A stretch of DNA of 64,000 bases, taken from NCBI GenBank assembly GCA_963790305.1, contig CAWBOC010000005.1:672001-736000 (forward strand), written 5' to 3'. Of this stretch, positions 1 to 64,000 are shown one piece after another. Below the pieces are notes generated by a model, which worked only from the letters and a program-made list of their open reading frames with translations, searched no databases and had not been told where the DNA came from. The translations under genes were made by a program, and so were the position numbers. Each line of letters starts with the position of its first letter. Within the stretch, counting starts at the first letter, position 1. The stretch comes from an uncultured Gemmatimonadaceae bacterium. Its GTDB lineage: Bacteria; Gemmatimonadota; Gemmatimonadetes; Gemmatimonadales; Gemmatimonadaceae.

Positions 1-35
1 ACGACTCCTCACTGCCGGTTCCTCATTGCTGACTT

Positions 36-72
36 GCGTCATCTCGCGAGGTTGTGACATCTCGCGATGACG
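36..72. promoter_or_regulatory. Candidate operator (imperfect palindrome/direct repeat) upstream of the ABC exporter operon
   Basis: GCGTCATCTCGCGA at 36-49, with CATCTCGCGA repeated at 58-67; the same 14-mer occurs at 5682-5695 upstream of the TolC gene. Confidence 0.4.
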
Positions 73-270
73 GCGTGCCGCCAGGAGGCATCGACGGCAG
101 GCACGCGCATCTCCCCAACCTGAAGCACACCAACTGTTTGCCCCGGTCGAGGGTCCTGCGTCGACAAGTGGTCCCGGCGTTGCCTTCCTCTCGCTCGGCC
201 GGCGCGGTCCCGTTCGCCGCGCCGTGCTGATCACGAAGCGATAAACACAGGCATTCAGCCCGGAAACCAT

Positions 271-1277
271 ATGTCAAAGAAGCCACGCATCCTCGCCGCC
301 GCGGTCGTGCTCTCCACGATCGGCGGGTTCTTTCTATACCGGACCATGTCGGCCTCCGAGCCGAACGCGATCATAGCGTCGGGCACCGTCGAGGCCACAC
401 AGGCCGATCTGGGGTTCCAGGTCGCGGGTCGCCTGGAGCAGATCTCGGTGCGCGAAGGCGACGACGTCACGTCGGGTGTCGAGCTCGCCAGCCTCGACCG
501 CGCCGAGCTGCTCGCGCAGCGGGACGCGGCGACAGCGCAGGTCGCAGGCGCGGAGGCCGTATTGCGCGAGCTCACGAATGGCGCTCGCCGGGAGGAGCTC
601 GCACAGGCTCGCGCCTCGCTAGCCGTTGCCGTCGAGCGTCGTGAGGCGGCGCGCCGCGATGTCGACGCGGTTGAGCCCGCTCGCCGAGCAGTCGCTCGTC
701 AGCCGCCAGGAGTTCGACCGTCAGCGCACCGAGCTCAGCGTCGCCGAAGGCGAAGTCGCGAAGGCCGTGCGAGGAGCTACAGCTTCTCGAGACGGGCCCG
801 CGCACCGAGCGCATCGCCGCTCAGCGCGCCGCACTCGCGCAGGCGCAGGCAACCGTCGCGCGAATCGACGCCATGCTCGAGCAGGCGACGCTGCGCGCAC
901 CGTTCAATGGCACGATCGTCGTCAGGCACCGCGAGCCGGGAGAGGCGCTGCAATCAGGGCTACCGGTGCTGACGCTCAGAAACTTCGATGAACGCTGGGT
1001 CCGCATCTACGTGCCGGGTGACGAGGTTGGTCGCCTCGCGGTGGGCCAGACCGCAACGATCACCGCCGATTCATACGAAGATCGCAGCTACACGGGAATC
1101 GTCTCGTACATCGCCAGCGTCGCCGAGTTCACGCCGCGCAACGTGCAGACGACGAAGGATCGCGTGAAGCTCGTCTACGAGGTTCGGGTGCGCATCACCG
1201 GCGACTCGAACATGGATCTCAAGCCCGGACTCCCCGCCGACGTACGATTCCAGGCGGCGGGCGTCTCGGCCGAGTAG
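271..1277 (+). CDS. HlyD-family efflux periplasmic adaptor (YbhG-like); 2 frameshifts (~668, ~770)
   Basis: N-terminal TM, ASGTVEA, GRLEQISVREGD, LRAPFNGTIV and AEFTPRNVQT..RVKLVYEVRV motifs split over ORFs 271.., 626.. and 873..1277. Confidence 0.85.
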
Positions 1278-1290
1278 CGAGGACCTGACC

Positions 1291-2240
1291 GTGCATCGCG
1301 CCGATCAGAACGGAAAGCTGGCGGTCGACCGTCGACGGCCTGACGAGAACCTTCGGCGCTCTCAAGGCGCTCGACGCGCTCTCGTTCCAGGTTGCCGCAG
1401 GAGAGCTCTTCGGGATCGTTGGCCCCGACGGCTCCGGCAAGACGACCATGCTTCGCATTCTCGCCGGCGTTCTGCGACCCACGGACGGCGACGCGACGGT
1501 GCAGGGCACCAGCGTGGCGCGGGACCCCGAGGGCGTGAAGCACCGCATCGCGTACATGTCGCAGCGCTTCGGACTGTACGGCGATCTCTCGGTCGCCGAG
1601 AACATCGAGTTCTACGCCGACCTCTACGGCGTCCCGCGCGACGCACGTCGCACTCGACTCGAGCGCCTCTACGGTTTCTCGAAGCTCGGGCCATTCAAGG
1701 ACCGGCTCGCGGCCAACCTGTCCGGGGGAATGAAGCAGAAGCTGTCGCTCTGCTGCGCTCTCATTCACGAGCCGGAGGTAATGTTGCTCGACGAGCCGAC
1801 CTTCGGCGTCGACCCGATCTCCCGGCGGGAGCTCTGGATCATCATCCACGAGATGGTGGCGAACGGGATGACCGTCATTGTCTCGACGGCGTACCTCGAC
1901 GAAGCGGAGCGCTGCGATCGCGTCGCGATGATGCACCAGGGCCGAATCACCGCCCTCGACGCTCCCGCGGTTCTCCAGGACCAGCTTCGCGGGCAGGGCG
2001 CTCGCGATCGACTGCGACGCGCCGGCGCGCGCCGCTCATGTAATGAAAGGACAGCCGGGAGTTCGCAGCGCGGCGCTGTTCGGGCAGTCACTCCACCTCA
2101 CGCTCGATCGCGCCGGCCTGGAGAGCGAGCTCAGTGTCATGCTTCGCGACGCGGGCATCACGGTCAACGAGATGACGGCGCTCGAGCCATCGCTCGAGGA
2201 CGTCTTCATCGATCTGTCGAGCAACGCCCATGTCAACTGA
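1291..2240 (+). CDS. ABC transporter ATP-binding protein (YbhF-like); frameshifts ~1325 and ~1998
   Basis: Walker A GPDGSGKTT, LSGGMKQKL, LLDEPT; C-terminal EPSLEDVF in ORF 2043..2240. Confidence 0.85.
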
Positions 2241-3183
2241 CCACACGCGGACCGCCGTCGAGGTCGATAACCTCACCCGCCGCTATGGCGCATTCACCGC
2301 CGTCGATGCGGTGAGCTTCACGGTCGGCCAGGGAGAAGTCTTCGGCTTCCTTGGCCCTAACGGGGCCGGCAAGACGACCACGATCAAGATGCTCACCGGC
2401 CTCGTGCGGCCGACCTCGGGACGCGGAAGCGTCGTCGGGCTGGACGTCCGCACCGATGGCGAGCGCATCAAGCACGTCATCGGCTACATGTCGCAGCTCT
2501 TCTCGCTCTATCACGACCTCACCGTCGACGAGAACATCGAGTTCGCGGCGGGTCTCCGCGAGGTGACGGGAGCGCGGCTTGCCGCGCGGCGCGATTGGGT
2601 GCTCACCATGGCCGGGCTCACCGACCAACGGTCACGCATCACCGGCGAGCTGCCACTCGGCTGGAAGCAGCGTCTCGCACTCGGCTGCGCCGTGCTTCAC
2701 GAGCCGCCGGTGCTCTTTCTCGACGAGCCGACCTCCGGCGTCGACCCGCTTGCCCGCCGCGCATTCTGGGAAGTGATCCAGGAGCTGGCCCGTGGCGGGA
2801 CGACGGTGTTCGTCAGCACCCACTATATGGAAGAGGCGGAGTACTGTAACCGTCTGGCACTGATGAATCGGGGAAAGCTGGTTGCGTTAGGTACGCCCCG
2901 GGAGCTGCGCGACGGCATGTCGGAGCCGGTCCTCCGCGTCCATGCCAGCGATCCGGCACGCGCGGTGGCGGCGCTCTCCGGCGCCGAGGGTGTGTACGAC
3001 GCGAGCTTGTTCGGCCGCATGCTGCGAGTCGTCGTCGCGGAAGCCTCGCAGGCGACCGCACTCATTCGTGCACGGCTCGAAGCCGCGGGACTCAGCTGCC
3101 GCTCCGTCGAGATCGTGTCCCCATCCCTGGAAGATGTCTTCGTCTCTCGCGTACGACACGCGGGAGGAGCGGTAGTCGGATGA
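2230..3183 (+). CDS. ABC transporter ATP-binding protein (YbhF-like)
   Basis: GPNGAGKTT, LPLGWKQRL, FLDEPTSG, STHYMEEAE, PSLEDVF; intact ORF. Confidence 0.92.
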   Translation: MSTDHTRTAVEVDNLTRRYGAFTAVDAVSFTVGQGEVFGFLGPNGAGKTTTIKMLTGLVRPTSGRGSVVGLDVRTDGERIKHVIGYMSQLFSLYHDLTVDENIEFAAGLREVTGARLAARRDWVLTMAGLTDQRSRITGELPLGWKQRLALGCAVLHEPPVLFLDEPTSGVDPLARRAFWEVIQELARGGTTVFVSTHYMEEAEYCNRLALMNRGKLVALGTPRELRDGMSEPVLRVHASDPARAVAALSGAEGVYDASLFGRMLRVVVAEASQATALIRARLEAAGLSCRSVEIVSPSLEDVFVSRVRHAGGAVVG

Positions 3184-4314
3184 TCGACACGCGCTGTTCA
3201 GCCTTGCGCGCCTGCGCGCCGTATCGCGAAAGGAGCTGATCCAGCTCAAGAGGGACAAGCGAAGTCTCGCGCTCGCGTTCCTGCTGCCATTCATGCTCCT
3301 GTTGCTGTTCAGCTACGCGCTCACGACGGACGTCGAGAACATCCAGATCGCGGTGCTCGATCGCGATCAATCGCCGGAGAGCCGCGCATTCGTCGCCGCA
3401 TTCGCCCGATCGGGCTACTTCACCGTCCGCAACACGCCAACGAACGAAGGCGAGCTGAGCGAGCTCATTGACCGCGGACTGGTGCGCGTCGCCCTGGTGA
3501 TTCCAGAACGCTTCGCGGCCGATCTGGCGGCGCGGCGCGGCTCGCCGGTCGAGCTGCTGCTCGACGGCAGCGATGCAAAGACCGCCACCGTCGCTCGTGG
3601 CTACGCCGACGGCATTGCCCGCAACTTCTCGGCGCGCGTTCGTGTCGGGTCTGGCGACATGCGACCAGCGCTTCGCGCCGAGTCGCGGGTGTGGTACAAC
3701 GAGACGCTCGACAGCAAGGTGATGATCGTGCCCGGCCTCATCGCCGTGATCATGTCGATCATCGCGGCGATGCTGACTTCGCTCACCGTCGCACGTGAGT
3801 GGGAGCGCGGAACGATGGAGCAGCTCGCCGCGACGCCGGTCAGCCGCGTCGAGGTCATACTCGGCAAGCTGCTTCCCTATCTCGTGATCGGGGTCATCGA
3901 TGTCGCCATCGCCATGACCGTCGGCGATCTTCATCTTCGGCGTGCCGTTCCGCGGCAGCCTGCTCCTGTTCGCGGGTGCGACGACGATCTTTCTGTTCGG
4001 CGTACTCGGCCTCGGCATCATGATCTCGATCGGTGCTCAAGTCCCAGCTGCTCGCCACGCAGGCGGCGATCTTCGCCACCTACATGCCGGCGCTGCTCTT
4101 CTCGGGCTTCATGTTCACGATCAGCAACATGCCGTTCGTGCTCCAGCTCATCTCGCGCGTCATTCCGGCGAGCTACTTCGTCACCCTCTCTCGCGGCGTG
4201 TTCCTCAAGGGTAGCGATGCGGTCGTGCTGTGGCCGGCCATTCTCGGTCTCACGCTCTACGCCATGTTCACCGTCACCATGAGCATCAAGAAATTCCGGA
4301 AGGAGCTCGCCTGA
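3180..4314 (+). CDS. ABC-2 permease (YbhS-like); 3 frameshifts (~3190, ~3926, ~4030)
   Basis: ATGA overlap with the previous stop; KELIQLKRD, AREWERGTMEQL..TPV, GKLLPY, PASYF..RGVFLKG. Confidence 0.85.
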
Positions 4315-5461
4315 TGTCCACGCCCATGTCTACTGCGTCGACCGCTCGGCGCTTCTCCTGGATCCGCCTCCGCCAAATGATCAAGAAGGAGGTGAAGCAG
4401 ACCGTCCGCGATCCGAAGGCGCGTCCGCTGATCTTCGCGGCCCCGATCGCACAGATGCTGCTGCTGGGATACGCGGCGACGACCGACGTGAAGGACATCA
4501 AGACGCTCGTCGTCGATCACGATCGCACGGCGGAATCGCGTGCGCTCGTGAGCGCGTATCAGGCGAGCGGCTACTTCAGAATCGTCGGCTACTCCGAGCG
4601 CGCCCAGGAGGTCACGGTGGCGCTCGATCGGGGCACGGCGACCGTGGCGCTCAACATTCCGGCCGGATTCGCGCGCGACCTGCGCAGCGGACAGGGCGCG
4701 GTGGTTCAGACGCTCGATCGACGGCGCGGATGCCAGTCTCGCGCGCGTCGCACAGTCGTATTCGGGACAGGTCGCGGCGGAGTTCGGAGCGCGCTCCACG
4801 GGGGCGATGCACGTGAATGGCGTCGACCTCCGCTCGCGCGCCTGGTTCAATCCGAGCCTCGAGAGCCGCTTCTTCAACGTCCCCGCCATCATGGGGATTC
4901 TGATGATGATGGTGTGCCTCATCCTGACCGCGCTCGGGGTCGTGCGTGAGCGAGAGATCGGAACGCTCGATCAGCTACTCGTAAGCCCCGTAACGCCGAC
5001 GGAGCTGATGCTCGGCAAGACGATCCCGATTTTCGGCATCGGATGCATTCATCTCACGGTCTATCTGGGGCTGAGCATTCTTTCACTTTGGAGTGCCGCT
5101 CCGGGGTTCGGTGCTCGTGATCATCCTGGCGGCTCTTCTGTATCTGGCGGCCGCGCTGTCGCTCGGGCTGCTACTGTCGACCGTCTCACGCACGCAGCAG
5201 GAAGCGTTCATGCTGCTGATCCTCGTGCTCTTTCCGGCGGTGCTGCTCTCGGGATTTCTCTCGCCGGTCGAGAGCATGCCGGCGGTGTTCCAGTGGATCG
5301 CCGGCGTCAATCCGGTGCGCTACTTCATGGACATCCTGCGCGGCGTCTTTCTGAAGGGGATCGGTCTCGACGTGCTGTGGCCGCAGTACCTGACGCTGGC
5401 CGCGATGGCGAGTGCGACACTCTGGCTGGCGACGAGACAGTTCCGGCGGGCGATCGTCTAG
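4314..5461 (+). CDS. ABC-2 permease (YbhR-like); 2 frameshifts (~4715, ~5085)
   Basis: KKEVKQTVRD, WFNPSL, VREREIGTLDQLLVSP, LSGFLSPVESMP, NPVRYF..RGVFLKG. Confidence 0.85.
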
Positions 5462-5502
5462 CCCGTCCGCTGGTGAGCACCAGCCCCTCAGCACCGGCAC
5501 CC

Positions 5503-5637
5503 TCAGTCGTCGTGCTGCGTCGGCGAGCATTCGTCCCGCCGCGGGCCACCCAACCGCGTGGCACACTCTGGTTGAGCAGCCAGTAGTACGCGGCGGTCGA
5601 CTCCCAGCTCATTCCGCCGATCAGCGAAGCGCCGCAT
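5503..5637 (-). pseudogene. N-terminal remnant (~45 codons) of an aspartate/glutamate racemase (YgeA/RacX-like)
   Basis: Across two frameshifts reads MRRF-LIGGMSWESTAAYYWLLNQSV-ATRLGG, the family N-terminal motif; the rest of the gene is absent. Confidence 0.7.
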
Positions 5638-5681
5638 CGCTCGCTCTTCTCGAAGGTCGCGGCTTCCACATGCAGCGATTC

Positions 5682-5712
5682 GCGTCATCTCGCGACTTCG
5701 CGAAATGTGACG
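5682..5712. promoter_or_regulatory. Candidate operator upstream of TolC
   Basis: GCGTCATCTCGCGA-CT-TCGCGAAATGTGACG imperfect inverted repeat; 14-mer shared with 36-49. Confidence 0.4.
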
Positions 5713-5897
5713 ACGGAATGGCATTGCGCCACTTCGCGCATTCTCGGCCTGCGTCCTTTCAAGATTTTGCGTGACACGAAGTTAGCACGTTGTCGAACGC
5801 CGAGCGCGACGTGGTCCTCGCATTGCCTTCCCATCAGCGCGAACGGTGCGCGCACGTCGCGCGAGCCCTCGACCTGAATGAGACCAACGAGCCTCAC

Positions 5898-7247
5898 ATG
5901 CATACATATCGACTGATTCTCGCGGTCGCCGCCGTGCTGATCACGGCGACGGATCTGCATGGACAAGATGTAGAGCTCCAGCCGATCACGCTGGGTGGCG
6001 CAGCGCGTCTCGCTGCCGAACGGAGCTCGGCGACTGCGGGCGCACGCGCGCGCAGTGCGCAAGCCGATGCCCGCGTGTCGCAACAGCGTTCAGCGTTTTT
6101 GCCATCGCTGTCGACGACGGCGCACGCCGGCGCGCGCACCTACAACACGTCGTCTCTGGGCCTCGACCTTCCGGCGACCCCAAGCGGCGAGTTTCCTTTC
6201 GATCCACGAGGCGAGGTGCGCGGCCCGGTGCGAAACGTCGATTTTCGCACGCAAGTGACCCAGCGCCTCGTCGACATCCCCGCCGTGCTGCGCTGGCGCG
6301 CGTCCGCCTCGGAAGCGGACGCCGCGCGGTTCGATGCGCTCGCCTCCGGTGAGGCGGCGGCTACGCGCGGTGCGACAGCGTATCTCAGGGTCCTCGACGC
6401 CGAGGCGCGCATCGACGCTCGCGCGGCTGACTCGGCGCTCGCGCTCGAGCTCCTGGACATCGCACGGCAACAGGTTGCCGCGGGTGTTGGCATTGCGCTC
6501 GACGTCACGCGTGCCGAGTCGCAGCTCGCCGATGCGCGGGCTCGCCTGATCGCGACACGCAGTGAGCGGGATCGTGCAATGTTGCAGCTGCGTCGCGAGC
6601 TCGAGATGTCGCACGACGCGCCGATCCAGCTCGCCGACTCGCTTAGGCTTCCCGCAGAGAGCGAGGCGCGGATCACCGATGATGAGGCGATTCGCGACGC
6701 GCTCAATCGTCGCACCGACTATCGGGCGGCGCAGGCGGAAAGTCAGAGTGCCCAGCTGCAGGCGCGTGCTGCGCGGTCGGAGCGGCTTCCGGCGATCTCG
6801 CTCTTCGCCGATCACGGAACGACGGGAGAGAATACGGATCGGTTGCTGGGCACGTACTCGTACGGCATCCAGCTGACGATTCCAGTGTTCGATGGCCTCC
6901 GCCTCCAATCGAGGGCGGCGGAACAGCGGGCACGCCAGGTCGAGGCGCAGCTTCGGGTTCACGATGCGCAACGGCAGATCGAGACTGAGGTGCGCGATGC
7001 GCGCATTGCGCTCAATGCCGCGCGGGAAGAGATCGCCGCCGCCAATGCACGTCTTCGTCTGGGCGAGCAGGAGGTGGCGCAGGCGCGAGAGCGGTTCCGA
7101 AACGGCGTGAGCGGGAATGCTGACGTGATCACCGCGTCGATCGCGCTCAACGGTGCGCGGGATCTGGTGATCAACGCGCTCACCACATACCACCTCGCTC
7201 GCGTTTCGCTGGCGCGGGCACAGGGCACGACGACGACGCTGCCCTGA
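5898..7247 (+). CDS. TolC-family outer membrane efflux protein
   Basis: Signal peptide MHTYRLILAVAAVL; two OEP-like repeats (FLPSLS, RLPAIS, LTIPVFDG, ARERFRNG). Confidence 0.85.
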   Translation: MHTYRLILAVAAVLITATDLHGQDVELQPITLGGAARLAAERSSATAGARARSAQADARVSQQRSAFLPSLSTTAHAGARTYNTSSLGLDLPATPSGEFPFDPRGEVRGPVRNVDFRTQVTQRLVDIPAVLRWRASASEADAARFDALASGEAAATRGATAYLRVLDAEARIDARAADSALALELLDIARQQVAAGVGIALDVTRAESQLADARARLIATRSERDRAMLQLRRELEMSHDAPIQLADSLRLPAESEARITDDEAIRDALNRRTDYRAAQAESQSAQLQARAARSERLPAISLFADHGTTGENTDRLLGTYSYGIQLTIPVFDGLRLQSRAAEQRARQVEAQLRVHDAQRQIETEVRDARIALNAAREEIAAANARLRLGEQEVAQARERFRNGVSGNADVITASIALNGARDLVINALTTYHLARVSLARAQGTTTTLP

Positions 7248-7278
7248 TCATTCAACCTCTTTTGCTGGGAGAAACACC

Positions 7279-7455
7279 ATGACACTGCCACGTACTCTGC
7301 GCCCGACGATTCACCTGCCCACGCGGGATGGCTGGGAGGTGCGGCGTGCCCTGGAGGTCTGGGTCGCCACGGGTGCTGTGCCGTCCGCACACATCGTTGC
7401 CGAGCCCGATCCGTCGGACGAGCAGGACACGCCGGAACATGAAGTCGCGGCATAA
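7279..7455 (+). CDS. Small hypothetical protein, 58 aa (MTLPRTLRPTIHLPTRDGWEV...)
   Basis: GGAGA SD upstream of ATG, directly after tolC; absent from the ORF track. Confidence 0.4.
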   Translation: MTLPRTLRPTIHLPTRDGWEVRRALEVWVATGAVPSAHIVAEPDPSDEQDTPEHEVAA

Positions 7456-7507
7456 GGCCGCAGGGCGCCGGCATGGCGTTCCGCTTCTAGTCGATCGGAG
7501 ACACGCC

Positions 7508-7726
7508 ATGCGAACTAGCTGGAGCAGGACCGAGGAACAAGGACAGAGGAAAACGCGCATCCAGGTGCGCTACGCGTCGCGCGCGGCCCGCGTGCTGGTG
7601 GGGCGGGTGAAAGCACGCCGCGCGCGGAGATCCCTGCACCCCGTGCCCGAGCGAATTGCGTTCGAGGCGCTATGCGCGAGTCTCGGGCGCAGTGCGGCGA
7701 TAAGAAGGTTCGAGGTCCGGGTCTGA
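7508..7726 (+). CDS. Small basic hypothetical protein, 72 aa (MRTSWSRTEEQ...)
   Basis: GGAGA SD upstream of an internal ATG of ORF 7328..7726. Confidence 0.35.
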   Translation: MRTSWSRTEEQGQRKTRIQVRYASRAARVLVGRVKARRARRSLHPVPERIAFEALCASLGRSAAIRRFEVRV

Positions 7727-7737
7727 ACAGCAGGAGT

Positions 7738-7862
7738 TAGGCGTCAGGGGTCAGGGCTCAGGGGTGTCAGGGGGTCGGCTCGAGGAGAGTCGCCGTGCAG
7801 TTCTCTCCTGCAACCCATGCCCTGACACCCCCTGAGCCCTGACCCCTGATCCCTGACTCCTA
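7738..7862. repeat. Palindromic element with 7-bp tandem arms (GGRGTCA family), copy 1
   Basis: TA-GGCGTCAGGGGTCAGGG...CCCTGACCCCTGATCCCTGACTCC-TA between convergent ORFs. Confidence 0.9.
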
Positions 7863-7867
7863 AAACT

Positions 7868-9832
7868 TCACTGCTTCACCACCCGGTACACGCGCCCACT
7901 GCTCGAGAGAATGTAGATCTCGCCACTGGAGTCGAGCCCGAACGACTTGATGTTGTCCACATCGCCGATCGACCACGTGCGGTGGTCGACCGCCTGCCCG
8001 CCAGAGAGACGGAAGCTGCGCAGGATGCCCGCGCAGTAATCCGCGTAGAGGTAGTGTCCGACCAGCTCCGGGATTGCCGTGCCTCGGTAGACGAAGCCGC
8101 CAGTGATCGAACAATTCCCTCCCGAGTGGTTGTACTCGAAAACGGGGATCGTTAGGCCGGCGGGGTTGCACGGCGTGGGGATGTGGCAGTGGTTTCCTTC
8201 CATGATCCGCCAGCCGTAGTTCACTCCTGCGGTGGCCGCCGTCACCGCGTTCACCTCTTCCCAACTATTCTGACCAACATCGGCGATGTAGAGCGTTCCG
8301 GCCGGTGGATCGAACGCATACCGCCACGGATTGCGAAGGCCGTGCGCCCAAATCTCATCGCGCCCCGCCGTGGCTCCGGCATATGGATTTCCCGCCGGAA
8401 TCGTGTACGGCAGATTCGTCACGTCGAGCCGCAGCAGCTTTCCGAGCAGCACGTCGAGGTTCTGCGCGTTATTGGGGGGATCATCCCCGCTACCGCCGTC
8501 GCCGGTGCCGAGGTACAGCATGCCGTCGGGGCCGAACATCGCGAGGCCGCCATTGTGGTTGCCGTTGACGGGATGTGGGATGGTGATCACGCTCGTCCGA
8601 GAGCCCGCATTGGCGACGTCACCTGCCGCGGTGTACCGAGCGACGGCGATGTCGCCGTTCAGGTCGGAGTAGTACACGTAGAATCGACCGTTCGTCGCAT
8701 ACTGCGGATCGAACGCCAAGCTGAGCAGGCCCTGTTCGCCGCCGTACCCCACGATGCTCATGATGTTGAGGAACGGTGTCGCCAGTGGCGCACCATTCTT
8801 GATCACGAAGATCCGCCCTGCCTGATCGACGACGAAGATGCGCGCGTCGTTCGGCGGCGAGGTCAGATACACGACGTCGCCGAGCGCGGAGCCGGCCCAC
8901 TGTTGCTGCGCCCCGAGCACGAGCGGCGATGCGGTGTACGTGACCGTGGCCGTTGCGGTCGCGCCACCCGCCACGGTGACGTTCTGCGTCAGCGGCGCGG
9001 GAGTGTGCGTCGTGAGGTTCGACGCCACCGCTGACGCGGTGATCGTATATGTCCCTGGCGTTAGCGACGTGAGAGTCTGCGTCGCCGTGAGAGGCTGGCT
9101 GTAGCCGGAGGGTCCGGTCACGAGTACGGAGCCGTTCACTCCCGCACCGAGGCCGTTGATGTTGACGGTGAGGCTCCCCGTTCCCACCGAGTAGACGACG
9201 TTCGCCGCGACCTGCGTCGTCGAGGCTGGAAGCTGGATCGTCTGCGTTGTGGGTGCTGGCGTGTACGTGACGCCACCGGACACGACGTTCGCCGCGGTGA
9301 TGGTGTACGCCCCCGGGCGTGAGCAGGTTGATCGCGGTCGAAGACGTCAGGACGTTGTTGTACCCCGGCCCCGCGACGGTGACGCTCGCATTCACGCCGT
9401 TAGGCAGGCCGGTGATGGTGACAGCCAGTCGGGCCGTGGCGATCGCGTACGCTACGGACGCGGACGTCGTCCCTGACCCGGCCGGGATGATGACGGATTG
9501 GTCGGCGGGCGTTGGAGCCCATCGGCCCTCGGTCGCATGCTCGACCGGCGTCGCGGTGATGGTGTAATTCCCCGGGAGCAGATCATCGATCGTCGTCGTC
9601 GTCGTGAGGGCGCGCGAGAAGCCACCCGGCCCCGTGACCGTTACCGCTCCGGCCTGCCCCGTGGGAAGCCCGGAAATCGTGACGGCAAGCGACCCGCGTT
9701 CGGGCGCTACGATGTCATCGTCGCAGGCGAGAAGACCGAGGGCGCTAAAGGCGCTAAAAGCGCTAAAGGCGCGCTGATGGTTCGAAGCGCCTTCAGCGCC
9801 CCTAGCGCCTCTAGCGCCTTTAGCGCCTTCAC
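7868..9832 (-). CDS. Lipoprotein with three Ig-like repeats and a C-terminal PQQ-dependent glucose/sorbosone dehydrogenase domain; frameshifts ~9770 and ~9316
   Basis: Lipobox LGLLAC; repeated GSLxVTIxGLP..VTVTGP; GEQGLL, NHNGG, FGPDGMLY, GDGG, GLRNPWR, ADVGQ; GTG start overlaps the upstream TGA and follows GGAGG. Confidence 0.85.
9740..9830. repeat. Palindromic element with 9-bp tandem arms (GCGCTAAAG)
   Basis: (GGCGCTAAA)n ... (TAGCGCCTY)n inverted arrays. Confidence 0.85.
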
Positions 9833-12597
9833 CTAACGCCTCCCAGGAATATCCCGTTGAACAGCAGCTTGAACGTCCCGTGCGGCTGCGCGCGGAACGT
9901 GATCTCCGGCCCAAAGAGGTACAACGTGCCGCGGCCCACCCGCGCCTCGGCCATGGCGGTCGCGTCCTTGAGATACTGCTGGCCCCACGCCCACCCACTC
10001 CTGAGCGGCGCATCGGTGTCGAACCAGGCGATCCGCCGGACTCCCTGCGTGGCGGCGGTACTGCCTAACCGGAATGCCGGGCTGTCGTCGAAGAGAACGT
10101 CGACGCGCGAGGGCATTCCATGCGCAATGGGAAGCGTGGTGTCCACGCGGACCTGGAGCACGGATCCGGGTACGTAGTACTTCTCCCGCGGAAGCGGCTG
10201 CTCACGTCCCTCGCGCTGCTCGACGAGGGCGCTCGTGACCGGGAGCCCGAGGTGCCTGGCGAGGTTGGTCGATCCGCCGATGGTGAGGACCGTCCCGCCT
10301 TCCTCGAGGAAGCGGCGTACTTGCGGCACCGTCTTCGCCACCGTCACCCGGCCCATGCGCGCGCGCCACTCGGCGGGCACCGTTCCGGTATCGAGCGAAC
10401 CGCCGCCAAAGCCGCCCTGCTGGCCACCGTCGCGCTCGGGAATGGCGCCGTCGACAAAGATGATGACGTCGTACTTGGTGCGCAGCGCACCGGTGTCGAG
10501 CTGCGGTGTGAACACGACCTCGTGCGGGAATTCATAGCGCTCGAGAAGCCACCGCACCCAGCCCGACGGCATCGAGCCGCCATAGGTATCCCACAGCGCG
10601 ACCCGGGGCTGCCGAAGCCGCCGGGCATCGCCGGGCGCGCGCGCACGCACACCTTCGAAGCTCACCCCCGTTTGCGTGGCGAGCTGCTGCAGCAGTGCGC
10701 GCGTGTTGGAGCGCGACGCGACGAGAAACCGGCCATCGGGAAGCCACGAGACTTCGTGGCCGGCGTTGAGCAGGCGATTGACGACGAGCGCGGCGTCGTT
10801 CACGCGATGATCGATGACGTACGCCGATGCGTTGGCGACGCCGGTGATGCGTCCCGCGAGTGGTGTCGCCATTCCCTCGATTGCCGTGAACGGACCGTCG
10901 AAGCCCTCGAGGATCCGGTCGAACTTGATCCCCATTTGATAGGCAAGCGTCCACCCCGCGTTGTCGTACGGCGGGATCGGCGGGCCGCCAGGGTACTGGA
11001 AGTCGTTCGGGTGGTCCTGCGGCTCGAACATGTCGAGCACGTGCGGGCGGAACGCCTGCGCGGTCTTCACCACGTACGAGCCGGCGGGATAGCTCTTGCC
11101 GCCAGCGCTGAAGGGCGCTGTCGCCCGGTGCACGGTCACGCCGACCTTGATCAGCGCGTTGACGAATTTCGTCGCGGTGGGGAAATCGGGCTGGTCGGCC
11201 GGGAGGACATACCCGCGCGGATCCCGCTCGTCAGGCGAACGGAGAGTGCGCCAGTACTGCATGGGAAGACCACGGGCTCCAATGCCGCCGCCGCGTTGCG
11301 CATCGGGACGCGTCGCCTGATCGCCCTGTGCTCCGTCGGCGCGCGTCGCGGCGAGGCGTACGCGCTCCAGATCCGACGGCGTGACGGTCCAGTGGTCCCG
11401 ACTTCCGCGCTCGATGGAATTCCTTCCCATCTTGTAGATGTTGTAGAGGAACTGCTCGCGATGCCGCGAGGCAACGTCGAGAACTGCCTTGTTCGCGGTC
11501 ACCGAGTAGTCGACGGACTGGCGGAACTTCCACGGACCTGGCGGCACCGGAGCAACGAGATCGCTGCTGGCCAGCTGCCGCTGCGGAAGGAACGGGATCT
11601 CGATCGGCGTGGGATTCCCGATCGTCTCGGTGAGCAGCCCGATCATGTTGTGGAAGTACACGGTCGTGCGCAGACCACCATTCCACCACGTCGAGTAGTT
11701 CGCGCCGCGCCGCGTCGTCGCACCAGGCTTCTCCTCGAGCACGAAGCGGTTGTGCATCGATGCACCGACGAGATCGATGCCGGTGACGACGAGCGGATCG
11801 TAGAAGTAGTTGAACGGATCGCGGAACGGCGGAGCAAAGAGCACCGTTCCCGAGGGACCGGTCTGATGGTGGTTGTACATGATCTGCGGAAACCACTCGC
11901 GGAACAGCACACGCGCCATGTTCTCGGACTCGGGCTGCGTCACCATGTAGAAATCACGGTTGTTGTCGTGCCCGATGTACTTCTGGTAGAGCCGCGGAAC
12001 TCCCGACGTGGACCGCTGGGTCTTCTCCGGGACGCGCATGTACCAGTCCGAAACCAGCTCCATCCCATCCGGGTTCGCGTGCACCGCGAGGACGATGATG
12101 TCGTCGAGGAATCGCATCGTCTCGGGGTCGGTGCCGCTCGCCAGCTGCCACACGGTCTCGGTGAGCTGCTGCGCGCCGAGCACTTCGGTGGCGTGCAGGC
12201 CGCCGTCGATCCAGACGACCGCTTTGCCCTCCGCCGCGAGGCGCCGCGCTTCCTCATCGGTCAGCCCGTCCGCGAGGGCGAGCCGGCGCGCGATCTCCTT
12301 GTACCGATCGAGTCGCTGATGATTCGCCGGCGACGTGATGATCGCCATGAGCTGCGGGCGCCCCTCGGCCGTCACGCCGATCGTATCGAGGGCCATGCGA
12401 TCGGACTCGCGGGCAAGCGTCTGCCAGTACGCCACGAACTGGGTGTAGTCAGGCAGCACGTAGTCGGCCCCGATCTCATGGCCGAAGTGCGCGTTGGGAC
12501 TCGTGAGCCTCGGAGAGGCCGCTTGCGCATTCAGTGAGGCCGCGAGAACGAGAGCGGCCATGGCTGCACGCAGCGAGCGAGACAGCATCGCGGGCAT
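9829..12597 (-). CDS. Secreted M14-family zinc carboxypeptidase-like protein
   Basis: Signal peptide; GGLHATE, ANPDG, GHDNNRD, YNHHQ; GGAG SD before ATG 12597. Confidence 0.88.
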   Translation of the reverse strand: MPAMLSRSLRAAMAALVLAASLNAQAASPRLTSPNAHFGHEIGADYVLPDYTQFVAYWQTLARESDRMALDTIGVTAEGRPQLMAIITSPANHQRLDRYKEIARRLALADGLTDEEARRLAAEGKAVVWIDGGLHATEVLGAQQLTETVWQLASGTDPETMRFLDDIIVLAVHANPDGMELVSDWYMRVPEKTQRSTSGVPRLYQKYIGHDNNRDFYMVTQPESENMARVLFREWFPQIMYNHHQTGPSGTVLFAPPFRDPFNYFYDPLVVTGIDLVGASMHNRFVLEEKPGATTRRGANYSTWWNGGLRTTVYFHNMIGLLTETIGNPTPIEIPFLPQRQLASSDLVAPVPPGPWKFRQSVDYSVTANKAVLDVASRHREQFLYNIYKMGRNSIERGSRDHWTVTPSDLERVRLAATRADGAQGDQATRPDAQRGGGIGARGLPMQYWRTLRSPDERDPRGYVLPADQPDFPTATKFVNALIKVGVTVHRATAPFSAGGKSYPAGSYVVKTAQAFRPHVLDMFEPQDHPNDFQYPGGPPIPPYDNAGWTLAYQMGIKFDRILEGFDGPFTAIEGMATPLAGRITGVANASAYVIDHRVNDAALVVNRLLNAGHEVSWLPDGRFLVASRSNTRALLQQLATQTGVSFEGVRARAPGDARRLRQPRVALWDTYGGSMPSGWVRWLLERYEFPHEVVFTPQLDTGALRTKYDVIIFVDGAIPERDGGQQGGFGGGSLDTGTVPAEWRARMGRVTVAKTVPQVRRFLEEGGTVLTIGGSTNLARHLGLPVTSALVEQREGREQPLPREKYYVPGSVLQVRVDTTLPIAHGMPSRVDVLFDDSPAFRLGSTAATQGVRRIAWFDTDAPLRSGWAWGQQYLKDATAMAEARVGRGTLYLFGPEITFRAQPHGTFKLLFNGIFLGGVR

Positions 12598-12747
12598 TGC
12601 GAGGTTCTCCATGAAGAGCAATGAGAAACGAGAACGAGGACGGAGGAAATCGATGCGTAGAGATACGCGATTGGCGCCGTTTCCGCTGCCCTTTTGCGTG
12701 GAAATGGGACGCAGCGTAGGGTTAGGAGGAACGCGGAACGAGGTCAA

Positions 12748-12966
12748 ATGAAGCAAGACACGATAGAGCTCGAGGGCGTGGTGTCCGACGTGCTTCCCAA
12801 CGCCACGTTTCGAGTCGATCTGGAGAATGGGCATCGGCTGCTGGCGACCACGGCCGGGAAGATTCGCAAGTTCAAGGTCCGTATTCTCGCCGGCGATCGG
12901 GTAACGGTTGAGGTTTCGCCGTACGACCTCACGCGAGGGAGAATCACCTACCGCCACAAGGATTGA
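12748..12966 (+). CDS. infA: Translation initiation factor IF-1
   Basis: [53 protein letters not shown]; 72 aa; GAGG SD. Confidence 0.97.
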
Positions 12967-12982
12967 TTGCGGCCCGGTGCGC

Positions 12983-14236
12983 TCAGGCTGTCGGGTTGGT
13001 GATTTCCGACGTCTGAAGGCTCGCGTCTGCAGTCTCCGGCTTTCTGGTTTCTCCGCGCCGGCATGGAATCGAGAACGCGAAGACCGATCCCCCGGTGGCG
13101 GTCGACTCCATCCAGGTGCGGCCTCCGATTCCTTCCACTGTTTCCCGCACGATGCTCAGACCGAGTCCCGTTCCCTCGATGCCGGTGATGGTTTGCTCGT
13201 GCGCCCTGAAGAATCGCTGAAACAGCTTTTCGACAGCCTCGGCGGGCACGCCGAGCCCATTGTCGTGGACCTCGACGATCAGCGTGTCGCCTTGCGTGTC
13301 ATCAGGGCGCTCCACACGTCCACGAATCTCGACCGTACGGGTGAGCTTCTCAGGGTCGGCGTACTTGATGGCGTTGGAGACGTAATTCGTCAGACTCAAC
13401 TCGATTGCCGCCGCGTCCACTTCGACGTCGGGCATATCATCGCCGACCTTCACCAGCACACTGCTGGCGCGGGCCATCTCGCGAAGTTGACGGACCACCT
13501 CGGCCACCGCCTGCGGGAGGCGGACATGGCGATGCTGCCGCACGCGGTTCTCGAGGCGCGAGAGCACGAGGAGATTGCCGAGCATCGCCTCGATGCCCTC
13601 CACGTTCTCGCCGATCATGTGAAGGAACCGCTCGCGCTGGGTCTTCTCGAGCCACGACTCTTCGAGCAGGGCATGCGCTCCCTTGATCGCGCCGACGCGC
13701 GTCTTGAGCTCGTGTGACACCATCCGGTTGAAGCCGCGAAGCCGCTCCTCGCGCTCACGAACCTGCTCGTTCGTTCGGCGAAGGAAGTGCATCGTGGTGA
13801 CTTGCTGAATGACCGTGACCGCGTGAAAAAGCCGGTGCGCGCAGTTCAGCAGCTCGCTTCTGCTGCACGGCTGGTCGATCCCATCGACGATGCGCGCCAG
13901 AAAGCTGAACAGCACGCCGCCGAGGATCTCGTACTCCTTGAAGATCTCGTAGGCATCGAAGCCCTGTTGATGCCGGAGCTCGCCCAGTTCCGTGGCCTTG
14001 CCGATGACCGGGACGTCACCGGCGATGCCGTCAGCGGGATTCTCGATGTACGCCGCGACGCCGTCGATGAGCAGCGGAACGTGGTCCAGGAGGTCGGCGG
14101 TGGGAAACACACGGTTCGCATCGATCGAGACTCTCGCCGCGATTCGATCCAGCCACCGCCGGGTAAGCTCTTCGCGCTCGGCGCGGAGACGGGCGGCGAG
14201 GACGCTGGCGAGGGGGCAATCGGCCGAAGTCGGCAT
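12983..14236 (-). CDS. Cytoplasmic sensor histidine kinase with an RsbRD_N-like N-terminal domain
   Basis: H-box VSHELKT, NYVSNAIKY, DNGLG, FQRFFR, GTGLGLS; no TM segment. Confidence 0.88.
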   Translation of the reverse strand: MPTSADCPLASVLAARLRAEREELTRRWLDRIAARVSIDANRVFPTADLLDHVPLLIDGVAAYIENPADGIAGDVPVIGKATELGELRHQQGFDAYEIFKEYEILGGVLFSFLARIVDGIDQPCSRSELLNCAHRLFHAVTVIQQVTTMHFLRRTNEQVREREERLRGFNRMVSHELKTRVGAIKGAHALLEESWLEKTQRERFLHMIGENVEGIEAMLGNLLVLSRLENRVRQHRHVRLPQAVAEVVRQLREMARASSVLVKVGDDMPDVEVDAAAIELSLTNYVSNAIKYADPEKLTRTVEIRGRVERPDDTQGDTLIVEVHDNGLGVPAEAVEKLFQRFFRAHEQTITGIEGTGLGLSIVRETVEGIGGRTWMESTATGGSVFAFSIPCRRGETRKPETADASLQTSEITNPTA

Positions 14237-14317
14237 ATCGGACGTTGGTGCAGAGAGTGGACCACGCTTTCCAGGTTGGCCGCATCGCGAGCCGAACAAC
14301 CGGTTCAGGGCTCAGTG

Positions 14318-14332
14318 CGGCACCGGCCTTGC
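14318..14332 (+). promoter_or_regulatory. Candidate sigma54 promoter
   Basis: CGGCAC-CGGCC-TTGC with GG-N10-GC spacing, about 40 nt upstream of ATG 14375. Confidence 0.5.
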
Positions 14333-14374
14333 GCCGATATCGGGCGTGGTCCCACCAACACCCGCGGAGCGAAC

Positions 14375-14728
14375 ATGAGTGACGCGATTGATGAGGGTCG
14401 GAGAGACGGACGAAACGAAGCGAACGACCCTGCCCGGCGCAGCGAGCGCGAGCGCATTGGGGTCGACATCGCGGCTCGGCTCAGCGATCGCGGAGTCAGC
14501 CTGACCGGAGAGGAGTCGAGCGAGGAGATCGTAACGCTCCTGGAGGCCCTGGAGCGGTTCGAGCGGGCGGTGCAGGCGAAGGGTGGCGACCTCATGGTCG
14601 ACGAAGGTCCGGCCGACGCGAAGCTTCAACCCGACGACCCGAATTTCGTCCTGCCGAGGCGCGCGGATGATGAGTCGGTGAGGCAGTACGTTCGGCGGAT
14701 CGAGGAAGCGACGGGAGCGATTGACTAG
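14375..14728 (+). CDS. Hypothetical acidic protein, 117 aa
   Basis: GGAG SD and ATG; protein-like sequence (FERAVQAKGGDLMVD..PDDPNFVLP). Confidence 0.7.
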   Translation: MSDAIDEGRRDGRNEANDPARRSERERIGVDIAARLSDRGVSLTGEESSEEIVTLLEALERFERAVQAKGGDLMVDEGPADAKLQPDDPNFVLPRRADDESVRQYVRRIEEATGAID

Positions 14729-14858
14729 GAGCTAGGAGTCAGGAGTCAGGGATCAGGGGGTGTCAGGGCGTAGGTTTCAGGAGGCCCGCGATGTCGTTCT
14801 CTCCTGTAACCAACTCCCTGACACCCCCTGATCCCTGACCCCTGACTCCTGACCCCTA
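14726..14858. repeat. GGRGTCA-family palindromic element, copy 2
   Basis: Arms begin at the TAG stops of both convergent genes. Confidence 0.9.
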
Positions 14859-15539
14859 TTGAGCGTATTGCGCCTTCAGTTGACTCCGGTACGCCTCGCT
14901 CGCGAAAATGGCCACCTCGACACGTCGATTCTGCTGCCGGCCGGCGTCCGTTTCGTTCGACGTCAGCGGCTCGGTTTCCCCGCGACCGGCGATCCGAAGA
15001 CGTGAGCGCGCGACGCCCTGGGCCGCGAGGTAATCGGAGGCTGACCTCGCTCGCCGCTCGGAGAGGTTCCAGTTGTACGAATCGGGGCCGTCCGAGTCAG
15101 TGTGCCCAACGATGAGCAGCTCGGTGTTCGGGTATTCGCCGAGGCTCGACGCGAGATTCCGCAGATTCGTCGCTGCCTCCTGACGCACCCGGTCGGAATC
15201 GAAGTCGAACAGCAGTCCGGACGCGAAGGTCACCTGAATTCCCTCGCCGACGCGCTCCACTTTCGCGCCCGGGATGTTCTGCGCGAGCTCGTCGGCCTGC
15301 TTGTCCATCTGCCGCCCGATCACACCGCCCACGACGCCGCCAACCACGGCGCCGATGATCGCGCCGCGAGCGGTCGAGCCGGTTTGGTTGCCGATGACGC
15401 CGCCGATCGCTCCGCCGGCGCCCGCCCCGATGATCGCCCCCTTTTCCGTCCGGCTCAGACTCGAGCAGCCACCGCTCAGGACCGTGGCGAAGAGGGCCGC
15501 ACTCGTAAGGCATGCACGACGTCGAGAAGTTGAGATCAT
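14856..15539 (-). CDS. OmpA-family lipoprotein with glycine zipper (YiaD-like)
   Basis: Lipobox LSGGC; GAIIGAGAGGAIGG; GHTDSDG, NWNLSERRA, GRGETEP, NRRVE. Confidence 0.92.
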   Translation of the reverse strand: MISTSRRRACLTSAALFATVLSGGCSSLSRTEKGAIIGAGAGGAIGGVIGNQTGSTARGAIIGAVVGGVVGGVIGRQMDKQADELAQNIPGAKVERVGEGIQVTFASGLLFDFDSDRVRQEAATNLRNLASSLGEYPNTELLIVGHTDSDGPDSYNWNLSERRARSASDYLAAQGVARSRLRIAGRGETEPLTSNETDAGRQQNRRVEVAIFASEAYRSQLKAQYAQ

Positions 15540-15590
15540 TGTTCGAACCATGGGTTTATGGAAGTGTGCTGAATCCGCGAGGAACGTGCG

Positions 15591-15605
15591 GCAGGGGGCG
15601 TGCCA
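15591..15605 (-). promoter_or_regulatory. Candidate sigma54 promoter for the OmpA gene
   Basis: TGGCACG-CCCC-CTGC on the minus strand, GG-N10-GC. Confidence 0.45.
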
Positions 15606-15624
15606 TGAACGTTCTGTCGCGCTT

Positions 15625-15653
15625 TTGCGTTTGTGACGCACGTCCCATAGCCT
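15625..15653 (+). promoter_or_regulatory. Candidate sigma70 promoter, probably giving a leaderless transcript
   Basis: TTGCGT-17-TAGCCT-7-ATG with no SD. Confidence 0.45.
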
Positions 15654-15660
15654 ACACGCC

Positions 15661-17445
15661 ATGCGCCTTCTGTTCAGCTATCTCCGCCGCTACTGGGGCA
15701 TCGTCATCCTTGCCCTCGTTCTCGCCGCGATCAATCAGATCTTCTCGTTGCTGGATCCGCTGATCTTCCGGCACATCATCGACGACTACGCGACGAAGTT
15801 CCGCGAGCACACCACGCGCGAGTTCTTCCGAGGCGTCGGCTGGCTCCTCGCGGCCGCGGTGGGCGTCGCCTTCGTGTCCCGCGTCGCGAAGAACTTCCAG
15901 GACTATTTCGTCAACGTCATCACGCAGCGAGTCGGCGTCGATCTCTACTCCGACGGGATTCGCCACTCGCTCGCACTCCCGTTCCAGGTCTTCGAGGACC
16001 AGCGGAGCGGCGAAACGCTCGGCAAGCTCCAGAAAGTACGATCGGACGTCGAGCGGTTCATCGCGGCGTTCGTGAACATCATGTTCACCACGCTCGTCGG
16101 AGTGGTGTTCGTGATGATCTATGCCTTCAACGCCCACTGGTCGATCGCCCCGGCCTACCTCGCGACGATTCCGATCCTCGGCGGACTGAGCTCGGTGCTC
16201 AGTCGCAAGATCAAGGTGCTCCAGAAGCAGATCGTCGCCGAGACGACAGCCCTTGCCGGTGCCACGACCGAGTCGCTGCGCAACATCGAGCTCGTGAAGA
16301 GCCTGGGCCTCGCCGATCAGGAAGTCGCGCGGCTCACGGCGACGACGGAGAAGATCCTCAAGCTCGAGCTGCGAAAGGTGCGCTACATCCGAAGCCTCAG
16401 CTTCGTGCAGGGCACGGCCGTCAACTTCGTGCGCACGATGATCCTGCTGCTGATGCTGTATCTGATCTTCACGCAGGAGATCACTGTCGGGCAGTTCTTC
16501 TCGCTGCTCATCTACTCGTTCTTCATCTTCGGCCCGCTGCAGGAGATGGGGAACGTCATCAACATCTATCGGGAGACGGAGGCGTCGCTCGCCAACTTCG
16601 AGCAGATCCTGAGCACCCCGCCCGATCCCAAGCCCACGTCTCCTGTTCCCGTGGACGACCTGCGCGTTCTCGAGTTCGATCGCGTCACCTTCACCCATCA
16701 GACGGCGTCGACGCCCGCGCTCACCGATGTGAGCTTTCGTGTCCAGCGGGGAGAGACGGTGGCGTTCGTGGGTCCGTCGGGCGCGGGGAAAAGCACGCTC
16801 GTCAAGCTGTTGGTCGGACTCTACTCGCCGAAGGTGGGTCGCATTCTCTACAACGGCGTCGAGAGCACACGTGTGAACCTCGATCGCCTTCGCGAGCGCA
16901 TCGGACTGGTGACGCAGGAGACGCAGCTCTTCTCAGGATCGATTCGAGAGAATTTGCTCTTCGCGCGTCCGGGAGCGAGCGACGCCGAGTGCCTGGCGGT
17001 GCTGCATCAGGCGGCCGCCGATGGGCTGCTACACCGCGCCGACCGCGGTCTCGACACGGTGATCGGCGAAGGAGGCATGAAGATCTCCGGCGGCGAAAAG
17101 CAGCGCCTCGCGATCGCGCGCGCGCTGCTTCGGAAGCCGCATCTCCTCGTATTCGACGAAGCGACGTCATCGCTCGACTCGCTCACCGAGGAGGAGATCA
17201 GCCGCACGATGCGCTCCGTCGCCACCACGTCGAACGTGATCACGGTGCTGATTGCGCACCGGCTTTCGACCGTGATGCACGCCGACCGGATCTACGTGCT
17301 CGAGCGCGGTCGTGTGATCGAGACCGGCCGCCACGAGGAGCTGCTCGAGCTCACCGGGCTGTACTACGCAATGTGGCGGCAGCAGGTCGGCGAGCGACGA
17401 CCTGCGGTCGAGGGCGCCCAGCGAGCGATGGCCGCGGCGCCCTGA
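15661..17445 (+). CDS. ABC exporter, fused permease and ATPase
   Basis: TM domain followed by GPSGAGKST, ISGGEKQRLAIAR, VFDEATSSLD, IAHRLST. Confidence 0.93.
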   Translation: MRLLFSYLRRYWGIVILALVLAAINQIFSLLDPLIFRHIIDDYATKFREHTTREFFRGVGWLLAAAVGVAFVSRVAKNFQDYFVNVITQRVGVDLYSDGIRHSLALPFQVFEDQRSGETLGKLQKVRSDVERFIAAFVNIMFTTLVGVVFVMIYAFNAHWSIAPAYLATIPILGGLSSVLSRKIKVLQKQIVAETTALAGATTESLRNIELVKSLGLADQEVARLTATTEKILKLELRKVRYIRSLSFVQGTAVNFVRTMILLLMLYLIFTQEITVGQFFSLLIYSFFIFGPLQEMGNVINIYRETEASLANFEQILSTPPDPKPTSPVPVDDLRVLEFDRVTFTHQTASTPALTDVSFRVQRGETVAFVGPSGAGKSTLVKLLVGLYSPKVGRILYNGVESTRVNLDRLRERIGLVTQETQLFSGSIRENLLFARPGASDAECLAVLHQAAADGLLHRADRGLDTVIGEGGMKISGGEKQRLAIARALLRKPHLLVFDEATSSLDSLTEEEISRTMRSVATTSNVITVLIAHRLSTVMHADRIYVLERGRVIETGRHEELLELTGLYYAMWRQQVGERRPAVEGAQRAMAAAP

Positions 17446-17449
17446 CCCG

Positions 17450-18814
17450 TCAGGAGCTCAACGACTGCGCGAAGTTCAGCTCGTATCCGTTGAGGTCGAC
17501 GATCGAGAACTCGCGCTGTCCGTAGAAGGTGTCGTGGATGTCGCCGGTGAAGCGGGCTTCGGGAATCTGGGGAGTCACGCCTGCGAGGACGGCCTTCGCG
17601 CGCTCGAGCTGGCGTCCCTTCAGCGCATCGTAGAGCTCATCAATGCGGTTGGTCCTGAACCAGAAGCTCACCTCGCGCTCCGCGTTCGCGGTCCCTCTCG
17701 GCACGAACATGACGTACGCACCGCCGAGCGACATCCCGGCCCATGCCGCCTCGGTGTCGAGCTCGTGTGCTCCTTCGAGCTCAAACCCGATCGCGCGGTA
17801 CCACTCGACCGTCTGGCGCACGTTAGGAACGCGCATCATTGGATGAACGGCCGTTACACTCGCGGCGAGCCCCGAGATACGCGTCTCGAACTCCGACTCA
17901 CGGTGGCCTTTGGGCTCCTTCGCTCCCGCTGCCTTGAGGCTGCGCATGGCTCGTTCATCTCCGCGAAGCATGGCGACCGCGAGCGGCGTGCGACCCTTGT
18001 CGTCCTCCGCGTCGAGGTCCGCGCCGAGCTCGATCAGCAGATCGAGGATCGCGTAATGCGATCCCGTTCTGAATCCGCCGCCGAGAAGTCCATCGGGGGG
18101 TGCGATGACGTAATGAAGTGCGGTCTGGCGATTCTCGGTGGGCGACAGCCGTCGTGACAGTGCGTCGGGGTTCTCCTCGACCAGCTTCTGGATTGCGTCG
18201 GCATCCTGAGTGGCGATGGCCGAGAAGATGTGATGGCGAGCGCCGCGCTCGAGGAGCAGCGCGAGAACATCCGTCGGGATGGTCGGGCCGAAGCAGGTGG
18301 CCCACCCGATGACCTCGAGCTGATGTGCGTCGCCGACACCGTGCACATCTCCGCCGGCGTCGAGCAGAGCGCGCACGACTGCTACACCGCCCGCGCCGCC
18401 GGCGAAGTGCAGCGGATAGGCGTTGTCGCCGGTGTCGCGCGCGTTGGGATCAGCGCCATGCTCCAGAAGCATGCGAACCGCGTCGACGTGTGTGACCGCG
18501 AGGTGCAATCCAGTGCTCCCCTCGGGAGTGCGCTCGCGCACCAGGCTCGGCTCGCTCGCCACCAGATCGCGAAGCGTCGCGACATCTCCGGCACTACAGG
18601 CGGCGAAGAATGATGCGAGCGTCGGTGCGCGCCGCCGATCGAGCTCGGCTTTGAGGGCGCGCCAGCTCGGGAAACCGTAGTCACGAGCGATGGCGAGCTG
18701 TGCGTCGGCGAGCTTCGCCCGCCGATCGCGCAGGCGCAGCTCGAGCAAACGCTCCTTCGCGCGCTTCTTCAAGTATTCGAGCGACGCGCGGTCCGGCAGT
18801 TGGGCCCTGGACAT
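17450..18814 (-). CDS. Ankyrin-repeat protein with a C-terminal VOC/glyoxalase domain
   Basis: N-terminal LPDRASLEYLKKRAK..AQLAIARDYGFPSW; ankyrin motifs GSTGLHLA, YPLHFA, GRTPLAVA; C-terminal DTFYGQREFSIVDLNGYEL. Confidence 0.85.
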   Translation of the reverse strand: MSRAQLPDRASLEYLKKRAKERLLELRLRDRRAKLADAQLAIARDYGFPSWRALKAELDRRRAPTLASFFAACSAGDVATLRDLVASEPSLVRERTPEGSTGLHLAVTHVDAVRMLLEHGADPNARDTGDNAYPLHFAGGAGGVAVVRALLDAGGDVHGVGDAHQLEVIGWATCFGPTIPTDVLALLLERGARHHIFSAIATQDADAIQKLVEENPDALSRRLSPTENRQTALHYVIAPPDGLLGGGFRTGSHYAILDLLIELGADLDAEDDKGRTPLAVAMLRGDERAMRSLKAAGAKEPKGHRESEFETRISGLAASVTAVHPMMRVPNVRQTVEWYRAIGFELEGAHELDTEAAWAGMSLGGAYVMFVPRGTANAEREVSFWFRTNRIDELYDALKGRQLERAKAVLAGVTPQIPEARFTGDIHDTFYGQREFSIVDLNGYELNFAQSLSS

Positions 18815-18956
18815 AGACACACCCCTTCTTCCATGAATGCCCGGCGTCCGCGGCTCTCGGGCTGGAAGTCAGGGTTTTCTGACTGTCGACAGAATCGGGT
18901 GGGTTGAACCCTTTACGCGGACCGTCGGCCGCCCGGTTCGGCCGAGGGAGAGGATA
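18815..18956 (-). ncRNA. Candidate structured 5' leader of the ankyrin/VOC gene
   Basis: Nested stems 18925-31/18939-45, 18846-52/18916-22, 18867-72/18879-84 and 18901-11; TATCCT -10-like hexamer at 18951-56. Confidence 0.35.
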
Positions 18957-18969
18957 ATGTTTCGGAGAC

Positions 18970-19044
18970 AGCGCTGGAAGAGCGCTGGGGGCCGACGACG
19001 AAGTTCTAGCGCCTTTCCAGCGCCCTCAGCGCTCTTCCAGCGCT
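18970..19044. repeat. Palindromic element with AGCGCT-based tandem arms
   Basis: AGCGCTGGAAGAGCGCTG / CAGCGCTCTTCCAGCGCT; overlaps the symporter stop codon. Confidence 0.8.
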
Positions 19045-20276
19045 ACTCCAGGGCCCGTTCTTCTCGCGACCACCGCCGCCGATGTCATGTGTCCCGTGAC
19101 GTTCAACACTCCCTTGAACAGATCGGGAATCGAGTCGGCCGCGATGAGCAGGCCAATCGCTTCGATAGGAATGCCAAGGCCGGTGAGAAAAGGACCCATG
19201 AGAAAAATGCTCGCACTCGGCAGCCCGGGAACGCTGAAGCTCATGAGGATGCTGGTACCGAGGAGCAAGACGAACTGCTCCGGGGCAATGACGACACCGT
19301 AGAGGCGCGCCAGGAAGGGAATCGAGACGCTCCACATGATGGGCGTCGACAGACGCAGCGTCGTCACCGCGAGTGGGAGCATGAAGCTCGTCACCTGCGC
19401 GGGAAAACCGAGCCGCTCCCGCGCCGATTCGACCATGGCTGGCAGCGCCGCGAGCGATGACCGCGCGCTGAACGCGATCGCTTGCGGCGGAACAAGCGCG
19501 CGCGCGAAGCGGGCCAGCGGCTGACGCCCTGCGACGACCGCGACGACATACAGCAGGAGCGTCACGAGGATGATGACGCCGCTGATCAACGCGATGTAGA
19601 GAGCAAGCGCGCGGACGGCGCTGAGGCCCGTTCGGATCACGAGCGTCATCGCGAGCGCGAATACGCCGAGCGGGGCGACCGCGATCAACCAGCCGACGAT
19701 GACCGTCATCGCTTCGGCAATCGCCCGAAACACGCCCGCGACCGCCTCGCGTCGCTCGACGCCGATGCGCGCGAGCGCGAGGCCAAAGAGAATCGCGAAG
19801 GTGACGAGCGGCAGCATCGCCCCATCGGCCGCGGCCCTAATGGGATTGGCGGGCACGGTGCTGACGATGAGATCGGAGAATTTCGGGAGCTGGCGCGCCG
19901 TCGCGACCACGGAGCTGTCCATCGTCGACCGCATCAGCGCGGTCGTCTCGGGATCGATCGGGATGCGCAAGACGAGCGGCGTCGCGACGAGCGCACTCAC
20001 GAGCGCGGTTCCAACCAGCAGCGCGAGAAAAACAGCGAGTGCCACCGCTCCGAGCCGGCCGGCGGAGCCGGTATCGACCGTGGCGACAATGCCGGTTACG
20101 AGCAGCGACAGCACGAGCGGGATGAGCACCATCTGAAGCGCGCGGACCCAGAGCGTCCCGATGGGCTCGACGACGGCCGCGACGGTGCGGAGTACGGGCG
20201 CGTCGAGCGCAGCGATCGCGGCGCCGGCGAGGAGGCCGGCGACGAGGGCGAGAAGGACGCGGGAGGTGGAGCTCAA
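19026..20276 (-). CDS. Dicarboxylate/amino acid:cation symporter (DAACS)
   Basis: LQMVLIPLV, VPANPI, AFSARSSLAALP, VPGLP, LNVTGH; probable TTG start (MSSTSRVLLAL). Confidence 0.9.
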   Translation of the reverse strand: MSSTSRVLLALVAGLLAGAAIAALDAPVLRTVAAVVEPIGTLWVRALQMVLIPLVLSLLVTGIVATVDTGSAGRLGAVALAVFLALLVGTALVSALVATPLVLRIPIDPETTALMRSTMDSSVVATARQLPKFSDLIVSTVPANPIRAAADGAMLPLVTFAILFGLALARIGVERREAVAGVFRAIAEAMTVIVGWLIAVAPLGVFALAMTLVIRTGLSAVRALALYIALISGVIILVTLLLYVVAVVAGRQPLARFARALVPPQAIAFSARSSLAALPAMVESARERLGFPAQVTSFMLPLAVTTLRLSTPIMWSVSIPFLARLYGVVIAPEQFVLLLGTSILMSFSVPGLPSASIFLMGPFLTGLGIPIEAIGLLIAADSIPDLFKGVLNVTGHMTSAAVVARRTGPGVALEER

Positions 20277-20294
20277 GGGTGGCGAGGTTATCCC

Positions 20295-20362
20295 GGTCGT
20301 CGAGGTGATCGACGTGAAGTCACCTCGATGGCCTCGATTACCTCGACTACCTCGACCACCTA
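20295..20362. repeat. Palindromic element with 9-bp tandem arms (GTCGAGGTN family), copy 1
   Basis: GGTCGTCGAGGTGATCGA...(ACCTCGAYT)n, starting at the kinase TAG stop. Confidence 0.8.
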
Positions 20363-23300
20363 TTGCTCCTTCACCCTCAACGCCTCCAGCCTCCTGCGGA
20401 CTTCCGCGACGCGCGGCTGCAGATCGGGATCGGCATCCTTCCACAGGGTGATGAACTGCGTGTAGTACTCGGCTGCCTTTCCCGCGTCACCTCGCTCCTC
20501 GTACAGTGCGCCGAGGCGGCGCAGCGTGGACGCGAGCCATGTGCCGTCGAGGTGGCGCGTCAGCCTGCCCCAGGTGGGCGTGTGGATGTAGCGCTCGTAC
20601 GCCGCGATCGCGGAGTCAGGCATCTGGCCCATCTCGAACGCCATGCCTAACAGGGGGTCCAGGCAAATGCTGCAGTCGCTCGCCGGACCGTCAGGGTAGC
20701 TGTCGCCCAGCCGTAGCTCAGTAATCGCATCAGTGGGACGATGCTCGGCCAACGCAATGAGGCCGAGCATCGTACGGCGGCCGGGCTCTCGCATCCGGCG
20801 CATCGCGCTGTCCGTCACCTCGGCGTCGTACCGGGCGAGGGTCGCACGTGCCTCTTGCGGCCGTCCGGCAATGGCATTGAGCGCGGCCACATCGAAGTAC
20901 GGCCGGCGCTCGAGATCGATCGAGGTCAGCGGCGTGCGCGCCAGCGCAGCATCGAGCCGCCGGATGCCAGCCGCTGGCTGCTCGCGCAGCCAGATATCGT
21001 CCGCGGCGACCATCAGCGAATCATAGAGCGGAAGCGGCGGAACGCCGCGTGCCTCGAGGAGCCTCTGCTGCTCCGCCCGCAGCTGCATGCTCTCGCGCAG
21101 GCGCCCCCGCACCGCGGCGAGATCCGACTGGATGCTCACCGCCGCGATGCGGGCTTGAGCGTCGCTCGACGACCGCTCCTCCCTAATGAGAAGGAGGAGG
21201 GAATCGGACTTGCCCTCCTGATACAGCCGGGGGATGACGTTGAGCGAGAGACCTGGAATGGTTGGAAAGCGGCGTCGCATTTCCGTGGCGACGGAGTCCT
21301 GCGCGAGAAGCTTGCCCTGATCGAACAAGGTCGACTGGAGGTTCCCGTAGGCGATGGACGTGGCCTGTTCCGAGGCAATCGCTCGCCGATAGGCGTCTTC
21401 CGCCTTCTCGAACTCCCGCTTGCTGCGATAAATGTTGCCCAGGTTGTTCAACGCCGCGCTGTTCGTCGGGTCGATCTCGAGCAGCTGCTCGTAGGCGGCA
21501 GCGGCGCGCTGACGGTCGATGACGCGACCGGTCCCGTAGTACGAGCCCTCGGTGAGGAGCCGCTCGCGATCGGTGAGGCGGTCTCGAAACCGAAATGCGC
21601 GATTGAGCGCGGTGTCGGCGGAGCCTAACGGACCGATGCCGCTGTTGCGATGGGCCACGCCGAGCTTGCGGTACGCCATCGCGAACGCGGTGTCGAGCTG
21701 CACCGCCTGCTGCAGGAGCGAGATCGCGCGGGGATAGTCGCCCTCGACATCCATCGCGCGCGCGCCGGCCACGTACTTGCGGAGCGCGTCGAGGGACGGG
21801 GTCGTCACCTGCGCCAGCGGCGGCGCAGCGCGTACGGTCTTCAGCGACTCCCCGATCCGGCCGCGCAGCTCGCGTGAGAGCTCATCGAGGGCAGGAATGA
21901 GATCGCGCGGCGATTCGGCCGTCTCGCGAAAGGCCGCCAGCTCATCACCGCTCTCGGCGGCGCTCAGACGGAGCACGATGAGGAAGCCATCCCCCACGGC
22001 GCTGATCTCGCCGTGCAGCACCGCCTCGATTCCTTCGCGGACGGCGACCTCGCGCGCGAGCTGAAGATCCACTCGCGCGTTCGGCGGTCGCTCCATTCGG
22101 CGCAGCGCGGCCGTGACCGCGCTCATCGAAACGACTGACACCGCCTTCGACTGTCCCAGCTCGGTGCGCACGGCCTCCGACGCAATGTGCCCCAGCGAGG
22201 AGTCGGCACCCGTCACGCGAAAGTCGGCGACGAGAATGCGGTCATCATCGCTCAGCTTGCCGGCGGCCAGCAGCGATCCCGCCGGTCCGATCCCCATGGC
22301 GCGTAACGCCATGAACACCCCGACGACGAGCACGAACGCAGCGAGCGTATATGCGCCCCCGAGGGCCGCGCGCCGCCAGGTGAAGTGATGACCCGCCTTC
22401 ACCGCGATGGCCTCGACCCCCTTCGGCGCTGCGAGACCGCCGCTCGTCGTCATCCTCGGCGTCATCGTCGCCAGCCGGCGCGACACGCGATGCATGTACG
22501 CCGTGGCGATGATCACGGGCAGCCCGAGCGCCATGACGATCAACGCGCCAGTGAACACCCAGTCGGGCAATCCGATTCCTGTGACGGCGACTCGCGCGAG
22601 TATCGCGACGATCGCAAACGCGATCACGTACGCGACGAGCGCGCCCTTCCACGCGCCGGGGCGGCCGAGCAGCATCGCGGGCATCGCCGCCAGCGTGTCG
22701 CTCGTCGGCGTCGCATCGAGTGTCCGGCCAACCTCGGCCGCCGACGCCGGGCGGTGACCTGGATCCTTCTCGAGCAGGCGCATGACGAGATCGCTCAGCG
22801 AGGCTGGCGCGTCCAGTCGAAGCTCACCGACCGGACGTGGGGCCTCGGTGAGATGCGCCGCGAGCATTCGCTGCGGCGACCGATCGTGGAAGGGCGTGTG
22901 GCCGGCGAGCAGCTCATAGGCCAGACATCCCAGCGCGTACAGGTCGGCGCGATGATCAATGGTGGGGTCGCCGGCGGCTTGTTCGGGCGCCATGTACGCC
23001 GGTGTCCCCAACGACATCCCGATCTGCGTGAGCGTGCCACCGGGCGCCTCACGAGAGGCCGAGAGGGCCTTCGCGATGCCGAAGTCGGTGACGACCGCGG
23101 TGCCGCCGGAGAGCAGCACGTTGTCGGGTTTGATGTCGCGGTGCACGACGCCGCGCCCGTGCGCGAACTCCAGGGCGCGCGCGACGTCTCTCAGAATGCT
23201 CATGACGTCCGCGAGCGGCAGCGCGCCATCGGCGTCGAGCCGCGCGCGGAGCGATTCCCCTTCCACGAACGGCATGGTGTACCAGGGAATTCCATTCGTG

Positions 23301-23551
23301 TCGCCAGCGGACAACACCGGAACGATGTTCGCCTGCTGCAGAGAAGCGGCGACCTGAATCTCCCGCTCGAACCGCTCGGCGTTGATGCCCGCGGCGAGCT
23401 CGCCGGCCAGCACCTTCACCACGACGCGTCGCCGCAGCCGGTTCTCCATCGCCAGGAACACCCGCGACATCCCCCCACCGCCGAGCTCGCGCTCGATGAG
23501 GTAGGCGGTGCCGAGAGAGGACTGAAGCTGGGTTGCGAAGTCGGAGGGCAC
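20360..23551 (-). CDS. Hanks-type Ser/Thr protein kinase with TM segments and TPR repeats
   Basis: LGGGGMSRV, VVVK, HRDIKPDN, TDFG, GTPAYMAPEQ, ADLYALG; TPR-like helices at the C-terminus. Confidence 0.93.
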   Translation of the reverse strand: MPSDFATQLQSSLGTAYLIERELGGGGMSRVFLAMENRLRRRVVVKVLAGELAAGINAERFEREIQVAASLQQANIVPVLSAGDTNGIPWYTMPFVEGESLRARLDADGALPLADVMSILRDVARALEFAHGRGVVHRDIKPDNVLLSGGTAVVTDFGIAKALSASREAPGGTLTQIGMSLGTPAYMAPEQAAGDPTIDHRADLYALGCLAYELLAGHTPFHDRSPQRMLAAHLTEAPRPVGELRLDAPASLSDLVMRLLEKDPGHRPASAAEVGRTLDATPTSDTLAAMPAMLLGRPGAWKGALVAYVIAFAIVAILARVAVTGIGLPDWVFTGALIVMALGLPVIIATAYMHRVSRRLATMTPRMTTSGGLAAPKGVEAIAVKAGHHFTWRRAALGGAYTLAAFVLVVGVFMALRAMGIGPAGSLLAAGKLSDDDRILVADFRVTGADSSLGHIASEAVRTELGQSKAVSVVSMSAVTAALRRMERPPNARVDLQLAREVAVREGIEAVLHGEISAVGDGFLIVLRLSAAESGDELAAFRETAESPRDLIPALDELSRELRGRIGESLKTVRAAPPLAQVTTPSLDALRKYVAGARAMDVEGDYPRAISLLQQAVQLDTAFAMAYRKLGVAHRNSGIGPLGSADTALNRAFRFRDRLTDRERLLTEGSYYGTGRVIDRQRAAAAYEQLLEIDPTNSAALNNLGNIYRSKREFEKAEDAYRRAIASEQATSIAYGNLQSTLFDQGKLLAQDSVATEMRRRFPTIPGLSLNVIPRLYQEGKSDSLLLLIREERSSSDAQARIAAVSIQSDLAAVRGRLRESMQLRAEQQRLLEARGVPPLPLYDSLMVAADDIWLREQPAAGIRRLDAALARTPLTSIDLERRPYFDVAALNAIAGRPQEARATLARYDAEVTDSAMRRMREPGRRTMLGLIALAEHRPTDAITELRLGDSYPDGPASDCSICLDPLLGMAFEMGQMPDSAIAAYERYIHTPTWGRLTRHLDGTWLASTLRRLGALYEERGDAGKAAEYYTQFITLWKDADPDLQPRVAEVRRRLEALRVKEQ

Positions 23552-23626
23552 GGGGAGCCAAATCTAGAAGCGAGAGCGACGTGCAGCCAGCAACGCCGTA
23601 CGGCCACACGCGCTACATTGTGTCCG

Positions 23627-25216
23627 GTGGAAGACTTCGCGGCGCTGCTCGCCCTCATCGGGATCGTCATCGTCGTCTCCTCGCTGGTCTCCGGGGCGGT
23701 GGAGCGCACTGGGCTGCCACAGGTCGCGATCTTCCTCGCCCTTGGTGCCGGGCTCGGCCCATGGGGATTGGGTCTCGTCAATGTCAGCCTCGATTCGCCG
23801 ACATTGCGTGTCATTGCGGTGCTGGCGCTCGTCCTCGTGTTGTTCAGCGACGCGATTTCCGCCGACACGGGCGCGTTGCGAAAACAGCGCGGGCTCGCCC
23901 TCCTCGTGCTCGGCCCCGGTACACTGATCGTCGCGGCGCTCATTGCCGGCGCAGCCCATCTGCTTCTCTCGTTGAGCTGGGCCCACGCGGCAATCCTGGG
24001 TGCCGCGCTCGCATCGACCGATCCGGTGCTGTTGCGCACGGTACTTCGGCATCAGCGACTCCCGGAATCCACGCGGCTCGCGCTACGCATGGAAAGCGGG
24101 ATGAACGACGCAGTGCTGCTGCCCATCGTCGTCATCGCGATGCATTTCGCACCGCTCCCACCGGTCGCGATGGAGAGCAGCCTCGCACGCAGCATGGTGG
24201 GTCTGTTCGTGCTCGGACCGCTCATCGGAGGGTTCGTTGGGTGGCTCGGCATCATCGCGCTCGTTCGCGTCCGCGATCGCATCGGGGTGCGTCGCGACTA
24301 CGAATCGCTGTACGCGCTCGGCATCGCGCTGACCGCGTTCGCGCTCGCTGAGCGCGTTGGAGGCAGCGGCTTTCTGGCGGCGTTCGCGGCGGGGCTGGTG
24401 ATCGCCGTGCAGGACCTCGAGCTGTGCGACTGCTTTCTCGAGTACGGCGAAGCGACCGCGGAGATGTTCCTGCTGTTGACGTTCGTCGCCTTCGGCGCCT
24501 CGCTGTTGTGGACGGGCCTCGACGCGCTGGATGGACGCACCCTCGCATTCGCGGGGTTCGCGTTGATCGTCCGTACGGCGACGCTCTATCCGGTGCTCGC
24601 GCGCGCGGGTCTCGATGCGCGAAATCGCCGCCTCATCGCGTGGCTTGGTCCGCGAGGGCTGAGCTCGCTTCTTCTCGTGCTCCTGCCGGTGTTCGCCGGG
24701 ATGCCGGGTGCGGCCGGCCTCTTCACGATCACCTGTCTGGTCGTCCTGCTGTCGGTGATCGTGCATGGAAGCGGCATCGCGATCTGGCTCAGGCGCGATA
24801 CGAGGGAGAAACGAGGAGGGCGGAATGAGGACGCTCGGGGCAAAGAAGCTCCCGTGCCGGCGGTGTCATCCGGCGTCGCCGACGCTACGCCCATCACCAT
24901 CGATGAGCTTCGCCGGCGGCTCGAGCACGGCGACACCGTGCACATCATCGATGCGCGCGCCGACCGCAACTGGGAGCAGGACGATCGCGTGGCACGCGGG
25001 GCGATCCGGCTCTCACCTAACGATGCGGTGCGAACGGCGAGGGAGCTCGGCCTCGACCGTCACGGGTCGCTGGTGGTGTACTGTGCCTGACCCGACGAAG
25101 CGACGAGCGCCCGTGTGGCGCGCGAGCTGATAGCGGCGGGCTGGGCGGACGTACGCCCCCTGGTTGGGGGGTGGCGCGCGTGGCTCGATGCGGGACTTCC
25201 CACTGATCCCAAGTAA
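23627..25216 (+). CDS. CPA1/NhaP-type cation:proton antiporter fused to a C-terminal rhodanese domain; predicted selenocysteine at TGA 25088-25090 (529 aa, U488)
   Basis: ASTDPV and ESGMND antiporter motifs; rhodanese IIDAR..GAIR..VVYCA*PDEATSARVARELIAAGWADVRPLVGGWRAWLDAGLP continues in frame past TGA to TAA 25214-16. Confidence 0.85.
25100..25127 (+). other. Candidate bacterial SECIS hairpin
   Basis: GCGCC-CGTGT-GGCGC (25107-25121); loop begins 22 nt after UGA with G second in the loop; stem can be extended below. Confidence 0.7.
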
Positions 25217-25222
25217 TCCCGA

Positions 25223-25286
25223 TTGACATTGTCGGGATTGCTGCCTAGCATCCCGCGTTCGCGCTAGTTGAAATCGATTCTCAACT
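25223..25286 (+). promoter_or_regulatory. Sigma70 promoter and Fur-box-like operator
   Basis: TTGACA(25223-28)-17-TAGCAT(25246-51); palindrome GTTGAAATCGATTCTCAAC (25267-85) matches 10/14 positions of TGATAATnATTATCA. Confidence 0.7.
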
Positions 25287-25293
25287 GTCCACC

Positions 25294-27660
25294 ATGCTCC
25301 GCTCTACCGTCATCGCGTTGGCCTGCGCCTTGGCCGCCTCCCCCGCCGCTGCCCAGCAGGCGCTCACCGCCAGCCTTCCGTCCATCGCGAGCGCCGACAC
25401 CACAAGGGTCTACCGCTTCGACATCCCGGCCCAGCCGCTCGGTGACGCGCTCGCCGACTTCGCACGGCAGACCGGCCTCGAGGTCGAGCTATCGGATCCG
25501 ACCGCCAATTCGGTTCAGGCCACCGCCGTCAGTGGCTCGCTCACCGCGCCCGCGGCGCTTCGCGCGCTGCTCGCCGAAACCGGATTCGACGCGCGGTTCG
25601 AGAACGCCGAATCGGTGCTCGTTATGCGCCGACCGTCGAGCGACGCCGCGCCGCGGGAGCTGGCCCGGGTCGTCGTCACCGCCGATGCGGCCCGCGGTGC
25701 GAGATACACCGCCCGCCGGAGTGCGACGGCCACACGGACCGACGCCGAGATTCGCGACGTGCCGCAGGCGATCACGGTACTCGGTCGCGACCTGATCGAC
25801 GACCAGGCGATGCGAGGCATGGCGGACGTCGTGCGCTATGTTCCCGGAATCACGATGGGGCAGGGGGAGGGACACCGCGATGCGCCGACGATTCGCGGCA
25901 ACAGCACCACCGCGGATTTCTTCGCTGATGGCGTTCGCGACGATGCCCAGTACTTCCGCGACCTCTACAACATCGACCGCGTGGAGGCCTTGAAGGGGCC
26001 GAACGCGATGGTGTTCGGGCGGGGCGGCGGTGGCGGCGTGATCAATCGGGTGACGAAGGAGGCGACGTGGACGCCCACGCGTGCGTTCACTCTTGCCGGC
26101 GGCTCGTTCGAGCACCGCCGCGCCACGCTCGATGTCGGTGATGGGTTTGGCCGAAGCTTCGCCGCGCGGCTCAACGGCATGATCGAGGATTCACGTCAGT
26201 TCCGCAATGCGACGGGACTGGAGCGTCATGGCGTAAATCCAACGGCGACGATGCTCGCCGGGAATACGCTCGTGAAGGTCGGGTACGAGTACTTCGCCGA
26301 TCGCCGCACGGTGAATCGAGGCATCCCGTCATTCCGCGGAGCACCATCCAACGCTCCGATCGAGACGTTCTTCGGCGACCCGAACGCCAGCCGCTCCCGG
26401 CTCGTTATGCATGGGGGCAGCGCGATGGTCGAGCGGACGTGGGGGACCATCACGCTCCGAAATCGCAGTCGCCTCGTACGCTACGACAAGTTCTACCAGA
26501 ACGTCTTTCCCGGCGCGGTGAACGAGGCCGGCACCGACGTCAGTCTCTCCGCCTACAACAACGCGACCGATCGGCGAAGCCTCTTCAATCAAACCGACCT
26601 GGTGTACGCCTTCGGCACTGGGCGCGTGCGACAGACATTCCTCGCCGGCGTCGAGCTCAGCCACCAGCGGTCGGACAACTACCGCACGACCGGGCTCTTC
26701 GACGGAACGGCGACGTCGATGCTGGTGCCGTTCGCATCGCCCACCGTATCTCCGACGATCGAGTACGTGCAGAGGCCGGCGGATGCGAACAATCGCGTCA
26801 ACGCGGACGTCGTGGCCTTCTACGCGCAGAACCAGGTGTCGCTCGGGTCGCATTGGCAGGCGATCATCGGAGCGCGCTACGATCGCTTCGACCTGAGCTT
26901 CCACGACTATCGGGGCGGAGAAGATCTCACGCGTCTCGACGCGATGGTCTCGCCTCGTGTCGGTCTCGTGTTCAAGCCGGTCGAGCCCGTGTCGCTCTAC
27001 GGATCGTACAGCGTGTCGTATCTTCCCGGGTCGGGCGACCAGTTCGCGTCGCTCACTCCCACGACTCATGCGCTCGAGCCGGAGGGCTTTACCAATCGCG
27101 AGGTCGGGCTCAAGTGGGACCTGCGCCCCGTACTCGCGCTGACAGCCGCGTGGTATCGCCTCGATCGCACGAATACCGCGGCGCCCGATCCCAACAGCAC
27201 GACGCGACTGGTCCAGACGGGGCGCCAGCGCGGCACCGGATACGAGCTCGCTCTCGCCGGCGACATCGTCGGAGCATGGCAGATCGCAGCGGGCTACGCG
27301 TCGCAGAAAGCGACGATCCTGAGCAAGACGTCAGCCGCCGAGGCAGGTGCGACGGTCCCGCTCGTTCCGCGTGAGACATTCTCGCTCTGGAACCGATATC
27401 AGGTCGTTCAACGCCTGGGTGTCGGCCTCGGCGTCATCCATCAGTCGCGAATGTTCGCCGCGATCGACAACACGGTCACGTTGCCCGGTTTCACGCGGCT
27501 CGACGCGGCCGCCTTCGTGACGCTCACCCCGTCCATGCGCGCGCAGCTCAACGTCGAGAACGTGCTCAACGAGCGGTATTACCCGACATCGCACGGGAAC
27601 AACAACATCGGTCCCGGTGCGCCGCGGACGCTGCTGTTCTCGTTGGCTCTTACCCCTTAG
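25294..27660 (+). CDS. TonB-dependent siderophore receptor with an N-terminal STN signalling domain
   Basis: FDIPAQPLGDALADFARQTG (STN); DVPQAITV, IRG, RVEALKGPNA, GGVINRVTK; C-terminal NVENVLNERY..GAPRT. Confidence 0.93.
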   Translation: MLRSTVIALACALAASPAAAQQALTASLPSIASADTTRVYRFDIPAQPLGDALADFARQTGLEVELSDPTANSVQATAVSGSLTAPAALRALLAETGFDARFENAESVLVMRRPSSDAAPRELARVVVTADAARGARYTARRSATATRTDAEIRDVPQAITVLGRDLIDDQAMRGMADVVRYVPGITMGQGEGHRDAPTIRGNSTTADFFADGVRDDAQYFRDLYNIDRVEALKGPNAMVFGRGGGGGVINRVTKEATWTPTRAFTLAGGSFEHRRATLDVGDGFGRSFAARLNGMIEDSRQFRNATGLERHGVNPTATMLAGNTLVKVGYEYFADRRTVNRGIPSFRGAPSNAPIETFFGDPNASRSRLVMHGGSAMVERTWGTITLRNRSRLVRYDKFYQNVFPGAVNEAGTDVSLSAYNNATDRRSLFNQTDLVYAFGTGRVRQTFLAGVELSHQRSDNYRTTGLFDGTATSMLVPFASPTVSPTIEYVQRPADANNRVNADVVAFYAQNQVSLGSHWQAIIGARYDRFDLSFHDYRGGEDLTRLDAMVSPRVGLVFKPVEPVSLYGSYSVSYLPGSGDQFASLTPTTHALEPEGFTNREVGLKWDLRPVLALTAAWYRLDRTNTAAPDPNSTTRLVQTGRQRGTGYELALAGDIVGAWQIAAGYASQKATILSKTSAAEAGATVPLVPRETFSLWNRYQVVQRLGVGLGVIHQSRMFAAIDNTVTLPGFTRLDAAAFVTLTPSMRAQLNVENVLNERYYPTSHGNNNIGPGAPRTLLFSLALTP

Positions 27661-27664
27661 TTGT

Positions 27665-27864
27665 TTGGAACCGCAGATGGCCGCAGAGGGCCGCAATACC
27701 TGCAACGGCTTTTGACTCCATGCAAGATGAAGTTCCCAAGGTTTCTTGGCTACACCTACGCGGAATCAGATCGGGCGCCAGAGCCATCTGCGTCATTTGC
27801 GTTCATCGGCGCCTGCCTTCGCCGTTGAAGTATTGCGGCCATCTGCGGCCATTTGCGGTTCCAA
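27665..27864. repeat. Long palindromic element with GGCCGCAGA-type tandem arms
   Basis: TTGGAACCGCAGATGGCCGCAGAGGGCCGCAATAC..CAACGGC / GCCGTTG..GTATTGCGGCCATCTGCGGCCATTTGCGGTTCCAA. Confidence 0.85.
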
Positions 27865-27918
27865 TCGGCTCGTTGCGCAACAAGAGCAGGAATGCGGCTT
27901 GCTGAAGAGGTCCGCACC

Positions 27919-29646
27919 ATGACATCACCAGGCATCACCGACCTCGCGGAGGGGTTCACCTCCCTTGGCCTCCGTCCCGAGGTTGTCGAAACGCTCACGT
28001 CCCTCGGGTACGAAGAGCCGACGCCCATCCAACGCGAGGCGGTGCCGCTACTTCTCGAAGGACGCGACGTCCTCGGACAAGCGGCGACCGGCACCGGGAA
28101 GACCGCGGCGTTCGCGCTGCCCATGCTCGAGCGCATCTTCACCGGAGCGCCGGACGGGGGGCGTACCCGCGCGATTCGCGCACTTGTGCTCGTTCCCACG
28201 CGCGAGCTCGCGATGCAGGTCTCGGAGGCCGTGCATCGGTACGGAAAGTCGTACGGCGCGCGCGTCCTTCCCGTGTACGGTGGGCAGGCCATCGGCATGC
28301 AGCTCAAGGCCCTGCGCGCGGGCGTCGACGTCATAGTCGCCACGCCCGGTCGCATCGTCGACCATCTGCGGCGCGGCTCCATTCGCCTCGACAGCGTGCG
28401 CTTCGTGGTGCTCGACGAAGCGGACGAGATGCTCGACATGGGCTTCGCCGAGGACCTCGAGGCGGTGCTCGAGGCGCTCCCTACGGAACGCCAGACGGCA
28501 CTCTTTTCGGCGACGATGGCGGGACGGGTCGCATCGATCGCCGAGCGTCACCTCCACGAGCCGGTGCGGATCGCGATCGATCGACAGAGCGCTACGTCCG
28601 GGCAGCTGCCGCGCGTGCGACAGGTTGCGTACATCGTGCAGCGTCGCCACAAGGCCGTCGCGCTCGGCCGCGTGCTCGACATGGAGAATCCGACGTCGGC
28701 GATCATCTTCTGCCGCACTCGCACCGAGGTCGACGAGCTCACCGAAACGCTGGCTGGACGCGGATACCGCGCCGAAGCGCTGCACGGCGGACTCTCGCAG
28801 GAGCAGCGCGACCGCGTAATGCGGCGCTTCCGGGAGGGTGCCACGGAGCTGCTCATCGCGACCGACGTCGCCGCGCGAGGCCTCGACATCGAGTCGGTGT
28901 CTCACGTCGTGAACTTCGATGTCCCTTCGGCGCCTGACGGGTATCTCCATCGCATCGGGCGCACCGGGCGTGCCGGCCGTGAAGGTGTCGCGATCACGCT
29001 GGCCGAGCCGCGCGAGCACCGCCTGCTGCGGAACTTCGAGCGCCTGACGAGACAGAAGATTCAGGTCGAGACGGTTCCGACGATCGTCGATCTGCGCGCT
29101 CGTCGTCTCGAGGTGCTGCGCGGCTCATTGCGCGAGACGCTGCTCGGCGGCGACCTCGAGCAGCATCGCGTCGTCGTCGAGTCGCTGGCCGAAGAGTTCG
29201 ATGTGCTGGATGTGGCCGCCGCGGCGGTAAAGCTCGCGCACGAGGCGACCGCCGGCAGCTCGCGCGACGCTGAAGCCGCCGAGGAGCTGCCGATCGCATC
29301 GATACCTGTGGAAGGCCGAGCGCGCGAGACGCGCGATGGTCGCAAAGCTCGACCCAGCCGCGCGGAGGGTCGTCCGCGTCGCGAGCGGCCGTTCGCCGAC
29401 GCCGACGTCACACGCATTTACATCGGATTGGGTCGAAAGGCCGGGATGCGTCCCGCTGACCTCGTCGGGGCGATCGCCAACGAAGCAAAGATCGACGCGC
29501 GCGCGATCGGGGCGGTTGACATCGCCGACCGGTTCTCGCTGGTCGAGGTGCCGGATGAGGCGGTCGACGAGATCATTGGGGCCCTTCGCAACACGACGAT
29601 TCGAGGGAAGAAGGTGGTCGTGCGGAGGGACCGCGGCAGGAACTAG
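27919..29646 (+). CDS. deaD: DEAD-box RNA helicase with a DbpA-type C-terminal domain (DeaD/CsdA-like)
   Basis: PTPIQ, ATGTGKT, PTRELA, TPGR, DEAD, SAT, ARGLD, HRIGRTGR; C-terminal RPADLVGAIANE. Confidence 0.9.
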   Translation: MTSPGITDLAEGFTSLGLRPEVVETLTSLGYEEPTPIQREAVPLLLEGRDVLGQAATGTGKTAAFALPMLERIFTGAPDGGRTRAIRALVLVPTRELAMQVSEAVHRYGKSYGARVLPVYGGQAIGMQLKALRAGVDVIVATPGRIVDHLRRGSIRLDSVRFVVLDEADEMLDMGFAEDLEAVLEALPTERQTALFSATMAGRVASIAERHLHEPVRIAIDRQSATSGQLPRVRQVAYIVQRRHKAVALGRVLDMENPTSAIIFCRTRTEVDELTETLAGRGYRAEALHGGLSQEQRDRVMRRFREGATELLIATDVAARGLDIESVSHVVNFDVPSAPDGYLHRIGRTGRAGREGVAITLAEPREHRLLRNFERLTRQKIQVETVPTIVDLRARRLEVLRGSLRETLLGGDLEQHRVVVESLAEEFDVLDVAAAAVKLAHEATAGSSRDAEAAEELPIASIPVEGRARETRDGRKARPSRAEGRPRRERPFADADVTRIYIGLGRKAGMRPADLVGAIANEAKIDARAIGAVDIADRFSLVEVPDEAVDEIIGALRNTTIRGKKVVVRRDRGRN

Positions 29647-29764
29647 GGATCAGGAGTCAGGGGTCAGGGATCAGGGGGTGTCAGGGTTTAGGTGACAGGA
29701 GCTGACGCGCGCATTCCTGCCCCCTTCACCCTGACACCCCCTGATCCCTGACCCCTGACTCCTA
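29644..29764. repeat. GGRGTCA-family palindromic element, copy 3
   Basis: Starts at the deaD TAG; TA-bounded inverted 7-mer arrays. Confidence 0.9.
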
Positions 29765-29869
29765 GCTCCTGGTTTCTTGTTGCTCGCGCCGCGGAAAGAC
29801 CATATTTTGGCCAATTACCGCGGGGGGTAGACACGCGTCATCTCCGTACCGCGAGGAGGAGGATCCAGC

Positions 29870-30052
29870 GTGGTCGAAGTGAAGTTGGACGACGTCGATC
29901 GTATCGAGTGGGCGCTCAAGACTTTCAAGAAGAAGGTCCAGCGGGCGGGCGTGCTCCAGGATCTGCGGCGCAAGCGGCACTACGTGAAGCCGAGTGAAGC
30001 GCGTGCGCAGAAAGCGGCGGCGGCGCGCCGGCGCAAGCGCTCCCGCGGTTGA
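29870..30052 (+). CDS. rpsU: 30S ribosomal protein bS21
   Basis: IEWALKTFKKKVQRAGVLQDLRRKRHYVKPSE; strong GGAGGAGG SD. Confidence 0.95.
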   Translation: MVEVKLDDVDRIEWALKTFKKKVQRAGVLQDLRRKRHYVKPSEARAQKAAAARRRKRSRG

Positions 30053-30070
30053 CGCCAACAGCCAGGGTGA

Positions 30071-30100
30071 AACGGCCAGCTTGCGCTGGCCGTTCGCTTT
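30071..30100 (+). terminator. Hairpin after rpsU, possible terminator
   Basis: AACGGCCAGC-TTGC-GCTGGCCGTT followed by a weak T tract. Confidence 0.5.
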
Positions 30101-30318
30101 GGTAACCGGCACGTCTCACTCTCACGACGACGCTTGCGCTTGCGTGTTCACCTTGGCAACATATGGCACTCCCACCGCGCTCGGTTCCAGCCGAAGGAGC
30201 GCACCAGGGCGACGACGCCGTTGCCCGCCTTCATGCCGGCCCCCCTGCCGGCTCCAAGTGATGCCACCATGTACGCGGCACCACCATCCTCGATGATCTT
30301 CCTGCACCAGCGTCTCGG

Positions 30319-31170
30319 ATGAATCCCGAGCCGCAGGGCGAGCGCGTCGTTCGTGACACGATGACGCCCGTCCCGTTCGTTCCCGCCGATCATCACGTCC
30401 GAGGCGCGGGCGACACGGAGCTGGAGGCCGCGCAGCGCGCGCTGGCCTCCGAACACTCTCGGCTCACCGACGCACTCTCGCGTGCGGAGTCCGCACTGGC
30501 CATGCGCGACGAGGTGCTCGCGATCGTCGCACACGACCTTCGCGCGCCGCTCAACGCAGTGCAGTCGAGCGCCGCGTTCCTCATGGACGTGGAGCTCGCG
30601 GAGCCTGAGCGCAGGCGACTGCTCGATGTGATTCGCCGCGCGGCGTCCAGCATGAACGGACTCATTCAGGATCTCCTCGACGTCTCGCGAATGGAGAGCG
30701 GCGCCTTCACCGTCGAGCTGCAGAGGCTCGACGTGGCGGCGCTGGCCAGGGAGGTCTGCGAGCAGTTTCGCCCGCAAGCGACCGAGAGCGGCCAGAAGCT
30801 CGAGTCCAGGGTCGAGCGTGATATTCCACTCGTGCCGGGCGATCGCGACCGCCTCACCCAGGTGCTCGAGAATCTCATCAGCAACGCGTTGCGGTTCACC
30901 CCCGCGGGTGGGGCGGTCACGGTTCACGTCGCGCGACAGGGAGGGGATGCGGTTGCGTGCTCGGTATCGGACACAGGCGTAGGCATCGCACCCGAAGATC
31001 TCCCGCATCTGTTCGAACGTTTCTGGCAAGCGCGGCGCTATCGGCGCGGTGGCGCGGGGCTGGGACTCGCGATTGCGCGCGGCGTGGTCGAAGCGCACGG
31101 ATCGGCGCTGGCGGTGGAGAGCGAGCCGGGGCGGGGGAGTACGTTCTCCTTCGTGCTCCGAAGCGGCTGA
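30319..31170 (+). CDS. Histidine kinase (HisKA and HATPase) with no evident sensor domain
   Basis: VAHDLRAPL, NLISNALRFT, DTGVGI, LFERFWQ, GAGLGLAI. Confidence 0.88.
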   Translation: MNPEPQGERVVRDTMTPVPFVPADHHVRGAGDTELEAAQRALASEHSRLTDALSRAESALAMRDEVLAIVAHDLRAPLNAVQSSAAFLMDVELAEPERRRLLDVIRRAASSMNGLIQDLLDVSRMESGAFTVELQRLDVAALAREVCEQFRPQATESGQKLESRVERDIPLVPGDRDRLTQVLENLISNALRFTPAGGAVTVHVARQGGDAVACSVSDTGVGIAPEDLPHLFERFWQARRYRRGGAGLGLAIARGVVEAHGSALAVESEPGRGSTFSFVLRSG

Positions 31171-31297
31171 GCGCGAAGGCGAGTGGCGCGGCGGCGCTTC
31201 CGCTCGCTTCCCACTGCAGTTCCACATTTCTTGCAAAAGCCCCTCCCGTCCGGACCCGAGACCCGAGTCCGGGGGCCAGATCATTCGGAGGGAGAAC

Positions 31298-31879
31298 ATG
31301 CGGATCCAGTACAAGATTCTTGGCAGTGTGATCGCCGTCACAATGCTTGGCATCTCGGCGTGCCGTGATGCTGAGTATGCCGACCAGGACACGGCTGCGG
31401 TCGTGACTGATACGACCGCCGTGGGCGGCAACGTCGAGGCGTACAGCGACGCGAACGCCGTGGCGTTCATTCAGACGGTGAACACCGGTGAGGTCGAAGC
31501 GGCCGGGCTCGCCAAGACGAAGGCGACGGGCGCCGAGATCAAGTCATTCGCGCGTCAGATGGAGACGGACCACGCGGCGATGAAGACCGAAGTCGCGGAG
31601 GCCGCGCAGCGGCTTGGTCTGTCGACGACGGCGACGGATGAGGATGTCCTCGAGGATCATCAGGAGGACATGCGGGAGCTGAACGAGGCGAAGGCGGGAA
31701 ACGAGTTCGACGACAAGTACATCGACGAGCAGGTCGAGGCGCACAAGAACGCGCTCGACAAGATCGATGACGCGATCGAGAAGACGCAGAACGCCGAGTT
31801 CAAGGCGCTATTGCAGAAGGCCCGCGGCGCGGTAGAAGGACACCTGAAGCACGCGGAGCAGCTGGACAAGAAGGTCTAG
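31298..31879 (+). CDS. DUF4142-like lipoprotein
   Basis: GGAG SD; lipobox LGISAC; NTGEVEAAGLA..FARQMETDH..FDDKYIDEQVEAH..HLKHA. Confidence 0.8.
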   Translation: MRIQYKILGSVIAVTMLGISACRDAEYADQDTAAVVTDTTAVGGNVEAYSDANAVAFIQTVNTGEVEAAGLAKTKATGAEIKSFARQMETDHAAMKTEVAEAAQRLGLSTTATDEDVLEDHQEDMRELNEAKAGNEFDDKYIDEQVEAHKNALDKIDDAIEKTQNAEFKALLQKARGAVEGHLKHAEQLDKKV

Positions 31880-32036
31880 GAGCTGGGGGTCAGGAGTCAG
31901 GAGTCAGGGATGGAAAGGGCGGCGCCGCTACGCGGCTGCCGCCTCATCAAATGAGCAAACGGCGGCGCGAAATGCGCCGCCGTTTGCCTTTCCATACCCT
32001 GACCCCTGACCCCTGACTCCTGACCCCCGACCTCTA
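31877..32036. repeat. GGRGTCA-family element, copy 4, with branched core
   Basis: Bounded by the TAG stops of both convergent genes; core 31912-31993 shared with copy 5. Confidence 0.9.
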
Positions 32037-34466
32037 CGGCAGCGCGGCGCGCTGCCGCTCCTTCACGTACCGATCCAGCCACTCCACCATTTCCCACAGC
32101 ACGTGACCCACCGACTCGCGCGCGCGGTAGCCGTGCGCCTCCGAGGGAAGTAAGACGTACCGCACCACCCCGCCATTTCCCTTGATCGCCGCGAACATAC
32201 GATCCGACTGCACGGGGAACGTGCCCGAGTTGTTGTCGGCTTCACCGTGAATCATGAGCACCGGCTCGTTGATCCGATGCGCGAAGGTGAAGGGCGACAT
32301 CTTCATGTACGTCTCCTGCGCCTTCCAGAAATCGCGCTCCTCGGCCTGAAAGCCGAAGGGCGTCAGCGTGCGGTTGTAGGCGCCGCTGCGCGCGATGCCG
32401 GTGCGGAAGAGATCCGAATGCGCGAGGAGGTTCGCGGTCATGAAGGCGCCGTACGAGTGGCCGCCGATGGCGATGCGCTCGCGATCCGCCACGCCACGTC
32501 GCACCACTTCGTCGACCGCCGCCTGCGCCCCCGCCACCAGCTGCTCGATATACGAGTCGTTAGGCTCCGCCGTCCCTTCGCCGACGATCGGCATGGCCGG
32601 ATCGTCGAGCACGCCGTAGCCCTGCGTCAGCAGGAACAAATGCGACGCGCCCTGCGGTCTCACGAAGCGATACGGTGAGCCGCGCACCTGGGCGGCCGCC
32701 GCAGCGGTCTTGAACTCCTGGGGATACGCCCAGAACAGGAATGGGAGCGGACCGCGGGAGCGATCGTATCCTGCCGGCAGGTAGAGCGTGGCGGAGAGGT
32801 CCACCCCGTCGGCTCGCTTGTACTTGATCAGCTCGCGGCTGATCCCGGCGAACTGGGGGGCGGGGTCCTTGAACTCGGTGAGCGCCGTGACCCGGTTGGC
32901 GCGCAGGTCGCGCAGGAAGTAGTTCGGCGCCTCGGTGACCGACTCACGTCGCGTGATCACCCGGCGCGCGTCGGGGTCGAGCACGGTGACGACGAACTCG
33001 TAATGCGGAGCCTGCGATCGCCAGAGTCGCGTCGTCTTGCCTGTCGCGAGGTCGATGCGATCGAGGAACGGACGATCGCCCTCGGAGGAGGCGCCGTCGC
33101 CAGTGAGATAGGCGAACTTTCCGTCGCGCGTCGTGAGGAGGACGGAGGTACCCAACGGTCCGGGGACGGTGACGAAGGTACCCGGCGCTCCGTACCGGTC
33201 CTCGAAGGAGCGATCGAACAGGAGACGCGGCCCGGTCGACGCGGCGGGAGTGATCGCCGACATGCGCTCACGACGCGTCTTCCACCAGCCCTCGGCCACG
33301 AGCGCGAGTCTCTCGCTCGCCCACACGACGTCGTCAATGCGATACCCAGCCTCGAAGAGCGTGCGCGCCTCCCCGTCGAACGGCGCCGCAAGCATCAGGA
33401 GACGGTCGCGACGGTCCGCGGTACCCGACGGGTCTCCTTTGTCGAGGGCTTCGGTCCAGATGAGCGTCGCTGGAGCATCCTGACGCCAGTTGGGATCGCG
33501 CGGCCCGGGAACCGTCGCGTCGCGCGCGATGGACATCTCCTCGATAAGCGCCCGATCGGTCACTCGCTTCACCATCCGGCCATCGAGATCCCACACCTCG
33601 ATGCGCTGCGGGAAGCGATCGACCGGAACCACGTACGAGAACGGGCGGTGGGATGTCGTCACCAGCAGGTAGCGGGAATCCGGCGACGGCCGCACGGAGA
33701 GATGAATCCCCGCGTCGCCAATGAGGCGCGCCGGGCCATCGGCGGAGACGATTGCAACACGGCTCGTCGCGTAGTGCTCGAAGAGGTTCTCGTCCGCGGG
33801 CGTCGCGAGCAGATCCTGATACGTCCGATTGGGCGCGGCGCGACCGGACGCTTCCTGCACGACCGGTCCCGTGGGCGTTGCCGATCGCGCCGGTTCAGCG
33901 CCGCGCTCAGAGGGAATGACCTTGCACGCCAGACGAGCGTTGTCGATCCAGCGGCAGGGCGGCCCGATCGTCGCGTTCATCGGCGGCGCGTCCACTCGAC
34001 GCGCGGCACCCGTGGCGACGTCGGCGATCCACAGGCTCACCATGCTGTCGGAAGTCACGGTGAATGCGATGCGCTTCGAATCCGCCGACCATTGCGGTAC
34101 GCCGATGCGCGCGCCCTGGGGCGTCTCGATGCGCCGCTCGCGGGGAGCGTTGTTGGCCGATGCGATCGCTCTCAGCCGCAGTCCGGTACCGGTCACTTCT
34201 CGCGACTGGCCGCCCGTCCGCGGGTTAATGCGAATCCCGGCCAGACGAAGCTCGGGCTCCGACAGCTCGGCGATCGAGGGGAGCGACGCACGCTCCGCCA
34301 GGAGTAGCCAGGCGCGATCGGGACTCACGAAAACCGCCGGCGTTTGCGGCGCGTCGAGGATGTTGGCGATGGGCGACGGCGGCTGACGATACCCTTGCTG
34401 CGCCGCCACGAGTGACGGCAGTGCGCTAATGAGGAGACCGACGGTAAGGCGCATCGAGCGAGTCAT
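32034..34466 (-). CDS. Secreted S9 prolyl-oligopeptidase-family peptidase
   Basis: Signal peptide; GGHSYGAF nucleophile, HGEADNN, EAHGY. Confidence 0.93.
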   Translation of the reverse strand: MTRSMRLTVGLLISALPSLVAAQQGYRQPPSPIANILDAPQTPAVFVSPDRAWLLLAERASLPSIAELSEPELRLAGIRINPRTGGQSREVTGTGLRLRAIASANNAPRERRIETPQGARIGVPQWSADSKRIAFTVTSDSMVSLWIADVATGAARRVDAPPMNATIGPPCRWIDNARLACKVIPSERGAEPARSATPTGPVVQEASGRAAPNRTYQDLLATPADENLFEHYATSRVAIVSADGPARLIGDAGIHLSVRPSPDSRYLLVTTSHRPFSYVVPVDRFPQRIEVWDLDGRMVKRVTDRALIEEMSIARDATVPGPRDPNWRQDAPATLIWTEALDKGDPSGTADRRDRLLMLAAPFDGEARTLFEAGYRIDDVVWASERLALVAEGWWKTRRERMSAITPAASTGPRLLFDRSFEDRYGAPGTFVTVPGPLGTSVLLTTRDGKFAYLTGDGASSEGDRPFLDRIDLATGKTTRLWRSQAPHYEFVVTVLDPDARRVITRRESVTEAPNYFLRDLRANRVTALTEFKDPAPQFAGISRELIKYKRADGVDLSATLYLPAGYDRSRGPLPFLFWAYPQEFKTAAAAAQVRGSPYRFVRPQGASHLFLLTQGYGVLDDPAMPIVGEGTAEPNDSYIEQLVAGAQAAVDEVVRRGVADRERIAIGGHSYGAFMTANLLAHSDLFRTGIARSGAYNRTLTPFGFQAEERDFWKAQETYMKMSPFTFAHRINEPVLMIHGEADNNSGTFPVQSDRMFAAIKGNGGVVRYVLLPSEAHGYRARESVGHVLWEMVEWLDRYVKERQRAALP

Positions 34467-34556
34467 GGGGCCTCGCGGTTAGGGACAGACACGGGCGTCC
34501 AATCTACCATGGCTGATTACGCGTCACGAGGTGGCTGTGCTGGGCCTCCCACGGCC

Positions 34557-34756
34557 GGCATCCAGGTTCAAAGTTGGGACGCGGATTCGGCGGATTTAGC
34601 GGATTTGGCGGATCGCTCCTGGTGGCGTGATCTCTCCTCTACAGGAGCAAACAGCGTGTTTTTTTGCCTGCGCGAGGAGAGTTCTCTGCGCCAGGAACGA
34701 TCCGCCTGATCCGCTGAATCCGCGTAATCCGCGTCCCAACTTTGAACCTGGATGCC
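34557..34756. repeat. 200-bp palindromic element with a 31-bp perfect terminal IR and GCGGATTNN tandem arms
   Basis: GGCATCCAGGTTCAAAGTTGGGACGCGGATT and its exact reverse complement; lies between divergent genes. Confidence 0.92.
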
Positions 34757-34893
34757 AGCCCGTCTTCGAAAGCTGGATGCCAGACCAGCCTGGTTAATGT
34801 GCGGTAAGAGCCGACAAACCCGTCTTGCGGACTGGTGCCCGAAAGGCTTAGACAAGGGGCCAGGCGTCCACCTCTCTCACTCCGTACTGGTTT

Positions 34894-37800
34894 ATGCGCT
34901 CATTGCTGATCGCCGCCGCCGCGGCCTGCGTCGGGCTGTCCCTCTCTGCTCAGGAACAGAAAAGCGACACCACGAAGAAGGACCTTCCCCTCAAGACCGA
35001 GCGGACCGTCAAGCTCACCACGGACGAAGGGACCTGGCTCTCGCTCGACGTGTCCCCCGACGGACGCACGATCGTGTTCGAGATGGTCGGCGACCTCTAC
35101 ACGCTTCCCATGAGCGGCGGCCAGGCGACGCGCATTACCGAAGGTCCTGCCTTCGACGTGCAGCCGCGCTTCTCGCCCGACGGGAAGCAGATCGCCTTCG
35201 TCAGTGACCGATCGGGGTCGGACAACCTCTGGGTGATGGATGCCGACGGCAAGAACGCCAAGGCGATCAGCAAGGGTGACAAGATCCAGTACGTGTCTCC
35301 GGAGTGGACGCCGGATGGGCGCTTCATCGTCGTCTCGCGCAACGGGGCGCAGTTCGCGCCCATGTACGATCTCTACCTCTACCACAAGGATGGCGGCGCG
35401 GGACTCAAGATGACCGGCGCGACGCCGCCGCCGAGTGGACCACCCAACCCCTTCGCCCCGCCGCCGCCTAACAACTACGTCGGAGCGGCGTTCGGCAAGG
35501 ATGGACGCTTCCTCTACGTCGCCGCGCGGCAGGGCGCGGGTGGCTACAACCAGACGTCGTTTGGGTGGCAGATCGCCGTGTACGATCGCGAGACCGGCCA
35601 GATCTTCGCCCGCACCGACGCGCTTGGCGGCGCCATGCGTCCGGTGGTCAGCCCCGACGGAAAATTGATGGTGTACGGCACGCGCGCGGATAGTGTCACG
35701 TCGCTTCGCCTTCGCGACCTCACGACAGGCGACGAGCGGTGGCTCGTGCAGAACGTGCAACGTGACGACCAGGAGTCACGCTTCACGCGCGATCTGCTCC
35801 CCGGCTCCGCGTTCACCCCCGATGGACAGGCCCTCGTCACCTCGTTCGGCGGCAAGCTCTGGCGCGTCGACGTCGGCTCCGGGAGGACGGTCCAGATTCC
35901 ATTCACCGCCGCCATCGACGTCGGGCTCGGCCCACTCTCGAAATTCGAGTACCAGCTCAACGATTCGACGCTCACCGTACAGCAGGTGCGTGGCGCGCGG
36001 CCGTCTCCCGATGGAAAGCGCCTCGCATTCACGGCACTGGACAAGGTGTGGGTGATGGACCTGCCTCGCGGAACGCCGCGCCGCCTCACGACGACGGGAC
36101 GCGGGATTGGCGAGCATGCGCCGGTCTGGTCGCCCGATGGCCGGTACGTCGCGTACGTCACCTGGACCGATCAGGGCGGGGACGTCATGCGCGTCCGCAC
36201 CGACCGGCGCGCCCAGCCGGAACGCCTCACGACGCAGCAGGCCTTCTACGAGCAGCTCAACTACTCGCCCGACGGGCAGCGGCTTGTCGTTGCCCGGGGA
36301 CCACGGCAGCAACGCGTGGAGCACGAGGAGTTCACGCGCAATCCCTTCTCGGCCGGGATCGAGCTCGTGTGGCTCCCCGCCACCGGCGGCGACGCGCGCG
36401 TCATCACGCCGATGACGTTCTACGGCTACCCGCATTTCACGCGCGACAGCGCGCGCGTCTACCTCTACGATCCGCGTGATGGGCTCGTGTCCATGCGCTT
36501 CGACGGCACCGACCGCAAGGCGCACATCAAGGTGACCGGCAACATGGACGCGCGCCGCAATCCCCCGGTGCCGAATCCGGCAGACGAGATCCTCGTATCG
36601 CCCGATGGTGATCGCGTGCTCGCGCAGGTGGATGGCAATGTTTACGTGCTCTCTGTTCCGGTCATCGGCGGAACGACGCCCGTCGTCAACGTCGCGAATC
36701 TGGCGAACGCCCAGGTGCCGGCACGGCGGCTCACGCGCATTGGCGGTGATTTCGTCGGCTGGTATCGCGACGCGCAACGCGTGCACTACTCGATCGGCCA
36801 CGCGTACTTCACGTTCAACCTTCCGCGCGCCGACTCGTTGCAGCGCGATTCGATCGCCCGCGCCGATTCTCTCAAGCGGGTGGCGGCGGCAGCTCCGCGC
36901 GACTCAGCCCGCGTCGACACGGCGCGCGCCGGCGGTGCTCCGGCGGAGAACATCGCTCGCACGCCAGCGGATTCGGCCAAAGTCGCCCAGGCCGACACGG
37001 CAAAGAAGTCGAAGCCCGCGTACGAGCCGGAGCGCGTGGACGTGCTCATCACTGTGCAGCGCGATCGCCCGAAGGGGAGCGTAGTGCTGCGTGGTGCACG
37101 CGCCATCACCATGAAGGGCGATGAGGTGATCGAGAACGCCGACATCGTCGTAACCGACAATCGCATCGCGGCGGTCGGCGCGCGCGGCAGCGTGCCGGTG
37201 CCAGCGGGCGCGCGGGTGATCGACGTCAACGGCAAGACCATCATGCCGGGATGGGTCGATGTGCATGCCCACATGTGGCCGGGCTTCGGCATCCACCCCA
37301 TCCAGCCGTGGGAGTACTACGCGAATCTCGCGTATGGAGTCACGACGACGCGTGATCCGCAGACGTCGACCACGGACGTCCTCTCGTACGGCGACCTCGT
37401 CGAGACCGGCGAGATGATCGGCCCGCGGGTGTTCTCCACCGGACCGGGCGTCTTTTGGTCGGACGACATCAAGAGCCTCGACGACGCTCGCGATGTGCTC
37501 AAGCGATACACCGAATTCTACGGCATCAAGACGATCAAGCAGTACATGGTGGGCGATCGCAAGGTGCGGCAGTGGGTCATCATGGCCGCCCGCGAGCTCG
37601 GCCTAACGCCGACGCTCGAGGGAGGTCTCGACTTCAAGAAGAACCTGACTGAAGCGATCGATGGCTACGCGGGCATCGAGCATTCACTGCCGATCGCGCC
37701 CCTCTACAATGACGTCGTCACGGTCCTGGCGCAGAGCGGGGTCACGTATACGCCGACGCTCCTCGTCCAGTACGGTGGACCGTGGGCCGAGAACTACTGG

Positions 37801-38328
37801 TATCAGCACCACGATATCCTCAAGGATGCGAAGATTGGCCGTTGGGTCCCGAAGACCGAATTGCTTCGTCGCGGCCTTCGCCGGCAGGGGTGGTGGCACG
37901 AGAGCCAATACTCGTTCAAGCTCCTCGCCGAGCAGACGAAGAAGATCGTCGAAGCGGGCGGGCGCGTCGGGGTCGGCGGTCACGGACAGCTTCAGGGACT
38001 CGGCGTCCACTGGGAGCTGTGGTCGATCGCATCGGGAGGGATGAAGAATCACGACGTGCTCCGCGTCGGCACCGTATTCGGCGCCGAGGCGATCGGATTC
38101 GGCAAGGAGCTCGGCACGCTCGAGGGAGGAAAGCTCGCCGACCTTCAGGTGCTCGACGCCAACCCGCTCGAGAATATCCGTAACACGAATACGATCCGGT
38201 ACGTGATGAAGAATGGGCGGCTCTACGAGGCGGAGACGCTCACCGAGGTCTGGCCACGCCAGCGAGCGATCGACCGACCCTGGTGGTGGGAGCCTGAACG
38301 GCCGCTGGCAGAAGGAGCGACACCCTAG
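34894..38328 (+). CDS. Secreted amidohydrolase with TolB-like (PD40) beta-propeller repeats
   Basis: Repeated SPDG motifs; GKTIMPGWVDVHAH, YGVTTTRDP, GIEH, GKLADLQVLDANPL. Confidence 0.9.
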   Translation: MRSLLIAAAAACVGLSLSAQEQKSDTTKKDLPLKTERTVKLTTDEGTWLSLDVSPDGRTIVFEMVGDLYTLPMSGGQATRITEGPAFDVQPRFSPDGKQIAFVSDRSGSDNLWVMDADGKNAKAISKGDKIQYVSPEWTPDGRFIVVSRNGAQFAPMYDLYLYHKDGGAGLKMTGATPPPSGPPNPFAPPPPNNYVGAAFGKDGRFLYVAARQGAGGYNQTSFGWQIAVYDRETGQIFARTDALGGAMRPVVSPDGKLMVYGTRADSVTSLRLRDLTTGDERWLVQNVQRDDQESRFTRDLLPGSAFTPDGQALVTSFGGKLWRVDVGSGRTVQIPFTAAIDVGLGPLSKFEYQLNDSTLTVQQVRGARPSPDGKRLAFTALDKVWVMDLPRGTPRRLTTTGRGIGEHAPVWSPDGRYVAYVTWTDQGGDVMRVRTDRRAQPERLTTQQAFYEQLNYSPDGQRLVVARGPRQQRVEHEEFTRNPFSAGIELVWLPATGGDARVITPMTFYGYPHFTRDSARVYLYDPRDGLVSMRFDGTDRKAHIKVTGNMDARRNPPVPNPADEILVSPDGDRVLAQVDGNVYVLSVPVIGGTTPVVNVANLANAQVPARRLTRIGGDFVGWYRDAQRVHYSIGHAYFTFNLPRADSLQRDSIARADSLKRVAAAAPRDSARVDTARAGGAPAENIARTPADSAKVAQADTAKKSKPAYEPERVDVLITVQRDRPKGSVVLRGARAITMKGDEVIENADIVVTDNRIAAVGARGSVPVPAGARVIDVNGKTIMPGWVDVHAHMWPGFGIHPIQPWEYYANLAYGVTTTRDPQTSTTDVLSYGDLVETGEMIGPRVFSTGPGVFWSDDIKSLDDARDVLKRYTEFYGIKTIKQYMVGDRKVRQWVIMAARELGLTPTLEGGLDFKKNLTEAIDGYAGIEHSLPIAPLYNDVVTVLAQSGVTYTPTLLVQYGGPWAENYWYQHHDILKDAKIGRWVPKTELLRRGLRRQGWWHESQYSFKLLAEQTKKIVEAGGRVGVGGHGQLQGLGVHWELWSIASGGMKNHDVLRVGTVFGAEAIGFGKELGTLEGGKLADLQVLDANPLENIRNTNTIRYVMKNGRLYEAETLTEVWPRQRAIDRPWWWEPERPLAEGATP

Positions 38329-38387
38329 AAACTGCGACTGCGAACGAGGTGCTCAGGGAGCACCTGGTTCGCAGTTCGCAGTTTTCT
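38326..38387. repeat. Short palindromic element with ACTGCGA 7-mer arms, copy 1
   Basis: TAG-AAACTGCGACTGCGAAC..GTTCGCAGTTCGCAGTTTTCT; may also act as a terminator. Confidence 0.75.
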
Positions 38388-38452
38388 GTGACCCCCGGCA
38401 TGCAAAACGGGGTGCTCTCGTTGTATCCTGTGATGGACAACGCTGAGGGGGA

Positions 38453-38876
38453 TTGGTGACGCTGGTGCAGCAGGCGGGAGGGATCGTTTGGCGTGCGGCG
38501 GCTGCCGGCGCTGAAGTGCTGGTAGTGAGCGCGAAACACGAGCACGAGCACTGGATCTTTCCCAAGGGAGATGTGGAGGCTGGGGAATCACCAGCCGAGG
38601 CGGCAGAGCGCGAGGTGCGCGAGGAAGCGGGCGTCGACAGCCGCGTGGTGGCGCCGGCGGGCGACCTCGAGTTCGCGCACGAAGGGCGTCATTCTGCGCG
38701 TGACCTATTTCCTGCTCGAGCTCACCAGGCGAGTGGGAGAGGGCGACGGTCGCACGGTGACATGGCGCACGATCGACGACGCGCTGGAAGCGCTGACCTT
38801 CGAGGGCACGCGGAGACTGCTGCGAACGCTGCGTCGAAAGATCGAGACGCAGGCGAGACGGGCGCGAGCGGGATAG
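38453..38876 (+). CDS. NUDIX hydrolase; frameshift ~38695
   Basis: QQAGGIVWR, WIFPKGDVEAGESPAEAAEREVREEAG; C-terminus lies in ORF 38571..38876. Confidence 0.85.
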
Positions 38877-39021
38877 CTGAGGGCAGGGGTCAGGGGGCAG
38901 GGAAGGAAAGGCAAACGGCGGCGCATTCGCGCCGCCGTTAGCTCATTGGATGAGGCGGCTGCGGCGAAGCCGCGCCCGCCCTTTCCACCCCTGACCCCTG
39001 ACTCCTGACTCCTGACCCCTA
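38874..39021. repeat. GGRGTCA-family element, copy 5, with branched core (inverted relative to copy 4)
   Basis: Bounded by the TAG stops of both convergent genes; core 38905-38986. Confidence 0.9.
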
Positions 39022-41355
39022 GAAAAAGACCGCGTGTCCAACGATGCCGCTCGCCCCCGGGTTGCCGGAACTGAATCCGCCGGCACCGGGCGTTCCGATC
39101 TGGAACGTGTTGTTCGGGCCGATCGTGACCGTGCTGGCCGCATTGTGGACGATGCCGATCGAGGGACCGCCGCCACCGCCACCGCCGTGGCCGCCTGCGC
39201 CACCCGTTCCGCCATTGCCGCCGCGGCCGCCCGTTCCGCCGCCACCACACCCACTGCCGCCCAATGCGCCAAGGCCGCCCGGGCCGCCGTTGCCCCCCAT
39301 CCCGCCGGCGCCGCCGGCACCTCCCGCTCCGGTGATGATCGTATTCCGATCGATCACGATCCCGGTAGAGGAGCGCACGAAGATCGCGAACGATCCAGGG
39401 CCGCCCTTCCCACCTTGGCCCAGGTTCCCACCGCCTCCGCTTGCTCCGCCGCCACCGCCCCCACCGCCAGCGCCGGCCGCCGTGCCGCTTCCACCACCAC
39501 CGCCCCCTCCGCCGCTGGCCGGGGTCCCGCTGGTTCCGTCCGTCCCATCGGCAGGGACGTAGCCCGACGCCGACACGGTTCCGATCTGGTCACCGCCCGT
39601 TCCATTCTGCCCCGCGCTGCCATTCGTGCCGTCCTCACCAGCGCCGCCTGCGGGCGTCGCCAGCGTTCCGCCGGTACCGCCCGTTCCGCCCGTTAGGCTC
39701 CCCGCCGCGGTCCCGCTCGTGCCGTTCTCTCCACTGACGCCCTGAGAGCCTCCGTCTCCACCTTCACCGCCGGCAACTCCCAACTGCGACCCCGCCGACG
39801 GCGGGCCTGGCTGGCCGGCAGCGCCACCTGCACCACCCGTCGGCGTTGCGCTGCAGACCGCGGCGGCACCGGTATCCCCCGGACGGCCTTGCACGCCGTT
39901 GGACCCGAACTGGCCACCCGAGCCACCGAGTGCATTACCGGCCGTGATCTCGCTGTTGGTGATGGTGATGTTCTGCATCTGGGTGAGAAAGACCGTGTGC
40001 ACGCTGAGACCGGTCGCGGTCGCCTCGTGAGGCGTCCGGATGCGCATGCCGTCGATGATGACGTTCGATGCGTTGAGCCCGATCACCGTGATCATGTTCT
40101 GGCCGCCGGTGAGCACCACCGGGAATTGCATCGGGTCCCGGAGCCACGTAGCGCTCTGATAGCCACCGTAGATACTCACGCCGGTCTGAAGACCGATGGT
40201 CTCTTCGTACAAGCCATTGGCGACGTAGACATCGGTGCCGCCACCCGCGGCCGTCGCGAGTCCGAGTCCGCGGACGATCGTTCTCACGGGATTGACCCGT
40301 GTTCCCGAATTCATGTCATTGCCCAGCGGGCTCACGAAGATCGCGCGAGTCTTGTCCTCCATCACGAACACATCGGTCACGGACGCCTGGCTCTGCGAGC
40401 CGCCCGGGTCCGTAACGCGAAGCTCGAAGCGAATGGTTGTCACGTCCCCCGGGGCTGTGAACGTCGGTGACGGGCCGGTCAAGAAACCGACGCCACCGGT
40501 GACATCGGGTCCAAAGACCTGCGTCCATCGATACGTGAGCGCTTGACCTTCTGGATCCGTTCCGCTCCCAGTCAGCGTGACCAGCTCGCTGCGATTCACC
40601 TCCTGGCTCGGACCCGCATTCGCGGACGGAGTCGTGTTCACGACCGTCCGGAAGGACCATGTGTAGGTGCCCTCCATTGGATTACCATCGACGTCGACGA
40701 TGCCGGAGAGGACGACGTTGTAAGTGGTGTCCGGATGCAGGAGCGAAGTTGGCCTGAAGGTCACCGAATTGCCGGATCCACCGAATGTGCCCGGGACCAG
40801 TGGCCCGTTGAGTGGCGCAAGCTGGAATGACGTCAGGTTTACCGACGCATGATTCACGGGCTCGTTGAACGTCACCATCAGCACCACGTTTCTCGGCACG
40901 CCCGACGAGCCCGCGCCGGGCACGGTCGTCGTGACTACGGGACCCGCCTCGGCGGTCGTGAACGACCACGTCTGCTCCTGGGCCAGTGCATTTCCGCCGA
41001 GGTCGGCGACGCCGTTCGTCAGTCGCGCGATGTAGGTGGTTCCAAACGCCAGCGGTGCGGCTGGTGTGAACGTCGCCGTCGTCCCGGAGGTCGTGACGGC
41101 TCCAGCGATCGCTGCGCCCCCAGCGGGCGTAACCGTGAAGGTGGTCGTCGTGACCGAGCTGCTGGCGATGGCTTCGGAGAAGGTGGCCGTGACCGTGGTA
41201 TTGCGGGCAACGCCAATGGCGCCGGCGGTCGGTGTGGTGGCGATGACACTCGGGGCCGTACGATCGAAGTCGACGCCTCCGTCGCCGCCGCCGCAGGAGA
41301 TCAGAAGGGGCGCGATCGCTACGAGCACGCCGAGGAGGCGAGTGCGGGCTTTCAT
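39019..41355 (-). CDS. Surface lipoprotein: two Big_5-like Ig domains, a PKD-like domain and a Gly-rich C-terminal region
   Basis: Lipobox LLISC; TVTATFSE..WSFTT twice; ANAGPSQEV..LTYRWTQ; IFVSPLGND; GGxGGxGG runs. Confidence 0.8.
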   Translation of the reverse strand: MKARTRLLGVLVAIAPLLISCGGGDGGVDFDRTAPSVIATTPTAGAIGVARNTTVTATFSEAIASSSVTTTTFTVTPAGGAAIAGAVTTSGTTATFTPAAPLAFGTTYIARLTNGVADLGGNALAQEQTWSFTTAEAGPVVTTTVPGAGSSGVPRNVVLMVTFNEPVNHASVNLTSFQLAPLNGPLVPGTFGGSGNSVTFRPTSLLHPDTTYNVVLSGIVDVDGNPMEGTYTWSFRTVVNTTPSANAGPSQEVNRSELVTLTGSGTDPEGQALTYRWTQVFGPDVTGGVGFLTGPSPTFTAPGDVTTIRFELRVTDPGGSQSQASVTDVFVMEDKTRAIFVSPLGNDMNSGTRVNPVRTIVRGLGLATAAGGGTDVYVANGLYEETIGLQTGVSIYGGYQSATWLRDPMQFPVVLTGGQNMITVIGLNASNVIIDGMRIRTPHEATATGLSVHTVFLTQMQNITITNSEITAGNALGGSGGQFGSNGVQGRPGDTGAAAVCSATPTGGAGGAAGQPGPPSAGSQLGVAGGEGGDGGSQGVSGENGTSGTAAGSLTGGTGGTGGTLATPAGGAGEDGTNGSAGQNGTGGDQIGTVSASGYVPADGTDGTSGTPASGGGGGGGGSGTAAGAGGGGGGGGASGGGGNLGQGGKGGPGSFAIFVRSSTGIVIDRNTIITGAGGAGGAGGMGGNGGPGGLGALGGSGCGGGGTGGRGGNGGTGGAGGHGGGGGGGPSIGIVHNAASTVTIGPNNTFQIGTPGAGGFSSGNPGASGIVGHAVFF

Positions 41356-41535
41356 TCTTGATTGTCAAGGGAATGTCAAGGGGCGGCGAAACAAATGTCT
41401 ACGCGCGGGGTGGCGAATCATAAAATACGGTGCAGCGAAGTCAAACCCGCGTAGTCAGCACTTGTGGGTCGAGCGGAAATGCCGGACAATCCCGGGTTAT
41501 CGTACAGTTCCACGGATTCCTCGCCGGAGAATCGC

Positions 41536-42645
41536 ATGACGCTCGACGAGCTGGAAACACCCGCCCCGGTCGTCGACCTCGCCCGCATGGAGCGCAACCT
41601 CGACGGCATGGCGGCCTACGCGGCGTCGCATGACCTCGCGCTGCGTCCCCACATCAAGACCCACAAGACGCCGTGGCTGGCCGCCGAGCAGTTGCGGCGC
41701 GGCGCGGTCGGAGTGACGTGTGCGACGCCCCGTGAGGCAGAGGTGATGAGCGAGGTCGCCGAGGACGTGCTGCTCGCGTACCCAGCCGTCGGATCCGTGC
41801 GGGCGCGCCGCGTTGCCGCCCTCCCTGCTGATGTTCGGCTCACCGTTGCGCTCGATTCTGTGCACGCCGCTGACGATCTCGCCGACGCGGCTCGCGAAGC
41901 GGGCCGCCGCGTCGGCGTTCTGATCGAGTGCGACATGGGAATGCGGCGCGTCGGCGTGCAGACGCCGGAGGACGCCGTCGCTCTCGTGAGGCACGTGGCC
42001 GGCCGACGCGAGCTGGAGTACGCGGGCATCGCTTTCTATCCTGGCCATATTCGCGAGCCGGTAGATCAGCAGGGCGATGCGCTGAAGGCGCTGACTCAAC
42101 GCGTCAGCCGCACGCTGGACGTGCTGAGGCGTGCCGACCTCGACCCGGCGATCGTGAGCGGCGGCTCGACGCCGACCGCGCTGCGCACGCACGAGATCGA
42201 GGGTGTGACCGAGATGCGCCCGGGCACCTACATCTTCAACGACCGGACGACGGCGGCCATCGGTGCCTGTACGATGAATGAGTGCGCGCTCACGGTGCTC
42301 GCTACGGTGGTGAGTATTGCGGTACCCGGCCAGGCCGTCATCGACGCCGGAACCAAGTCACTCGGCCGCGAGCCAATGCGCGGCGCTGAGGGCGATGGGT
42401 TCGGGGTGGTATACGGTCGTGAGGATGTCGTCGTGCGCGCGATGTCAGAGGAGCACGGCCTCCTCGATCTGTCGCGGACGGATTGGCGGCCCGCCGTCGG
42501 CGACCGCGTACGCGTTATCCCCAATCATGTGTGCATCGTGGTCCATCTGTTCGATATGGTGCACGGCATACGCGGGGAGACCGTCGAATCGAGCTGGCAG
42601 GTGCCCGCGCGTGGCCGGGCGGCGCAGGTTGATGTCCTCGGTTGA
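41536..42645 (+). CDS. PLP-dependent enzyme of the D-threonine aldolase/DSD1 type (alanine racemase fold)
   Basis: LETPAPVVD, LRPHIKTHK, SGGSTPT, EMRPGTYIFND, DAGTKSL, SEEHG, PNHVC. Confidence 0.9.
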   Translation: MTLDELETPAPVVDLARMERNLDGMAAYAASHDLALRPHIKTHKTPWLAAEQLRRGAVGVTCATPREAEVMSEVAEDVLLAYPAVGSVRARRVAALPADVRLTVALDSVHAADDLADAAREAGRRVGVLIECDMGMRRVGVQTPEDAVALVRHVAGRRELEYAGIAFYPGHIREPVDQQGDALKALTQRVSRTLDVLRRADLDPAIVSGGSTPTALRTHEIEGVTEMRPGTYIFNDRTTAAIGACTMNECALTVLATVVSIAVPGQAVIDAGTKSLGREPMRGAEGDGFGVVYGREDVVVRAMSEEHGLLDLSRTDWRPAVGDRVRVIPNHVCIVVHLFDMVHGIRGETVESSWQVPARGRAAQVDVLG

Positions 42646-42729
42646 GCTTCAAACGGCGGAGGCTCAGAAGGCCGCGCGCGGATTTACGCCCGACACGGAC
42701 CCATGTCTAATCCCAGGATGATGCTGAAT

Positions 42730-43986
42730 ATGCGACTGACGACTCTCCTGCTGCTCGCCGCCGTCACGCTGGAGCCATTGAGCGCGCAGGCGACGGATCC
42801 ACACCTCGCGCGCGCGCGGCGTGTGCTCCGGCAGACGCCGCTCATTGACGGGCATAACGATCTACCGTGGGCGATCCGCACCGACTCGGTCGCGCGGCAC
42901 GACGTCGAAAAATACGATCTTCGCAGGACGACGCCCGGGCACACCGATCTCGCGCGGCTCAAGGCGGGAATGGTCGGCGGACAGTTCTGGTCGGTTTACA
43001 TCCCCGCCAACGTCCGTGATTCGGGATACGCGCGCGTGCAGCTCGAGCAGATCGACATCGCTCGGCAGGTCATCGCGAAGTACCCGGAGATCGAGTGGGC
43101 CCTTACCGCTGACGCGCTGCGCGCGAGCCACGCGCGCGGACGCATCGGGTCGCTCCTCGGCCTCGAGGGGGGGCACGCCATTGAGAACTCGCTCGGGGCG
43201 CTGCGCACCTACTACGATCTGGGCGCACGCTACATGACGCTCACCCACTCGGCGAACATCGATTGGGCGGACTCGGGAACCGATTCCGTGCGGCACGGCG
43301 GCCTGACGAAATTCGGCGAGGAGGTCGTCCGCGAGATGAACCGGCTTGGAATGCTCGTGGACCTCTCGCACGTGTCACCCGGTACGATGAGCGACGCGCT
43401 CAACGTCAGCGAAGCCCCGGTCATCTTCTCGCACTCCTCCGCGCGCGCGGTCACCGATGTTCCGCGCAACGTTCCCGACTCGATCCTCAAGCGGCTTCCG
43501 CAGAATGGCGGCCTCGTCATGGTCACGTTCGTGCCGGGATTCGTCTCGCGACAGGTAGCCGAGTACGGCAGTGAGATGCAGCGCGTGAATGCAGAGCTGC
43601 GGCAGCGGTTCGCGAGTGACGACGCGGCGCGCCGCCGTGAGCTCGCCGCGTGGCGCGAGTCGCACCCCGGGCCGAAGGCAACACTCAAGGACGTTGCCGA
43701 CCACATCGATCACATTCGCCGAGTCGCGGGCGCCGATCATGTGGGCATCGGGGGGGACTTCGACGGCATCAGTGAGACGCCGGTTGGGCTCGAGGATGTC
43801 TCGACATATCCCGCGCTCTTTGCCGAGCTCTCGCGGCGGGGATGGTCCGAAGCGGATCTGCGAAAGCTCGCCGGCGAGAACCTGCTGCGCGCCCTCAAGC
43901 GCGCCGAGGTCGTCTCGGCGCGGTTGAAGCAGCAGCGCACGCCGTCCACCAGGACCATTCAGGAGCTCGACGGAACCCGAACGTGA
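42730..43986 (+). CDS. M19 membrane dipeptidase
   Basis: IDGHNDLPW, GGQFWSVY, LEGGH, MTLTH, VDLSHVS, FSHSS, GGDFDG. Confidence 0.93.
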   Translation: MRLTTLLLLAAVTLEPLSAQATDPHLARARRVLRQTPLIDGHNDLPWAIRTDSVARHDVEKYDLRRTTPGHTDLARLKAGMVGGQFWSVYIPANVRDSGYARVQLEQIDIARQVIAKYPEIEWALTADALRASHARGRIGSLLGLEGGHAIENSLGALRTYYDLGARYMTLTHSANIDWADSGTDSVRHGGLTKFGEEVVREMNRLGMLVDLSHVSPGTMSDALNVSEAPVIFSHSSARAVTDVPRNVPDSILKRLPQNGGLVMVTFVPGFVSRQVAEYGSEMQRVNAELRQRFASDDAARRRELAAWRESHPGPKATLKDVADHIDHIRRVAGADHVGIGGDFDGISETPVGLEDVSTYPALFAELSRRGWSEADLRKLAGENLLRALKRAEVVSARLKQQRTPSTRTIQELDGTRT

Positions 43987-44549
43987 CCGAGGTCCGGCGA
44001 TGCGAATGGGCGCGACTCCCGCTCGACATCGTCTATCATGACACGGAGTGGGGCGTCCCCGTGCACGACGATCGCACGCACTTCGAGTTCATAACACTCG
44101 AGGGGGCGCAGGCCGGCCTGAGCTGGTCGACGATCCTCAAGAAGCGCGAACGCTATCGTGAGGTGCTCGACGGTTTCGACCCGGAGCGCATCGCGCGGTA
44201 CACCAGGCGCAAGCTCGACACGCTGCTCCGTGACCCAGGCATTGTACGCAACAAGCTCAAGGTCGCGTCCCTCGTCCCGAACGCGCGAGGGTTTCTCGCC
44301 GTGCGTGATGAGCTCGGCTCGTTCGACGCGTTCGTCTGGCGTTTCGTGGGTGGTGCTCCGAAGCGCAACGACCGTCGAACGCTCAAGGACATTCCCGCGA
44401 AGACGGCTGAGTCGGATGCGCTGAGCAAGGAGCTGCTGCGACGGGGGTTCAAGTTCGTCGGCTCGACGATTTGCTATGCGTACATGCAGGCATGCGGCCT
44501 CGTCGACGACCACGTGGTCGGATGCTTTCGGCGGGCGCGGCAGTCCTGA
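43983..44549 (+). CDS. tag: DNA-3-methyladenine glycosylase I
   Basis: RCEW..YHDTEWGVP, LEGAQAGLSWSTILKKRE, GFKFVGSTICYAYMQACGLVDDH; GTGA overlap with the upstream stop. Confidence 0.95.
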   Translation: MTEVRRCEWARLPLDIVYHDTEWGVPVHDDRTHFEFITLEGAQAGLSWSTILKKRERYREVLDGFDPERIARYTRRKLDTLLRDPGIVRNKLKVASLVPNARGFLAVRDELGSFDAFVWRFVGGAPKRNDRRTLKDIPAKTAESDALSKELLRRGFKFVGSTICYAYMQACGLVDDHVVGCFRRARQS

Positions 44550-44555
44550 AACAGA

Positions 44556-44583
44556 GCGGGCGGAGTCTTTCGACTCCGCCCGC
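44556..44583. terminator. GC-rich hairpin between convergent genes
   Basis: GCGGGCGGAGTC-TTTC-GACTCCGCCCGC. Confidence 0.6.
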
Positions 44584-44611
44584 GTCATGCAAAGCTCAAC
44601 TCGTCCGGCGC

Positions 44612-46456
44612 TTACCTCACGATTTGCACCTCATCGGTGCCGACGACCTTTCGACCGTCGACCGTCAGGCCATTCAGCGTCAGCATGCCGGTCGTGCGGC
44701 TCAGATCGCCCGCCTTGATCAGGTCGTCGCGATCGAACACCACCAGCAGGTCCTTGTCTCCATCGCGGTCGACGTCGACGAGCACCGCGAGATCACCGTT
44801 GTTGAAGAAGAACTTGTTGTCGCCCCAGTTGCCCAGGTCCGACGGCGCCGAGAAGTGCGCGCCATGCTTGAGTTGCGCGACGGGAACGCCGGCGAGCCTG
44901 AGGCTCGACACGTTGACGTCCGCCGCATTGAGTCTCTCTGACGAGAGCACCGCGACCGCGATCAGCCTGTCGAACGGACCCTTCATGTAGATGCGGTTGG
45001 TCTTGTGCCACGGTTTGATGTCGATGTCGATCTCGTCGATCTTCACCACGACCTGGGCCTCGACCGCGTTGGCCGCACCCTCGTCCTTGTCGTGCAGCGC
45101 CACGCGCACGGTGTAGGTGCCGGGCTCCGTATAGCTGTGGCTACCGCGGATCGGAAGGGCAAGACTGGTCGCGTCACCTTCGTCAACACTGCCGTCGCCC
45201 CACGTGATCGAATAGTGCCAAGGCGCATCAAGCACGCCGGCATCACTCAGCGCAACCGAGACGTCGTATGGCTCGCCGATGAACCTGGTGGCGCCTTCGA
45301 GCGCGCTCAGCGAGGGAAGAGCGTTCGACACATCGACGCGCGTCGTCACCAGCGTGACGAGCTCGCCGTCGCTCACTGCCAGCGTCGCGGAATACGCGCC
45401 GTTGTCGACGAAGCGGTGCGAGACGCTCTGTCCGTTCATGTTCGTGCCGTCACCCAATGTCCAGGCGTACGTGAGTGCGTCGCCATTCTCGTCGGTGGCC
45501 GAGCCGCTCAGGTCCACGGTCTCCCCCTCGATCGACGCGTACGGTCCACCCACTTCGACGACAGGCGGAACGTTCACTGGCTCCGGCGCGCAGCTGTTTG
45601 CCTCACGATACCCCGCGCCACTCGGCGTGTAGGTGATCGCGCAACCCTGCAGTCCGAGCACCGCCGCCCCGGCGGCCGTGCGCATGTTCGCCGCGCCCGC
45701 GGCGACACCCGCGCTGGCGTTCGAGACAATCATCTGCATCTCGCGATAGGCGAACACGACTTCGCCCGTACGCTCCACCAGCTGGAGCTGGAAGCTGCTG
45801 CCAGGATACGAAAGGCTGCAGCACGGGCGCATGTCGTTCCACGTCACGACGTAGCGACGGTTACCCGGCTCGCCGACCGTGTTCACGAAGACGCGGCTGT
45901 TCTGGAGATTCGGGAAGCTGAAGCGCGACGCCGGCATCCAGTCTGCGTACGCCGGCGCGGCGAGAACGAACGCGCCGTCCGGGATATTCCAGGTGCGCTT
46001 GAAGTTGATCGGGCTGCCGAAGCTGATGTGCCCGTTCGCGCTCACGTACACGGACGAGAACGTCTGTCCGTAAAAGGAGAACGAGAACGGAAGCGCCTGC
46101 GGCGTCGTGTCATCATCAATGTACTGAAGTCCCGTTCCCAACTGGGGCACCCATGCTGCCGGTGTCACCGCCGCGAGATCGACGGCCAGCGGCGACAGCG
46201 GCGCCGCCGACAGACGAAGTCCGGCCATGGCGTCCCCGGCGATGCTTCCCGTCGACAACGATACGCCGACCGCATTCGCGCGGGCGTACATGCTGGGCGG
46301 GAGGCCCGGAGCGTACTTGGCCAGCGCGTCCGGCACCTCGACGTAGGAGTCGTTGGTAAAGTCGGGGGCGAACGGCTTGGTGGTGAAGAACTCACAGGCG
46401 CTCGTGGACAGCGTCATCGCGAGGAGCGCGACCGCGGCGTTGCGGTTCGTAAACAT
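44612..46456 (-). CDS. PKD-domain lipoprotein
   Basis: Lipobox STSAC; LPFSFSFYGQ..VSANG; YAWTLGDG, ITWGDG..HSYTEPGTYTV; C-terminal IDIDIKP..DVDRDGDKDL. Confidence 0.8.
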   Translation of the reverse strand: MFTNRNAAVALLAMTLSTSACEFFTTKPFAPDFTNDSYVEVPDALAKYAPGLPPSMYARANAVGVSLSTGSIAGDAMAGLRLSAAPLSPLAVDLAAVTPAAWVPQLGTGLQYIDDDTTPQALPFSFSFYGQTFSSVYVSANGHISFGSPINFKRTWNIPDGAFVLAAPAYADWMPASRFSFPNLQNSRVFVNTVGEPGNRRYVVTWNDMRPCCSLSYPGSSFQLQLVERTGEVVFAYREMQMIVSNASAGVAAGAANMRTAAGAAVLGLQGCAITYTPSGAGYREANSCAPEPVNVPPVVEVGGPYASIEGETVDLSGSATDENGDALTYAWTLGDGTNMNGQSVSHRFVDNGAYSATLAVSDGELVTLVTTRVDVSNALPSLSALEGATRFIGEPYDVSVALSDAGVLDAPWHYSITWGDGSVDEGDATSLALPIRGSHSYTEPGTYTVRVALHDKDEGAANAVEAQVVVKIDEIDIDIKPWHKTNRIYMKGPFDRLIAVAVLSSERLNAADVNVSSLRLAGVPVAQLKHGAHFSAPSDLGNWGDNKFFFNNGDLAVLVDVDRDGDKDLLVVFDRDDLIKAGDLSRTTGMLTLNGLTVDGRKVVGTDEVQIVR

Positions 46457-46801
46457 GGGTTGAACCCGAGGTTGATGTCCGTGGTGCTGCGTGCGAAGCC
46501 CCTGCCAGGCAGGCGGGGGTATCCTATGAGATGACGGACATCACGGGAGGGTGGTAATCATTAGAAACGGTCGCTGGTCGTTAGGCTTTTCGCCCTCCCG
46601 AAGCTTCGGGTTCGTTATGCACCTAACCGCTTGGTGGCGTGGATGTTCACCTGTGTGCCCGAACCGTAGGAATGGATGGCCGTGGACTTGCGTTGGCGCG
46701 TGAGGTTGGCGTCGCCGAAAGCGCCCGAAAGTGGGCGAAAACACACCGTTTCGCGTGGCCGGAATTCAGGCCAAAAAGGCAGGGAATGCGGAAACTATTT
46801 C

Positions 46802-47701
46802 CTACTCCTCGACCTTTGTTCCTTCTCGGCGCTGCAGAAGGATGACCGCGAGCGCGATGAGCGCTCCTCCGGCGAGGGTCGAGGAAGGCAGGGGCTGCGT
46901 CAGAACGAGGGCGCCGAGCAGCGTGGTGAAGAACGGCTCGATCGTCGACACGATCGCCGTACGGACCGGGCCGAGCACGGCCAGGCCGCCGAGGAAGAAC
47001 AGAAACGCCACCGCCGTCCCAATGATCGCAAATCCGGCAATGGCGACCCATGCGGCTGGGTCGAGCTGGACGGTGAGGGTCCGTGTCACCAGACCGGTAA
47101 TGACGTGAACGATGCCCGCTCCGAACGCCACGTACGCTGACATCACGGTGGGGCGGATTCCCTCCTGCATGCGACCGATCGTAGGGATGTACAAGCCGTA
47201 GCACGCGGCGGCGGAGAGCGAGAGGAGCACGCCCACGAATGGCACATCAGTGGACTCCGACCATGGAGTGCCGACCATCGTGGCAGTCCCGGCGAAGGAG
47301 ATGGCGAGCGCCAGGAGTCGGCGCGCATCGACGCGCTCGGTGCTGCTCACGAAGGAGAACACCGCCACCCACGCCGGATACGTGTAGAAGAGGAACGCGT
47401 TCGTGCCGGCGGGGAGATGATCGAGCGCCCGCAGCGCGAGAAACGAGATGAGAGCCTGTCCGCCGCCGCCAATGAGAAGCACTCGCGCCGCGAGCGCACG
47501 TGGAATGCGAAGGGCGCGCACGCCGCCGGCTGCGGCAGTGAGAAGCACGGCCGCGAAGAGAAAGCGCCACGCGAGTATCGACGTGAGCGGCGCGCCGGTG
47601 CGTCGAGCGAGGACCACGAAGATCGCAATGGCGCCGAAGCAGCATGCGCCGAGCACGATGAAGAGCGTGGCGCGCGCAGTGGAAGGCGGTCGTCCCGGCG
47701 T
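46802..47701 (-). CDS. DMT/EamA-family transporter (start uncertain)
   Basis: About 10 TM segments; LFYTYPAWV, STIEPFFT; first canonical start is GTG 47656, with an in-frame ACG at 47701. Confidence 0.85.
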   Translation of the reverse strand, partial: TPGRPPSTARATLFIVLGACCFGAIAIFVVLARRTGAPLTSILAWRFLFAAVLLTAAAGGVRALRIPRALAARVLLIGGGGQALISFLALRALDHLPAGTNAFLFYTYPAWVAVFSFVSSTERVDARRLLALAISFAGTATMVGTPWSESTDVPFVGVLLSLSAAACYGLYIPTIGRMQEGIRPTVMSAYVAFGAGIVHVITGLVTRTLTVQLDPAAWVAIAGFAIIGTAVAFLFFLGGLAVLGPVRTAIVSTIEPFFTTLLGALVLTQPLPSSTLAGGALIALAVILLQRREGTKVEE

Positions 47702-47794
47702 AGTGTCTCTCTCTTGTGGGTCTGTGGCCGGGGATTCTATTTAGGCTTGTGCGTTTGAACAACGTCTCTCTGCTCCATTCGCGCAACGAGTTTG

Positions 47795-47889
47795 ACTGCA
47801 TCACCACAGAGGCATAGAGGGCACAGAGAACTTCACACGCTTTTTGGACGACCTCCTCTGTGCCCTCTGTGCCTCTGTGGTGATGCAGT
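47795..47889. repeat. Palindromic element with CACAGAGG-type 9-bp arms, copy 1
   Basis: ACTGCATCACCACAGAGGCA / TGCCTCTGTGGTGATGCAGT; lies between divergent genes. Confidence 0.92.
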
Positions 47890-47931
47890 TCGGCTCATTG
47901 CGAACGCGACCCGACCTACCGTCATCAGGTC

Positions 47932-49624
47932 ATGCGAATTCGCCCCGTCACAGCCCTCGTCGCGCTTCTCACTCTCCTCTCGGCATGCGCCTCGGCGGGC
48001 GCGCGGCGCGGCGATGACGGGGGGTTCAATGTCGTCATTACCGGCGGGCGGATCGTCGACGGCAGTGGTAATCCATGGTTTTATGGCGACGTCGGTATTC
48101 GGGGAGACCGCATCGCGCGCATCGCGCCGCGTGGCGCGCTCGCCAGCCGGTCAACCCGGCAGCGCATTGATGCGAGCGGCCTCGTCGTCGCCCCGGGATT
48201 CATCGACATCCAAAGTCATTCGCGCGGCGCCTTTCTCACCGGCGACAGTCGCGTCGTCAGCAAGGTGACGCAGGGCGTTACCACGGAGATACTCGGCGAA
48301 GGATCGACGAACGCCCCGGTCAACGACCTCACCCTAACGGGCGCTGACAGCGGCTGGCGCCGGCTCCACGAGCCGTTTCGCGGCGCCCGGGGCTTCGACG
48401 CCTGGCTACGCGCCATCGAGGCGCGCGGTGCGTCGACCAATTTCGGTTCGTTCGTGGGTGCGTCCACGATCCGCATGTACGGAAAGGGAATGGCTGAAGG
48501 CGCCGCCACGCGCGCTGAGCTCGACACCATGCGTGCGGCGATGGCGCGAGCGATGGAGGACGGGGCCTTCGGGCTCGCCTCCGCGCTCATCTATCCACCC
48601 GGTATCTTCGCGTCCACCGATGAGCTGGTCGAAGTCGCACAGGCAATGGCGCCCTACGGCGGTGTCTACATCACACACATGCGATCGGAAGCGGATCAGC
48701 TGCTGGAGGCGATCGACGAGGCGCTGACCATCGGCCGCCGCGCTGGCGTGCCGGTGGAGATCTATCACCTCAAAGCCGCGGGGCAGCGGAATTGGCACAA
48801 GGCGCCACTCGCCATCGCGAAGATCGATTCAGCGCGTCGGGCGGGGCAGGACGTCACCGCCGACATGTACGCGTACGTCGCTGGCGCGACGGATCTGTCG
48901 TCGTGCCTGCCGCCGTGGGCATCCGCCAATGGGAAGCTTCTCGACAACCTTCGCGACTCGGTGATGCGCGCACGCATCCACGCCGACGCCTCGCGCGAGT
49001 TCACCGAGTGGGAGAGTCTGTGCCGCCTCGCGACGCCCGAGGGTGTGATGGTGGTGTCCTTCGCGAAGGAAGAGAACAAGCCGCTCGAGGGGCTGCGCCT
49101 CGCGGACATCGCGACGCGGCGCGGAACCGATTGGGTAAATGTCGTGATCGACCTGACGATCGAGGAAGAGGACGGCATCGGCGGCATCTTCTTCATTGCG
49201 TCGGAGGAGAACCTGATGCTCCAAATGCGACAGCCCTGGATGAAGTTCGGCACCGATGCTGGCGGGCACGACCCCGAGCGTGCCCGGGGCATGACCCACC
49301 CGCGCGCGTACGGCAACTATCCGCGCGCACTCGGCAGATACGTGCGCGAGCACGGTGTGATGTCGCTCGAGGAGGCGGTCCGGAAGATGACGTCCGCGGT
49401 GGCGACGCGCCTGTCGATCGCTGACCGCGGCGTGCTTCGTGAGGGGACATTCGCGGACGTCGTCGTGTTCGACCCCGGAACGATCATCGATCGCGCGACC
49501 TACGAGCAGCCCGCACCAGGTCTCGGAGGGCGTGCGGCATGTTCTGGTGAACGGCGTCCCCGTCGTGAGCGATGGGCGACACACCGCTGCCACGCCCGGA
49601 CGCGCGGTGCGGAAGGAGAGGTGA
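47932..49624 (+). CDS. N-acyl-D-amino-acid deacylase family lipoprotein; frameshift ~49512
   Basis: LLSAC; GGRIVDGSG, APGFIDIQSH, QGVTTE, THMRSE, HPRAYG; C-terminus GVRHVLVNG in ORF 49439..49624. Confidence 0.88.
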
Positions 49625-49627
49625 TGC

Positions 49628-50608
49628 ATGATGATCTTTCTCGACGCGTCGACTATTCGCGAGCTGCTCTCGATCGAGACGTGTATCACGGCGGTCGAGC
49701 AGGCGTTTCGTCTTCACGGAGAAGGGAAGGCGCCGCAGCCTGGCGTCCTTGGCATTCACGCCGAGCATGGCACCTTTCACATCAAGGCGGGCGTGCTCGA
49801 GCTTGGCCGGAACTACTTCGCGGCGAAGACGAACGCGAATTTCCCGGGAAACGTCGAGCGCTACGGGCTGCCGACGATTCAGGGCGTCATCGCCCTGTTC
49901 GATGCCGACCGGGGAACTCCGCTGGCGATTCTCGACTCGCGCGAGATCACCAGCCTCCGCACCGGCGCCGCGACGGCGGTGGCGGCGAAGTATCTGGCGC
50001 GCGCGGACGCTTCGGTCGTGACGATCTGCGGATGTGGTGTGCAAGGTCGCACGCAGCTTGCCGCGGTGGCGACGGTGCGAAAGATCGAGCGCGTGTATGC
50101 CGTGGACCACAACGCCGAGACGGCGGCGCGGTTCGCCAGAGAAATGTCGAACGAGCTCGGCGTTCGTGTCATCGCCGAGCCTGATTTGGCGGTGGCGGCG
50201 CGCGCGAGCGACATCTGTGTTACCTGCACTCCGTCGCGTAAAGCGATCCTCGGTGCCGGCGACGTGAATCCCGGCGCCTTCGTCGCCGCTGTTGGAGCTG
50301 ACAATCCCGACAAGCAGGAGCTCGACCCGGCGTTGCTCGCGCGCTCAGCGGTCGTGGTCGACATTCTCGATCAGGCGGTGACGTCGGGCGATCTGCATCA
50401 TGCGATCGCCGCTGGCGTGATGACTTCCGAGGCCGTGCGCGCCGAGCTCGGTGCCGTAGTGGCCGGCAGGAATCGCGGCCGGCTGCACGACGATGAGATC
50501 GTGATCTTCGACAGCACCGGCACGGCACTTCAAGACGTGGCAGCTGCGGCGGCCGTCTACGAGAGAGCGATGACGGAAGGGTTGGCTTCGAGGCCATCGT
50601 TCACGTAA
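49628..50608 (+). CDS. Ornithine cyclodeaminase/mu-crystallin family protein
   Basis: FPGN, ITSLRTGAA, GCGVQG, AVGAD, FDSTGTALQD. Confidence 0.92.
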   Translation: MMIFLDASTIRELLSIETCITAVEQAFRLHGEGKAPQPGVLGIHAEHGTFHIKAGVLELGRNYFAAKTNANFPGNVERYGLPTIQGVIALFDADRGTPLAILDSREITSLRTGAATAVAAKYLARADASVVTICGCGVQGRTQLAAVATVRKIERVYAVDHNAETAARFAREMSNELGVRVIAEPDLAVAARASDICVTCTPSRKAILGAGDVNPGAFVAAVGADNPDKQELDPALLARSAVVVDILDQAVTSGDLHHAIAAGVMTSEAVRAELGAVVAGRNRGRLHDDEIVIFDSTGTALQDVAAAAAVYERAMTEGLASRPSFT

Positions 50609-50651
50609 GACAACTGCGAGCTGCGAGCAGCTCGCAGTTCGCAGCGCTTTA
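50606..50651. repeat. Short palindromic element with CTGCGAR 7-mer arms, copy 2
   Basis: Lies between the two convergent TAA stops. Confidence 0.7.
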
Positions 50652-51065
50652 TCGCCAGGCGCCGATAATCGCCCCCATGAGGATGACGTGCACGAGCTGG
50701 TAGCCGGCGTCGATCATGAAGGCCGCGGGGCGCTTGTTCGAGTAGAGGTTGCTGTTGAGCCCGATCGTGAACCCGAAGCCGAGCCACGCGAGGACGGCGA
50801 GGACGATCCCCTGCACAGCGGTGGTGGCTCCGGTGAGCTCCATCAGGAGCGCGATCACCATCGCCATGATCACGTAGGTAACGAACGAGAACGCGTAGGT
50901 CTTGCCCATGCTCGACTGCAGCCCGGCGAGCTGCTCGGGCGTGTATCCGTGTGCCGCCATCCATTGTCGTCCGAATAGCGACCGCGAATACCACAGCGCG
51001 CCGAGCGCGAACGCCGCGATGGCGGCGACGAGGATGGCGAGCCAGTTCACGTCGTTCTGCAGCAT
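50649..51065 (-). CDS. DUF1761-like membrane protein
   Basis: VNWLAILVAA..LGALWYS..LFGRQWM..IDAGY; GGAGG SD. Confidence 0.85.
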   Translation of the reverse strand: MLQNDVNWLAILVAAIAAFALGALWYSRSLFGRQWMAAHGYTPEQLAGLQSSMGKTYAFSFVTYVIMAMVIALLMELTGATTAVQGIVLAVLAWLGFGFTIGLNSNLYSNKRPAAFMIDAGYQLVHVILMGAIIGAWR

Positions 51066-51112
51066 GAGACCTCCGGCATCAGGGTGAGGGTGGCGCGCCG
51101 TCGCGCCAGAGC

Positions 51113-51210
51113 TACCAAGGTCGTCGAGGCTGTCGAGGATGTCCAGGTGAACGAACTGAAGTCTCTTCGATCACTTCGACGACCTCGATTACCTGGACGA
51201 CCTTTGGCTA
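51113..51210. repeat. GTCGAGGTN-family palindromic element, copy 2
   Basis: TA-CCAAGGTCGTCGAGG...CCTGGACGACCTTTGGC-TA; ends at the DinB TAG. Confidence 0.8.
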
Positions 51211-51732
51211 CAGGTACTTTTCCCGCAGCACACGCTCATGGTGCGCCACGTGGCCCGCGATCACGTAGGCCATCGCGCGGACGGAGACGACGAATCCGCT
51301 CGCGCTGCCGCGGCGGGCCAGCGCCTCAGGGTCGAGGTGATAGTAGAGATCGAGCGTCCCGGCGCGGAGGTGCGCGAACTCATCGGCCAGGCTGGCGAGG
51401 GTACGTGCGTTGAAGTTGCCCATCGGGACGTACTGGTCCTGCTCGAACGAGGCGAGCGGCGTCTCGTCGCCGCGCGCGAACCGGAGCGCGCGGTAGCTGA
51501 ACACGCGCTCGGTGTCGTTCACGTGCCCGATCATCTCCTTGACCGTCCACTTGTCGGGCGCATAACGATAATTGCCGCGGCCCTCGCCAAGCGACGTGAC
51601 GAGCTCTGGAAACTCGGTACCCTGCCGGGAGAGGATCTCGAAAATGTCGCCGTCGGGAACGCTTGCGACGTATCCCTCCTGATAGGGGGCGTACTCGCTC
51701 GCCGGCGGCCGCTCCAGCGTCACATGCGGCAT
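51208..51732 (-). CDS. DinB-family protein
   Basis: YRYAPDKWTVKEMIGHVNDTERVF..IAGHVAHH. Confidence 0.9.
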   Translation of the reverse strand: MPHVTLERPPASEYAPYQEGYVASVPDGDIFEILSRQGTEFPELVTSLGEGRGNYRYAPDKWTVKEMIGHVNDTERVFSYRALRFARGDETPLASFEQDQYVPMGNFNARTLASLADEFAHLRAGTLDLYYHLDPEALARRGSASGFVVSVRAMAYVIAGHVAHHERVLREKYL

Positions 51733-51739
51733 GTCGTCC

Positions 51740-53573
51740 TCACACCCGTTGCTTCTGGCGCGCGACCCACTCGCGAATGCGCGCATCGAGGATTCCCAGC
51801 GGAACGGCACCGGCGCCGAGCACCTCGTCGTGGAAGGTCCGCACGTCGAACGCGTCCCCCAGCTCACGCGTCGCGTAGTCGCGCAGCTCCCGAATCTTGA
51901 GCTGGCCGACCTTGTATGCGAGCGCCTGGCCGGGCCACGAGATGTAGCGGTCGACCTCCACCGTGATGTCGTGCAGAGGCTTGCTGCTGTTCGCCGCGAA
52001 ATAGTCGATGGCCTGCTGACGCGACCATCCCATGGAATGAAGCCCGGTGTCGATCACGAGCCGCACGGCACGCCACATGTCGTAGGTGAGCGCGCCGAAG
52101 CGCGAATACGGATCGGCGTACAACCCGAGATCATGTCCGAGCGATTCCGAGTAGAGTCCCCACCCTTCCACGAATGCGGTGAAGCCGAGAATGCTTGCGG
52201 AACTCGGGAACGTGCTCGAGCTCCTGCGCGATCGCGATCTGGAGATGGTGCCCGGGAACCGCCTCATGGACGGTGAGCGCCTCCATCTCCCACTTCGGGC
52301 GCGCCTTCAGATCGTAGGTGTTCGCGTAGAAGTATCCGGGCCGCCCCGCCTCGGGGGAGCCGGGCATGTAGTACGCGGTGGTGACATTGCGCTCGGAGTA
52401 CGCGGGCACCGCGATGACTCCGTACGGCATTCGTGGCAGACGACCGAACAGTCGGATGAGACCCGGATCGATGCGCTTCGCAATGTCCCGGTACTCGCGC
52501 AACAGGCTCGCCGTGTCCGTGAAGTAGAATCGCGGATCGGTCCGCAGGAACTGAATGAACTCGCCGAAGCTGCCCTTGAATCCCGTCTGGACCATGACGC
52601 TGTCCATCTCGCCGCGGATGCGCGCGACTTCGCGGAGGCCGAGCTCGTGGATCGCGCTCGCCGGCATGTCGGTCGTCGTGTACTGGCGGACGGCGAAGGC
52701 GTACCATCCTTCGCCATTCGGCAGAGCCGACAGGCCGATGCTCTCGCGAGCGCCCGGGACATACCGGTCAGCGATGAACCGATGGAGCTGACGCCAGGCA
52801 GGAAGCACCGAATCGCGCACCAGCGCCGTTCCGTGCTCACGCAATCGCAGACGTTCGGCTTCCGGAATCGCGGCCGGGAGTCTCGTGAGAGGCGCCATCA
52901 TCGCGCTCGTGGCGGGATCGTCGACGATCTGTCGTCCCACGGCATCGGCCACGCCGTGCAGCGTGACCCGCGGTGGTGTAATCCCGCGGGCGAGTCCCGT
53001 GTCGAGCAGGGCGATGACCTGCCTCACGAGCCTCGGGAACGTCTGCAGTCGTCCGAAGAGCGCATTGGCATCTTCGGCACGGTCGATCTTCATCAGCGAG
53101 ACGACATCCGGGATGTCGCGCTGAATACCGCTGAGCGCCGTGACCTGCAGGAGCTCGCCCGGAAAGCGCGCCTGCTCCGCCGCCATCTGGCCTTCATGCC
53201 GGAGCAGGTCGTAGGTCAGCCGGTCTGCCGCAGAGAGCCGTTGCCGATCGATCGTGTTGAGGACGCTGAGCGTTCGCCCCGCTTCGCGCTTGCGCCGCGC
53301 GATCGCGCTCGCGGAGAGGTCCGTCCACTGATGATCGTGTCCGGGATGCCCGATGAACGTCGCGAACTCCGGCGACTCCGTGACCTGCCACTCGAAGTAC
53401 AGCTCGGCCAGCTGGCGCAGCCGCAGTGAATCGTTCGAAGCGCGCGTGCGCTGGACCTGACCCAGCTCGCGGAAGCGCCGCTCCAGCTCAGCAAGCGATG
53501 GAGGGCGATGTTGGGCGGCGACCTCTGCCTGGAGGGTGACGAATAGCGCGAACGCGAGGAGAGCCGGGCGCAT
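51740..53573 (-). CDS. DUF885-family protein; frameshift ~52195
   Basis: HELGLREVARI, HEAVPGHHLQ, AFVEGWGLYSE, WRAVRLVIDTGLH, PGQALAYKVG. Confidence 0.9.
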
Positions 53574-53631
53574 GATTCGGGAAAGGCTGCGGTTTCCGAG
53601 AGTCTCGCGCAAGGGTCACGAACGAGGCCGA

Positions 53632-53734
53632 ACTGCATCACCACAGAGGCACGGAGGACACAGAGGAACCGCAAACTGCTCAAACAGCGGTTCGCGGTTC
53701 CTCTGTGTCCTCCGTGCCTCTGTGGTGATGCAGT
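53632..53734. repeat. CACAGAGG-family palindromic element, copy 2
   Basis: Same 20-bp termini as 47795-47889; lies between divergent genes. Confidence 0.92.
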
Positions 53735-53810
53735 CAGGCCCATGCGCGCCAGCCAAGCCGCCCCGAAGCACCCTTGCCCGCATCAGCGCCACCGCCACAA
53801 CCTCTACCGC

Positions 53811-55361
53811 ATGACAACCTCGAGCTGGACTACGTGCCTCATCACCGCCGCGATGATCTCGGCGCCCGCGGCCCTCGACGCGCAGACCCTCGACTCCGCG
53901 CCGCCGGTTCGCCGCGAGTTCCGGGGCGTTTGGGTCGCGTCGGTCGCGAACATCGATTGGCCTTCGCGGCCGGGACTCTCGACGTGGGAGCAACAGGAAG
54001 AGCTGCTTCGCGTGCTCAACCGGGGCGTCGCGCTCGGACTCAACGCCATCGTCCTCCAGATCCGTCCCGCCGCTGACGCGCTCTACCCCTCGCCGCACGA
54101 GCCGTGGTCCGAGTATCTCACCGGACGCCAGGGCGTTGCTCCGGAGCCCGCCTGGGATCCGCTCGCGTTCGCGGTCGAGGAGGCGCACCGGCGCGGCCTC
54201 GAGCTGCATGCCTGGTTCAATCCCTTCCGAGCGCGCCACCCGACGGCGACGTCCGAGCCCGCGCTCACCCACGTCGTACAGCGACAGCCCGAGCTCGTGG
54301 TCAGCTACGGAAGGCACCTCTGGCTCGATCCGGGTCTGCCAGCGGCGCGGACGTATTCCATCCGCGTCATCTCCGACGTCGTGCAGCGGTACGATATCGA
54401 TGGCGTGCAGATCGACGACTACTTCTACCCCTACAAGGAGCGCGACTCGTCAGGCACGCTGCTCGAGTTTCCGGACAGTCTCAGCTGGGCGCGCTACGTG
54501 GCGGGCGGGGGCGCGCTCTCGCGCGACGACTGGCGCCGCGGCAACGTCGACGCCTTCGTGCGCGACCTCTACCGCGCGATCAAACGCACCAAGCCACGAG
54601 TCAAGTTCGGTGTGAGCCCGTTCGGAATCTGGCGTCCGGGAAACCCTCCGACGATTCAAGGGTTCGACCCCTACGAGCAGATCTATGCCAATGCCCGCAA
54701 ATGGCTCGTCGAGGGGTGGGTCGACTACTTCGCTCCGCAGCTCTACTGGCCCATCCAGCCCCCTGCGCAAAGCTACCCCACGCTGCTCGCCTGGTGGGCC
54801 CAGGAGAATGTGAAGCGCCGTCACCTGTGGCCGGGGAATTTCTCCAGCCGTGTGGGCGCCGCCGACTCGACGCGCCGGTGGATGACGGGGGAGATTCTCG
54901 AGCAGGTGCGCCTGACGAGAGAGCATCCCGGCGCAACCGGCAACATCCACTTCAGCATGAAGGTCTTTCTCGAGAACCGGGACAGCATCGCCACCCAGCT
55001 CGGTCGGGGCGCATACGCCGAGCCTGCCCTCGTGCCATCGACGCCATGGCTCGACAGCATCCCGCCGCGCCGACCGACCGCTGTGGCGCGAACCGACTCG
55101 GTGACCGGGGGACTGAGCGTGCGCATGCTGCCGGCGGGGAAGGAGGGGATCTGGCGATGGATCGTGCGGATGCGCACCAGCGGCGCGTGGGTGACTCACA
55201 TCCTTCCCGGATGGCAGCGGTTGCATGCGGTGACGTTCGATGCGGTCTCGCCGCGACCCGACGAGATACTGGTGAGCGCCGTGGATCGTCTCGGAAACGA
55301 GAGTCGCGTCGTCCGCGTGCCTGTTCCCTCCAGGACCGGGACGACGCCGTCCGCCCCGTGA
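53811..55361 (+). CDS. GHL10/YddW-like glycoside hydrolase
   Basis: REFRGVWVASVANIDWPS, QIRPAADALY, LHAWFNPFR, DDYFYPY, SPFGIWR, PQLYW. Confidence 0.9.
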   Translation: MTTSSWTTCLITAAMISAPAALDAQTLDSAPPVRREFRGVWVASVANIDWPSRPGLSTWEQQEELLRVLNRGVALGLNAIVLQIRPAADALYPSPHEPWSEYLTGRQGVAPEPAWDPLAFAVEEAHRRGLELHAWFNPFRARHPTATSEPALTHVVQRQPELVVSYGRHLWLDPGLPAARTYSIRVISDVVQRYDIDGVQIDDYFYPYKERDSSGTLLEFPDSLSWARYVAGGGALSRDDWRRGNVDAFVRDLYRAIKRTKPRVKFGVSPFGIWRPGNPPTIQGFDPYEQIYANARKWLVEGWVDYFAPQLYWPIQPPAQSYPTLLAWWAQENVKRRHLWPGNFSSRVGAADSTRRWMTGEILEQVRLTREHPGATGNIHFSMKVFLENRDSIATQLGRGAYAEPALVPSTPWLDSIPPRRPTAVARTDSVTGGLSVRMLPAGKEGIWRWIVRMRTSGAWVTHILPGWQRLHAVTFDAVSPRPDEILVSAVDRLGNESRVVRVPVPSRTGTTPSAP

Positions 55362-55489
55362 TCGCGGGCTTTCGCGCGGCGTCCGAAGCGGTTCGCCCCG
55401 TTGTGCGGCGCCCTCACCGCACGGCGCGCGGCCCTCGCGGCAGCCGACGCTACCTTGCATCGTCGTCGACCCATGGAGGATTCGTTCGC

Positions 55490-56059
55490 ATGTTGGAGGC
55501 GCGCGACCGCGCGGTCGCTCCCACGGGATCGCTGTCGATCGATTCGCGTCGCTCGCGCCTCGCCTTCGACGTGCGCTACTTCGGATTCCTCCGCGTGCAG
55601 GGCGAGTTCCGCGACGTACGTGGAGAGATCTTCGGCATGGACCCGCACGCGCTCTCAGCCGAGTCGGTCACCGCGGTGGTGCCGATCGCCGGGCTCGCGA
55701 CCGGGATCCGGCTTCGCGACTGGCATCTGTGCAGCGCCGGCTATCTCGCCCTGCAGAAATGGCCCGAAGCGACCTTTCAGAGTGAGCGCATCGTCCCGGA
55801 CGGGCGCGCCGGGGCACGGGTCATCGGGACGTTGATCCTGCGGGGAGTGTCGCGCGAGGTCGTGCTCCACGTCGAGGAATGTCGATACAATGCCAGCGCA
55901 CGCCGGATGCGCGCTCGCGCCCGCGTCACCCTTCACCGGTCGGATTTCGGTGTCGGCCCATCTCGCCGCGCGCCCTGGTGGGACCCGCGCCGATACCTCA
56001 TCGACGATGAGGTGCGCCTCCTGCTCGACGTCGAAGCCGTCGAACGCGACGAGGTCTAG
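55490..56059 (+). CDS. YceI-family protein
   Basis: GGAGG SD; SRLAFDVRYFG..VQGEF, TGIRLRDWHL, GTLILRGVSREV, RSDFG. Confidence 0.8.
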   Translation: MLEARDRAVAPTGSLSIDSRRSRLAFDVRYFGFLRVQGEFRDVRGEIFGMDPHALSAESVTAVVPIAGLATGIRLRDWHLCSAGYLALQKWPEATFQSERIVPDGRAGARVIGTLILRGVSREVVLHVEECRYNASARRMRARARVTLHRSDFGVGPSRRAPWWDPRRYLIDDEVRLLLDVEAVERDEV

Positions 56060-57341
56060 ATGAACGAGGAGGGCATGCAGAGCGCCGCATCGGCTCGTCA
56101 CCTGCTGGACGTGCAGCGAGAGCGCGCCGAGCGCCTGCTCAATGGCGTGCGGGCCGGGGTGCTCGGATTGCTCGCGGTTGCGGCGCTCGCCTACGCACCG
56201 AGCCTCACGCCGGCGCTGAATCGCGTCAACGTCCTCGTGCTCACGCCGACGCTCGCGTGGACGGTCGGGCAGTTCCTGATCTTCTATCGACGGGAGCGGC
56301 TGCCGAGCTGGCTCTCCATCGCCAACCCGCTCGTCGACATCACGGCGGTGAGCGCAATCATTCTGGGATACGCGCTCGCGCAGTCGGCGGCGCTCGCGCT
56401 CAAGACGCCGATCTTTCTTTCGTACTTCGTCATCCTCGCCGCGCGACCGATCGCGTCATCCACCGCACGCGCAGCGCTGGTGTCCGCGCTCGCGGTGACG
56501 CAGTACGCGCTCCTGGCGCAGTTCTTCGTCATCTCGGGGCGCATCACCACGACATCGCCGCTCGCCGCGCCGGGTGGCTCCGGAGTTTCCCTGCTCGACG
56601 AGAGCGCGAAGCTGCTGTTGCTCGCTCTCGCCGGGGCGGTCGCGACGTATGCGACGGCGTGGCACGAGCGACTGGCGATCAGCTACTTCCGCCAGGCCCG
56701 AGACCGCGAGCAGCTCGAGGCTCGCCTGGCGCGTGCCCAGCTCCAGACGCTCAAGCTTCAGCTTCAGCCGCACTTTCTGTTCAACACACTCAACACGATT
56801 ACCGCGCTCATCGGCGTGGATCCACGTGTGGCCGAACGCATGGTATCGGGCTTGAGCGAGCTCCTGCGACTGTCGCTCCGGAATGCCGGCGAGCAGGAGG
56901 TGCCGCTGTCCCGCGAGCTCGAGCTCCTCGAGCACTATGTCGAGATCCAGCAGATCCGGTTTCGCGATCGCCTGACGGTGACGCTCGAGGTCGCGCCCGA
57001 CACAATGCAGGCGCTCGTCCCGAACTTCATTCTCCAGCCGCTGGTGGAGAACGCGATCCGCCACGGCATTGGCCCGCGTGCGGCGCCGGGACATGTCGAC
57101 TGTGCGTGCCTATCGAGAAAACGGCTCGCTGCACTTGCGCGTCGCCGATAATGGCGTCGGCGCCCGCGCACGACGGTCCGAGCCATCGGGCGAGGGGATC
57201 GGACTGGGCAACACGAAAGCGAGACTCGAGCACCTGTACGGCACCGATCACGCCTTCAGTGCGCAGGGCGGCACCGAGGGCGGCTTCGTCGTCGACATCG
57301 TCATCCCATTCCGCCCGCGCGCCGAGTCCGCGGGCGCCTAA
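56060..57341 (+). CDS. LytS-type membrane histidine kinase; frameshift ~57100
   Basis: TM region; LQPHFLFNTLN, LQPLVENAIRHG; DNGVG and GIGLGN in ORF 57069..57341. Confidence 0.9.
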
Positions 57342-57353
57342 CAGCTGGAGTAC

Positions 57354-58127
57354 ATGATGGAGCAGATTCGTACGCTGATCGTCGATGATGAGCCTCTGGC
57401 GCGCCAGCATCTGCGTGGCCTGCTCGCGGACGATCCCGACATCGCCGTGATCGGCGAGTGCGGCAACGGCCGCGACGCCGTGGAGGCGATTCGCGCCCAG
57501 CAGCCGTCGCTGGTGCTCCTGGACATCCAGATGCCCGAGCTCAATGGGCTGGCGGTCGTCGACGAGGTGGGGGCCGAGTCGATGCCGGCGACCATCTTCG
57601 TCACCGCGTTCGACGAATACGCGGTCAAGGCGTTCGACGCGCACGCGCTCGACTACGTGATGAAGCCGGTGAGCCGCGCCCGCTTCCATCAGGCCATCGA
57701 GCGCGCGAAGACGCAGCTGCGCGACCCGACGCCGGCGGCGCGTCCGCCGCTCGCGGCGCTGCTCGATCAGCTGCGCGTCGAGGGCACGGCGGTTCCGCGC
57801 CGCATCGCGCTCAAGCGTGATGGGAGGCTGCTCTTCGTGCGCATCGAGGACATCGACTGGATCGAGGCCGCTGATGACCACGTCGTGGTGCACGTCGGAC
57901 GGGAGCTGTACCGTCAGCGCGACACGCTCACCCGGCTCGAGCAGCGGCTGCCGCCGCACAAGTTCCTCCGCGTGCACCGCTCATCGATCGTCAACGTCGA
58001 TCGCATTCGCGAGATGCAGCCCTGGTTTCAGGGCGACTTCGTGCTGATTCTCGTCGACGGAACGCGGGTGACGACGGGGAGGAGCTATCGGGAGCGCGTG
58101 AGGGAGTTCATCGACCGGTCCATGTAG
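57354..58127 (+). CDS. LytTR-family response regulator
   Basis: IVDDEPLAR, LDIQMP, VTAFDEYA, FLRVHRSSIVN. Confidence 0.95.
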   Translation: MMEQIRTLIVDDEPLARQHLRGLLADDPDIAVIGECGNGRDAVEAIRAQQPSLVLLDIQMPELNGLAVVDEVGAESMPATIFVTAFDEYAVKAFDAHALDYVMKPVSRARFHQAIERAKTQLRDPTPAARPPLAALLDQLRVEGTAVPRRIALKRDGRLLFVRIEDIDWIEAADDHVVVHVGRELYRQRDTLTRLEQRLPPHKFLRVHRSSIVNVDRIREMQPWFQGDFVLILVDGTRVTTGRSYRERVREFIDRSM

Positions 58128-58253
58128 GGGTCGGGAGTCAGGAGTCAGGGGTCAGGGGGGGTCAGGGTGAAGGTTCGAGGGGACTGCTCGCGCAACTCCT
58201 GCAACCTCTCCCCTGCCACCCCCTGACCCCGGACTCCTGACTCCTGACCCCTA
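58125..58253. repeat. GGRGTCA-family palindromic element, copy 6
   Basis: TA-bounded; starts at the response regulator TAG. Confidence 0.9.
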
Positions 58254-59569
58254 TCGCGCAGCACCATTCGCATTCCATACCGGGTTCTCAGCGTAATCAT
58301 CGGCTTCATCGCCACGCGCTGACCGGGAGCGAGCTCCACACGCCAGCGCTGCGCGAGCGTCGCCAGCACCAGCATCCCCTCCGTCCACGCGAACTGATCG
58401 CCGATGCACATCCGCGTGCCGCCGCCGAAGGGGAAATAGGAGAACTTGGGCCGAGACGCTTGTGCCTCTGGCGTCCATCGACTCGGGTCAAAGCGCTCCG
58501 GGTCCGGGAACCAACGCGCATCGCGCTGCGTCACGAGGGGGCTCACCACGACGAGTGATCTCGCCGGGATCGTGACGCCGGCCACCTCGTACTGCTCGAG
58601 CGCTTGCCGCCCAATCGCGTATGCCGGCGGGTAGAGCCGCATCGACTCCGAGAACACCATGCGCGTGTAGGAAAGGGCGGCGAGATCCTCGACGGTGGCA
58701 CGACGGTCACCGAGGACACGATCGATCTCCTCGTGGAGCCGTGCTTCGACGTCCGGATGCTGCGAGAGCAGATACCACGTCCACGTGAGCGCGTTGGCGG
58801 TGGTTTCATGACCGGCGAGAAACAGGGTCATCGCCTCGTCGCGCACCTGCTCGTCCGTCATGCCACCCCCGTCCCCCTCCGGGTCCTGCGCCGACAGCAG
58901 CATCGACAGCAGATCCCCACGTGCGTGCCCCCGCGCGAGCTCCGAGCGGCGCTCGGCGATGAGGCGATAGATGGTCGCGTCCAACCGCCCGCGAGCGCGA
59001 GCGAATCGACGCGTGTGAGGAAGCGGAAGCCGGTCGAGCAGCTGCATGCCGGGAATGAACACGGTCTGGAACAGCTCCAGCACGTCGGTCAGCGCGCCCC
59101 CAATCTCGTCTGCTTCCGCGTCGACGTCGGCGTCGAACAGCGTGCGCGCGACGATGGCGAGCGTGAGCGCCATCATCTCGTGATCCATGTCGACCGTGCC
59201 GCCATCACGCCAGCGGTTGCCAGCGATCCAGGCGCGATCGACCATGATGCGCGCGTATTCGGCGATTCGCTGGCGGTGAAAGGCCGGCTGCACCAGACGC
59301 CGCTGTCTCAGGTGGAAGTCCCCCTCGCTCGTCAGAAGTCCCTCGCCGAACAGGATCTTCGCGCGCTGGAGGACGTGCCCTTTCATGAACGTGCGCTGGT
59401 GCGTGACGAGCACGTCGCGCACATGGTCGGGGTGTGCGAGGAGGTGGACGCGAAGGTTGCCCAGCCGCGCGCGCGCAACGTCTCCCTGGTCGCGATGCAG
59501 GCCGAGGAGAAACCCTGCGAGATCGCGTCGCGCTCGCACGACGTTGGTGAGACCGGCAAGAAGTCCCAT
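58145..59569 (-). CDS. Cytochrome P450 (true stop probably TAG at 58251-53; as written it reads into the repeat)
   Basis: [21 protein letters not shown], heme motif [10 protein letters not shown]. Confidence 0.93.
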
Positions 59570-59662
59570 GGCACATGTATGCAGCGAGAGCGGGTCGCGC
59601 GCCAACCCCTTGGCCTGCGGGCCCGCGACAACTAGAATCGGGGCACCTACTTCACCGTCGCC

Positions 59663-59890
59663 ATGGCCAATCGCGCACGCATACCGCTCCTCGTCGTCGG
59701 ATGGCTGATCGTCATCGGCCTGCTCGTCGCCACGTTCATCTTCTACGGCGGGACGCGGTTGTCGCAGCCGCACCGGCTCACCGGATTCCCGCGGATGCCC
59801 CTGTACGGCGCGATCACCTGGTGGTTCTTCCTCGCCATCCCGATGATCGGTCTCACGTACGGCGCGTTCAACGAGTGGCGAAAGAAATGA
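59663..59890 (+). CDS. Small two-TM membrane protein, 75 aa
   Basis: Two hydrophobic segments; followed by an intrinsic terminator. Confidence 0.6.
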
Positions 59891-59920
59891 GGCTGTTGCG
59901 GTTAGACTGAGTGACTCGAA

Positions 59921-59952
59921 TCCCCGGCAGTGTCGCTGCCGGGGGTTTTTTT
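59921..59952 (+). terminator. Rho-independent terminator
   Basis: CCCCGGCAG-TGTCG-CTGCCGGGG followed by a T7 tract. Confidence 0.85.
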
Positions 59953-60010
59953 CTGAATACGGCCGCGCCGGAACTTTTCCGACGGCTGCCCGTTGAGTCT
60001 CACACGCGGT

Positions 60011-60084
60011 TGTAGGTACGCACTTGCTCTGACAGGCCTCGAAAGCAAGTACTCACTTGCTTACACACTTGTTTCCGGTAGACT
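60011..60084 (+). promoter_or_regulatory. TetR operator(s) overlapping a probable leaderless promoter
   Basis: Perfect IR AAGCAAGT-ACTC-ACTTGCTT (60043-62) with a degenerate copy at 60011-28; TTGCTT-16-TAGACT-7-ATG. Confidence 0.65.
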
Positions 60085-60091
60085 CGGCCCC

Positions 60092-60745
60092 ATGAACTCC
60101 ATTCGTGAACGCCTCCTCAATGCCGCCGCCCGCGTCTACGCCGAAACAGGCTACCGCGGCGCCACCACTCGGCGCATCGCCCAGGAGGCCGGCGTCAACG
60201 AGATCACGCTCTTCCGGCACTTCGGGTCGAAGACCACGCTGATCCTCGAGGCCGTCCGCCAGGCCAACCTCCGCAGCGACTGCCCGACCGTTCCGGCTTC
60301 GCCCGGAGAACCGGTGACCGAGATCCGAACGTGGGTGCGCGGGGAGCTCCGGCATCTCACCCAGCTGCGCTCGATCATTCGCACCAGCCTCGGCGAAGTC
60401 GAGGAGCGTCCCGAGATCCTTCCCCTCATCGGCGAAAAGCCGCGCGATGTGATCCTCGGGCTCTCGGCGTACGTGGAGCAGCTCCAGCACGAAGGCAGAG
60501 CATCGGTCGACATCGATGCGCGCACCGCCGCGCTGACCTTTTTCGGGACGCTCTTCGCCGACGCGATGGGTCGCGACGTGATGCCCGAGCTCTATCACGA
60601 TTCGCTCGATGAGTCGGCCGATCGATACGCGAGCGTCTTTCTCCGCTCGATCGGTGTGTCGGAGGAAGCAGGTGATGGACTCCGCGCCACCAACGGTCGG
60701 CTCCATCGGAGGAAGGGGAGGGTACGCGGTGCCGTCGCTCCGTGA
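60092..60745 (+). CDS. TetR/AcrR-family transcriptional regulator
   Basis: RERLLNAAARVYAETGYRGATTRRIAQEAGVNEITLFRHFGSK. Confidence 0.93.
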   Translation: MNSIRERLLNAAARVYAETGYRGATTRRIAQEAGVNEITLFRHFGSKTTLILEAVRQANLRSDCPTVPASPGEPVTEIRTWVRGELRHLTQLRSIIRTSLGEVEERPEILPLIGEKPRDVILGLSAYVEQLQHEGRASVDIDARTAALTFFGTLFADAMGRDVMPELYHDSLDESADRYASVFLRSIGVSEEAGDGLRATNGRLHRRKGRVRGAVAP

Positions 60746-60773
60746 CTTTCAGATTTCCAGAACCAGGATCTCG

Positions 60774-62412
60774 ATGATGTCTCGTACAACGACTCTTTCG
60801 GTCCTCGCCGCGCTCACACTGGGAAGCGCGTCGCTCGAGGCACAGCAAACCGCGACCGGCCGTCAGCTCTCGCTGGAGGAAGCGCTTCGCATTGCGGAGA
60901 CGGCGAGTGAAGACGTCGGTATCGCTCGCGCCGCGGCGGATCGCGCGCACGGTGAGCAGATGCGCGCGCGCAGCGAGCTCTTTCCGCAAGTCTTCGCGTC
61001 GCTCGGCTACACCCGAACGCTCGCGTCGCAGTTCGAGGACATCGCCGAGAATCTGCCGCCGCGGAATCCGCAGGCGCTCGATCCGATCGACGACAATCCG
61101 AACGACGCGTTCGGACCGACGTGCTTCAACTATCTCGATCCCGGCGGAACGACCACCGAACGCCTGGCCGGTCTGGAGAACGCCGCTCGCTGCACGAGCG
61201 CCGGTTTTGATTTCGCCGCCCTGCCGTTCGGCCAGCGGAACAACTGGACGCTCGGACTGGATGTTCAGCAGACGCTGTTCGCCGGCGGGCGTGTGACCGC
61301 CCAGACGCGCATGGCGGGCGCCGGTCGCCGCATCGCCGAGACGTCGCTCGCGTCCACGCGCGCGCAGCTCGTGCTCAACGTGATCGAGGCCTACTACGAT
61401 GCGGCCCTCGCCGATCGCCTCGTCTCGATCGCGGTGTCGACGCTCGAGCAGGCCGAAACGACGCTGCGTCACACGCAGCTCGCGCGGCAGGTGGGGAATC
61501 AGCCCGAGTTCGAGCTGCTGCGCGCGACCGTCTCGCGTGACAACCAGCGCCCCATACTCATTCAGCGGCAATCCGATCGCGACATCGCGCTCATGCGGCT
61601 CAAGCAGCTGCTCAACCTCCCGCTCGATGCGCCGCTGACGTTGACGACGCCCCTCGACGACACGACCGCCGCGATCCCGGCGCGCCTGACGAGCGGACCG
61701 CTGACGCGCTCGGACTCCGTCGTGCCGTCCGACCGCGCGCCGGTTCGTCAGGCAGCCGAGGCGGTCGAGGTCAGTGCCAATGCGCTGCGCATCGCGCGGT
61801 CGCAGCGGCTGCCTCAGGTCAACGTCAACATGCAGTACGGGCGAGTCGCCTATCCGCAGACGGGCCTGCCCGGTCTGGAACGACTTCAGCACCAACTGGA
61901 CGGTGGGCGTGGCGTTGCAGGTTCCGCTCTTCACCGGTGGACGCATCACGGGCGATGTGCGCGTGGCGCAGGCAGATCTCGAGGAGGCACGGTACCGCCT
62001 GACCCAGGCGCGTGAGCTGTCCGAGCTCGACTCGTACGCGGCGATGGCGCGGCTCGAGGCAGCGGAGGCGTCGTTCGCCGCGAGCGCCGGAACGGCGCAG
62101 CAGGCCGCGCGCGCGTATCAGATCGCCGAGATCCGCTATCGCGAGGGGATTTCGACGCAGGTCGAGTTGTCCGATTCCCGGATTCTGCTCGAGCAAGCGT
62201 CCGCCAACCGTGCGCTCTCCGCGCGTGACCTGGCGGTTGCTCGGGCGCGCGTCGCGCTGTTGCGCGACCTCCCGTTCGGCGCGATCGGGGCGCCCTCGTC
62301 AGGCGCTCCCATGACCCAACCGCAAGCGCAGCAGCAACGGCCGTCCGCACCCCAACGCCCCCAGCAGGCGGCGGCACTCACTGGAAGTCAGCCCGGAGCC
62401 TTCGCCCCATGA
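60774..62412 (+). CDS. TolC-family outer membrane protein; frameshift ~61870
   Basis: Signal peptide; LSLEEALRIA, QTLFAGG; LQVPLFTGG and IRYREG in ORF 61774..62412. Confidence 0.88.
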
Positions 62413-63524
62413 GTCCCCAGCGCCCACTCATCCAAGGAACTCTCCTCGTTGCCCTCACGCTGGCCGCGATGACGGGTTGTCGCCGCGATAACGAAGCGAG
62501 CGCAGAGGAGAACGCGACGCCGGTCATCGACGTCGGGGTGGAGAACATCGCGGTCGCCGAGCAGACGATGCTGCGCGTTGGGCCGCTGCTTTCGGGATCG
62601 CTGCAGGCAGCTCGCGAGGCGGATGTCCGCGCGGAGATCACCGGGACCGTCGTCCAGTCACTGGCCGACAACGGACAGGCTGTGCAGAAAGGACAGCTGC
62701 TCGCGCGCATCGACGATACGGCGATTCGCGATCAATGGCTCTCGGCGAGGTCGCTGGTGACGGCGGCGCAGAACGCGGCGAACGTGGCGCGTCGCGACGA
62801 GGAGCGGTCGAAACGACTCGCCGAAGCCGGCGCGATCGCCGAACGTGAGCTCGACGCCGCTCGTCAGGCGCGGATTGCCGCCGAGGCGCAGCTCGAGGAC
62901 GCCCGTGCGCGCCTCTCGCTCGCGCAGCGGCAGCTCGACAACACGCAGATCCGTGCTCCGTTCGCGGGACTGGTGAGCGAGCGTGCGGCGAGCGCCGGCG
63001 ATGTCATGCAGCCGGGGTCGCAGATGTTCACGATCGTGGACCCATCGAGCATGCGGCTGGAAGCATCGGTGCCCGCCGAGGCATTGACGGCGCTGCGCGT
63101 CGGCGATCCGGTGGAGTTCTCCGTCAACGCGTATCCGGATCGCACCTTCACCGGTCGTGTCGAGCGGATCAGTCCGGCCGCCGACCCGACCACCCGGCAG
63201 GTGCGCATCTACGTCGCGATTCCGAACGTCGGCGGCCGCCTCGTCGCGGGCTTGTTCGCGGAGGGTCGCGTGGCCACGGATGCGCGCAGCGCCGTGGTCG
63301 CGCCAGAGAACGCCGTGGACGTGCGCGGGATTCGCCCGACCGTGGTGCGAGTGAAGAACGGGCGGGCGGAGCGCGTGGAGGTCGTTCTCGGTCTGGAGGA
63401 CGACGCGAGCGAGCGCGTGGAGATCCGCAGTGGATTGGCGGCCGGTGACACGCTGCTGGTCGGGGCCGCGTTAGGCGTCACACCCGGATCGCAAGTGCGT
63501 GTGAAGCCAGTCAGCGATCAGTAG
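62409..63524 (+). CDS. RND efflux periplasmic adaptor lipoprotein
   Basis: Lipobox MTGC; VQKGQLLARID, IRAPFAG, ISPAADPTTR. Confidence 0.92.
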   Translation: MSPQRPLIQGTLLVALTLAAMTGCRRDNEASAEENATPVIDVGVENIAVAEQTMLRVGPLLSGSLQAAREADVRAEITGTVVQSLADNGQAVQKGQLLARIDDTAIRDQWLSARSLVTAAQNAANVARRDEERSKRLAEAGAIAERELDAARQARIAAEAQLEDARARLSLAQRQLDNTQIRAPFAGLVSERAASAGDVMQPGSQMFTIVDPSSMRLEASVPAEALTALRVGDPVEFSVNAYPDRTFTGRVERISPAADPTTRQVRIYVAIPNVGGRLVAGLFAEGRVATDARSAVVAPENAVDVRGIRPTVVRVKNGRAERVEVVLGLEDDASERVEIRSGLAAGDTLLVGAALGVTPGSQVRVKPVSDQ

Positions 63525-63553
63525 GGCCGCGCACTCAACCGAACGAGTATCCC

Positions 63554-64000
63554 ATGGTCATTTCCGATTTTGCCATCAAGCGCCCCATCATCACCGTCGT
63601 CAGCATGCTGGCGCTGGCGATCTTCGGCATCTTCGCGCTGATGCGGTTGCAGACCGACGAGTTCCCCGATGTGGCACCGCCCGTCGTCACCGTTGGTCTG
63701 ATCTATCCTGGCGCATCGCCGGACGGCGTCGAGCGTGAAGTCCTCGATCCCGTGGAAGAGGCGATCTCCTCGATCTCCGGCGTGAAGAAGGTCTGGGGGA
63801 GAGCGGAGGACGGGTTCGGCAGCGTCGTCATCGAGTTCGAGTTCGCCAAGCCTCTGGCGGAAGCGACGCAGGACATTCGTGACGCCATTTCCGGCATCCG
63901 AGCCGATCTGCCGACGGAGCTGGAAGAGCCGATCATCCGGAAGTTCAACGACACGGACCTGCCGATCGTCTCGCTCGCGCTCTCGTCGACGTCGCTGACG
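63554..64000 (+). CDS. RND efflux permease (AcrB family), truncated by the window end
   Basis: MVISDFAIKRPIITVVSMLAL..DEFPDVAPPVVTV..YPGASP..VEEAI, translated by hand. Confidence 0.9.
   Translation, partial: MVISDFAIKRPIITVVSMLALAIFGIFALMRLQTDEFPDVAPPVVTVGLIYPGASPDGVEREVLDPVEEAISSISGVKKVWGRAEDGFGSVVIEFEFAKPLAEATQDIRDAISGIRADLPTELEEPIIRKFNDTDLPIVSLALSSTSLT

Follow-up and report, generated by a model that had tools for sequence, protein, structure and literature searches.

Rhodanese-like proteins that carry selenocysteine (Sec) have been described before, as the first-pass annotation of this DNA had stated. The accessible part of a 2026 review (PMC13188914) tabulates a rhodanese-like 'form 3' with a CxU motif as a known predicted selenoprotein. 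The curated selenoprotein family NF041203 (rhodanese_LYCAU) comprises stand-alone proteins of about 126 amino acids with a rhodanese fold, an [LV]-Y-C-A-U motif and Sec two residues after a conserved Cys. Predicted selenoproteins also occur among transporters, and the same part of the review lists SO_0444-family Cu/Zn efflux proteins (UxC), an E1-E2 cation ATPase (UxxC), a mercuric transport protein, YeeE/YedE and SaoP/SaoB, with Sec placed in a short Cys/Sec motif of the membrane transport protein. None of the transporters listed there is a CPA antiporter or contains a rhodanese domain, and neither 'antiporter' nor 'exchanger' appears anywhere in the available text of the review.

Rhodanese modules are also found at the C-terminus of polytopic DedA membrane proteins, where they have Cys instead of Sec. 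Among antiporters, the described counterparts are the archaeal CPA1 Na+/H+ antiporters PaNhaP and MjNhaP1, which lack a C-terminal domain, and bacterial proteins of the NhaP2/CvrA type. The C-terminus of NhaP2 is formed by a TrkA-C domain. In the CPA-fold antiporters KefC, SOS1 and SLC9C1, activity is controlled by a sensor domain at the cytoplasmic C-terminus; the signals for KefC are adducts of electrophiles with glutathione. These three proteins serve here as an analogy only. KefC is a CPA2 protein with a KTN/RCK domain and a soluble partner; it has no rhodanese domain and no Sec, and its sensor part is unrelated in sequence to the domain described below.

Here we describe a gene in a 64,000-nucleotide stretch of DNA from an uncultured Gemmatimonadaceae bacterium, this whole stretch being called the window. 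Its product is probably best explained as an inner-membrane antiporter-rhodanese selenoprotein with a Cys486-Ala-Sec488 motif and a predicted sensor role. The motif (VVYCAU), the rhodanese fold and the spacing of Cys and Sec are shared with NF041203, but unlike the stand-alone members of that family the domain forms the C-terminus of a 529-residue antiporter. Since this type of Sec-bearing domain is already known, the new element is the fusion to an antiporter. An antiporter-rhodanese selenoprotein was not found in catalogues or in the accessible literature, in line with the first-pass annotation, which was aware of no described CPA1/NhaP-rhodanese Sec fusion; the supplements of selenoproteome surveys may list it. 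The features of the gene are collected in the table.

Features of the antiporter-rhodanese gene, with positions counted from the first letter of the window
Feature	Positions	Strand	Description
Full selenoprotein gene (predicted)	23627..25216	+	GTG start (23627), 529 codons, TGA read as Sec at codon 488, TAA stop 25214-25216
CPA1 / NhaP-type cation:proton antiporter domain, residues 17-389	23675..24793	+	PF00999 Na_H_Exchanger 148.8 bits (cut-off 26.2), E 2.6e-43
T131-D132 in split-helix break	24017..24022	+	D132 invariant, T131 in at least 90% of 26 aligned orthologues; helices 118-129 / 133-140
N160-D161	24104..24109	+	Invariant in 26/26 aligned orthologues
D-x-E-L-C267-D-C269-F-L-E-Y-G, second vicinal Cys pair	24413..24448	+	Start of helix 264-300, putatively on the cytoplasmic side
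Flexible linker, residues 397-418	24815..24880	+	pLDDT <50
Rhodanese domain, residues 425-521	24899..25189	+	PF00581 36.6 bits (cut-off 22.2), E 6.6e-9; complete only with the TGA read through
Cys486 (TGT), first residue after the central beta-strand	25082..25084	+	Invariant in 26/26 orthologues; strand 481-485 in both models
TGA, predicted selenocysteine 488	25088..25090	+	Best 80 of 368 loci: 73 TGA, 4 TGT/TGC, 3 cut before the site
41 codons after Sec	25091..25213	+	Encode the helix after the active-site loop and the GGW..AW..G.P domain end
SECIS-type hairpin in coding sequence	25107..25121	+	GCGCC-CGTGT-GGCGC; stem 25107-25111 / 25117-25121, loop 25112-25116 (CGUGU)

The gene consists of one frame with a single in-frame TGA, which lies in the motif VVYCA-U-PDEATS; the earlier description of this frame was verified in every part. 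The GTG start was assigned by alignment with orthologues, which begin M-(CP)-V/E-D/H-F. The open frame extends further upstream to 22385, where it overlaps a kinase gene on the opposite strand, and no homology was found in this upstream part. Immediately before the TGA the frame encodes ...GSLVVYCA, and after it come 41 sense codons encoding PDEATSARVARELIAAGWADVRPLVGGWRAWLDAGLPTDPK and the TAA stop, which gives the read-through protein the C-terminal peptide ...GGWRAWLDAGLPTDPK. Truncation by standard annotation, predicted earlier, was found in the public records: P0002 and P0012 are proteins of 487 amino acids with the C-terminus ...VVYCA, an NCBI record stops at residue 487, and of the best 120 database matches nearly all span 92% of the query and contain PF00999 only. 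The true protein almost certainly exceeds its annotated length by 42 residues, which complete a Sec-containing rhodanese domain at its C-terminus. In the window the gene is accompanied by a divergent Ser/Thr kinase-TPR gene, a TonB-dependent receptor and a DEAD-box helicase. No neighbouring gene was conserved across lineages around the fusion gene at 77 loci, the largest conserved cluster comprising 6 of them, and the fusion partner is therefore the only context.

The assignment as an antiporter joined to a rhodanese was supported by matches to both PF00999 and PF00581, the latter spanning the TGA. According to an AF2 model of the full-length protein (mean pLDDT 82.5), the membrane part is a 13-helix CPA1 (NhaP-type) fold, for which cation/H+ exchange is predicted. 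Foldseek searches with this model retrieved PaNhaP (4cz8, E 6.5e-11, TM 0.72 on the target), MjNhaP1 (4czb) and 4cz9, with TM scores of 0.72-0.75 on the target. Further fold matches were antiporters with C-terminal regulatory domains, including KefC with GSH (8by2), SLC9C1 and SOS1, the entries matched being 8by2, 8bxg, 7y3e, 8pd5 and others. The best NCBIfam match of the membrane domain was NF003716, the NhaP2/CvrA equivalog of potassium/proton antiporters, which matched the membrane domain only with 161.9 bits and missed its cut-off of 355. The model has a helix break at residues 130-132, and T131-D132 is what we take to be the 'TD' motif of the CPA1 ion site in the unwound helix; N160-D161 is presumably the 'ND' motif of electroneutral CPA1 proteins. 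The TD and ND motifs are shared with PaNhaP, MjNhaP1 and NhaP2/CvrA-type proteins, and the membrane fold with PaNhaP and MjNhaP1. The fusion clade differs from all of these in having both the ELCDCFLEYG motif and the Sec-rhodanese domain.

The ELCDCFLE[YF]G motif was found at all of the best 80 of 368 loci and was absent from 8 non-fused paralogues of about 30% identity. In the model, four helices separate it from the basic C-terminal linker, which would place C267 and C269 on the cytoplasmic side. The CDC motif was also considered as a feature exclusive to the fusion, which was rejected because about 7 non-fused representatives (398-428 amino acids) have C-x-C at this place. Among the representatives cut at the TGA, 1 of 21 (P0205) lacks C-x-C in the membrane domain.

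The membrane domain is followed by a flexible linker of about 20-60 residues; the stretch from H381 to D442 ranges from 44 to 120 residues among 26 orthologues. The rhodanese domain was modeled with a pLDDT of 95.3 and a pTM of 0.88. Its nearest folds were 6mxv, 3tp9 and Alr3790 (3ilm), with TM scores of 0.78-0.80, and GlpE (1gmx), and other near folds were PspE (2jtq), Sud (1qxn) and TSTD1 (6bev), i.e. single-domain sulfurtransferases and relatives. The best-scoring specific family for residues 417-529 was NF041203, with 93.9 bits against a curated cut-off of 115, and across 151 genomes of the phylum all 15 matches to this family scored 73-100 bits. Since all scores stay below the cut-off, the domain is a sister group of NF041203 and not a member. 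The nearest complete rhodanese relatives outside the family are the DedA fusions, with 37-47% identity over about 90% of the domain. In these proteins the rhodanese module likewise occupies the C-terminus, and their Cys corresponds to the Sec position here. The earlier comparison with DedA fusions was borne out, as all 14 proteins combining DedA (PF09335) with a rhodanese read YC[AS]CPNE at this place. They differ from the antiporter fusion in their membrane partner, DedA instead of CPA1, and all 14 are Cys forms (CxC).

The active-site loop reads C-A-U-P-D-E-A-T. Besides the invariant Cys486, residue 488, T493 and R496 are conserved in 26/26 orthologues, E491 in 25/26, D/N490 in 24/26 and A487 in 23/26. 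The helix that follows C-A-U begins with residue 489 according to the domain model (pLDDT 95) and with residue 492 according to the full-length model. HMMER alignment with domain 1 of 6mxv placed U488 on its Cys without a gap, and with domain 2 C486 on its Cys with a gap of 2 residues. The best sequence matches of the rhodanese part were the middle domain of YnjE and Alr3790, which lacks the Cys; these are non-catalytic or uncharacterized modules. In thiosulfate sulfurtransferases, basic residues of the loop hold the anionic donor. Such residues are absent from the loop of the fusion protein, which is acidic instead.

Sec at position 488 is supported by the comparison of related loci. Using the best 80 of 368 related stretches in public genome contigs, the site was in view in 77. 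The aligned codon was TGA in 73 loci and a Cys codon in 4, and the downstream 41 residues continued in the same frame in 77/77, which agrees with the first-pass annotation in that the TGA occupies a Cys position. The residue that replaces Sec in homologues was always Cys: in 4/4 loci, in the DedA fusions and in homologue P0095, which reads YCACPAEETS. Depositor labels of the 73 TGA forms gave Gemmatimonadota for 52, the other 21 being Acidobacteriota, Planctomycetota, 'delta proteobacterium'/Kofleriaceae, Binatia, Eisenbacteria, Chloroflexaceae and unclassified bacteria. In a survey at the order level, 12 of 61 genomes had an orthologue, of which 11 carried TGA at the site and 1 was cut by a contig end. 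Variability after the TGA was dominated by the third codon position (0.157/0.135/0.344 for positions 1/2/3; 0.202/0.205/0.432 in the upstream coding region). The tail thus carries the codon-position signature of coding DNA and shows no decay.

An alternative genetic code with TGA as a sense codon was rejected. In 49/73 TGA-form orthologues the ORF itself is terminated by a second TGA, which lies 36-58 codons beyond the Sec TGA and where homology ends, so that TGA is no general sense codon in these organisms.

Bacterial SECIS elements are hairpins located just 3' of the UGA with a G near the start of the loop, which is the spacing rule of the bSECISearch model. The hairpin proposed for this gene was verified in its position, with a 5-bp stem and a 5-nt loop at 17-31 nt after the TGA, a distance of 21 nt from UGA to loop, and G as the second loop nucleotide. 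It is conserved with compensatory changes: the stem positions paired in 99.7% of 365 cells, and 3 of the 5 pairs showed compensatory exchange (e.g. G-C in 54, A-U in 14 and G-U in 5 sequences). In a shuffle control 0/500 reached the observed pairing and covariation values, slid controls paired at 20-66%, and RNAalifold recovered the same helix. The loop positions G2 and G4 are invariant, and third-codon-position variability was 0.149 at the hairpin as compared to about 0.42 in flanking codons. In the 4 Cys forms, 5, 2, 3 and 4 of the 5 hairpin positions were paired. Folding of the single sequence around the TGA was not significant (z −1.37, 18/200 shuffles folding equally well), and the case for the hairpin therefore rests on covariation. 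An Rfam search gave no SECIS-type family, only chance-level matches (E 1.8 and 4.6).

The conservation of the TGA, the downstream frame and the hairpin in 73/77 loci far exceeds chance. Judged from these sequence comparisons, there is very little doubt that the UGA is recoded as Sec, and the gene almost certainly encodes a real, widespread and mis-annotated selenoprotein. In the standard bacterial mechanism, a hairpin of this kind recruits SelB carrying Sec-tRNA(Sec). The UGA and the in-gene hairpin would in this way direct SelB with Sec-tRNA(Sec) to insert Sec488.

The rhodanese domain would be cytoplasmic, tethered at the position where KefC, NhaP2, SOS1 and SLC9C1 carry regulatory domains. 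Gating of the antiporter by redox state or by sulfur/selenium transfer had been suggested as a possibility in the first-pass annotation. The acidic loop of the domain (C-A-U-P-D-E) speaks against the usual chemistry of thiosulfate sulfurtransferases or arsenate reductases, for which reason we read it as a sensor. Cys486 closes the strand, Sec488 lies at the N-terminus of the next helix, and together the two residues may form a highly reactive thiol/selenol pair that could be oxidized to a selenenylsulfide, persulfidated or alkylated. The modified pair would then switch the K+(Na+)/H+ exchange of the antiporter. Based on sequence, models and analogy, we tentatively propose this cytoplasmic regulatory role, i.e. 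a tethered Cys-x-Sec redox or thiol-reactive sensor of cation/proton exchange, at somewhat less than even confidence. Switching might proceed via the conserved Cys267-Asp-Cys269 on the cytoplasmic face; involvement of this site is rather unlikely. The analogy with KefC can be taken further, to a doubtful but possible view of the Cys-x-Sec rhodanese as a glutathione-independent switch for redox state, electrophiles or reactive sulfur, a KefC counterpart that senses via selenium, and as one case of a general, as yet undescribed 'chalcogen switch' of membrane transporters driven by the proton motive force, which includes the CxC modules of DedA fusions. Such a switch may work through conserved cysteines of the partner that face the cytoplasm, those of ELCDCFLEYG for the antiporter and those of C-x8-C for the DedA fusion proteins.

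A different function would follow if the Cys-x-Sec of the rhodanese domain and the acidic C267-D-C269 site bind a thiophilic metal (Cu+, Ag+, Hg2+, Cd2+ or Zn2+). In that case the domain would sense metals or act like a metallochaperone, and the antiporter would take part in metal tolerance. The C, U, D and E residues of the loop and the D-x-E-L-C-D-C-F-L-E segment are good ligands and are invariant or nearly so, and the acidic loop is unfit for anion substrates. Moreover, the accessible part of the review links most of the predicted selenoproteins among transporters to resistance against metals or metalloids, examples being the mercuric transport protein, the E1-E2 ATPase (UxxC) and the SO_0444 Cu/Zn efflux family (i,i+2 UxC) (PMC13188914). 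The core ion site of the antiporter has ordinary CPA1 motifs for monovalent cations, however, and no conserved metal-resistance genes are found nearby. The C-x-C of the membrane domain also occurs outside the fusion, and to our knowledge rhodanese folds are not known as metal-binding modules. We consider this metal-binding function unlikely.

The domain could also be a working enzyme coupled to the transporter, either a sulfur- or selenium-transferase or a selenite, tellurite or polysulfide reductase, e.g. for chalcogen handling at the membrane. This would fit the similarity of its fold to single-domain sulfurtransferases and their relatives and the invariance of both Cys486 and Sec488. In the accessible part of the review, Sec is described as usually replacing a catalytic redox Cys (PMC13188914). 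The acidic loop has no Arg or Lys for an anionic donor, though, and the best sequence matches, the YnjE middle domain and Alr3790 without the Cys, are non-catalytic or uncharacterized. Furthermore, there are no conserved neighbours from sulfur or selenium metabolism, and CPA1 carriers move cations, not chalcogen anions. An enzymatic function thus appears decidedly unlikely, and the sensor remains the reading that we prefer for the recoded protein.

Recoding of the UGA requires the Sec machinery, and selA, selB, selC and selD, proposed earlier as genes to look for, are all in the genome. The selB gene scored 261 bits and the tRNA-Sec gene 73 bits, both above cut-off, the latter being called by ARAGORN as tRNA-SeC(tca), i.e. 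with a UCA anticodon. The selA gene gave 233+264 bits and selD 359 bits; selD carries a TGA of its own. Both selA and selB are frame-broken in the assembly, with selA distributed over three reading frames and selB over two. Read literally, the broken genes would leave the organism unable to make Sec. The essential rpoC gene is frame-split as well, and when 48 genes of two same-genus genomes were compared with the assembly, the frame switched 14 times over 29,249 aligned residues, with a cluster of switches near selA, and at least 9 of the 48 genes were frame-split. Since rpoC and other genes are also affected and selA is intact in 6 same-genus genomes, the breaks in selA and selB are most likely assembly indels, even if three breaks within 3.3 kb of sel genes is on the high side. 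Loss of the Sec trait was rejected as the main reading on the same grounds of frame splits in rpoC and the compared genes. Among related genomes, selA was found in 5/5 other TGA-form genomes tested and in 0/4 Cys-form genomes, one of the latter being a 4.6-Mb chromosome.

These frame breaks bear on whether the TGA is a real stop after Ala487 that leaves a broken rhodanese domain, in a decaying gene or in an organism whose selA and selB are pseudogenes, or a base-call error for TGC or TGT. Public gene calls also end at this point, including P0002, P0012 and nearly all of the best 120 matches. A real stop or a base-call error is nevertheless very improbable, as 73 genomes from several phyla have the same 'stop' followed by a conserved frame and the tail has the variability pattern of coding sequence. 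The pseudogene version is countered by the frame breaks in rpoC and many other genes. For the base-call version, raw-read confirmation of the TGA had been called for; independent short-read contigs from 4 soil-metagenome runs showed TGA and no other letter at 25088-25090, the summed depth being 26-41 for three of the runs and about 5 for the fourth. Least credible of all is that the TGA is read through otherwise, by near-cognate insertion of Trp or Cys or by programmed read-through without Sec: selection on the downstream frame would be equally expected and selA and selB look broken in the assembly, but the hairpin covaries and has SECIS geometry, selA accompanies the TGA form (5/5 genomes) and not the Cys form (0/4), the alternative residue is always Cys (4/4 loci, P0095, DedA fusions), and the domain belongs beside a curated selenoprotein family (NF041203).

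Reading the UGA as Sec removes an error that runs systematically through the annotation. Almost every public record of this widespread soil-bacterial protein stops at ...YCA and describes an antiporter only, and hundreds of genomes therefore contain a functional domain, and with it a selenoprotein, that is hidden from view. With the predicted protein, the few selenoproteins of membrane transport are joined by a further transporter class, the CPA antiporters. Selenium use is likewise extended to the Gemmatimonadota and to further aerobic phyla of the soil, which are not discussed in the available text of the review, where 'Gemmatimonad' has 0 occurrences (PMC13188914). If the domain is a sensor, the fusion would provide a testable case in which selenium regulates ion homeostasis instead of serving catalysis.

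The antiporter-rhodanese frame, its TGA, the two domains and the hairpin that the first-pass annotation had described as a probable selenoprotein were all found in place. A standard ORF call ends the protein at ...GSLVVYCA and lists the frame to 25090; the rhodanese domain is whole only if the TGA is read through. Orthologues of the same genus start with ATG-TGT-CCG-GTG (M-C-P-V), and in the window (23618-23629) the first of these codons is ATT instead of ATG, which makes the GTG at 23627 the likely start. With an inverted repeat and a promoter-like site ahead of the receptor gene, the antiporter gene looks like a separate transcription unit. The kinase-TPR neighbour was kept in close relatives only, and no conserved neighbouring gene was found around the antiporter-rhodanese loci.

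Features of the antiporter-rhodanese locus and Sec-related genes of the same assembly (C6 and C9, contigs of this assembly outside the window)
Feature	Position	Strand	Remarks
Antiporter-rhodanese gene	23627-25216	+	One frame, 529 sense codons, GTG start, TAA 25214-25216
In-frame TGA, single, codon 488	25088-25090	+	Reading of frame
SECIS-type hairpin	Stem 25107-25111 / 25117-25121	+	RNAalifold, columns 26-30 with 36-40; sole helix predicted
Na_H_Exchanger	Residues 17-389		Pfam 148.8 bits
D-x-E-L-C-D-C-F-L-E-Y-G, invariant acidic Cys motif	24413-24448		Start of membrane helix 264-300
C267-D-C269	24425-24433	+	Within ELCDCFLE[YF]G
Rhodanese	Residues 425-521		Pfam 36.6 bits; match spans TGA
Ser/Thr protein kinase with TPR repeats, 1063 aa	20360-23551	-	Divergent neighbour; 5' end 75 nt from antiporter start
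Inverted repeat TCCCGA-N9-TCGGGA	25217-25237		Directly after TAA
Promoter-like site TTGACA-17-TAGCAT	25223-25251		1 found vs 0.2 expected in shuffles; overlaps inverted repeat
TonB-dependent receptor gene	25294-27660		Downstream of promoter-like site
selB	C6 ~48.8-50.8 kb		261 bits, above cut-off; spread over two frames
selA	C9 ~116.3-117.8 kb		233 + 264 bits in two pieces; spread over three frames
selD	C6:122381-123405		359 bits; one in-frame TGA (Sec-type SelD)
tRNA-Sec	~95 nt downstream of selD		73 bits, above cut-off; ARAGORN: tRNA-SeC(tca)
rpoC	C9 421.8-425.9 kb		Split over two frames

Orthologues were searched in 61 genomes of the same order with stop codons read through. The gene was present in 12, and the aligned codon was TGA in 11 of these; a contig end cuts the remaining one. 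A second search covered public genomes, one per species, and the best 80 of 368 related stretches were taken; the two sets probably share genomes and are not independent. Among these best 80 the codon was TGA in 73 and a Cys codon in four (2 TGT, 2 TGC), while three were cut before the site. The 41 residues past the site were matched in the same frame in all 77 loci showing it, bearing out the proposal that homologues carry TGA or Cys at codon 488 with the downstream frame kept. According to depositor labels 52 of the 73 TGA forms are Gemmatimonadota and 21 are Acidobacteriota, Planctomycetota, 'delta proteobacterium'/Kofleriaceae, Binatia, Eisenbacteria, Chloroflexaceae or unclassified; the four Cys forms are labelled Manganitrophaceae/Nitrospirae (3) and gammaproteobacterium (1). 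Gemmatimonadaceae is the label of the closest relatives (80-88% identity), and the window most probably derives from this family.

Variability at codon positions 1, 2 and 3 was 0.157, 0.135 and 0.344 over the 22 codons after the TGA, compared to 0.202, 0.205 and 0.432 over the 20 codons before it. As judged from the sequences, the tail after the TGA is translated. In 49 of the 73 TGA forms (among the related loci L043-L122) the same ORF is terminated by a TGA 36-58 codons past the Sec-TGA, where homology stops, which rules out TGA as a general sense codon. One mRNA thereby holds UGA in both senses, ca. 110-175 nt apart. A phylum-wide sample gave the rhodanese domain in 15 of 151 genomes (14 of 150 without the unpublished genome G106), each with one TGA and each scoring below the cut-off of NF041203.

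In bacteria a hairpin of this type binds SelB-GTP-Sec-tRNA(Sec), which delivers Sec to UGA. The hairpin was analyzed in 74 TGA forms, aligned without gaps over a stretch that opens 6 nt ahead of the TGA and closes 51 nt past it. The helix at 25107-25121 had standard pairs in 99.7% of 365 cells, with compensatory double changes in three of the five stem pairs. Distinct sequences with G-C at the middle pair numbered 54, against 14 with A-U and 5 with G-U; the A-U version entails two amino-acid substitutions (A to T, A to V). None of 500 shuffles reached the observed values, and sliding the 3' arm as a control gave only 20-66% pairing. The loops were CGUGU (43), CGGGU (20), CGUGC (10) and CGGGC (1); G2 and G4 did not vary. 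In the hairpin codons variability at the third position dropped to 0.149 from ca. 0.42 on both sides, and the stem Ser codon was AGC or AGT in all 74 sequences and TCN in none. The UGA is maintained by selection along with the covarying hairpin. The Cys forms (n = 4) retain 5, 2, 3 and 4 of the five stem pairs. Single-sequence folding around the TGA was not significant (z −1.37), and no matching Rfam family was found for the hairpin region.

The TGA, for which a base-call error had been considered, was checked in contigs of four soil runs (X1-X4) at a likeness of at least 85%; the whole gene occurred in no run, with shares up to 0.19. No letter other than TGA was found at 25088-25090, at a summed depth of 26-41 in three runs and ca. 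5 in the fourth. The contigs showed the loop polymorphism 25114 T>G that also occurs in orthologues; their changes at 25093 and 25096 were synonymous. In all four runs depth peaked sharply at 25072-25130, the TGA-to-hairpin core being 5-15 times as deep as the rest of the gene. Many contigs matched only 25088-25121 and had unlike flanks, e.g. ...Y-C-T before the TGA. In our reading these contigs come from diverged homologues whose DNA has stayed similar only across the core, where peptide and RNA both impose constraint, which suggests that this core is common to many diverged genes in soils.

The AF2 model of the full-length protein (26-sequence alignment) had a pLDDT of 82.5 and a pTM of 0.78; residues 397-418 form a disordered linker, and the C-terminal domain is well folded. 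Tether length ranges between 44 and 120 residues among orthologues. Using Foldseek the membrane part matched PaNhaP and MjNhaP1 (E 6.5e-11 to 8.7e-10, TM 0.72-0.75 on target) as well as SLC9C1, SOS1 and KefC, which are CPA antiporters with C-terminal regulatory domains. Across 26 orthologues D132, N160 and D161 never vary, and T131 is conserved to at least 90%; T131-D132 and N160-D161 match the ion-site motifs TD and ND known from electroneutral CPA1 carriers. For the membrane part the highest NCBIfam score came from a model of K+/H+ antiporters, whose cut-off it did not reach. The ELCDCFLE[YF]G motif occurs in 80/80 related loci (best 80 of 368) and is absent from 8 non-fused paralogues at ca. 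30% identity. A library-wide membrane-domain search found C-x-C at this place in 20 of 21 TGA-cut and all 5 Cys-form representatives. Since one TGA-cut form lacks it and some seven non-fused proteins (398-428 aa) have it, C-x-C is a clade hallmark but does not prove that the site partners the rhodanese domain.

The rhodanese domain modeled alone, with Cys-form and DedA-fusion homologues in the alignment, reached a pLDDT of 95.3. Its nearest folds are the single-domain rhodaneses 6mxv, 3tp9 and Alr3790 (TM 0.78-0.80, rmsd ca. 2 Å) and GlpE. In the models the central strand ends at Tyr485, followed by Cys486-Ala-Sec488 and a helix from 489 (domain model) or 492 (full-length model), placing Cys486 at what would be the usual catalytic-Cys position and Sec488 at the helix N-terminus. 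HMMER alignments to solved rhodaneses disagree, with either Cys486 or Sec488 opposite the catalytic Cys. The nearest complete relatives of the domain are DedA (PF09335)-rhodanese fusions, and the Cys that the first-pass annotation expected from them in place of Sec is indeed there, with YC[AS]CPNE in 14/14. The membrane part of these fusions has L-C-R-x-S-L-x-P-D-x-C-V (C-x8-C) in 9/9 aligned sequences (P0276-P0283, P0286). The antiporter fusions have an acidic loop, C-A-U-P-D-E-A-T; E491 occurs in 25 of 26 sequences and T493 and R496 in all 26.

We tentatively favor a sensor role for the Cys-x-Sec rhodanese, given the acidic loop, a cytoplasmic tether at the regulator position and the lack of conserved neighbouring genes. 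The domain would be cytoplasmic, tethered where CPA antiporters carry regulators. The Cys486/Sec488 pair could react with oxidants, electrophiles or persulfides, e.g. forming a selenenylsulfide, and the reacted pair would change antiporter activity, with an effect analogous to KefC. Counted by helices from the basic C-terminal linker, the CDC site would lie on the cytoplasmic face as well; a soft-metal site built with this motif is a distinctly less probable function. The odds are slightly poorer again for a true chalcogen-transfer or reductase enzyme, and anion-transfer chemistry by the domain seems unlikely because of the acidic loop.

The machinery on which Sec insertion was predicted to depend is encoded in the same genome (13 contigs, 94% complete): selA, selB, selD and tRNA-Sec were all found, with selA and selB frame-split. 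The rpoC gene is also split, and rpoB is not. When 48 long genes of two same-genus genomes were compared with the assembly, the 29,249 aligned residues contained 14 frame switches (0.16 per kb), representing 11 distinct sites as some genes were counted via both relatives; many lie at C9 107-137 kb, adjoining selA. Of eight other genomes of the genus, six have an intact selA and one has it divided between two contig ends; in the eighth, a 71% complete genome, it was not found. From the split rpoC, the switches near selA and the intact selA genes we concluded that the breaks are assembly indels, with residual doubt since the sel genes have three breaks within 3.3 kb, above the measured average. 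Such single-base breaks are numerous in the assembly, and its gene calls should be read accordingly. That the stop is genuine, or that the Sec trait has been lost locally, is very improbable. Further, selA scored above cut-off in 5/5 additional TGA-form genomes and was found in 0/4 Cys-form genomes (one of them a chromosome of 4.6 Mb; no completeness given for the other three). Cys replaces Sec only where selA was not found, which is the classical pattern, and read-through of the TGA without Sec has even less to recommend it.

The Sec-bearing rhodanese module is already known in kind. Residues 417-529 best matched, among specific NCBIfam models, NF041203 (rhodanese_LYCAU, 'rhodanese-related (seleno)protein'), at 93.9 bits against a cut-off of 115; being below cut-off and fused, the domain was not filed as a member. 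In a 2026 selenoprotein review (PMC13188914) transporter selenoproteins are listed with no CPA antiporter among them, and 'antiporter', 'exchanger' and 'Gemmatimonad' do not occur. A full-text search of the main texts of mostly open-access papers found none on an antiporter-rhodanese selenoprotein fusion. Of the 120 top-ranking database matches, almost all covered 92% of the query, with PF00999 as their sole domain; an NCBI record under the name 'cation:proton antiporter' stops after ...VVYCA, at its residue 487. Public records thus truncate the protein and mis-annotate it systematically. The selenoprotein is real and widespread, joining a CPA1 antiporter to a Cys-x-Sec rhodanese in a new architecture built on a known Sec-rhodanese type.
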